From a virus (Duplodnaviria > Heunggongvirae > Uroviricota > Caudoviricetes): a DNA stretch of 4,789 nucleotides. Positions 1 through 4,789 of this stretch are shown here, piece by piece. The notes under the pieces were generated by a model, which was given only the letters and a program-made list of their open reading frames with translations, was not told where the DNA came from and made no database searches. The translations under genes and the position numbers were made by a program. The stretch lies in the IMG/VR virus record IMGVR_UViG_2585427785_000003; one strand, given 5' to 3'. Positions within the stretch are counted from its first letter, which is position 1. Each line of letters opens with the position of its first letter.

Positions 1-467
1 AACACATCAATGATGAACGCCACATAAACGAAGCCCTGCCATGTGCTGACGTAAGTAAAATCAGCCACCCACAGCTGGTCTGGTCGTTCTGCCACGAACT
101 GACGGTTTACGCGGTCGCCTGCGGCAACGGCTTTCCGGCTGATGGTCGTACGGACCTTTTTACCCCGGAGAACACCGGCAAGTCCCATAACCGCCATGAG
201 ACGTGCCACAGTGCATCTGGCCACTCTGATACCTTCCCGTAACAACTGACGCCAGACTTTACGCACACCGTATACCTTGTGATTTTCATCGTATACGCGC
301 TGTATCTCTTTCTTCAGCCAGTCATCGCGCTGCGCACGGGCACTGCGTTTATCAGGACGATGTCGCTGTTGCTGACAGTGGTAATACGTTGACGGGGCAA
401 TATGCAGTTCGCTGCATAGCGGTCCGCCCCCGTACTGCTCACGCAGCTTATCCAGCAGTGGCATCAT
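1..467 (-). CDS. IS3-family transposase OrfB (DDE integrase domain), N-terminal ~155 codons; 3' part lies outside the window
   Basis: The minus-strand frame starting ATGATG at 467-462 translates [155 protein letters not shown] with no stop down to position 1. It is in the -1 frame relative to orfA and overlaps the orfA stop, as in IS3-family orfAB arrangements. It is absent from the ORF track only because it runs off the window. Confidence 0.85.
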
Positions 468-790
468 TTTTTCCAGAGGCGGTCGAACTCCGCCTTCGCA
501 AAATAAGCGGAAGCCTGGCGAAGGATATCGTTACTGCGGCGCAGTTCACGATTTTCACGTTCCAGCTCTTTCAGACGCTGACGTTCAGCGGTGGTGAGCC
601 CGCCATCACCGCCTCCGGTATCCCGCTCATGCTGGCGTACCCAGACAAGCAGAGTCTCCGGTGTACAGCCAATCTTTGGGGCAATGGAACAAATTGCCGC
701 CCACTGTGAGTCATATTCGCCCTGACTTTCCAGAACCATACGGACTGCCCGTTGACGGACTTCGGGGGAAAAACGAGTATTTTTAGTCAT
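464..790 (-). CDS. IS3-family transposase OrfA (helix-turn-helix / leucine-zipper DNA-binding subunit), 108 aa
   Basis: The ORF-track protein [108 protein letters not shown] matches the IS629/IS1203 OrfA as I recall it. It ends LWKK-stop at an A6 run (plus-strand T-run 467-472) immediately overlapping the orfB ATG. Confidence 0.9.
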
Positions 791-819
791 CCTGTTTACC
801 TCTTTCTCAGGAAGTTTAG

Positions 820-844
820 TCTCCAGGATCCCCGGGGCGGTTCA
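820..844. repeat. Terminal inverted repeat (IRL) of the IS element
   Basis: This is the terminal ~25 bp of the IS, ending ...GGGGCGGTTCA at 844 on the plus strand (TGAACCGCCCC... when read from the IS end inward). The exact IR length cannot be fixed because the opposite end is outside the window. Confidence 0.5.
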
Positions 845-923
845 AGTCTTATCTGCAGCATCAGTACTCCTTTAAGATTGAAAATCCTGCCAATAAGCAC
901 GAGCGTCCTCATCATAAATATCT

Positions 924-927
<4 letters not shown>
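845..927 (+). pseudogene. 3' remnant of a lambdoid class I holin (S) gene, interrupted by the IS insertion
   Basis: The frame ending in TGA at 925-927 (ATGA overlap with the endolysin start) translates ...SYLQHQYSFKIENPANKHERPHHKYL-stop. This resembles the charged C-terminal tail of lambda-type holins (recalled lambda S C-terminus ...[22 protein letters not shown]). The frame is cut by the IS end at 844, so the N-terminal transmembrane part is missing from this side of the IS. Confidence 0.5.
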
Positions 928-1951
<1,024 letters not shown>

Positions 1952-2133
1952 GGTAATATTAAATCGGAACATTTACATCGCGGAATGTAAAATTTAAATA
2001 AAAAGGACTCTTCCATGAGCCAAAATTCCTGAAATCTTAAGGGTAAGATAAAAGGTCTTAATCAGAATGACACGTTTTATTAATAAATAAAGCTATTCTT
2101 TCATTGCTGTGTTTTTCTTTACAAAAGTAATCC

Positions 2134-2162
2134 TTGCTATGGGTGGTTAATCATGCGTTAAT
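2134..2162 (+). promoter_or_regulatory. Candidate sigma70 promoter of the cold-shock gene (cspA-type): -35 TTGCTA 2134-2139, 17-bp spacer, extended -10 TGcGTTAAT 2154-2162; predicted TSS near 2169
   Basis: The hexamers and spacing are seen directly. The architecture parallels the cspA promoter as I recall it (TTGCAT, 17 bp, TGgCTTAAT), with an AT-rich UP-like tract upstream (2075-2130). The predicted TSS gives a 5' UTR of about 145 nt, in the range reported for cspA-family genes. A second candidate is the extended -10 TGtTATAAT at 2202-2210. Confidence 0.45.
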
Positions 2163-2168
2163 GGTGTT

Positions 2169-2313
2169 CTGGTTTGTTACAAATTTATCTGAAGCAGTCA
2201 TTGTTATAATTTTATTATTTGTACCTCTTGAGATTTCCTTGTTGGTTTTTCTCTCTGATATTTTTTTTCGGACCATTCTGCCCAAGGGCTAATTTCTTCA
2301 AAAGGTAATAATT
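2169..2313 (+). promoter_or_regulatory. cspA-type long 5' UTR with cold-box-like start (GGTTTGTTACAAATT...) and the conserved AAGG Shine-Dalgarno context
   Basis: The UTR begins ...GGTTTGTTACAAATTTATCTGAAGCAGTC, which aligns with the recalled cspA leader start ACGGTTTGACGTACAGACCATTAAAGCAGTG. The sequence immediately before the ATG, AAAAGGTAATAATTATG, resembles the cspA AAAGGTAATACACTATG. Confidence 0.45.
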
Positions 2314-2526
2314 ATGTCTAACAAAATGACTGGTTTAGTGAAATGGTTTAACCCTGAAAAAGGTTTTGGTTTCATCACGCCGAAAGATGGCAGCAAAGAT
2401 GTGTTTGTCCATTTCTCAGCAATTCAGAGCAACGATTTCAAAACATTAACTGAGAATCAGGAAGTTGAATTTGGTATTGAGAACGGACCTAAAGGTCCTG
2501 CCGCTGTTCATGTAGTGGCGCTTTGA
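2314..2526 (+). CDS. cspI: CspA-family cold-shock protein (CspI-like), 70 aa
   Basis: The ORF translation [70 protein letters not shown] contains the RNP1-like KGFGFI and RNP2-like VFVHF motifs of the cold-shock domain. It matches the prophage-borne CspI rather than CspA/B/G as I recall them. It has a strong SD (AAGG) and a long structured leader. Confidence 0.9.
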
Positions 2527-2536
2527 GGTAGACAAT

Positions 2537-2725
2537 ATTACAAACCATATTCACTTTAGATGCCCGTGTTGTCATGGTTCCCAGTATAGAACATCATCTT
2601 TTGATGTTTCTGACATGAATCCTTTCGGGGCAAAATGTATCTTTTGTAAATCAATGATGATTACATTTGATAATATTTCACAATACTTAAATGCCAGCCG
2701 TCTGTCGTTGGATTTAAAAAAGTGA
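2537..2725 (+). CDS. Candidate small Cys-rich (zinc-ribbon-like) protein; start codon uncertain (no in-frame ATG/GTG/TTG upstream of the first Cys pair; possible ATT start at 2537 with GAGG SD, or ATG at 2615 giving a 36-aa product)
   Basis: The frame is open from 2516 to the stop at 2723-2725 and reads ...ITNHIHFRCPCCHGSQYRTSSFDVSDMNPFGAKCIFCKSMMITFDNISQYLNASRLSLDLKK. The two Cys clusters (CPCC and CIFC) are about 25 residues apart. The ORF ends 5 nt before a strong intrinsic terminator. A GAGG sits 8 nt upstream of the ATT at 2537. A K-12 Qin prophage gene of this position (ynfN) is recalled from memory only; its sequence is not recalled. Confidence 0.3.
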   Translation: MTNHIHFRCPCCHGSQYRTSSFDVSDMNPFGAKCIFCKSMMITFDNISQYLNASRLSLDLKK

Positions 2726-2730
2726 AAATG

Positions 2731-2756
2731 AAGGCTCCTTCGGGAGCTTTTTTGCT
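2731..2756 (+). terminator. Rho-independent terminator: 8-bp stem (2731-2738 / 2743-2750) with UUCG tetraloop followed by a T-run
   Basis: AAGGCTCC-TTCG-GGAGCTTT followed by TTTGC, giving a GC-rich stem, a stable UUCG tetraloop and a run of 6 or more T. It lies directly after the small ORF and the cspI transcription unit. Confidence 0.7.
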
Positions 2757-2797
2757 TGGTGTCTATTCGATGGATACTCACATACTACGGTAACATC

Positions 2798-3028
2798 ATG
2801 AAAAAAATCATAGTTTTTTTTAACTCTGAACCAGCAGTGGTAGTGCCAGCGATGACTGGAGTTAACACCATCATGCGTGAATATCCAAATGGCGAAAAAA
2901 CACACCTTACTGTAATGGCCGCAGGGTTTCCATCTCTGACCGGAGATCATAAAGTCATTTATGTAGCCGCGGATCGACATGTTACTTCAGAAGAAATTCT
3001 GGAAGCAGCAATAAGGCTCTTGAGTTGA
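2798..3028 (+). CDS. Hypothetical 76-aa protein, YmcE-like (partner gene found upstream of gnsA/gnsB-type genes); alternative starts TTG 2756 / GTG 2759
   Basis: The ORF-track frame from the ATG at 2798 reads MKKIIVFFNSEPAVVVPAMTGVNTIMREYPNGEKTHLTVMAAGFPSLTGDHKVIYVAADRHVTSEEILEAAIRLLS. It lies immediately upstream of a gnsB-like gene, as ymcE does for gnsA in K-12 (recalled synteny and length, not sequence-verified). No good SD precedes the ATG, and the longer TTG/GTG-initiated version would overlap the upstream terminator. Confidence 0.45.
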   Translation: MKKIIVFFNSEPAVVVPAMTGVNTIMREYPNGEKTHLTVMAAGFPSLTGDHKVIYVAADRHVTSEEILEAAIRLLS

Positions 3029-3121
3029 TTTGATGCTATTGCATTGATAATTCAGGAAAATTCTCTTTGTCTGTTTGTGTAAAATTTAGACTATCGTATG
3101 TTGATTATTGCGATGTTTCAT

Positions 3122-3150
3122 CTTATCTTTTACACGTTTGCACCATATAA
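3122..3150 (+). promoter_or_regulatory. Candidate sigma70 promoter for the gnsB-like gene: perfect -10 TATAAT 3145-3150 with weak -35 TTATCT 3122-3127 (17-bp spacer)
   Basis: A consensus TATAAT lies about 50 bp upstream of the gnsB start codon and the -35 is weak. This is a sequence-only prediction. Confidence 0.35.
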
Positions 3151-3199
3151 TCGACTTACTGTGTAACTGGAAAGTCATAACAGACTAAAAGAGGAAATG

Positions 3200-3373
3200 A
3201 TGAATATTGAAAACTTAAAAACAAAAGCAGAAGCAGATATTTCTGAATATATAACAAAAAAAATTATTGAACTTAAGAAAAAGACCGGGAAAGAAGTTAC
3301 CAGTATTCAGTTTACCGCACGGGAAAAAATGACGGGTCTTGAAAGCTATGATGTCAAGATTAATTTAATCTGA
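3200..3373 (+). CDS. gnsB: GnsA/GnsB-family small protein (57 aa)
   Basis: The translation MNIENLKTKAEADISEYITKKIIELKKKTGKEVTSIQFTAREKMTGLESYDVKINLI closely resembles the recalled K-12 GnsA/GnsB sequences (MNIEELKKQAE...FTAREKMTGLESYDVKIKIM). A GAGG SD lies 5 nt upstream of the ATG at 3200; an ATG at 3197 is also in frame. It is missing from the ORF track because it is under 60 aa. Confidence 0.8.
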   Translation: MNIENLKTKAEADISEYITKKIIELKKKTGKEVTSIQFTAREKMTGLESYDVKINLI

Positions 3374-3400
3374 TGTATTCAATAATAAAATTTATCCATA

Positions 3401-3423
3401 AACCTCGTTTTTACGGGGTTTTG
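3401..3423 (+). terminator. Probable intrinsic terminator after the gnsB-like gene (stem 3401-3408 / 3413-3420, TTTT loop, followed by TTTTG)
   Basis: AACCTCGT-TTTT-ACGGGGTT then TTGTTAT; the stem includes one G-U pair and the U-tract is partly inside the stem, so it is of moderate strength. Confidence 0.4.
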
Positions 3424-3524
3424 TTATATTTGAATGGTTCCGAATATCTAAATCACAATTGTTGATGGTTTTTATTAAACCAATGCAGTCCGGCTCAGGA
3501 GTGAGAGAAGCCGGACGTTATGGT

Positions 3525-3935
3525 TTAGCGTGGTAAGATCTGTGTAGTTTTCTGGATGCTTTCAGTAAATAGTAATGAATTATCAAAGGTATAGTAATAT
3601 CTTTTTTGTTCGTGGATATTTGTAACCCACCGAAAAACTCCTGCTTTAGCAAGGTTTCTTCTGTATTCCTGAAATGTGATCTCTCTGGATTTCAGCTTAT
3701 TAGAGGTCGTTTCTATAAGATGCCTATCCTTTGAAAATTTGACAGACACAATGTTTTTTAGGCCCTTTAATAACACTGTATTATCATTTTTTAATACAAT
3801 ATGAACATTCTCTGTGGCTAAATAGTAAATGTAATGTGAGACATTGTGACGTTTTAGCTCAGAATAAAACCATTGATAGTTTAAATCGTTTCGAACTTTA
3901 TCAAATATTTGTTTAAAAATGACTACCTGATCCAT
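3525..3935 (-). CDS. ydfO: DUF1398-family protein (YdfO/YbcV-like), 136 aa from the second ATG; the ORF track's longer version starts at 3950
   Basis: The minus-strand ORF reads [145 protein letters not shown] (3948-3943) lies 7 nt upstream of the ATG at 3935, whereas the ATG at 3950 has no SD. The family assignment is from memory of prophage YdfO/YbcV proteins and their position next to gnsB in Qin-like prophages. Confidence 0.7.
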
Positions 3936-3992
3936 AGATAAACCTTCCATGTGATATGAGGGGGCGTAGTCTGCACGATTATCTAAATTGCT

Positions 3993-4226
3993 TCAATCTG
4001 GTCTGACCTGTTTTCTGAGCAATTCAGTAATGTCACTCTTTTCTTTGTTTGCTTCAGAAGAAACTCTTTTTTCTGAGCACAGTCTCCGGCGGCAGGCTTC
4101 AATGACCCAGGCTGAGAAATTCCCGGCCCCTTTTTGCTCAAGAGCGATGTTAATTTGTTCAATCATTTGGTTAGGAAAGCGGATGTTGCGGGTTGTTGTT
4201 CTGCGGGTTCTGTTCTTCGTTGACAT
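3993..4226 (-). CDS. Small ribbon-helix-helix-like (Arc/Mnt/CopG-type) putative DNA-binding protein, 77 aa; homolog of the conserved ORF found at the right end of phage lambda next to cos
   Basis: The ORF-track protein is MSTKNRTRRTTTRNIRFPNQMIEQINIALEQKGAGNFSAWVIEACRRRL.... It shows a basic N-terminal arm, a beta-strand-like RNIRFP, helix A, a G-x-G-N-x-S turn and helix B, which fits the RHH pattern (compare Arc ...QFNLRWPREVLDLVRKVAEENGRSVNSEIYQRVMESF). A nearly identical ORF is recalled in the lambda right arm on the complementary strand. Confidence 0.65.
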   Translation of the reverse strand: MSTKNRTRRTTTRNIRFPNQMIEQINIALEQKGAGNFSAWVIEACRRRLCSEKRVSSEANKEKSDITELLRKQVRPD

Positions 4227-4374
4227 GAGGTTGCCCCGTATTCAGTGTCGCTGATTTGTATTGTCTGAAGTTGTTTTTACGTTAAGTTGATGCAGATCAA
4301 TTAATACGATACCTGCGTCATAATTGATTATTTGACGTGGTTTGATGGCCTCCACGCACGTTGTGATATGTAGA

Positions 4375-4389
4375 TGATAATCATTATCA
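4375..4389. repeat. Perfect 15-bp palindrome TGATAATCATTATCA, nested in a larger inverted repeat GTGATA...TATCAC (4363-4390); Fur-box-like
   Basis: Seen directly. The 19-mer 4370-4388, GTAGATGATAATCATTATC, matches the Fur-box consensus GATAATGATAATCATTATC at 16 of 19 positions. Confidence 0.6.
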
Positions 4390-4394
4390 CTTTA

Positions 4395-4600
4395 CGGGTC
4401 CTTTCCGGTGATCCGACAGGTTACGGGGCGGCGACCTCGCGGGTTTTCGCTATTTATGAAAATTTTCCGGTTTAAGGTGTTTCCGTTCTTCTTCGTCGTA
4501 ACTTAATGTTTTTATTTAAAATACCCCCTGAAAAGAAAGGAAACGACAGGTGCTGAAAGCGGGCTTTTTGGCCTTTGTCGTTTCCTTTCTCTGTTTTTGT
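4395..4600. other. Lambda-type cohesive end site (cos): cosQ region about 4400-4424, cosN 12-nt overhang sequence GGGCGGCGACCT at 4425-4436, and cosB with terminase-binding R-sites R3 (4479-4490), R2 (4534-4549, inverted) and R1 (4576-4590)
   Basis: 4401-4436 reads TTTCCGGTGATCCGACAGGTTACG followed by GGGCGGCGACCT, which is the lambda right end joined to the lambda left cohesive end as I recall them. Downstream there are three copies of the CGTTTCC(G/T)TTCT R-element, one inverted, and the nu1 ATG is exactly 191 nt after the first cosN base, as in lambda. Confidence 0.85.
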
Positions 4601-4614
4601 CCGTGGAATGAACA

Positions 4615-4789
4615 ATGGAAGTCAACAAAAAGCAGCTGGCTGACATTTTCGGTGCGAGTATCCGTACCATTCAGAACTGGCAGGAACAGGGAATGCCCGT
4701 TCTGCGAGGCGGTGGCAAGGGTAATGAGGTGCTTTATGATTCTGCCGCCGTCATAAAATGGTATGCCGAAAGGGATGCTGAAATTGAGA
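4615..4789 (+). CDS. nu1: Terminase small subunit Nu1 (DNA-packaging protein), N-terminal 58 codons; continues beyond the window
   Basis: The translation MEVNKKQLADIFGASIRTIQNWQEQGMPVLRGGGKGNEVLYDSAAVIKWYAERDAEIE matches the lambda Nu1 N-terminus (winged-helix DNA-binding domain). It is absent from the ORF track because there is no stop within the window; the overlapping track ORF 4550-4756 is in another frame. Confidence 0.9.
   Translation, partial: MEVNKKQLADIFGASIRTIQNWQEQGMPVLRGGGKGNEVLYDSAAVIKWYAERDAEIE

Follow-up and report, generated by a model that had tools for sequence, protein, structure and literature searches.

In lambda, the interval from the spanin genes to cos holds bor, and in DLP12 the same slot is taken by borD-ybcV-ybcW; a DUF1398 neighbour is common to lambda (p78), DLP12 (ybcV) and Qin (ydfO). 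The bor gene, which encodes a lipoprotein with a role in serum resistance, stands alone and on the opposite strand. A second group of described relatives is the cspA family: cspA, cspB and cspG have in common with cspI a cold-shock-domain (CSD) protein, a long RF01766 leader and the promoter block TTGCT..TGCGTTAAT. Among these, cspG stands in the chromosomal locus cspG-ymcF-ymcE-gnsA, at about 1.051 Mb in Escherichia coli K-12, without flanking phage lysis or packaging genes. The closest system of all is in the cryptic prophage Qin of K-12 (region b1552 to b1550), where the cassette is preceded by rrrQ and rzpQ and followed by ydfO, ynfO, cos and nohA. Several of its genes have been studied. 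cspI has been described as a cold-shock gene (Wang et al. 1999, as cited in later work), and its qPCR at 15 °C has been reported (PMC12562117). ynfQ has been entered as 'Qin prophage, cold shock induced' (PMC11228462), and YnfR is translated in K-12, its SPA-tagged form being strongly induced by cold shock (PMC6001520). Overexpression of gnsB increases unsaturated fatty acids and suppresses a cold-sensitive secG null mutation (Sugai 2001, as cited in later work), and restores growth at 25 °C to a relA fadR mutant (bioRxiv 10.1101/2024.03.27.586906); the published gnsB phenotypes all come from overexpression.

In this study, we analysed a stretch of viral DNA of 4789 nucleotides, referred to as the window, in which a sequence-only reading had singled out the interval 1952-3423 as a cold-adaptation island. 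This interval is identical to the K-12 Qin prophage at 100% of its nucleotides, so that K-12 gnsB is also the gene of the window, and over 845-4789 the nucleotide identity is 99.7%. Identity begins at 845. The gene order is the same in both; the window differs from Qin in an IS3-family element that replaces the sequence before 845 and cuts ydfR, whereas the cassette itself shows no difference. Of 5426 complete E. coli genomes, 2152 contain the interval, which is 100% identical in many non-K-12 strains. The phages Tritos and PhiR42_1 carry it at 99.8-100% identity, and 2H10, mEp460, HannyBb and PhiR63_1 at 94%. It is the already catalogued cspI-ynfQ-ynfR-ynfN-gnsB cargo cassette of a Qin-type lambdoid prophage of E. 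coli, a locus of the best-annotated bacterial genome in which all genes are named. The cassette that had been noticed is real but not new, because its link to cold and membrane lipids, the theme proposed from the sequence, had already been published for these K-12 genes (cold induction of CspI, YnfQ and YnfR; unsaturated fatty acids on GnsB overexpression); nor is the idea new, since the genes have been named, annotated and studied. The features of the window are collected in Table 1.

Table 1. Features of the 4789-nucleotide window and the basis of each assignment.
Feature	Position	Strand	Basis or remark
IS3-family insertion sequence (IS1203/IS629-like)	1..844	-	RefSeq annotation; inserted in ydfR, upstream of the endolysin gene
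IS programmed-frameshift pseudoknot	393-509		Rfam ALIL pseudoknot, 116 bits
IS orfA	464-790	-	Pfam HTH_Tnp_1 and NCBIfam IS3
rrrQ, endolysin	924..1457	+	Pfam Phage_lysozyme 1e-23; K-12 annotation
rzpQ, Rz-type i-spanin (DUF2514)	1454..1951	+	Pfam DUF2514 7.7e-39; annotation
Rz1-like lipoprotein ORF inside rzpQ	about 1647-1901	+1 frame	Lipobox LTSC; translation
AT-rich spacer, rzpQ stop to cspI promoter	1952..2133	+	About 30% GC
cspI promoter: -35 TTGCTA (2134-2139), 17-nt spacer, extended -10 TGcGTTAAT (2154-2162)	2134..2162	+	Comparison
cspI 5' untranslated leader, cspA-type RNA thermoregulator	2168..2313	+	RF01766; match runs through the coding region to 2553
cspI, 70-aa cold-shock-domain RNA chaperone	2314..2526	+	Pfam CSD 1.6e-31; K-12 annotation
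ynfQ, 62-aa YmcF-like small protein, two CxxC-type Cys pairs	2537..2725	+	Pfam YmcF-like (PF23641) 9e-32
ynfR, 21-aa small ORF, poorly conserved	2728..2793	+	K-12 annotation
Intrinsic terminator/attenuator: stem GAAGGCUCC / GGAGCUUUU, UUCG loop, U tract	2730..2753	+	Inside the ynfR frame
ynfN, 76-aa protein, function unassigned	2798..3028	+	PHROG 3425, 7e-54; annotation
Candidate gnsB promoter: TTGATT, 17 nt, TATCTT	3101..3129	+	Inferred from comparison alone
gnsB, 57-aa GnsA/GnsB family protein	3200..3373	+	Pfam PF08178 3.3e-35, full length; annotation
Intrinsic terminator closing the cassette	3400..3429	+	Scan match, 9 pairs and T tract
ydfO (DUF1398), homologue of lambda p78	3525..3950	-	Pfam DUF1398 1.7e-46
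ynfO (YlcI/YnfO family, DUF3950)	3993..4226	-	Domain matches and annotation
cosN, 12-nt cohesive end GGGCGGCGACCT	4426..4437	+	Identical to the cos site annotated in phage DE3
nohA, 5' part, Nu1-type small terminase gene	4615..4789	+	K-12 annotation; phage matches annotated terminase subunit Nu1

The cassette occupies the interval between the rzpQ stop and cosN, which is the slot of bor in lambda and DE3, as had been recognized. In these phages bor lies between Rz and p78, their homology to the window breaks off ahead of the cassette, and the lambda backbone restarts at 3506 with 84% nucleotide identity to DE3/lambda. The GC content is 30-41% over 1951-3450, compared with 46-51% over the lysis genes (901-1950). 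In the sense of Hendrix and Juhala the cassette is a classical moron between the Rz/Rz1 spanin genes and cos: it stands between backbone genes, is absent there from lambda and DE3 and differs in base composition, while a promoter and terminators of its own belong to the cassette as a whole and not to each gene. Its expression in Tritos, an active prophage of E. coli LF82 in which it is 99.8% identical, agrees with the moron reading; CspI and YnfN were 93-fold and 27-fold above the prophage background, and the authors already named both as morons (PMC9928086). The cassette resembles bor-type morons in being AT-rich, prophage-expressed, dispensable for lytic growth and equipped with its own promoter and terminator, and it is unlike bor in comprising five co-oriented small cytoplasmic genes behind a thermosensor leader. 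A duplicated 3' fragment of Rz accompanies the cassette in prophages.

The four consecutive plus-strand genes that had been proposed are all confirmed at their place as cspI, ynfQ (the Cys-rich ORF), ynfN and gnsB, but the fifth annotated small gene, ynfR, had been overlooked. cspI, ynfQ, ynfN and gnsB are real genes and not chance frames, because they have Pfam or PHROG matches and because most substitutions relative to the 94%-identical phages fall in third codon positions (positions 1/2/3: cspI 0/0/8, ynfN 1/3/8 and gnsB 4/1/9); all eight substitutions between cspI and its 2H10 counterpart are synonymous. CspI is 79% identical to CspG and matches the NCBIfam CspG and CspA models at 1e-40 and 1.8e-37, each just below the equivalog cut-off. 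With a CSD protein of about 70 residues and a long cspA-type leader, it has the features of the cold-inducible CspA family. YnfQ is 66% identical to YmcF, retains the CPCC...CxxC arrangement and belongs to PF23641; the RefSeq name of its product is 'cold shock small protein YmcF'. Translation of ynfQ starts at an annotated ATT, 10 nt past the cspI stop, which overlaps the ynfQ Shine-Dalgarno sequence (TGAGG). Both the ATT start and the overlap are kept in 17 of the 18 loci examined, the exception being locus L012. The translationally coupled small gene that comes next sets cspI apart within the cspA family.

The sequence-only reading had given each gene its own promoter and terminator. Comparison instead backs one promoter, that of cspI, a weaker candidate before gnsB, and two intrinsic terminators, one after ynfQ and one after gnsB; at the cspI/ynfQ and ynfR/ynfN junctions neither the scans for sigma-70 promoters and terminators nor the comparison revealed a promoter or terminator. 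The sigma-70 scan returned a single plus-strand site in the whole interval, inside ynfQ, and three sites in the window, below the 9.9 found in shuffled sequences. The block TTGCT..ATGCGTTAAT is invariant across the aligned upstream regions of cspI, cspB and cspG, and the promoter motif stands at an equal distance from the gene in Escherichia and Citrobacter cassettes (16 of 18 loci examined). Transcription probably starts at about 2168-2169, and the Rfam leader match begins at 2168. This match covers the full length of RF01766 (model positions 1-428) with 112.8 bits (E = 3.4e-29), the gathering score of the family being 78. Leaders of this family also precede cspB and cspG; that of cspI is weaker, their score being about 159 bits, and in the alignment with them part of its 5' cold-box segment is missing. 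The cspI leader is the best-conserved non-coding part of the cassette, being 97.9% identical in 2H10. The spacer upstream of the promoter has 91% identity to the same phage, below the 97-98% of promoter and leader.

Downstream of ynfQ, the first hairpin has a folding energy of -14.5 kcal/mol (z = -2.5). Together with a T6 tract it directly follows the stop of the ymcF-like gene in 17 of 18 loci examined, among them that of chromosomal cspG and again excepting L012, and its conservation includes G.U variants and one two-sided compensatory change. The terminator that closes the cassette folds at -11.1 kcal/mol (z = -2.5). In 2H10 and HannyBb, codon 13 of ynfR is a stop, whereas L006-type cassettes contain no such ORF at all. 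ynfN begins 4 nt past ynfR. It had been labelled YmcE-like, a label that does not hold: YnfN gives no BLASTP alignment to K-12 YmcE even at E<=100 and is a member of PHROG 3425. Its predicted structure is confident, and no structural neighbour was found for the model. GnsB is 67% identical to GnsA and matches the GnsA crystal structures 4XO1 and 4XO2 with E values of about 1e-20. Both hexamers of the candidate gnsB promoter are shared by the window type and the L006 type, whose spacer is roughly 70% identical and in which the promoter scan does pick up the site (TTGATA-17-TATCTT); the window version matches only eight of 12 consensus positions.

The chromosomal cspG locus repeats this layout, with the order csp, ymcF-like gene, terminator, spacer and gns, and has the same promoter motif, cspA-type leader, stop/Shine-Dalgarno overlap, ATT start and terminator hairpin. 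Homology is confined to the csp-ymcF block and the gns block, whereas the window between 2674 and 3181 (ynfR, ynfN and the 171-nt spacer) has no DNA homology to ymcE. A scan of one genome per species yielded 27 Gns loci, in 18 of which the terminator, promoter, ATT start and Shine-Dalgarno overlap were inspected. A csp gene lies directly upstream in all 27 and a YmcF-like gene is also present in 26, and the csp-ymcF-X-gns order is found in 26 loci with a middle gene X that varies by lineage.

Published expression values for cspI, ynfQ and ynfN vary together. The response to AZT is nearly equal (6.5-, 5.9- and 5.8-fold, respectively), and the corresponding values on loss of SspA are 38, 42 and 51 (PMC11228462); cspI and ynfN also follow one common profile across growth phases (PMC7406224). 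From this co-variation we infer an operon with read-through, that is, one transcription unit with an attenuator. The Tritos values of YnfN (27-fold) and CspI (93-fold) and the cold induction of YnfR, the frame of which opens at the hairpin, are in line with such a unit. A Qin-type moron cassette with a cspI promoter, a thermosensor and a read-through hairpin, working as outlined here, is in our judgement quite probably the best explanation of the locus. Transcription would begin at the cspI promoter and would not depend on the late promoter of the phage. The leader would hold output low at 37 °C and refold at about 10-15 °C to leave the mRNA stable and translatable, so that CspI, which acts as RNA chaperone and antiterminator, would be made together with YnfQ, a small zinc-ribbon-like protein. 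Some polymerases would pass the conserved hairpin into ynfR, ynfN and possibly gnsB, which may have a weak promoter of its own. Csp proteins are known to antiterminate at intrinsic terminators. By analogy, Csp accumulated in the cold may increase read-through at the hairpin, and we propose that the RNA arm (Csp) would in this way turn on YnfN and GnsB, the downstream arm. Overall, a host with the prophage would gain additional cold-shock capacity, a gain that is probably small and redundant with cspA, cspB, cspG, cspE and gnsA.

A cold-fitness benefit of the cassette to the lysogen is proposed. Single deletion of cspI has a marginal effect at 15 °C (PMC12562117). According to a citation in one study, these csp genes gave no cold response in a pathogenic strain (PMC7406224). 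In the accessible text of the Qin deletion study, where 'low temperature' occurs zero times and 'cold' once, no low-temperature test of the prophage-deletion strains is described (PMC3105296). The clearest cspI phenotype is seen in long-term stationary phase at 37 °C, where the mutant loses competitiveness, is out-competed and has disappeared by 192 h, and cspI and ynfN are among the few genes whose expression peaks under these conditions (PMC7406224). The stationary-phase findings speak for a cargo for stress and starvation in general, which would help the host during slow growth or damage (long-term stationary phase or replication stress, for example) by remodelling RNA structure, cold being one input among several. 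Consistent with this, cspI and ynfN respond to DNA damage at 37 °C, the AZT induction of about sixfold for cspI, ynfQ and ynfN depends on LexA and SspA (PMC11228462), and the high CspI and YnfN levels of the Tritos lysogen were recorded in overnight LB cultures without cold (PMC9928086). The leader, in contrast, belongs to the cspA thermoregulator family and is so well conserved, YnfR and YnfQ are reported to be cold-induced (PMC6001520, PMC11228462), and the GnsB overexpression phenotypes concern low temperature and membrane fluidity. A general stress cargo is thus a possible account of the locus, though not the one we would expect to prevail; the two readings are compatible with each other.

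The cassette might alternatively serve the phage, with Csp and Gns supporting late expression, lysis or assembly during infection or induction at low temperature. It shares its strand with rrrQ and rzpQ and comes directly after both; because it is co-oriented with the late operon and directly follows Rz, Q-antiterminated late transcription would enter it. The cassette is retained in the sequenced phages Tritos, 2H10, mEp460 and HannyBb, and the four-gene block keeps its position after the DUF2514 Rz gene in prophages with different terminases and unrelated packaging modules, with the Rz 3' duplicate travelling along. Its own promoter is conserved, however, and it is expressed in uninduced lysogens. 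Defective prophages, K-12 Qin among them, also keep the cassette at 100% identity, the IS cuts the lysis region in the window, and the chromosome has a fixed paralogue, csp-ymcF-gns, that lies in no recognisable prophage. A role in the lytic programme is on this evidence unlikely.

The architecture originally proposed, four independent single-gene morons gathered by successive insertions and each with a promoter and terminator, draws on the mosaic middle of the cassette, in which the gene differs between lineages while only the csp-ymcF and gns blocks are homologous to the chromosomal paralogue, and on the candidate promoter before gnsB. The coupling of ynfQ to cspI through a Shine-Dalgarno sequence within the stop codon, the 4 nt between ynfR and ynfN, the presence of only two terminators and one well-supported promoter, the co-varying expression, and the constancy of gene order (26 of 27 loci) and terminator (17 of 18) speak for a joint unit instead, and separate acquisition seems very improbable.

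An addiction module of GnsB as toxin and YnfN, in the place of YmcE, as antitoxin, serving prophage stabilisation or defence, is suggested by names (the Pfam family 'GnsA/GnsB toxin', the RefSeq product 'addiction module toxin') and by the counting of ymcE-gnsA among the type II toxin-antitoxin pairs of E. coli (PMC8484670), and is hardly credible given that YnfN is unrelated to YmcE and no YmcE-homologous antitoxin gene adjoins gnsB, that 171 nt without coupling separate ynfN from gnsB in place of a tight two-gene operon with a conserved partner, that the gene before gns is interchangeable across the 27 loci (YnfN-type, YmcE-type or none), that ymcE is a broken ORF in several species of Escherichia and has no coding-type substitution pattern, that PADLOC models match no cassette protein except the CSD, and that overexpression of gnsA or gnsB rescues the growth of several mutants instead of stopping growth. 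The name 'addiction module toxin' seems ill-founded for GnsB and should not be accepted at face value when pipelines count toxin-antitoxin or defence systems.

The preferred reading, a moron cassette behind a thermosensor, makes this locus a textbook case of host stress genes that prophages hold in additional copies. YnfN and GnsB are invariably linked to a csp gene and a conserved terminator, which offers a concrete, testable model for the regulation of the downstream half. More tentatively, csp-ymcF-terminator-X-gns may be one conserved regulatory device and not a loose collection of cargo, a Csp-sensitive attenuator in which CspI, CspG or CspA would melt the hairpin and so permit expression of YnfN and the lipid-modifying Gns, forming a feed-forward link between RNA and membrane in the cold; this carries its corollaries with it and is, as a whole, less likely than the cassette model itself. 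If it is true, the YnfR and YmcE 'proteins' would largely be translations of a terminator and of a conserved leader of gns that is itself non-coding, 'GnsA/GnsB toxin-antitoxin' would be a mistaken annotation, and YnfN, always linked to csp, would be an unrecognised cold-shock effector.

Everything in the window from position 845 onwards corresponds, at 99.7% identity, to the right end of Qin, a cryptic prophage of E. coli K-12; across 1952-3423 K-12 and many other strains are 100% identical to the window. Of 5426 complete E. coli genomes, 2152 contain this inner segment, nearly always on the chromosome. The locus is already known, being named, annotated and partly characterised in E. coli K-12 and in known phages. 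The sequence-only reading had taken 1952-3423 to be a cold-adaptation moron island between the lysis genes and cos; what it observed is real, and its interpretation is broadly right. The genes on which it relied are confirmed by Pfam matches for CspI (CSD, 1.6e-31), the Cys-rich YnfQ (YmcF-like, 9e-32) and GnsB (3.3e-35), and YnfN, although lacking a Pfam family, is a genuine gene that matches PHROG 3425 at 7e-54. In a comparison with phages 2H10 and HannyBb, which are 94% identical, all substitutions in cspI are synonymous (8/8), and those in ynfN and gnsB are distributed over the three codon positions as in coding sequence (1/3/8 and 4/1/9, respectively). The small gene ynfR and the ATT start of ynfQ had been overlooked.

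The placement between Rz and cos had also been recognized correctly, the order in lambda and DE3 being Rz, bor, p78 (DUF1398), p79, cos and nu1. Homology to lambda is absent across the cassette and restarts at 3506, at the DUF1398 gene, and the GC content is 30-41% in the island compared with 46-51% in the lysis genes. PHROGs (phrog_413) and several phage entries name the DUF1398 gene, ydfO, a 'head protein'; this is probably a misnomer, given that the gene belongs to the Rz-to-cos moron region and runs on the opposite strand. On the other side, the IS3-family element, whose ALIL programmed-frameshift pseudoknot scores 116 bits (Rfam), interrupts ydfR at a point some 80 nt before the endolysin gene rrrQ; with the holin gene and late promoter thus cut off from rrrQ and rzpQ, this prophage copy is lysis-defective. 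An Rz1-type o-spanin ORF with a lipoprotein signal is nested in rzpQ in the +1 frame (1647-1901, plus strand) and is unannotated in the RefSeq record used. Close to the lysis region, Qin-type prophages carry more small genes of the cold-shock and zinc-ribbon kinds (463-1191 and 1555-1725 in comparison locus L001; 2431-2604 and 5051-5215 in L006): YnfU-family genes, and cspF and cspB, which precede the holin gene. The cspI cassette is thus not the only csp insertion in this part of the late region but one of several.

Features of the window, with gene coordinates transferred from the K-12 annotation
Feature	Position	Strand	Basis or details
IS3-family element (IS1203/IS629-like)	1-844	-	orfA 464-790; ALIL pseudoknot 393-509
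rrrQ (endolysin)	924-1457	+	K-12 annotation
rzpQ (Rz gene)	1454-1951	+	K-12 annotation
cspI promoter	-35 TTGCTA 2134-2139; extended -10 TGcGTTAAT 2154-2162	+	Comparative alignment; 17-nt spacer
cspI	2314-2526	+	K-12 annotation
ynfQ (Cys-rich)	2537-2725	+	K-12 annotation
ynfR (21 codons)	2728-2793	+	K-12 annotation
Intrinsic terminator, directly 3' of ynfQ stop	2730-2753		Fold -14.5 kcal/mol, UUCG loop, U6 tract
ynfN	2798-3028	+	K-12 annotation
Candidate gnsB promoter, TTGATT-17-TATCTT	3101-3129	+	Shared by two spacer types ~70% identical
gnsB	3200-3373	+	K-12 annotation
Second terminator, end of cassette	3400-3429		Scan and fold
ydfO (DUF1398)	3525-3935 (also delimited as 3525-3950)	-	K-12 annotation for 3525-3935
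ynfO	3993-4226	-	K-12 annotation
cos, 12-nt cohesive end GGGCGGCGACCT	4426-4437		Match to annotated cos of phage DE3
nohA	from 4615	+	K-12 annotation

Each gene had been credited with its own promoter and terminator. The locus instead holds one conserved promoter, that of cspI, a candidate before gnsB and two terminators. A generic sigma-70 scan returned no site upstream of any cassette gene and was uninformative here, and promoters were sought by comparative alignment in its place. A block, TTGCT...ATGCGTTAAT, is invariant in the aligned upstream regions of cspI, cspB and cspG, and in cassettes of Escherichia and Citrobacter the cspI promoter motif is found equally far from the start of csp. 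The cspA thermoregulator model of Rfam matches at full length over 2168-2553 (112.8 bits against a gathering score of 78) and also matches ahead of cspB and cspG. No other non-coding part is conserved as well as the promoter and leader of cspI, which are 97-98% identical to those of 2H10. A Shine-Dalgarno sequence (TGAGG or TAAGG) overlaps the cspI stop codon and the ATT start of ynfQ lies 10 nt past it; 17 of the 18 loci examined share both features, L012, a Logan contig, being the exception. Both ynfQ and its chromosomal counterpart ymcF were reportedly discovered by ribosome profiling, in a paper said to have appeared in mBio in 2019.

The hairpin and T tract that follow ynfQ are kept in 17 of 18 loci examined, the chromosomal cspG locus among them. 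The stem shows G.U variants and one two-sided compensatory change (GGCCCC/GGGGCC in comparison locus L109); these pairs were read straight from the sequences, loop-length differences shifting the alignment and precluding formal pair counts. The same hairpin and T tract are translated in YnfR (KAPSGAFLLG; window 2728-2760) and in residues ~11-20 of YmcE (RLPRGAFFIS; ~2375-2405 of L003, the K-12 region with the paralogous cspG-ymcF-ymcE-gnsA). YnfR has only 12 codons in 2H10 and HannyBb and is missing from Citrobacter-type cassettes. Within the window, the ynfN-gnsB interval contains no terminator. The promoter before gnsB is a candidate drawn from sequence comparison, and the gnsB leader, considered as a second thermosensor, gave a fold z-score of only -2.3. 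In 2H10 and HannyBb (L004 and L005) a 36-bp insertion lies straight after the gnsB stop (equivalent to window 3375), before the terminator.

Published data document both cold induction and expression from the prophage. cspI is a recognized cold-shock gene (Wang et al., 1999, as cited in papers including PMC7406224) and its mRNA is raised at 15 °C (PMC12562117); YnfR-SPA is scarcely detectable at 37 °C and is strongly induced by cold shock (PMC6001520); and the entry for ynfQ reads 'Qin prophage, cold shock induced' (PMC11228462). Responses of cspI, ynfQ and ynfN are near-identical for AZT (6.5-, 5.9- and 5.8-fold) and for SspA (38, 42 and 51; PMC11228462), and one growth-phase profile is common to cspI and ynfN (PMC7406224). 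The prophage Tritos of E. coli LF82 has a 99.8% identical cassette, from which CspI is expressed 93-fold and YnfN 27-fold over the prophage background, both being named as morons (PMC9928086). A review lists cspI among the cold-regulated targets of Rho antitermination (PMC12360218). Overexpression of gnsB, as of gnsA, increases unsaturated fatty acids and suppresses a cold-sensitive secG null (Sugai, 2001, as described in a citing paper), and overexpressed gnsB restores growth of a relA fadR mutant at 25 °C (bioRxiv 10.1101/2024.03.27.586906).

That cspI, ynfQ and ynfN vary together, that ynfN is at a lower level and that an ORF starting at the hairpin is induced by cold all fit a single transcription unit whose terminator leaks; they fit four separate units poorly. 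In the single unit the cspI promoter would be active independently of phage late control, and the leader would restrict output at 37 °C and allow it in the cold. CspI and YnfQ would be produced together, and some transcription would continue beyond the attenuator to reach ynfR, ynfN and perhaps gnsB. We consider this mechanism, taken as a whole, to be likely. CspA-family proteins may also increase read-through of the attenuator in the cold, because they are known to act as antiterminators at intrinsic terminators, reportedly from work of the Inouye laboratory by Bae and colleagues in 2000; Csp-dependent antitermination at this attenuator is a tentative proposal that we hold to be rather unlikely.

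That the lysogen benefits at low temperature is no more than plausible. A general stress role for the cassette is a serious rival, because a single cspI deletion is near-neutral at 15 °C, with effects only in double and triple csp mutants (PMC12562117), because the clearest single-gene phenotype is the loss of competitiveness of the cspI deletion in long-term stationary phase at 37 °C (PMC7406224), and because the Qin-deletion study, in the passages covered, describes no assay of its deletion strains in the cold ('low temperature' has 0 matches and 'cold' has 1; PMC3105296).

GnsB is called a toxin by Pfam and RefSeq, after a proposed GnsA-YmcE pair (PMC8484670), but the evidence at the cassette locus speaks against its being the toxin of a toxin-antitoxin pair. 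The upstream gene ynfN had been described as YmcE-like, a label that has to be abandoned: BLASTP aligns no part of YnfN with K-12 YmcE, even with the threshold relaxed to E<=100, and DNA homology to the chromosomal cspG-ymcF-ymcE-gnsA is limited to window 2310-2673 and 3182-3374. A 171-nt spacer parts ynfN from gnsB, the upstream partner across 27 Gns loci is YnfN-type, YmcE-type or absent, and overexpression of gnsA or gnsB rescues growth. PADLOC gave no match for YnfQ, YnfN or GnsB, its sole match being a generic CSD. The ymcE reading frame is itself not kept across Escherichia species, being broken by lost start codons, frameshifts and stops (~4280-4500 in comparison loci L111, L112, L115, L117 and L119); its substitutions fall 5/1/0 and 4/5/4 on the three codon positions, and those of cspG, ymcF and gnsA are third-position biased. 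Highly conserved as DNA and including the ymcF terminator, the ymcE stretch (L003 2348-2578) looks like a non-coding gnsA leader and not an antitoxin gene. The co-orientation of the cassette with the late operon would be compatible with an action in phage late expression at low temperature, which we consider improbable.

The four-gene block lies 3' of a DUF2514 Rz gene in prophages with differing packaging genes (GpA-type, or Terminase_4/TerL with HNH). A partial second copy of the 3' end of Rz (DUF2514) is present just upstream of the csp cassette and downstream of the full-length resident Rz in comparison loci L006, L007 and L011 (~2980-3095), and we read it as a footprint of the cassette moving together with its upstream Rz end. 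The recurrence of the block across packaging types and the travelling Rz fragment indicate that it behaves as a mobile cassette. In a scan of one genome per species, Gns genes were found only in Escherichia, Shigella and Citrobacter, two MAG matches being set aside; the latter ('Veillonella parvula', L097, and 'Mucilaginibacter sp.', L113), assigned to unrelated phyla, are E. coli Qin or cspG-locus contigs with 100% protein identity and are almost certainly binning contamination. A csp gene is directly upstream in all 27 Gns loci, and a YmcF-like gene is also present in 26. The scan of viral contigs gave 80 loci with a single arrangement and every GnsB 100% identical; diversity was thus judged from the species-level scan, the viral contigs adding counts only.

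Distant homologues of YnfN (60% and 35% identity) also adjoin a csp gene. They occur in Logan contigs (L012-L014) at a divergent locus adjacent to icd, the gene that serves e14-type elements as attachment site. This locus has a csp gene, a partial ymcF-like stretch and the 60%-identical YnfN, without a gns gene; the second paralogue (35%) is upstream of csp (YnfN-like genes at L012 4001-4228 and 3037-3264). YnfN has no Pfam, NCBIfam or PDB sequence match; its predicted model is confident (pLDDT 87), with five strands and one helix, and resembles none of the structures compared. What the locus may newly contribute is a conserved csp-ymcF-terminator-X-gns layout with a possible Csp-controlled attenuator, together with the role of YnfN and the doubtful toxin-antitoxin annotation.

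Follow-up and report, generated by a model that had tools for sequence, protein, structure and literature searches.

The cysteine-rich reading frame that follows cspI is the already annotated gene ynfQ (b4724) of the Qin prophage and not a new gene. It lies in a stretch of 4,789 nucleotides (the window) deposited as IMG/VR virus record IMGVR_UViG_2585427785_000003, which represents part of a lambdoid (Qin-type) prophage of E. coli. Positions 2537–2725 of the window are identical at 189/189 nucleotides to ynfQ of K-12 MG1655 (NC_000913.3 1638256–1638444, complement). Comparative evidence indicates that ynfQ is a real protein-coding gene of this Qin/lambdoid prophage, with the chromosomal ymcF as its paralog. 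The reading that we favor, in which the frame is ynfQ, belongs to the YmcF-like family, starts at ATT, is probably co-transcribed with and translationally coupled to cspI, and would yield a zinc-ribbon-like product, is very likely to be correct as a whole. What goes beyond the existing record is the pattern that relates the start codon to csp coupling; ynfQ and ymcF themselves are already annotated and reported as ATT-start cold-shock microproteins. The features of the window that bear on this reading are as follows.

1 to about 840, minus strand: IS3-family element (annotation of the window)
Between the IS3-family element and cspI: rrrQ lysozyme gene and rzpQ
2168–2313, plus strand: 5′ untranslated leader of cspI (5′ part of the Rfam cspA thermoregulator match)
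2314–2526, plus strand: cspI coding sequence, a 70-amino-acid cold-shock domain protein, stop codon TGA at 2524–2526 (ORF list)
2525–2528, plus strand: ynfQ Shine-Dalgarno GAGG, read from the sequence and overlapping the cspI stop (TGAGG)
2537–2539, plus strand: ynfQ ATT initiation codon (first base of the RefSeq and K-12 coding sequence; the Pfam model begins there)
2537–2725, plus strand: ynfQ coding sequence, 62 amino acids, YmcF-like family, stop codon TGA at 2723–2725
2561–2572, plus strand: first Cys knuckle, C9-P10-C11-C12
2636–2647, plus strand: second Cys knuckle, C34-I35-F36-C37
2728–2793, plus strand: ynfR, an annotated 21-amino-acid small ORF, b4749 (RefSeq and K-12 annotation)
2731–2755, plus strand: intrinsic-terminator-like hairpin with an 8-bp stem and a UUCG loop, then a T-run
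3′ of ynfR: ynfN and gnsB
Minus strand: ydfO and ynfO

Identity of the frame and of its relatives

The ynfQ coding sequence of two RefSeq genomes maps onto 2537–2725 of the window, and the annotated start is therefore the ATT. The coding sequence immediately before it, 2314–2526, carries the RefSeq name cspI (WP_000066495.1/b1552). YnfQ matches the Pfam family PF23641, “YmcF-like,” at 109.9 bits against a cut-off of 27 (E = 6.9e-32), with residues 1–62 aligned to positions 1–62 of the model. Together with codon-level purifying selection across genera, this match places the signal far beyond chance. The only NCBIfam match of YnfQ, to ECs_2282 (NF047912, a putative zinc-binding CxxC family), scores 17.8 bits against a cut-off of 37; membership of that family was rejected, the score being well under the cut-off.

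A sequence-only reading of this region had described a frame open from 2516 with CPCC and CIFC motifs about 22 residues apart. The frame is bounded as described, with TAG at 2513–2515 closing it upstream and TGA at 2723–2725 ending it, and both motifs are present (…FRCPCCHGSQ…CIFCK…), separated by 21 residues. The proposal of a small zinc-binding-type protein with a non-canonical start at ATT 2537 agrees with the RefSeq and MG1655 annotation and with the comparative data. The reported overlap with the end of cspI is true of the open frame, but not of the coding sequence, which begins 10 nt downstream of the cspI stop.

At a coverage of ≥80%, region 2250–2850 is found by megablast in 2132/5426 complete E. 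coli genomes, and the annotated order in these matches is cspI, ynfQ (“cold shock small protein YmcF”), ynfR, ynfN. K-12 YnfQ (b4724, YP_009518790.1; RefSeq WP_071524604.1, “cold shock small protein YmcF”) is identical in nucleotides, protein, and ATT start, and in the K-12 Qin prophage it has the same neighbors as in the window, cspI-ynfQ-ynfR-ynfN-gnsB. The window itself is not MG1655, from which it differs by the IS3-family element upstream of rrrQ and by T8 instead of T7 in ynfN. In a 2017 paper in J Proteome Res, D'Lima et al. reportedly used comparative proteomics to detect YmcF and YnfQ as microproteins induced by cold shock. The ATT starts of both are said to have been identified in that work by molecular genetics (mutagenesis). 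A later article cites D'Lima et al. 2017 for AUU starts in bacteria (PMC10191623).

The name ynfQ is also in use for another ORF. In Table 1 of VanOrsdel et al. 2018 (PMC6001520), it denotes a 37-amino-acid ORF that lies between ydfJ and ydfK, has the same sequence as YnaM, and is not the 62-amino-acid b4724. That entry, being a different ORF, was rejected as evidence on b4724, and only the YnfR result of the same study is relevant here.

YmcF, the chromosomal paralog encoded 3′ of cspG (PF23641), shares with YnfQ a length of 62 amino acids, the ATT start, and the four conserved cysteines. The likeness extends to the surroundings of the gene, since in ymcF, too, the Shine-Dalgarno overlaps the csp stop, the gap is 10 nt, a terminator hairpin directly follows the stop codon of the gene, and a gnsA/gnsB-type gene lies further downstream. 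The two proteins are about 63–66% identical, and their C-terminal 17 residues diverge. The ymcF locus (cspG-ymcF-ymcE-gnsA) is present in 5394/5426 E. coli genomes, compared with the 2132 that carry the ynfQ region. The ynfQ version also occurs in phage genome records, among them Tritos, PhiR42_1, 2H10, and mEp460. In Tritos, the one phage record examined, the gene has the lysis genes on one side and gnsB on the other, as it does in the window; this linear record ends before any terminase gene.

Another small Qin-prophage protein, YnfU (Weaver et al. 2019, bioRxiv 10.1101/511675), likewise has two CPxC-type knuckles. It differs from YnfQ in having a canonical ATG start, in lying on the opposite strand, and in having no adjoining csp gene, and homology between the two was rejected (hhalign probability 1.3%).

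Selection on the protein and its predicted fold

A protein search returned 131 homologous clusters, all with PF23641, from Escherichia, Citrobacter, Salmonella, Klebsiella, Raoultella, Kosakonia, Yokenella, Leclercia, Atlantibacter, Kluyvera, Dickeya, and other genera. An exhaustive profile search of 1.84 billion representatives yielded no distant families. Its 42 matches (clusters at 50% identity) were short YmcF-like proteins or fragments, with the exception of two low-complexity long proteins. As far as these searches reach, the YmcF-like family is narrow, occurs almost only in Enterobacteriaceae-type genomes, and is without detectable distant relatives.

For the DNA comparison we used 80 genomic loci out of 277 confirmed, and calculated dN/dS and entropy over the first 45 codons (73 distinct sequences). 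The median dN/dS is 0.066 in the ynfQ frame versus about 2.1 in the other two frames. Entropy at codon positions 1, 2, and 3 is 0.35, 0.23, and 1.20, respectively, a three-base periodicity. These alignments show that the protein is under purifying selection from residue 1 onwards.

The sequence-only reading had kept open both a degraded gene and a non-coding 3′ UTR element, and both are rejected because of the low dN/dS (∼0.066) and the codon-position entropy pattern. A decaying gene with a lost start, sitting in a defective prophage, would be in keeping with the lack of a canonical start, with the cryptic nature of Qin, and with the IS3-family element near the window copy. However, ATT is the majority state, found at 60/80 loci over many genera and including the core-genome paralog ymcF, and phage genome records contain the gene as well (e.g., Tritos, PhiR42_1, and 2H10); given in addition the dN/dS of 0.066, a pseudogene is very improbable. 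The view of the region as non-coding, either a 3′ UTR of cspI or an RNA element, with an open frame that would be incidental, draws on the Rfam cspA alignment, which reaches 2553, 27 nt beyond the cspI stop, and on the terminator that follows. Against it stand the periodicity of the codon positions, the difference in dN/dS between the ynfQ frame and the other two, and the existence of a protein family with invariant residues, and we regard this explanation as scarcely credible. The alignments instead show ynfQ to be protein-coding.

The residues C9, P10, C12, Q16, R18, S20, N28, G31, F36, C37, K38, and M41 are invariant in alignments, and C9, P10, and C12 are so in a set of 45 diverse sequences. 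C34 is at least 90% conserved in protein alignments and is Cys in 80/80 genomic loci. Conservation of the cysteines had been proposed as a check on the frame: the four ligand cysteines are invariant in the 80 loci, and every one of their codons switches synonymously between TGC and TGT. C11 is replaced in 3/80 loci and in most distant family members. Because C11 varies in the more distant members, the putative metal ligands are C9, C12, C34, and C37. The last ∼17 residues of YmcF-like proteins are variable.

AlphaFold predicted the structure poorly from 31 close homologs (pLDDT 57.8). A more diverse alignment of 45 sequences gave an AlphaFold (AF2) model with an overall mean pLDDT of 77.5, in which residues 11–40 are at pLDDT >90. 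This model has short strands at 17–19 and 32–34 and a C-terminal helix at 44–57, the latter at low confidence. Fold searches with the AF2 model returned zinc ribbons and rubredoxin knuckles as top matches, which are weak and not significant. The TFIIE-alpha zinc finger, the TFIIB N-terminal ribbon, and ribosomal eL43 resemble the prediction in having two CxxC knuckles ∼21 residues apart on short β-hairpins, again as a weak match. A sequence-profile search of the PDB gave only chance-level CxxC matches, for example to UvrA and Rieske proteins. Judged from the model, zinc-ribbon-like is a reasonable, not proven, fold class for YnfQ. A 2026 review models YnfQ with a rubredoxin topology and a metal site (PMC13348028).

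The ATT start and the upstream csp gene

The GAGG at 2525–2528 and the in-frame ATT at 2537, 8 nt downstream of it, are both present where the sequence-only reading had placed them. Across the 80 loci, the residue-1 codon is ATT in 60, ATC in 4, and ATG in 16, and AGG stands 7–8 nt 5′ of the start codon in 80/80. Those with ATG at this same codon are found in Klebsiella, Raoultella, and others, which answers a question that had been left to homologs. A second in-frame ATT, at 2549, lies 20 nt from the Shine-Dalgarno and is a Leu codon in the paralog ymcF; by its spacing, it is too far from the Shine-Dalgarno to be the start.

Initiation at the first canonical codon, ATG 2615, would give a 36-residue product with the second Cys pair only. 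As the first ATG/GTG/TTG in the frame, this codon defines the mechanically listed ORF. It had been taken for the only in-frame ATG, which is incorrect, since codons 40 and 41 (2654 and 2657) are also ATG and 2615 merely comes first; that it lies 3′ of the first Cys pair and has no Shine-Dalgarno ahead of it was correctly noted. Residue 27 is Met in the window allele only, its counterpart in homologs being K, R, S, Q, G, or N. The 26 codons 5′ of ATG 2615 show the strongest conservation in the family and are under purifying selection, and the Pfam model and all curated annotations begin at residue 1. A start at ATG 2615 is thus effectively refuted by conservation, and we give it almost no chance of being correct.

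The start at ATT 2537 can be set beside what lies upstream of it. An intact cspG/cspI-type gene is found directly upstream in 50/80 loci, in 49 of these at a gap of 9–10 nt. With two partial copies included, csp sequence lies directly upstream in 52 loci, and all 52 start with ATT or ATC. In 51 of the 52, the csp stop (TAA/TGA) precedes the start by 9–10 nt and overlaps the Shine-Dalgarno, the two together reading T(A/G)AGG; the gap between the cspI stop and the ynfQ ATT in the window is 10 nt. None of the 16 ATG-start loci has an intact csp immediately upstream. These loci are L029, L032, L033, L035, L037, L040, L042, L046, L047, L050, L051, L061, L065, and L082 (Klebsiella/Raoultella), L081, and L012, and they correspond essentially to the Klebsiella/Raoultella clade, with Silvania and a single fusion in Citrobacter sedlakii in addition. 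In the six Klebsiella/Raoultella upstream sequences that we inspected, only a remnant of the csp 3′ end is left. A further 12 loci (Pseudescherichia, Atlantibacter, and others) keep ATT without csp upstream.

This pattern suggests that the near-cognate start is linked to translational coupling with csp, in a correlation that rests on few independent evolutionary events. The stronger proposition, that the AUU/AUC start is a conserved means of setting expression, linked to the csp cistron upstream, and not an annotation oddity, we advance tentatively and at somewhat less than even confidence. Were it true, YnfQ would be made mainly by ribosomes terminating on a massively translated cold-shock mRNA, which would set YnfQ at a low ratio to CspI and confine its synthesis to the cold, and AUG would have taken the place of AUU only once the csp-derived ribosome supply had disappeared. 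A possible dependence of the AUU on coupling to csp translation, as suggested by the start-codon/synteny pattern, is of modest interest.

The classic AUU-initiated genes of E. coli are infC, which encodes IF3, and pcnB, where AUU with an ordinary Shine-Dalgarno keeps translation low; IF3 discriminates against start codons of the AUU type. The AUU start of infC is said to have been described by Butler et al. in 1987, and that of pcnB by Binns and Masters in 2002. ynfQ resembles these genes in combining AUU with an ordinary Shine-Dalgarno, but no autoregulatory logic is known for ynfQ. The position of the ynfQ AUU 10 nt past the stop of a very highly translated cistron suggests coupling rather than IF3 feedback. 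Because its start is ATT, ynfQ is missed by standard ORF callers; a Shine-Dalgarno, a near-cognate codon, and a Cys motif together make a usable signature for such genes from sequence alone.

We also considered that a +1 frameshift close to the 3′ end of cspI might yield a CspI-YnfQ fusion. In its favor, the frame of ynfQ lies +1 to that of cspI and has no stop from 2516 on, some genera keep it open for 29 to 94 codons within csp, and in Citrobacter sedlakii one locus carries a true fusion ORF of csp and ymcF. The open stretch upstream, however, is 7 codons in the window and 3 to 94 elsewhere, with no pattern, and a slippery motif is not evident. A dedicated Shine-Dalgarno at fixed spacing in 80/80 loci and stand-alone, ATG-started genes where csp is absent likewise speak against frameshifting, which we hold to be very unlikely.

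At the Citrobacter sedlakii locus (L012, 1258–1686), a deletion at the csp 3′ end joins the csp and ymcF frames (…VEFSVDQGPRGPHFKVTVMTPHIHFRCPCC…). The homolog in this fusion has ATG at residue 1.

Probable transcription with cspI and neighboring elements

The Rfam cspA thermoregulator RF01766 matches 2168–2553 on the plus strand with 112.8 bits (gathering score 78; E = 3.4e-29) over the full model, 1–428. We therefore place a cold-sensing leader in front of cspI, which probably makes the entire cspI-ynfQ mRNA cold-inducible. The match spans the cspI leader and coding sequence and runs 27 nt beyond the cspI stop, into the first ynfQ codons.

As the sequence-only reading had it, a strong UUCG-loop terminator begins 5 nt past the ynfQ stop. 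The hairpin, AAGGCUCC-UUCG-GGAGCUUU at 2731–2750, runs into the T-run and has a folding energy of −14.9 kcal/mol (z = −2.1 versus shuffles). In 47/73 distinct homologous contexts, a hairpin of ≤ −7 kcal/mol precedes a T-run just after the stop, and the stem sequences differ. A promoter scan of 2516–2756 gave nothing convincing, its sole plus-strand site being at 2569–2597. The two sites found in the region, compared with 6.3 expected from shuffles, are no more than chance, and the scan thus lends no support to an independent ynfQ promoter.

In published transcriptomes, ynfQ moves with cspI and ymcF with cspG (PMC11228462, PMC11728337, PMC13058169), and ynfQ is listed as “Qin prophage, cold shock induced,” co-regulated with cspI and ynfN (PMC11228462). 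The co-transcription with cspI proposed earlier is consistent with this published co-change, with the cspA thermoregulator match, and with the position of the terminator after the ynfQ stop. YnfR-SPA was detected and is strongly cold-shock induced (VanOrsdel et al. 2018, PMC6001520). Because the downstream ynfR and ynfN are co-induced, the terminator after ynfQ is evidently leaky and must let an appreciable share of transcripts through, at least in the cold. ynfR (2728–2793, plus strand) starts 3 nt after the ynfQ stop, and its reading frame crosses the terminator hairpin and the T-run.

In the mechanism that we propose, cspI and ynfQ would be carried on one bicistronic mRNA made from the cold-inducible cspI promoter, with the thermosensing leader at its 5′ end. 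Most cspI-ynfQ transcripts would end at the hairpin after ynfQ, and some would pass through. Ribosomes would initiate at AUU 2537 via the Shine-Dalgarno that overlaps the cspI stop codon. Because of this overlap, and in line with the start-codon correlation, translation of YnfQ is probably coupled to that of cspI, either because terminating ribosomes re-initiate or because the mRNA is unfolded locally. AUU, as a weak start codon, would hold YnfQ far below CspI levels. The predicted product is a zinc-ribbon-like core of ∼45 residues with C9, C12, C34, and C37 as ligands, followed by a variable C-terminal helix or tail. Its function is a matter of speculation; most plausibly, YnfQ has its role in the cold and binds either a nucleic acid or some part of the machinery for translation or transcription.

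Several further features of the window were recorded. The IS3-family insertion (minus strand, 1 to ∼840) contains an ALIL frameshifting pseudoknot at 393–509 (RF01497, 116 bits). The element lies directly upstream of rrrQ, where the K-12 arrangement has essD/ydfR. Because it replaces essD/ydfR, the prophage lysis cassette is disrupted in the window copy.

Near the 5′ end of ynfN, the T-run at 2813–2820 (plus strand) is T8 in the window and T7 in the MG1655 reference, which reflects either a polymorphism in homopolymer length or a difference in sequencing. A DH5alpha record is exactly identical to the window over 2250–2850. In RefSeq, YnfN is annotated with 76 amino acids in DH5alpha and strain 300709, compared with a 51-amino-acid C-terminal part only in MG1655. 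Toward the end of the window, ∼4425–4640 (plus strand) holds a lambda-type cos region (GGGCGGCGACCTCGCGGG) and, after it, the start of nohA, which begins at 4615 and encodes a Nu1-like small terminase subunit (MEVNKKQLADIFG...).

Follow-up and report, generated by a model that had tools for sequence, protein, structure and literature searches.

The window, i.e., the whole stretch of 4,789 nucleotides of DNA that was analyzed, corresponds to the late region of a Qin-type lambdoid prophage, with the gene order rrrQ-rzpQ-cspI-ynfQ-ynfR-ynfN-gnsB-ydfO-ynfO-cos-nohA. A Qin-type region is carried by approximately 2150 of 5426 complete E. coli genomes, and the closest known system is the cspI-ynfQ-ynfR-ynfN-gnsB segment of K-12 Qin (b1552, b4724, b4749, b1551, and b1550); positions 2250 to 3480 are identical to the K-12 Qin DNA except for one base. 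The gene order from rrrQ to nohA is common to both but, different from K-12 Qin, the window features an IS3-family element at positions 1 to 844, which interrupts ydfR. The identity of every gene was assigned through the RefSeq annotation of identical DNA and through family matches (Table 1), and none of the five neighboring proteins matched a defense system in PADLOC. The layout described by the initial annotation, namely, a 76-aa open reading frame (ORF) at 2798 to 3028, a 171-bp spacer (3029 to 3199) with a TATAAT hexamer, and a 57-aa GnsA/GnsB-family gene at 3200 to 3373, was confirmed in all its parts. The segment from 2798 to 3373 is made up of ynfN and gnsB, two E. coli Qin prophage genes that are already annotated and already known, so the main outcome is the correction of a label: what had been called a 76-aa YmcE-like ORF is YnfN in an annotated Qin prophage region, in itself an ordinary finding.

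Table 1. Features of the cspI-gnsB segment and the evidence for each
Feature	Position	Strand	Evidence
cspI 5' UTR and coding region, cspA-type RNA thermoregulator	2168..2553	+	Rfam RF01766, 112.8 bits versus a gathering score of 78
cspI coding sequence	2314..2526	+	PF00313; RefSeq cspI
ynfQ, YmcF-like CxxC zinc-ribbon small protein, 62 aa, annotated ATT start	2537..2725	+	PF23641, 103 bits; RefSeq
ynfR, 21-aa small ORF across the terminator hairpin; stop 4 nt before the ynfN ATG	2728..2793	+	RefSeq
Intrinsic-terminator-like hairpin (AAGGCUCC-UUCG-GGAGCUUU) with U6 run, between ynfQ and ynfN	2731..2753	+	RNA fold
ynfN, full-length 76-aa form	2798..3028	+	RefSeq "protein YnfN" WP_000720962.1 (231 bp); PHROG 3425
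T8 homopolymer in ynfN codons 6 to 8	2814..2821	+	Only difference from K-12 Qin (T7) in the alignment
Promoter-like block TTGATT, 17 nt, TATCTT	3101..3129	+	Best-conserved spacer block, Escherichia versus seven Citrobacter loci
TATAAT hexamer	3146..3151	+	Sequence; without a good -35 at 16 to 18 nt
gnsB, 57 aa, GAGG Shine-Dalgarno at 3191 to 3194	3200..3373	+	PF08178; DNA identical to K-12 gnsB
Intrinsic terminator after gnsB	3400..3431	+	Terminator scan: 9-bp stem, 4 GC pairs, T-rich tail

The product of the 76-aa ORF matches PHROG 3425 over the whole profile (180.4 bits, positions 1 to 76 of 76) and thereby belongs to the YnfN family, a small, single-domain family with 45 representatives among 1.84 billion proteins; NCBIfam holds no model that matches either YnfN or GnsB. 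Homologs of 75 to 76 aa occur across the Enterobacteriaceae, in 46 species genomes. Their length and the motifs FFN, PNGE, and SLTGDH are kept across genera, and the residues FFN, P-G, S-TGDH, and R are invariant among 16 sequences. The ORF runs from ATG 2798 to a stop codon at 3026 to 3028, but the same frame also opens at TTG 2756 or GTG 2759 (90 aa), and its start had been regarded as ambiguous. The ambiguity is removed by the full-length homologs, all 44 of which start with MKK(V/I)..VFFN at the position of ATG 2798, and by a pN/pS of 0.32 for codons 1 to 25 and likewise of 0.32 for codons 26 to 76. The pattern of codon substitution thus indicates that purifying selection acts on the entire ynfN and that ynfN is a real, well-conserved gene. 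Furthermore, the structure predicted by AlphaFold2 (pLDDT of 89.3) consists of a five-stranded sheet and a C-terminal helix, and the comparison of this model with known folds returned no match, including no known antitoxin or DNA-binding fold.

The T8 homopolymer of the window is T7 in K-12 Qin, and it follows that the window encodes the full 76-aa YnfN, in place of the 51-aa remnant of K-12, which is annotated from the internal Met26 because of the T8-to-T7 frameshift. Among E. coli records, 1043 contain the exact 8T form and 417 the exact 7T form. For annotators, it is useful to consider that the ancestral YnfN has 76 aa and that the K-12 reference entry (51 aa) reflects a homopolymer frameshift.

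In the region upstream of ynfN, the ATT start of ynfQ is kept in 25 of 37 homologous loci, and csp and/or ynfQ lie directly 5' of ynfN, in the same orientation, in 41 of 46 genome loci. The RNA fold of positions 2700 to 2830 has an energy of -32 kcal/mol (z = -3.0), and the hairpin between ynfQ and ynfN has a counterpart at the equivalent place in the K-12 cspG locus and in Citrobacter, Klebsiella, and Raoultella; ynfR, which is read across it, was found by tblastn only in Escherichia/Shigella-type loci. The YnfR-SPA fusion has been detected and is strongly induced by cold shock (PMC6001520). Moreover, the published induction ratios of cspI, ynfQ, and ynfN are near-identical in three conditions (6.5/5.9/5.8, 4.3/4.0/9.9, and 38/42/51, respectively; PMC11228462). 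The RF01766 leader found here, together with the cold induction of YnfR and the co-induction of the other three genes in these two studies, assigns the genes to a CspA-type cold-shock unit, of which ynfN is most likely the distal gene. In particular, transcription of the cspI-ynfQ-ynfR-ynfN unit would start at the cspI cold-shock promoter, with its thermoregulated leader, and would reach ynfN via read-through of the hairpin terminator at 2731 to 2753. CspA-family proteins are known for their antiterminator activity, which may aid read-through to ynfN in the cold. Translation of ynfN would then begin at ATG 2798 with a weak GGT Shine-Dalgarno, possibly aided by ribosomes that finish ynfR 4 nt upstream. 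Across the Enterobacteriaceae, YnfN is to be grouped with the csp-ymcF/ynfQ cold-shock cassette rather than with gns, a point that may also be of use in annotation.

The same region offers some arguments for the opposite view, according to which no protein is made from the 76-aa ORF and only gnsB matters. The initial annotation had reported no Shine-Dalgarno before the ORF and, even though one is not wholly absent, it is limited to the weak GGT at -9 to -7; in addition, the terminator hairpin lies immediately 5' of ynfN, the RNA fold contains an A7/U8 hairpin that could sequester the start region, and K-12 and the 417 records carry the 7T frameshift allele. However, all 76 codons are under purifying selection, length and motifs are conserved across genera, the structure model is confident, and many homologs present a good GGAG or GGTG Shine-Dalgarno at the equivalent position. 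Since, moreover, ynfN mRNA is co-induced with cspI (PMC11228462) and the product of ynfR, which lies between the terminator and ynfN, is synthesized upon cold shock (PMC6001520), we regard a noncoding ynfN as very unlikely.

The downstream gene, which had been described as GnsB-like, encodes GnsB itself, identical to K-12 GnsB. Its product matches Pfam PF08178 (GnsAB_toxin) with 120.2 bits against a cut-off of 27, over profile positions 1 to 54 of 54, and is therefore a member of this family; it starts at ATG 3200, which aligns with the Citrobacter start, whereas ATG 3197 does not align. The window GnsB is 67% identical to GnsA (yccL) over all 57 residues and matches the GnsA structures 4XO2/4XO1 with an E value of 5e-20. 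The fold in these crystal structures (4XO1/4XO2) has been described as a helical-hairpin dimer. A role of overproduced GnsA and GnsB in membrane lipid composition, as the initial annotation mentioned, is documented: both genes are multicopy suppressors that increase unsaturated fatty acids, with plasmids that elevate 16:1/18:1 fatty acids and rescue the growth of relA fadR, fabA6, secG, and lapC190 mutants (10.1101/2024.03.27.586906; PMC10607373). At low temperature, the overproduction of GnsA has been reported to increase acidic phospholipids as well. In expression, gnsB clusters with cspB/C/I (PMC2717919). GnsB is most likely a GnsA-like small modulator of membrane lipids. The two genes differ in their context: gnsA belongs to the chromosomal cspH-cspG locus, without ynfN or ynfR, and its start overlaps the ymcE ORF, whereas gnsB is prophage-borne and stands behind the 171-bp spacer.

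Within this spacer, the consensus TATAAT is present, but the hexamer occurs no more often than by chance (2 in the window versus 3.06 expected), and it is not conserved in Citrobacter. The promoter scan called no sigma-70 site in the ynfN-gnsB spacer, the hexamer being left uncalled because no good -35 lies at 16 to 18 nt. The conserved block at 3101 to 3129, TAACCTGTTGATTATTGAATCTTTC, is found again in K-12, where it lies 5' of gnsA and within the ymcE ORF (z = 6.7 to 8.5 versus shuffles), and its conservation suggests that it could be a promoter. Most likely, gnsB is expressed separately, with its own strong Shine-Dalgarno, this putative promoter, and its own terminator. The terminator scan found no canonical terminator after ynfN within the window; therefore, ynfN transcripts could extend into gnsB.

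The initial annotation had interpreted the two genes as a second copy of the ymcE-gnsA module. In fact, ymcE does precede gnsA in K-12, and the locus is paralogous to the chromosomal cspG-ymcF-...-gnsA locus (DNA identity of 74% for csp/ymcF and 73% for gns), but the upstream ORF is YnfN and not YmcE. YmcE (Sfa; PF15939), the proposed GnsA antitoxin, shares with the window ORF a length of 76 aa and an end beside a gns gene; different from it, YmcE is genus-restricted, and the two sequences have no similarity. The protein alignment with BLASTP gave no alignment at an E value of <= 100. Pfam PF15939 (YmcE_antitoxin), which matches YmcE itself with 188.9 bits, did not match the 76-aa ORF even at an E value of <= 10, NCBIfam NF007379 matches YmcE only, and tblastn of YmcE against the entire window returned nothing real, the best hit (E value of 0.087) being on the antisense strand. 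That the 76-aa ORF is nevertheless a YmcE homolog, and the pair a duplicate of the proposed YmcE (antitoxin)-GnsA (toxin) module, would be suggested by the equal length, by the equal position 5' of a gns gene, and by the paralogy of csp, ymcF/ynfQ, and gns between the two loci; refuted at the sequence level, this possibility is close to negligible, and the shared length is a coincidence. Moreover, ymcE overlaps the 3' end of ymcF and the start of gnsA and is made of terminator DNA and of DNA that is noncoding spacer in Qin and Citrobacter. YmcE homologs are limited to Escherichia, Shigella, and one partial record labeled Salmonella (28 proteins), whereas Gns and YnfN are far more widespread.

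The correspondence between the two loci can be followed along the DNA, since the ymcE-encoding stretch of the cspG locus corresponds in the window to the 3' end of ynfQ and the terminator (the ynfR position) and, further on, to the noncoding spacer just 5' of gnsB. The P-GAF residues common to YmcE and YnfR are there because both are read through one hairpin, and for no other reason. The block TTGATTATTG lies within the ymcE region. We also considered ymcE as a decayed remnant of ynfN, which was unsupported: when the three forward frames of the K-12 ymcE region were searched with the YnfN profile, only FFFNA was recovered (E value of 0.11 among three sequences), and the local DNA alignment of the ymcE interior with ynfN-containing regions was significant only in the spacer block and not in ynfN coding DNA. 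It is possible that the cspG locus lost ynfN by deletion.

In Pfam and in RefSeq, the Gns family carries the label "addiction module toxin." For the toxin-antitoxin claim on ymcE-gnsA, reviews cite Yamaguchi and Inouye (2011) and Wei et al. (2015). In such reviews, the two genes are listed as a toxin-antitoxin pair (PMC8484670; PMC6265476). Like the canonical type II operons relBE and yefM-yoeB, ynfN-gnsB consists of two small co-oriented genes, with a downstream gns family labeled "toxin" in databases; different from them, it features neither a short junction, nor obligate co-occurrence, nor a DNA-binding antitoxin fold, nor an evident autoregulated single promoter. In particular, instead of the overlapping or very short junction of a single type II operon, the spacer measures 171 bp here and 86 to 2160 nt in relatives, and, instead of a toxin always accompanied by its cognate antitoxin, Gns occurs without YnfN in 35 of 80 phage loci (6 of 22 dereplicated locus clusters). 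The toxin/antitoxin pairing put forward for the 76-aa ORF and gnsB is not supported, and the evidence argues against a ynfN-gnsB toxin-antitoxin operon. Both ynfN and gnsB belong to the known accessory ("moron") genes found in the interval from the lysis genes to cos, and we consider it likely that they are neighbors in a cold-adaptation cargo cluster rather than a toxin-antitoxin operon of the YmcE/GnsA type; for the cluster taken together, the role in cold adaptation is one that we infer. It is on the ymcE ORF that the database label "GnsA/GnsB addiction module toxin" is based. Since this ORF is genus-restricted and is made of terminator DNA and of DNA that is noncoding 5' of other gns genes, we suggest that the assignment of the entire Gns family to toxin-antitoxin systems be re-examined experimentally.

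A looser relationship between the two genes has to be weighed against their being simply neighbors in a cargo cluster. When metagenome and viral contigs were scanned with a mixed Gns alignment, all the loci recovered were of the Qin type and near-identical, with one architecture in 146 of the 150 usable ones, and the useful diversity of Gns loci came from a second viral scan using a divergent Gns clade. Among species genomes, gns is found downstream of ynfN in 17 of 46 and is missing in the other 29; in phages, YnfN and Gns are adjacent in 16 of 22 clusters, always with YnfN first. Neither csp nor ynfQ is found in the vicinity of three of the YnfN-Gns genome loci or of most phage clusters. The adjacency is far commoner than for unrelated genes, and therefore some functional link is possible; its recurrence in loci without csp and ynfQ gives some weight to the reading of YnfN as a Gns partner.

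YnfN and GnsB could thus be a functional pair of the toxin-antitoxin-like or of the regulator-effector kind, in which YnfN would bind or counteract GnsB and the phage would carry both genes to check a lipid-perturbing GnsB. The recurrent adjacency in fixed order and orientation, its occurrence without csp or ynfQ, and the persistence of the pair down to 53 to 58% identity in both proteins are in line with this proposal, as are the toxin labels, the listing of ymcE-gnsA in reviews, and the lower ATP and higher persister counts reported upon overexpression of gnsA and gnsB (10.1101/310961). However, neither gene needs the other: to the 29 YnfN loci without gns and the 35 Gns phage loci without YnfN must be added the E. 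coli K-12 gnsA locus, which has no ynfN, and the Gns loci without YnfN showed no consistent replacement gene upstream. K-12 is viable with gnsB and a frameshifted ynfN, and gnsA and gnsB clones are routinely used without a partner as growth-rescuing multicopy suppressors (10.1101/2024.03.27.586906; PMC10607373). On these grounds, we regard a functional pair as rather unlikely. We judge unlikely, too, the more specific proposal that YnfN is a dedicated Gns partner, whose fold would bind or control the GnsB dimer in a loosely linked, phage-borne effector-modulator pair, distinct from a classical operon, with which lambdoid phages would retune host membrane lipids in the cold.

The organization of the junction, which is never tight, likewise speaks against a functional pair and fits better with separately acting neighbors of a cargo cluster. 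The sRNA gene STnc100, with its own terminator, lies between ynfN and gns in all three of the long-spacer phage loci tested; a strong terminator-like hairpin occupies the equivalent spacer position in five of six long spacers scanned, and a conserved TATAAT/TATGAT-like motif is found near gns in long spacers. In phage PHB10, the csp...ynfN arrangement is followed by its own terminator, without gns.

Sequence identity shows the window to be the late region of an Escherichia coli Qin-type lambdoid prophage: many complete E. coli chromosomes match positions 845-4789 at 100% identity, and the segment 2300-3480 is found in 2150 of 5426 complete genomes. The gene map was taken from the RefSeq annotation of identical DNA and of K-12 MG1655, with which the profile searches concurred for every mapped gene. 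The IS3-family element is inserted in ydfR, of which about 83 nt remain before rrrQ, and in IS-free strains the match to the window begins only at 845; an ALIL frameshift pseudoknot (RF01497) lies within this minus-strand element, at 393-509.

Features of the window and, where an L number is given, of comparison loci
Feature	Positions	Strand	Source
IS3-family element	1-844	-	RefSeq
ydfR 3' end	845-927	+	RefSeq
rrrQ lysozyme	924-1457	+	RefSeq
rzpQ	1454-1951	+	RefSeq
cspA-type thermoregulator over cspI leader	2168-2553	+	Rfam, 112.8 bits vs 78
cspI	2314-2526	+	RefSeq
ynfQ	2537-2725	+	RefSeq
ynfR	2728-2793	+	RefSeq
ynfN	2798-3028	+	RefSeq
Conserved TTGATT-17-TATCTT block, putative promoter	3101-3129	+	conservation
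gnsB Shine-Dalgarno GAGG, good	3191-3194	+	
gnsB	3200-3373	+	RefSeq
gnsB own terminator	3400-3431	+	terminator scan
ydfO	3525-3950	-	RefSeq
ynfO	3993-4226	-	RefSeq
nohA	from 4616	+	RefSeq
STnc100 between ynfN and gns (phage and genome loci)	L273 2127-2322; L241 2108-2310; L047 2773-2975		Rfam RF02076
YnfU-like small zinc-ribbon ORF	L256 2101-2265	+	
YnfU-like small zinc-ribbon ORF	L223 2133-2294	-	
YnfU-like small zinc-ribbon ORF	L004 2688-2930	-	

The coordinates and lengths in the initial annotation were correct, including the 76 aa of the ORF opening at ATG 2798 and the in-frame TTG 2756 and GTG 2759, but this ORF, described there as YmcE-like, is YnfN. RefSeq names it 'protein YnfN', and PHROG 3425 matches it along its full length. 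K-12 YmcE (MRRWISQNN...) and the window protein (MKKIIVFFN...) gave no BLASTP alignment at E <= 100; the Pfam model PF15939, 'YmcE_antitoxin', scored 189 bits on YmcE and matched the window ORF at no E value up to 10; NCBIfam NF007379 matched YmcE only, and tblastn with YmcE across the whole window found no match.

Furthermore, ynfN is a real, conserved gene, with homologues of 75-76 aa in Citrobacter, Klebsiella, Raoultella, Kluyvera, Enterobacter, Scandinavium, Phytobacter and others, at identities down to 36%. All of them open with MKK(V/I)..VFFN at the aligned ATG, 5' of which the sequences differ; as judged from this alignment, ATG 2798 is the start, which had been regarded as ambiguous. 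Between 2250 and 3480, the window differs from K-12 Qin by a single T, the run at 2814-2821 being T8 here and T7 in K-12. In the T7 allele, the frame is lost after codon 7, which is why K-12 YnfN is annotated as a 51-aa protein from the internal Met26. Among E. coli records, 1043 carry the exact 8T form and 417 the exact 7T form, the latter including K-12 derivatives, e.g., MG1655 and C600. Since pN/pS against the window gene is 0.32 in both codons 1-25 and codons 26-76 (with pS near saturation), the N-terminal part absent from the K-12 annotation is equally constrained. The AlphaFold2 model is confident (pLDDT 89.3, pTM 0.77), with five strands and a C-terminal helix, and the family, single-domain throughout, is small: of 1.84 billion proteins, 45 representatives reached E <= 0.001. 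At the ynfN start (2799-2822), the frameshift-prone T8 run can become part of an A7/U8 hairpin (AUGAAAAAAAUCAUAGUUUUUUUU), and both homopolymers of this hairpin are prone to slippage.

The alignment with the K-12 gnsA locus indicates what corresponds to ymcE. The csp and ymcF/ynfQ genes align at 74%, the gns Shine-Dalgarno sequence and coding region at 73%, and the terminator hairpin 3' of ymcF/ynfQ is common to both loci. In K-12, the ymcE ORF (1248-1478 of this locus, L292) starts within ymcF, crosses the terminator hairpin of that gene and extends over the gnsA start. The central part of its DNA, TAACCTGTTGATTATTGAATCTTTC, matches the non-coding ynfN-gns spacer of Citrobacter at its best-conserved block (z = 6.7-8.5 relative to 300 dinucleotide shuffles) and, more weakly, window 3099-3120 (z = 3.1); the 3' part of ymcE matches the C. 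murliniae gns leader. From these alignments, the window counterpart of ymcE is ynfR plus the non-coding spacer and not ynfN; the 'P-GAF' shared by YnfR (MKAPSGAFLL...) and YmcE (...LPRGAFFI...) reflects the translation of one and the same hairpin in both. Tested as a decayed form of ynfN, ymcE gave a negative result. YmcE homologues amount to 28 proteins, found only in Escherichia, Shigella and one partial record labelled Salmonella, and ymcE may not be a functional antitoxin gene.

The gene initially called GnsB-like is gnsB itself: its 57-aa product scores 120 bits with PF08178, shares 67% identity with GnsA and matches the sequences of the GnsA crystal structures 4XO1/4XO2. The spacer (3029-3199) is indeed 171 bp long and carries TATAAT at 3146-3151, but this hexamer is not above chance in the window (2 against 3.06 expected), has no usable -35 and is not conserved in Citrobacter. 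With its own putative promoter and terminator, gnsB is probably expressed separately; since no canonical terminator was found 3' of ynfN in the window, read-through from ynfN is possible. Plasmids carrying gnsA or gnsB increase unsaturated fatty acids, those with gnsA also acidic phospholipids, and gns plasmids rescue secG-null, fabA6, relA fadR and lapC190 strains (10.1101/2024.03.27.586906; PMC10607373).

The neighbours of ynfN, scored with profiles built from the loci, link it to the csp cassette: among 46 species-representative genome loci with a YnfN homologue, 41 have a csp and/or ynfQ/ymcF-type gene directly 5' in the same orientation, and only 17 have gns downstream, with none within 2.5 kb in the other 29. 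In several loci with a chromosomal-type cspH(-)/cspG-like(+) arrangement, ynfN lies downstream and gns is missing; some of these have ymcF between cspG and ynfN. In phage PHB10, csp...ynfN ends in its own terminator and gns is absent. Conversely, the E. coli gnsA locus lacks ynfN. The E. coli Qin segment is also present on a contig (JAGZPX010000007.1) that bears the label of a Veillonella parvula metagenome-assembled genome; its YnfN match and four neighbour proteins are 100% identical and the others 78-99%, and the label is almost certainly a binning error.

The close GnsB relatives all lie in Qin-type loci and are hence non-independent. In a divergent Gns clade on viral contigs (80 loci), YnfN is upstream in 45 and absent in 35 (16 against 6 dereplicated clusters), at ynfN-gns distances of 86 to 2160 nt. 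The sRNA gene STnc100 separates the two genes in all three tested spacers of 430-460 nt (58-67 bits vs 47), and no such element occurs in the window; a strong terminator-like hairpin holds the same position in five of six long spacers scanned (the three STnc100 loci and two more), with a conserved TATAAT/TATGAT-like motif 3' of it, near gns. The Gns-only loci showed no consistent upstream partner gene; small CxxC zinc-ribbon ORFs are present in them on either strand. YnfU-like CxxC...CxxC ORFs adjoin gns or ynfN in phage loci in which the other of these two genes is missing.

The toxin/antitoxin reading of ynfN-gnsB failed on every testable defining feature, namely, a tight operon junction, obligate co-occurrence and an antitoxin-like fold. 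In PMC8484670 and PMC6265476, that label concerns ymcE-gnsA and traces to Yamaguchi & Inouye 2011 and Wei et al. 2015. K-12 is viable with gnsB and a frameshifted ynfN, and both gns genes serve as growth-rescuing multicopy clones. A functional pairing seems improbable, but we leave it a small chance because the YnfN-then-Gns order is fixed and is seen repeatedly also where csp and ynfQ are missing (16 of 22 phage clusters). The observation behind the initial annotation was partly confirmed, and the interpretation given there was supported in part. The two genes were known and annotated before; what may be useful to annotators is that ancestral YnfN has 76 aa, is frameshifted in K-12 and is linked to the csp cassette, and that the ymcE ORF is composed of terminator and gns-upstream DNA.

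The segment probably belongs to a phage-borne cold-adaptation cargo cluster, in which YnfN and GnsB, a lipid modulator, are accompanied by an RNA chaperone and a zinc-ribbon protein. CspA-family proteins are antiterminators. Transcription from the cspI promoter would stop in part at the hairpin 2731-2753 and in part continue into ynfR-ynfN, and read-through may rise in the cold through these proteins. Cold shock strongly induces YnfR-SPA, of which hardly any is detected at 37 C (PMC6001520), the expression of cspI, ynfQ and ynfN shifts together across three conditions (PMC11228462), and gnsB expression clusters with cspB/C/I (PMC2717919). The Shine-Dalgarno sequence initially reported as missing at ATG 2798 is weak, yet a GGT is present, and translation of ynfN might be aided by ribosomes ending ynfR 4 nt upstream. 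Such coupling is not a conserved requirement, because ynfR is Escherichia-specific and many homologues carry GGAG or GGTG at the same position.

The annotated start of the YmcF/YnfQ zinc-ribbon protein is ATT, both in the window (2537-2539) and in K-12 ymcF (L292 1085-1087), 10 nt 3' of the csp stop codon, which the GAGG or AAGG Shine-Dalgarno sequence overlaps in most loci. Of 37 homologous loci, 25 have ATT at the aligned start, 3 have ATC and 5 have ATG; an AUU start conserved in a cold-shock gene is reminiscent of infC.

Follow-up and report, generated by a model that had tools for sequence, protein, structure and literature searches.

Two small genes lie next to each other on the minus strand beside the cos site of a lambdoid prophage. 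Do they form a functional unit, or are they independent neighbors? The question was raised by an earlier note on the 4,789-nt stretch of viral DNA analyzed here (the window), which saw a clear ribbon-helix-helix (RHH) signature in the product of the first gene and suggested that the pair might be a type II toxin-antitoxin (TA) or bicistronic module. Its fallback was a cos-proximal regulator followed by an independent DUF1398 gene as cargo. The best overall explanation, which we hold to be reasonably probable, is that the genes are independent passengers that abut one another in Qin-type prophages, the first (ynfO) encoding an Arc-like regulator and the second (ydfO) being a moron, and that they do not constitute a TA system.

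Identity of the gene pair

Both open reading frames are present on the minus strand as described, the 77-residue one at positions 3993-4226 and the 136-residue one at 3525-3935. The 57-bp gap between them (3936-3992, minus strand) includes the strong Shine-Dalgarno sequence of the second gene (GGAAGG at 3943-3948, 7 nt 5' of the ATG). The pair reads away from cos, with cosN located at 4426-4437 and nohA/nu1 starting at about 4615. The two ORFs share a reading frame. A cluster of 233-residue DUF3950-DUF1398 "fusion" proteins with 761 members (P0122) resembled Rosetta-stone evidence for a functional pair but was rejected as a gene-calling artifact, in which a TGA stop codon is read as Trp.

In RefSeq, identical coordinates carry the names ynfO and ydfO in genomes that are 100% identical to the window at positions 845-4789. 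[quoted passage not shown] The pair is therefore the already catalogued ynfO and ydfO of Qin-type lambdoid prophages. In the window copy, an IS3-family element is inserted upstream, in ydfR.

YnfO scores 73.2 bits against the PF13132 (DUF3950) model (E=1.5e-20, cut-off 25) and 38.1 bits against NCBIfam NF041551, YlcI_YnfO_N (cut-off 30). Both HMM scores exceed the curated cut-offs, and the protein belongs to the YlcI/YnfO family. It is probably an Arc-like RHH DNA-binding protein. The assignment of the 136-residue protein to DUF1398 was correct: it matches PF07166 over profile positions 1-119 of 119 with E=1.5e-46 and 157.7 bits, and 135 of its 136 residues are identical to those of PDB entry 2HH8, an orphan alpha/beta fold. 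Both genes were still listed as uncharacterized in a 2024 review of the y-ome (PMC11551758), in agreement with the earlier note. The searchable literature yielded no functional study of ynfO, ylcI, ydfO, ybcV, DUF3950 or DUF1398 and no direct expression data for ynfO, and no Rfam family was found within 3400-4789.

Arrangement in related phages

The gene order in phage lambda and in the DLP12 prophage is DUF1398 (minus), ybcW (plus), ylcI (minus) and cos. Both differ from Qin in that the DUF1398 and ylcI genes are separated by 613 bp that carry lambdap79/ybcW on the opposite strand. The lambda counterpart of YnfO is a 64-residue ORF (complement of 48109-48303) that is unannotated in NC_001416, lies 120 bp from cosQ and is 96% identical to YnfO over residues 1-54, so the gene is indeed the conserved cos-adjoining ORF of lambda, as had been proposed. 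The further statement that a different gene follows it in lambda was correct only in part. The next gene, on the other strand, is lambdap79, but after it comes lambdap78, which is a DUF1398 homolog (79% identity). It is annotated at 177 residues with an N-terminal extension that is probably spurious, and we found no evidence supporting its labels "head protein" and "envelope protein". The cos site, the Fur box and nu1 of lambda are 98% identical to the window at the nucleotide level, and the DUF1398 gene and the 75-bp module upstream of it are 84% identical, whereas the tail of lambda YlcI is different and shorter.

In Qin, a 54-bp junction stands in place of the 613 bp of lambda. The nucleotide homology of ynfO to lambda reaches position 4064, which corresponds to codon 54, and a 14-nt direct repeat (4008-4021 and 4066-4079) flanks the junction. 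The Qin-specific C-terminal tail of ynfO (3993-4063, minus strand) consists of the junction segment (4010-4063) and the first part of the module upstream of DUF1398. The tails of the Qin, lambda and Stx-type proteins are unrelated to one another, and those of the satellite homologs differ too. Among 5426 complete E. coli genomes, 2174 have the Qin-type junction and 1919 the lambda/DLP12-type spacer with ybcW. Both arrangements are common, the adjacency of ynfO and ydfO being one of the two.

The two families are also distributed differently. The DUF3950 core is present in at least 155 phage records and DUF1398 in only 43 of these; at least 112 records contain DUF3950 without DUF1398, most of them from Stx phages, whose packaging module is a different one. 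In Stx phage YYZ-2008, the DUF3950 gene is located between Rz and HNH/TerS and has no DUF1398 companion. Its blastn match to the window (86% nucleotide identity) extends exactly from the ATG to codon 47, with no further homology. These 47 codons (4086-4226, minus strand), which encode a basic arm, a putative beta-strand (NIRFP) and two predicted helices, are the only part of ynfO in common with Stx-type phages. Approximately 40 loci in Enterobacterales other than Escherichia, mostly PICI-like satellites, carry DUF3950 with no DUF1398 within 5 kb in a single-query tblastn search, which very distant relatives could escape. The precomputed Pfam tables of ten DUF3950 loci contain no DUF1398 either. 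Conversely, K-12 ycgX is a DUF1398 gene without a DUF3950 partner. A scan of viral contigs returned near-identical Qin-type loci only and added no diversity.

We regard the two genes as independent because lambda and DLP12 have them split, Qin joins them by a 54-bp junction, both arrangements are common, the distributions are separate and the GC content steps from 30-37% in the ydfO block to 44-45% in ynfO, cos and nu1. The fallback reading of the earlier note is the one that fits, as the regulator-like gene and its DUF1398 neighbor are separable in relatives and differ in composition.

The toxin-antitoxin reading

If the pair were a type II TA system, the RHH antitoxin would be YnfO, controlling its own operon and using its C-terminal tail to neutralize YdfO as the toxin. 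The layout is suggestive in that a small RHH-like gene comes first and a co-oriented gene of about 136 codons follows after 57 bp without an intervening terminator, in a prophage that also encodes relBE and hokD. Nevertheless, we consider this explanation highly improbable. The opposite-strand gene splits the pair in lambda and DLP12, and an adjacent, co-oriented pair is not conserved across relatives. The YnfO tail, which in Qin is junction DNA, varies with the arrangement, whereas DUF1398 stays 79% identical; the C-terminal region of the supposed antitoxin is not conserved together with the supposed toxin. Furthermore, DUF3950 occurs mostly without DUF1398, and DUF1398 also without DUF3950, as in ycgX. 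Searches gave no matches to toxin, antitoxin or defense families and none in PADLOC, and the downstream gene belongs to no toxin family and matches no TA or defense model. YdfO has been made as protein for the determination of the 2HH8 structure by NMR. As indirect evidence, its overexpression is reported to be beneficial and not toxic, with a stated increase in resistance to oxidative stress (PMC4077768). YdfO is most likely not a toxin neutralized by YnfO.

Fold of YnfO

The "clear" RHH signature of the earlier note turned out to be plausible, with an Arc-like register, but it finds no match in the Pfam RHH families and is not statistically secured. Even at E<=10, none of those families was matched by 19 members of the DUF3950 family, and searches of PDB sequences with YnfO and with a 19-member profile returned no RHH protein. 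The AlphaFold2 model of the monomer (pLDDT 69) contains a coil at residues 14-18 followed by helices at 19-32 and 34-73. In a Foldseek search of the PDB with this model, Arc repressor (1myl, 1par and 1baz) ranks first to third, but with E values of 3-7; the target-normalized TM-scores of these matches are 0.48-0.57. An hhalign comparison of YnfO with the Arc-family alignment gives a local P of 6.6e-4 and a probability of 27%, and in the profile-profile alignment the NIRFP of YnfO falls on the NLRWP of Arc, which is the expected register. YnfO homologs (33-81% identity) conserve I15, R16, F17, I25, N36, F37, S38, W40, V41 and C45.

An RHH fold is, on balance, plausible for YnfO, although it is not secured statistically. 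The register of the Arc alignment, Arc being the best Foldseek match, the topology of a strand region followed by two helices, and the antisense placement of the gene make the protein appear regulator-like. We infer that YnfO is a small dimeric Arc-like RHH protein that binds DNA.

Control of ydfO

With its distinct orientation (minus strand inside the plus-strand late region) and composition and its variable presence among related phages, ydfO qualifies in these respects as a moron. It was probably acquired separately as an AT-rich unit along with its own upstream segment of about 75 bp, which would comprise a PdhR-box palindrome and a ribosome-binding site. The PdhR-box-like palindrome, AACAGGTCAGACCAGAT (3996-4012, minus strand), is located in the 3' end of ynfO and bounds the conserved module upstream of DUF1398 on its left; homology to the region upstream of lambdap78 starts at AGGTCAGACC. 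PdhR sites have been reported by genomic SELEX for both ynfO/ydfO and ybcV/ybcW, and a pdhR mutation lowers the mRNA of ybcV, the DLP12 paralog of ydfO, 10-fold (PMC7660256). In addition, ydfO is induced more than 100-fold by ionic liquid (PMC4077768). As the module starts at the PdhR box, ybcV depends on PdhR and ydfO responds to ionic liquid, ydfO appears to be separately controlled. It is probably transcribed alone, in response to stress or PdhR.

A consensus scan of the 3936-3992 spacer found neither a terminator-like hairpin nor a promoter, and no sigma-70 promoter was found by such a scan for either gene. In the Qin arrangement, co-transcription of ynfO and ydfO is possible, given the lack of a terminator between them and their common frame, and ynfO transcripts may also read through into ydfO. 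Just 3' of the ydfO stop codon, a GC-rich hairpin (3488-3516, minus strand) folds better than shuffled controls (z=-3.1) and might serve as a weak terminator with a poor U-tract. A test of YdfO for internal duplication gave no significant result (P=0.14).

The cos-side DNA

The segment from cosQ (4396-4402) to cosN (4426-4437), plus strand, matches the lambda cosQ-to-cosN string exactly, and cos is annotated in phage DE3. Adjoining cosQ is a palindrome, GATAATGATTATCATC (4363-4390), that had been proposed as an operator for the RHH protein. It coincides with a published Fur-binding site, "nohA -233", for which a gel shift was demonstrated experimentally (PMC2189734): counted from the nohA start, this site maps to 4615 - 233 = 4382, inside the palindrome. 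This palindrome is a Fur box and does not look like an evident operator for an RHH protein. The putative ynfO promoter region of lambda-type phages would include this Fur site.

A 13-nt inverted repeat, ATCAATTAATACG / CGTCATAATTGAT (4296-4328), lies 70-100 bp 5' of ynfO and is a candidate operator or promoter region. It is kept in lambda-type loci but is missing upstream of the Stx-type homolog. The upstream regions of the lambda and Stx types have no 8-mer in common that could represent a shared operator, and autoregulation by YnfO is therefore unsupported.

Role of the DUF3950 core

In lambdoid phages, the 47-residue core of YnfO appears to be conserved as a regular feature at the point where lysis genes give way to packaging genes. 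The DUF3950 gene is antisense to its neighbors in every context examined, these being late genes in phages and int, alpA and primase genes in satellites. Chromosomal copies are found near a TonB-dependent receptor with CopCD, cytochrome bd, SPI-5 and a citrate transporter, without a single theme. Since transcription of ynfO invariably opposes that of the late operon, the protein is most likely synthesized in lysogens, presumably from a promoter of the gene's own near cos. We consider YnfO to be a transcriptional regulator, probably a repressor.

In some satellites, the DUF3950 core is fused to a copy of the N-terminal DNA-binding domain of the helper's small terminase (TerS), which is 64-66% identical to the Stx-type TerS. 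Such a Rosetta-stone type of fusion would fit YnfO/YlcI being an accessory packaging factor that binds near cos and cooperates with or modulates the small terminase, for instance in the choice of cos or in termination at cosQ. So would the invariable location at the lysis/packaging junction, by cosQ in lambda-type phages or by HNH-TerS in HK97/Stx-type phages. However, the gene runs opposite to the late operon and hence is not co-expressed with terminase, the upstream DNA on the cos side is not co-conserved with the gene, and no lambda-like cosN was found near the satellite DUF3950 genes. Moreover, to our knowledge neither lambda in vitro packaging (purified terminase, IHF and proheads) nor minimal cos cosmids need such a factor. 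We find a packaging role quite unlikely.

Alternatively, YnfO/YlcI could be a lysogen-expressed repressor akin to Mnt or Arc that silences an Ant/Bro-type gene or a resident satellite, the lambda and Qin copies being orphans whose target has since been replaced by other morons. The resemblance is to Arc (with Foldseek E>3 and an hhalign probability of 27%), and the placement is comparable to that of P22 mnt, an RHH gene that is likewise antisense within late-region DNA. AntA, Bro-N, KilA-N or Ant genes adjoin DUF3950 in several satellites and Stx-type prophages, and in satellites the DUF3950 gene occupies a regulatory zone flanked by alpA and the replication genes. An antirepressor neighbor is nonetheless limited to a minority of loci and is not a rule; the window contains no antirepressor gene, no operator was identified, the searchable literature holds no functional study of the family to draw on, and a preprint on cf-PICIs makes no mention of it. 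A repressor with such a dedicated target therefore seems unlikely to us.

The satellite proteins that join the DUF3950 core to a copied helper TerS DNA-binding domain also suggest a broader possibility, namely that DUF3950 proteins are an unrecognized Arc-like class, encoded antisense within the late operons of lambdoid phages and the main operons of PICI-type satellites and engaged in helper-satellite conflict or in packaging-site recognition with the small terminase, with expression in lambda-type phages possibly tied to Fur and iron through the site by cosQ. This is speculative and, in our estimate, improbable.

The finding is an ordinary one: both y-genes are already annotated, the cryptic prophage is well known, and the TA reading fails. 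It has some value in that phage lambda has an unannotated, conserved 64-residue ORF near cosQ, that its 47-residue core is also kept at the lysis/packaging junction of phages whose terminases are unrelated, as well as in many satellites, and that one satellite version is fused to the DNA-binding domain of a helper small terminase. Should the protein turn out to function in packaging or phage-satellite regulation, one of the best-studied phage systems would gain a new player. Should YnfO be only a moron regulator, little changes.

Comparison with known systems

Systems with RHH antitoxins of the ParD, CcdA and RelB type resemble the pair in that the first gene is small and RHH-like and the second has about 130 codons. 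The pair is unlike them in that its partner and tail are not conserved, no toxin fold is encoded downstream and the genes are separable.

The satellite fusion protein (P0328), in which a copy of the DNA-binding domain of the helper small terminase is joined to a different, dimerization-type module, shares its design logic with the Rpp (redirecting phage packaging) proteins of Gram-negative PICIs (PMC6739421). Rpp mimics lambda Nu1 with a winged helix and has a coiled coil for dimerization, whereas P0328 joins a Terminase_2-type helix-turn-helix to the DUF3950 core. YnfO of the window, unlike Rpp, has no terminase-like domain.

YnfO differs from Arc and Mnt of phage P22 (PF03869) in lacking significant membership of their sequence family and in having no ant gene adjoining it in the window. 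Like Arc, it is small and phage-encoded. Its predicted N-terminal arm, N-[IL]-R-[FW]-P strand motif and helix A align in register with those of Arc and Mnt, as do the Gly-containing turn and the N-capped helix B that follow.

Gene content and identity

The 4789-bp window comes from an E. coli lambdoid prophage of the Qin type and covers its right end. Positions 845-4789 are 100% identical to many complete genomes, whose RefSeq annotation places rrrQ, rzpQ, cspI, ynfN, gnsB, ydfO, ynfO and nohA in this interval, and positions 1-844 hold an IS3-family element inserted in ydfR. The ALIL frameshifting pseudoknot of this element lies at 393-509, and a cspA-type RNA thermoregulator spans the cspI leader and gene (2168-2553). 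The late genes are on the plus strand, as is the packaging gene nu1/nohA (start at about 4615), and an exact lambda string runs from cosQ to cosN (4396-4437). ynfO and ydfO lie on the opposite, minus strand and point away from cos.

The coordinates in the earlier note, 3993-4226 for ynfO (77 aa) and 3525-3935 for ydfO (136 aa; an alternative ATG would give 141 aa), were confirmed, as were the 57-bp spacer and the assignment of YdfO to DUF1398 (whole-model match, E=1.5e-46). A GGAAGG motif is located 7 nt 5' of the ydfO ATG. YdfO differs from NMR structure 2HH8 by a single residue. For YnfO, the family matches are to Pfam DUF3950 (E=1.5e-20) and NCBIfam YlcI_YnfO_N. In PHROGs, YnfO is phrog_949 (unknown function) and YdfO is phrog_413, labelled 'head protein', a label for which no supporting evidence turned up; PADLOC gave no match for either gene. 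A 2024 y-ome review lists both as uncharacterised (PMC11551758), and a literature search found no functional study of either. As the genes, their families and one structure are in databases, the finding is already known and modest in interest. What remains of interest is an unannotated lambda ORF beside cosQ and a terminase-domain fusion in satellites.

ynfO and ydfO are not an obligate pair

The lambda layout was taken from the record of the lambda-derived phage DE3. Both genes are present there: lambdap78 is the DUF1398 homologue and the YlcI homologue is an unannotated 64-aa ORF (complement 48109-48303 in lambda coordinates), with 613 bp carrying the opposite-strand lambdap79/ybcW between them. 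K-12 DLP12 has the same layout (DUF1398, ybcW, ylcI). By blastn, window positions 3506-4009 correspond to the DUF1398 gene of lambda together with some 75 bp of its upstream DNA (84%), and 4064-4789 to cos, nu1 and the first 54 codons of lambda ylcI (98%). In place of the 613 bp of lambda, Qin has a specific segment of 54 bp, and hence the YnfO tail (residues 55-77) is encoded by the junction and bears no relation to that of lambda. This junction is flanked by a 14-nt direct repeat, CTGTTTTCTGAGCA (4008-4021) and CTTTTTTCTGAGCA (4066-4079), which may be a trace of the recombination by which the ybcW segment was lost or replaced. Both arrangements are common: among 5426 complete E. coli genomes, 2174 have the Qin junction and 1919 the ybcW spacer. 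GC content is 30-37% across ydfO, like the neighbouring cargo gnsB/ynfN/cspI, and 44-45% across ynfO, cos and nu1.

The reference lambda annotation lacks the conserved YlcI ORF beside cos (L002 2587-2781) and gives lambdap78 (L002 1520-2053) as 177 aa from a GTG, translating upstream DNA. Other family members are 136 aa from MAQVAIF, which is probably the true start.

The two families also part company more widely. The DUF3950 core occurs in 155 and DUF1398 in 43 of 50,697 phage records, and the surplus is mostly in Stx-converting phages. Phage YYZ-2008 carries its DUF3950 gene, without any DUF1398, in the interval from Rz to HNH-TerS-TerL and in antisense to both; a T-rich hairpin, read by eye, follows about 220 nt past its stop. 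Its nucleotide homology to the window runs from the ATG to codon 47 of ynfO (86%), and upstream of the gene the two share no 8-mer. In a one-genome-per-species collection, DUF1398 adjoins DUF3950 only in Escherichia/Shigella lambda-like loci and in the numerous assemblies contaminated with lambda control DNA; at about 40 loci of Klebsiella, Enterobacter, Serratia, Xenorhabdus, Pectobacterium, Proteus, Tatumella and others, no DUF1398 was found within 5 kb of DUF3950. Pfam-labelled gene tables agree in showing DUF3950 without a neighbouring DUF1398. Conversely, the third DUF1398 paralogue of K-12, ycgX, adjoins bluR and has no DUF3950. A 233-aa DUF3950-DUF1398 'fusion' (cluster P0122, 761 members; L004-L009) proved to be a gene-calling artefact in which the in-frame ynfO TGA stop is read as Trp.

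The lambda right end turns up in dozens of genome assemblies of unrelated phyla (L107-L137, L154, L158). One of them, L119 (CP136411.1, 'Arcanobacterium hippocoleae plasmid unnamed1', 3566 bp), is 99.7% identical to lambda and appeared in print as a plasmid (PMC11171008). These sequences look like sequencing control DNA, not biology.

As one of two readings, the earlier note had taken ynfO and ydfO for a toxin-antitoxin-like pair led by a ribbon-helix-helix (RHH) protein. Taken together, the split arrangements in lambda and DLP12, the co-occurrence data, the solitary ycgX, the junction-encoded tail, the GC step and the fusion artefact rule out an obligate toxin-antitoxin or operon unit, and we regard a toxin-antitoxin module as very improbable. 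The same evidence supports the note's fallback, that the DUF1398 gene is independent cargo. If anything in the window is toxin-antitoxin-like by annotation, it is gnsB (3200-3373), not ydfO; gnsB is convergent with ydfO and annotated 'GnsA/GnsB family addiction module toxin' (Pfam GnsAB_toxin, E=3e-35).

Control of the two genes

The palindrome at 4363-4390, proposed earlier as an RHH operator, is instead a Fur box: it coincides with the published site 'nohA -233', obtained by in vivo selection and shown to bind Fur in gel shifts (PMC2189734). It lies 6 bp from cosQ and about 140-165 nt 5' of the ynfO ATG, a position from which a Fur-controlled ynfO promoter may reasonably be inferred. The site beside cosQ is kept in lambda itself, and we found no discussion of how Fur binding next to the packaging termination site affects the phage. 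A 13-nt inverted repeat at 4296-4328, distinct from the Fur box, is an operator candidate.

The DUF1398 module starts exactly at AGGTCAGACCAGAT, the PdhR genomic-SELEX site reported for ynfO/ydfO and ybcV/ybcW; in a pdhR mutant, mRNA of ybcV, the DLP12 paralogue, was down 10-fold (PMC7660256). Ionic liquid induced ydfO more than 100-fold, and its overexpression is said to increase oxidative-stress resistance (PMC4077768). In a consensus scan neither gene showed a sigma-70 promoter, nor did the interval between them show a terminator, so that read-through from ynfO into ydfO is possible in the Qin arrangement. A GC-rich hairpin lies 3' of ydfO.

YnfO is probably a ribbon-helix-helix protein

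Two results speak against the RHH signature that the earlier note saw in YnfO: 19 DUF3950 family members gave no match to Pfam RHH models even at E<=10, and no sequence in the PDB was matched. In its favour, the family alignment conserves I15 R16 F17, I25, N36 F37 S38, W40 V41 and C45, with variable tails. The AlphaFold2 monomer (pLDDT 69) has residues 14-18 unstructured and helices at 19-32 and 34-73, as would be expected of a monomer taken from an obligate RHH dimer. The top three Foldseek matches in the PDB were all Arc repressor, but at E=3-7. Profile-profile comparison with an Arc-family alignment matched NIRFP to NLRWP and kept helix A in register (local P=6.6e-4, probability 27%). An Arc-like fold is likely, and YnfO is probably, though not provenly, an RHH protein.

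We favour, with some reserve, a picture in which YnfO would be a small dimeric Arc-like DNA-binding regulator, made from the prophage against late transcription as its orientation suggests, and YdfO a cytoplasmic alpha/beta protein unrelated to it, with its own expression under stress or PdhR. Separate control is based on the DLP12 paralogue and the induction data, from which we infer it for the window copy. That the two genes are independent stands on much firmer ground than any role for YnfO.

DUF3950 genes elsewhere

DUF3950 is a small family, with 116 clusters at 50% identity in a set of 1.84 billion proteins. In a species-level scan nearly all real matches came from Enterobacterales, and one came from a Pasteurellaceae genome; DUF3950 is also present in a Pasteurella satellite. 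The gene is antisense to its neighbours in every context examined. In lambda-type and Stx-type phages it runs against the late operon where the lysis and packaging genes meet. PICI-like satellites have it as the sole opposite-strand gene between alpA (or an AntA/Bro-type gene) and Icd-like and primase genes, a setting in keeping with a Mnt/Arc-like repressor of antirepressor or satellite functions; we regard this role as unlikely for YnfO beside the broader one of Arc-like regulator.

Satellites from several genera repeatedly show a long ORF (224-429 aa) on the strand opposite the DUF3950 ORF (L181 4435-5109, Pasteurella phage Pmp7; L155 4634-5608; L162 4625-5599; L145 4598-5887; L147 4604-5515). 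None has a Pfam match, the Pmp7 ORF is annotated 'transcriptional repressor', and these ORFs may be spurious N-terminal extensions of an Icd-like gene.

The few chromosomal copies follow TonB-dependent receptors near copCD or lie in other islands. The former, outside prophages and directly after the receptor, occur in several genera (L096-L100, L166, L167, L177); together with the Fur box upstream of ynfO, these neighbours hint at a metal link. The other chromosomal copies, however, have unrelated neighbours.

Fusions to a terminase domain in satellites

Two protein clusters, P0328 (L010 6001-6363; also L011, L012 and L013) and P0311 (L014 4714-5103), combine the DUF3950 core with the N-terminal DNA-binding domain of a small terminase (TerS) of the Terminase_2 type. 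The P0328 terminase domain shares 64% identity with the interrupted prophage TerS next to the satellite, 66% with the YYZ-2008 TerS and 53% with the satellite's own TerS. It is mainly because of this fusion that a packaging-related or helper-satellite role is kept in view; that YnfO itself is a packaging accessory working with TerS seems to us rather improbable, an Arc-like regulator being preferred.

At L010 (8696-8881 and 6641-7876) the prophage TerS gene is apparently truncated after about 61 codons, immediately next to the satellite integrase. It looks as if the satellite sits inside a late gene of its helper, an arrangement described for helper-embedded satellites (bioRxiv 10.1101/2022.07.18.500453).

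The design of the P0328-type fusion recalls the PICI protein Rpp, a mimic of the DNA-binding domain of lambda TerS (PMC6739421). The fold of Rpp, however, is unlike that of the fusion, which may be an Rpp-like packaging-hijack factor of new design.

Follow-up and report, generated by a model that had tools for sequence, protein, structure and literature searches.

A Fur-box array beside cosQ in the Qin prophage and in other lambdoid cos sites

Classical Fur boxes of E. coli, among them those of fhuF, fepA-fes, entC and cirA, consist of a 19-bp array of overlapping 7-1-7 units of the GATAATGATAATCATTATC type. They overlap strong sigma-70 promoters, and their genes are 30- to 500-fold derepressed in delta-fur strains. 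Fur operators are also carried by phages. The Fur-regulated stx1 promoter of Stx1-converting lambdoid phages lies in late-region accessory DNA, and its operator overlaps the defined promoter of a defined accessory gene. A host protein at a fixed place in cos likewise has a precedent in IHF site I1 of lambda cosB, which serves an abundant host protein, is conserved among lambda-like phages and has a demonstrated role in the initiation of packaging.

The closest described sites are the nohA (Qin) and nohB/nohD (DLP12) Fur sites of K-12. The nohB site was found by a Fur titration assay (Stojiljkovic et al. 1994, as cited in PMC2189734), and a nohA fragment was selected in vivo for Fur binding (Vassinova and Kozyrev 2000, as cited in the same paper). 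In the entries that Chen et al. (2007, PMC2189734) give for these loci, the nohA site is placed at 1634624/1634630, position -233, with two sites spaced 6 bp from each other that score 22.3 and 12.6 bits; nohA is listed with three sites in 25 bp. A nohA oligonucleotide was shifted by 150 nM Fur in their electrophoretic mobility shift assay (EMSA). Their entry for the DLP12 copy, nohB, is at 579824, with 25.3 bits and four sites in 28 bp. Later texts count nohB among the Fur-regulated genes. In the papers searched, the literature on nohA and nohB treats a site of the host 'nohA promoter' and draws no link to cosQ or to phage lambda.

The stretch of DNA analyzed here, 4,789 nucleotides in all and referred to as the window, represents the right-hand end of a lambdoid prophage, namely E. 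coli Qin. In K-12 coordinates its palindrome falls on the nohA/nohB positions of Chen et al. (2007). Since the K-12 Qin sequence is identical and the center of the box lies 233 bp upstream of the nu1/nohA ATG, the box in the window is the published nohA site; the locus is the same and does not differ in sequence from the Qin copy. The palindrome is thus a strong Fur-binding site, known since 1994-2007 from cryptic prophages of E. coli under the name 'nohB/nohA' Fur site. A first-pass annotation of the window had listed an iron-responsive operator among its options, and this option is borne out by the gel shift and the in vivo selection published for the identical K-12 sequence. Its remark that no role had been ascribed to the sequence was mistaken, as the nohA/nohB Fur sites were published in 1994, 2000 and 2007. 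The Fur titration and EMSA that it proposed as checks are already in print, with positive outcomes on identical or homologous sites.

The site and its binding of Fur are therefore not new. The fixed association with cosQ, lambda itself included, may be a new observation: the literature search, outside which key subscription papers lay, returned no paper with both Fur and cosQ and none linking Fur to lambdoid cos. A sequence that ranks among the strongest E. coli Fur sites (22-25 bits, Chen et al. 2007) thereby belongs to the cos region of lambda itself.

The locus has the array architecture of the classical Fur boxes. Unlike them, it overlaps no good promoter, and the response of its neighbors in K-12 to the loss of fur is absent or inconsistent. 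It also differs from the stx1 operator in having no defined promoter and in having neighbors that vary. Compared with I1, whose function is demonstrated, a packaging role of the Fur array is putative, and cos sites without the array exist.

The locus and its Fur-box match

From position 845 to 4789 the window matches the Qin prophage of many E. coli chromosomes at 100% identity, and the annotation of the matching copies names rrrQ, rzpQ, ydfO, ynfO and ynfN. Phage lambda is ~98% identical to the window from about 4064 rightwards, and its right end (lambda bp 48502) corresponds to position 4425. To the left of 845, where identity to the other Qin copies begins, an insertion element stands in for the essQ/ydfR side of Qin. 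The features are as follows.

1-844: IS3-family element (IS1203-like), with orfA at 464-790 on the minus strand
924-1457: R lysozyme gene
1454-1951: Rz gene
Between Rz and ydfO: a cspI-like gene and a gnsB-like gene
3525-3950, minus strand: ydfO (DUF1398; K-12 annotation), downstream of ynfO
3993-4226, minus strand: ynfO (YlcI/YnfO family, DUF3950; Pfam DUF3950 at 1.5e-20, NCBIfam YlcI_YnfO_N, K-12 annotation), called the ribbon-helix-helix (RHH) gene in the first-pass annotation
4296-4308 and 4316-4328: imperfect inverted repeat, ATCAATTAATACG / CGTCATAATTGAT, with 13-nt arms that are 85% complementary and 7 nt apart, between ynfO and the Fur array
4363-4390: nested palindrome GTGATATGTAGATGATAATCATTATCAC, the span originally noted, with complementary outer arms GTGATA (4363-4368) and TATCAC (4385-4390)
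4369-4395: whole conserved Fur array, made up of TG..AA, the 15-mer and a T-run, with overlapping 7-1-7 units 6 bp apart
4370-4388, plus strand: match to the 19-bp Fur consensus GATAATGATAATCATTATC, 16/19 with three mismatches
4375-4389: core 7-1-7 Fur motif TGATAATCATTATCA, 14/14 to TGATAATnATTATCA, equal to lambda bp 48452-48466
4376-4394, minus strand: second, overlapping match to the 19-bp Fur consensus, 15/19
4396-4402, plus strand: cosQ, GGGTCCT, the packaging-termination subsite; the curated genomes of phages 434 and 21 have a 7-bp cosQ feature at the corresponding position, and the sequence is invariant in all families
4403-4419, plus strand: 17-bp spacer between cosQ and cosN
4420-4441, plus strand: cosN nicking region, with the 12-nt cohesive end GGGCGGCGACCT at 4426-4437 (phi80 sticky-end annotation)
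4442-4614, plus strand: cosB region, 98% identical to lambda, with a 15-nt inverted repeat at 4534-4548/4576-4590
4615-4789, plus strand: 5' part of nu1/nohA, the terminase small-subunit gene, with its ATG at 4615

The center of the box (4382) lies 156 bp to the right of the ynfO ATG (4226, minus strand) and 233 bp to the left of the nu1/nohA ATG (4615). The box had been described as lying between the cos site and the minus-strand RHH gene, and with cosQ at 4396-4402 and the ynfO ATG at 4226 this placement is correct. cosQ sits 6 bp to the right of the 7-1-7 repeat. The segment of 96 bp that covers both the box and cosN was found in 3795 of 5426 complete E. coli genomes (about 70%).

Positions 4363-4390 are base-for-base identical to K-12 Qin and to phage lambda (lambda bp 48440-48467), while the DLP12 copy deviates from the box at the central base and a few flanking bases. 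The perfect 15-bp palindrome reported earlier is present at its assigned place; strictly it is not a palindrome, TGATAATCATTATCA being a 7-1-7 repeat with perfectly complementary 7-bp arms around a central C. The earlier count of 16 matches to the 19-bp Fur-box consensus was reproduced at 4370-4388. No other site in the window comes within three mismatches of GATAATGATAATCATTATC, and 0.01 such sites are expected from 200 dinucleotide shuffles. Perfect 7-1-7 palindromes are not rare by themselves (0.3 expected per window, three present), so it is the Fur match that carries the significance. The other two are GAAAAACCGTTTTTC at 1102-1116 within rrrQ and AGATTAATTTAATCT at 3357-3371 at the end of the gnsB-like gene, and neither resembles a Fur box. 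Next to the core repeat, T4369 and G4370 belong to a second 7-1-7 unit offset by 6 bp.

Conservation across lambdoid cos sites

Sites of the form cosQ-N17-cosN were gathered from IMG/VR, one genome per species, and GenBank phages. When these were grouped by the stretch that extends from 29 to 150 bp left of cosQ, 45 families resulted, whose left flanks are unrelated. The 7-1-7 motif was scored when it ended 3-7 bp before cosQ; a score of at least 11/14 is expected by chance at about 0.003 per 10-position window. Matches to lambda-, DLP12- or phi80-type cos were also seen in unrelated assemblies (Oceanobacillus, Shewanella, Raphidiopsis, Archangium, Nanosynbacter and others; L127-L130, L134, L135, L138, L141-L144). 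Most of them sit on contigs of low coverage or at the end of a contig, which fits contamination by a lambda spike-in, a cosmid or E. coli, and such contaminant-like matches (lambda, phi80, cosmid) were excluded from the biological counts.

The Fur array is kept 3-7 bp from cosQ in 29 of the 45 families, at 5 bp in 19 of 28. Scores are bimodal: 29 families reach at least 10/14 (28 of them at least 11/14), the other 16 score 7/14 or lower, and decayed intermediates are absent. Carriers of the box include lambda, 434, 21/CFT073, phi80, N15, mEp237, PhiR12_1 and Citrobacter and Trabulsiella prophages. In a logo of the 29 families, T-5, G-4, A-2, A-1 and the T-run after the box are conserved, although these positions played no part in selecting the families. 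They reproduce second and third Fur units offset by 6 bp, which is the classic Fur-box architecture. Conservation has an abrupt left edge: information content is close to zero by 6-7 bp to the left of the core. Because the logo reproduces the 6-bp-offset units and the information vanishes beyond them, a Fur array accounts for all of the conserved block to the left of cosQ and makes up the left edge of the conserved cos module. In the family of lambda type, two of 15 core columns vary, compared with 11 of 17 in the cosQ-cosN spacer.

The box varies in nature without losing its Fur-like character, as CGATAACnATTATCG of N15 and Trabulsiella shows. Both N15 and the Trabulsiella prophage (L146) have a symmetric C..G where the lambda box has its outer T..A. 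In N15, the TAA stop codon of gene 59 lies within the Fur-like box CGATAACTATTATCG (L151, 1484-1498).

The left neighbors vary in identity and orientation. N15 and phi80 have a plus-strand gene that terminates right at the box or within it, phage 21 and CFT073 have an unrelated small ORF, and in PhiR12_1 no gene is closer than Rz, at a distance of 340 bp. The constant partners are only cosQ, cosN and terS on the right. An operator for leftward accessory genes misfits some carriers, since in N15 and phi80 the gene to the left is on the plus strand and runs up to or into the box. Some box-bearing phages have accessory genes with an iron theme: a protein with a TonB C-terminal domain (Pfam TonB_C, 7e-13) is encoded near the right end of phage 21 (L152, 442-768) and of the CFT073 prophage (L005, 455-781), and an ORF annotated 'putative Fur-regulated protein' lies near the right end of phi80 (L150, 353-583). 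No additional Fur box was found beside the TonB_C genes or the phi80 ORF.

Sites without the box include the cos1/cos2 sites of PICIs and those of several prophages with Nu1/gpA-type terminases and an identical cosQ-cosN (L037, L147, L148, L131). Among the box-less families, the two with the most members correspond to the inverted cos1/cos2 pair of PICIs, elements that lambda and phi80 terminase package (PMC6739421). In IMG/VR, 11 loci (L159, L170, L171, L179, L190-L192, L196, L200, L202, L221) have a pair of inverted cosQ-cosN matches that lie 560-900 bp from each other; their spacer is TCCTGGAATTATGGCCC, and they have no Fur box. They match the cos1/cos2 arrangement described for PICI EcCICFT073. 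Displaced Fur motifs above background were not found within 150 bp in the box-less families. Terminator-like hairpins up to 110 bp left of cosQ occur in five of 16 box-less families (for example L156, L239, L219, L182) versus two of 29 box-bearing ones. This trend is too weak for the terminator to be taken as a complement of the absent box; it hints faintly that an element limiting read-through is commonly placed just left of cosQ.

Fur occupancy and expression around the box

Inspection of existing Fur ChIP data, another check proposed in the first-pass annotation, gave a divided answer. In CFT073, the Fur ChIP-exo peak P53 (1424699-1424711; data of PMC10164565, region sequence inspected) lies on TGATAATTATTCTCG. 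In this phage-21-type cos, 5 bp separate the homologous box from GGGTCCT on its right, and a 21-type terS follows about 230 bp downstream. The peak is seen only under iron-replete conditions, as is occupancy of the classical Fur boxes. In contrast, the Fur ChIP-exo list of MG1655 has no peak at Qin or DLP12, which could be a repeat-mapping problem. A ChIP-seq summit of MG1655 does fall on the box, at 1634625; the antibody was anti-FNR, and the authors class the operon as 'repressed by Fur'.

A scan of both strands near the box for sigma-70 promoters detected none with at least 9/12 matches that overlap it. The best relaxed candidate (8/12) is weak and directed leftward, with a poor -35, AGGACC, in cosQ, a 17-bp spacer and -10 TATCAT (4379-4374) inside the box. 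Expression in K-12 delta-fur strains shows no derepression of the flanking genes: nohA (-0.29) and ydfO (-0.05) do not change significantly in MG1655, and in W3110 ynfO (-5.1) and ydfO (-2.0), together with ybcV and ylcI, go down, not up.

The Fur regulon of CFT073 does list the genes flanking the box, C_RS07340 (+2.33 log2) and C_RS07370 (+2.13 log2), which rise about 4-5-fold in delta-fur. Late and packaging genes (tail, portal, terminase, HNH) of unrelated prophages rise by about 2-2.6 log2 in delta-fur derivatives of strains W, 042 and Sakai. The ChIP-exo peaks of Gao 2023 in the prophage packaging regions of these strains (L276, Sakai Sp10; L277, W; L278, 042) were considered as further candidates and rejected, being neither Fur boxes nor lambda-type cos sites. 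Because unrelated prophage genes rise similarly at peaks that are not Fur boxes, the rise in CFT073 is possibly indirect, and the apparent derepression may reflect a higher rate of spontaneous prophage induction. The data suggest that delta-fur strains undergo more spontaneous prophage induction, which would confound the Fur 'regulons' of lysogens.

Function of the array and competing explanations

Our main reading, held with a probability of about 0.8, is that positions 4369-4395 are a functional high-affinity Fur-binding operator. Whether its role is transcriptional we consider an even call. The interpretation that fits best is that the array makes the cos-proximal region iron-responsive, either by occlusion of a weak promoter or as a roadblock to transcription across cos; the transcript controlled and the phage's gain are what we infer. 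Mechanistically, Fe2+-bound Fur would occupy an array of overlapping 7-1-7 units (GATAAT-like hexamers) centered on the perfect repeat at 4375-4389, with two or more dimers predicted to cover roughly 4365-4400, up to or over cosQ. On iron scarcity, Fur would depart from the array. In a lysogen or cryptic prophage, the intergenic region next to cos would in this way become iron-responsive. Bound Fur might block weak local initiation, such as that from the leftward candidate with its -10 element in the box, or might instead stop transcription from reading through cos. Control would then extend to ynfO-ydfO on the left, to nohA/nu1 on the right, or to both.

If Fur does influence either the function of cos or the transcription that crosses it, an iron-sensing host factor joins a well-studied packaging system. 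Multicopy cos vectors and replicating lambda also carry a strong Fur titrator.

Functions tied more closely to cos were weighed next to the transcriptional one. It is unlikely, on our analysis, that iron-loaded Fur on a conserved accessory element of lambda-type cos influences the termination of packaging, occludes prophage cos or insulates the terminase/head operon from read-through. Such an accessory element would explain why the array is kept beside cosQ in lambda, 434, 21, phi80 and N15 despite differing leftward DNA.

The main rival to our reading, though a decidedly doubtful one, holds that the array is an accessory cos subsite, at which host Fur positioned 5-6 bp before cosQ acts on packaging or end handling, not on transcription. 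By analogy with IHF at I1, Fur could be a roadblock that slows the terminase motor before cosQ, could occlude prophage cosQ or could mark the DNA end injected first. The spacing of 3-7 bp kept behind unrelated left flanks speaks for such a subsite, as does the abrupt stop of conservation at the left edge of the array, as at the boundary of a functional module. The proposal gains attraction from cosQ, cosN and terS being the sole constant neighbors, from a core that varies far less than the cosQ-cosN spacer and from the lack of a good overlapping promoter. Against it, common descent with few indels also explains the conserved spacing, and saturation mutagenesis by Wieczorek and Feiss in 2001 is said to have defined cosQ as 7 bp only. 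Not all functional cos sites have the array at a fixed position (29 of 45 families do). As the PICI cos sites and several Nu1/gpA phages lack the box, it is not required for cos function. The packaging-related structure suggested in the first-pass annotation fares accordingly: a DNA hairpin or cruciform finds no support (single-strand folding of 4355-4400 gives -4.1 kcal/mol, z = -1.09, not significant) and the box is dispensable for cos function, though it may have an auxiliary role linked to cos.

It is very improbable that the site has no selected phage function and is an AT-rich palindrome that happens to bind Fur, carried along with the linked cos module. Such a passenger would be in keeping with the absent or inconsistent expression effects in K-12 delta-fur, the missing MG1655 ChIP-exo peak and the 16 families without the box. 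It is contradicted by the bimodal scores lacking intermediates, set against a chance level of about 0.003, by the conservation of Fur-specific positions beyond the core and by natural variants that still look like Fur boxes.

The remaining proposal, that the palindrome is an autoregulatory operator of the adjacent putative RHH protein YnfO/YlcI, can hardly be maintained: the box does lie upstream of the ynfO ATG, on the correct side, and the basic N-terminus predicted for YnfO precedes two helices, as an RHH fold would allow, but the box matches the Fur consensus and binds Fur, the single-sequence AlphaFold model of this candidate fold has low confidence (pLDDT 56) and no PDB relative was found, and the box does not track ynfO/ylcI, being kept next to other neighbors in N15, phi80, 21/CFT073, mEp237, PhiR12_1 and the Citrobacter and Trabulsiella prophages. 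The inverted repeat at 4296-4328, which lies nearer to ynfO, is a better-placed candidate for an operator at which YnfO acts, though it could also be a regulatory site of some other kind.
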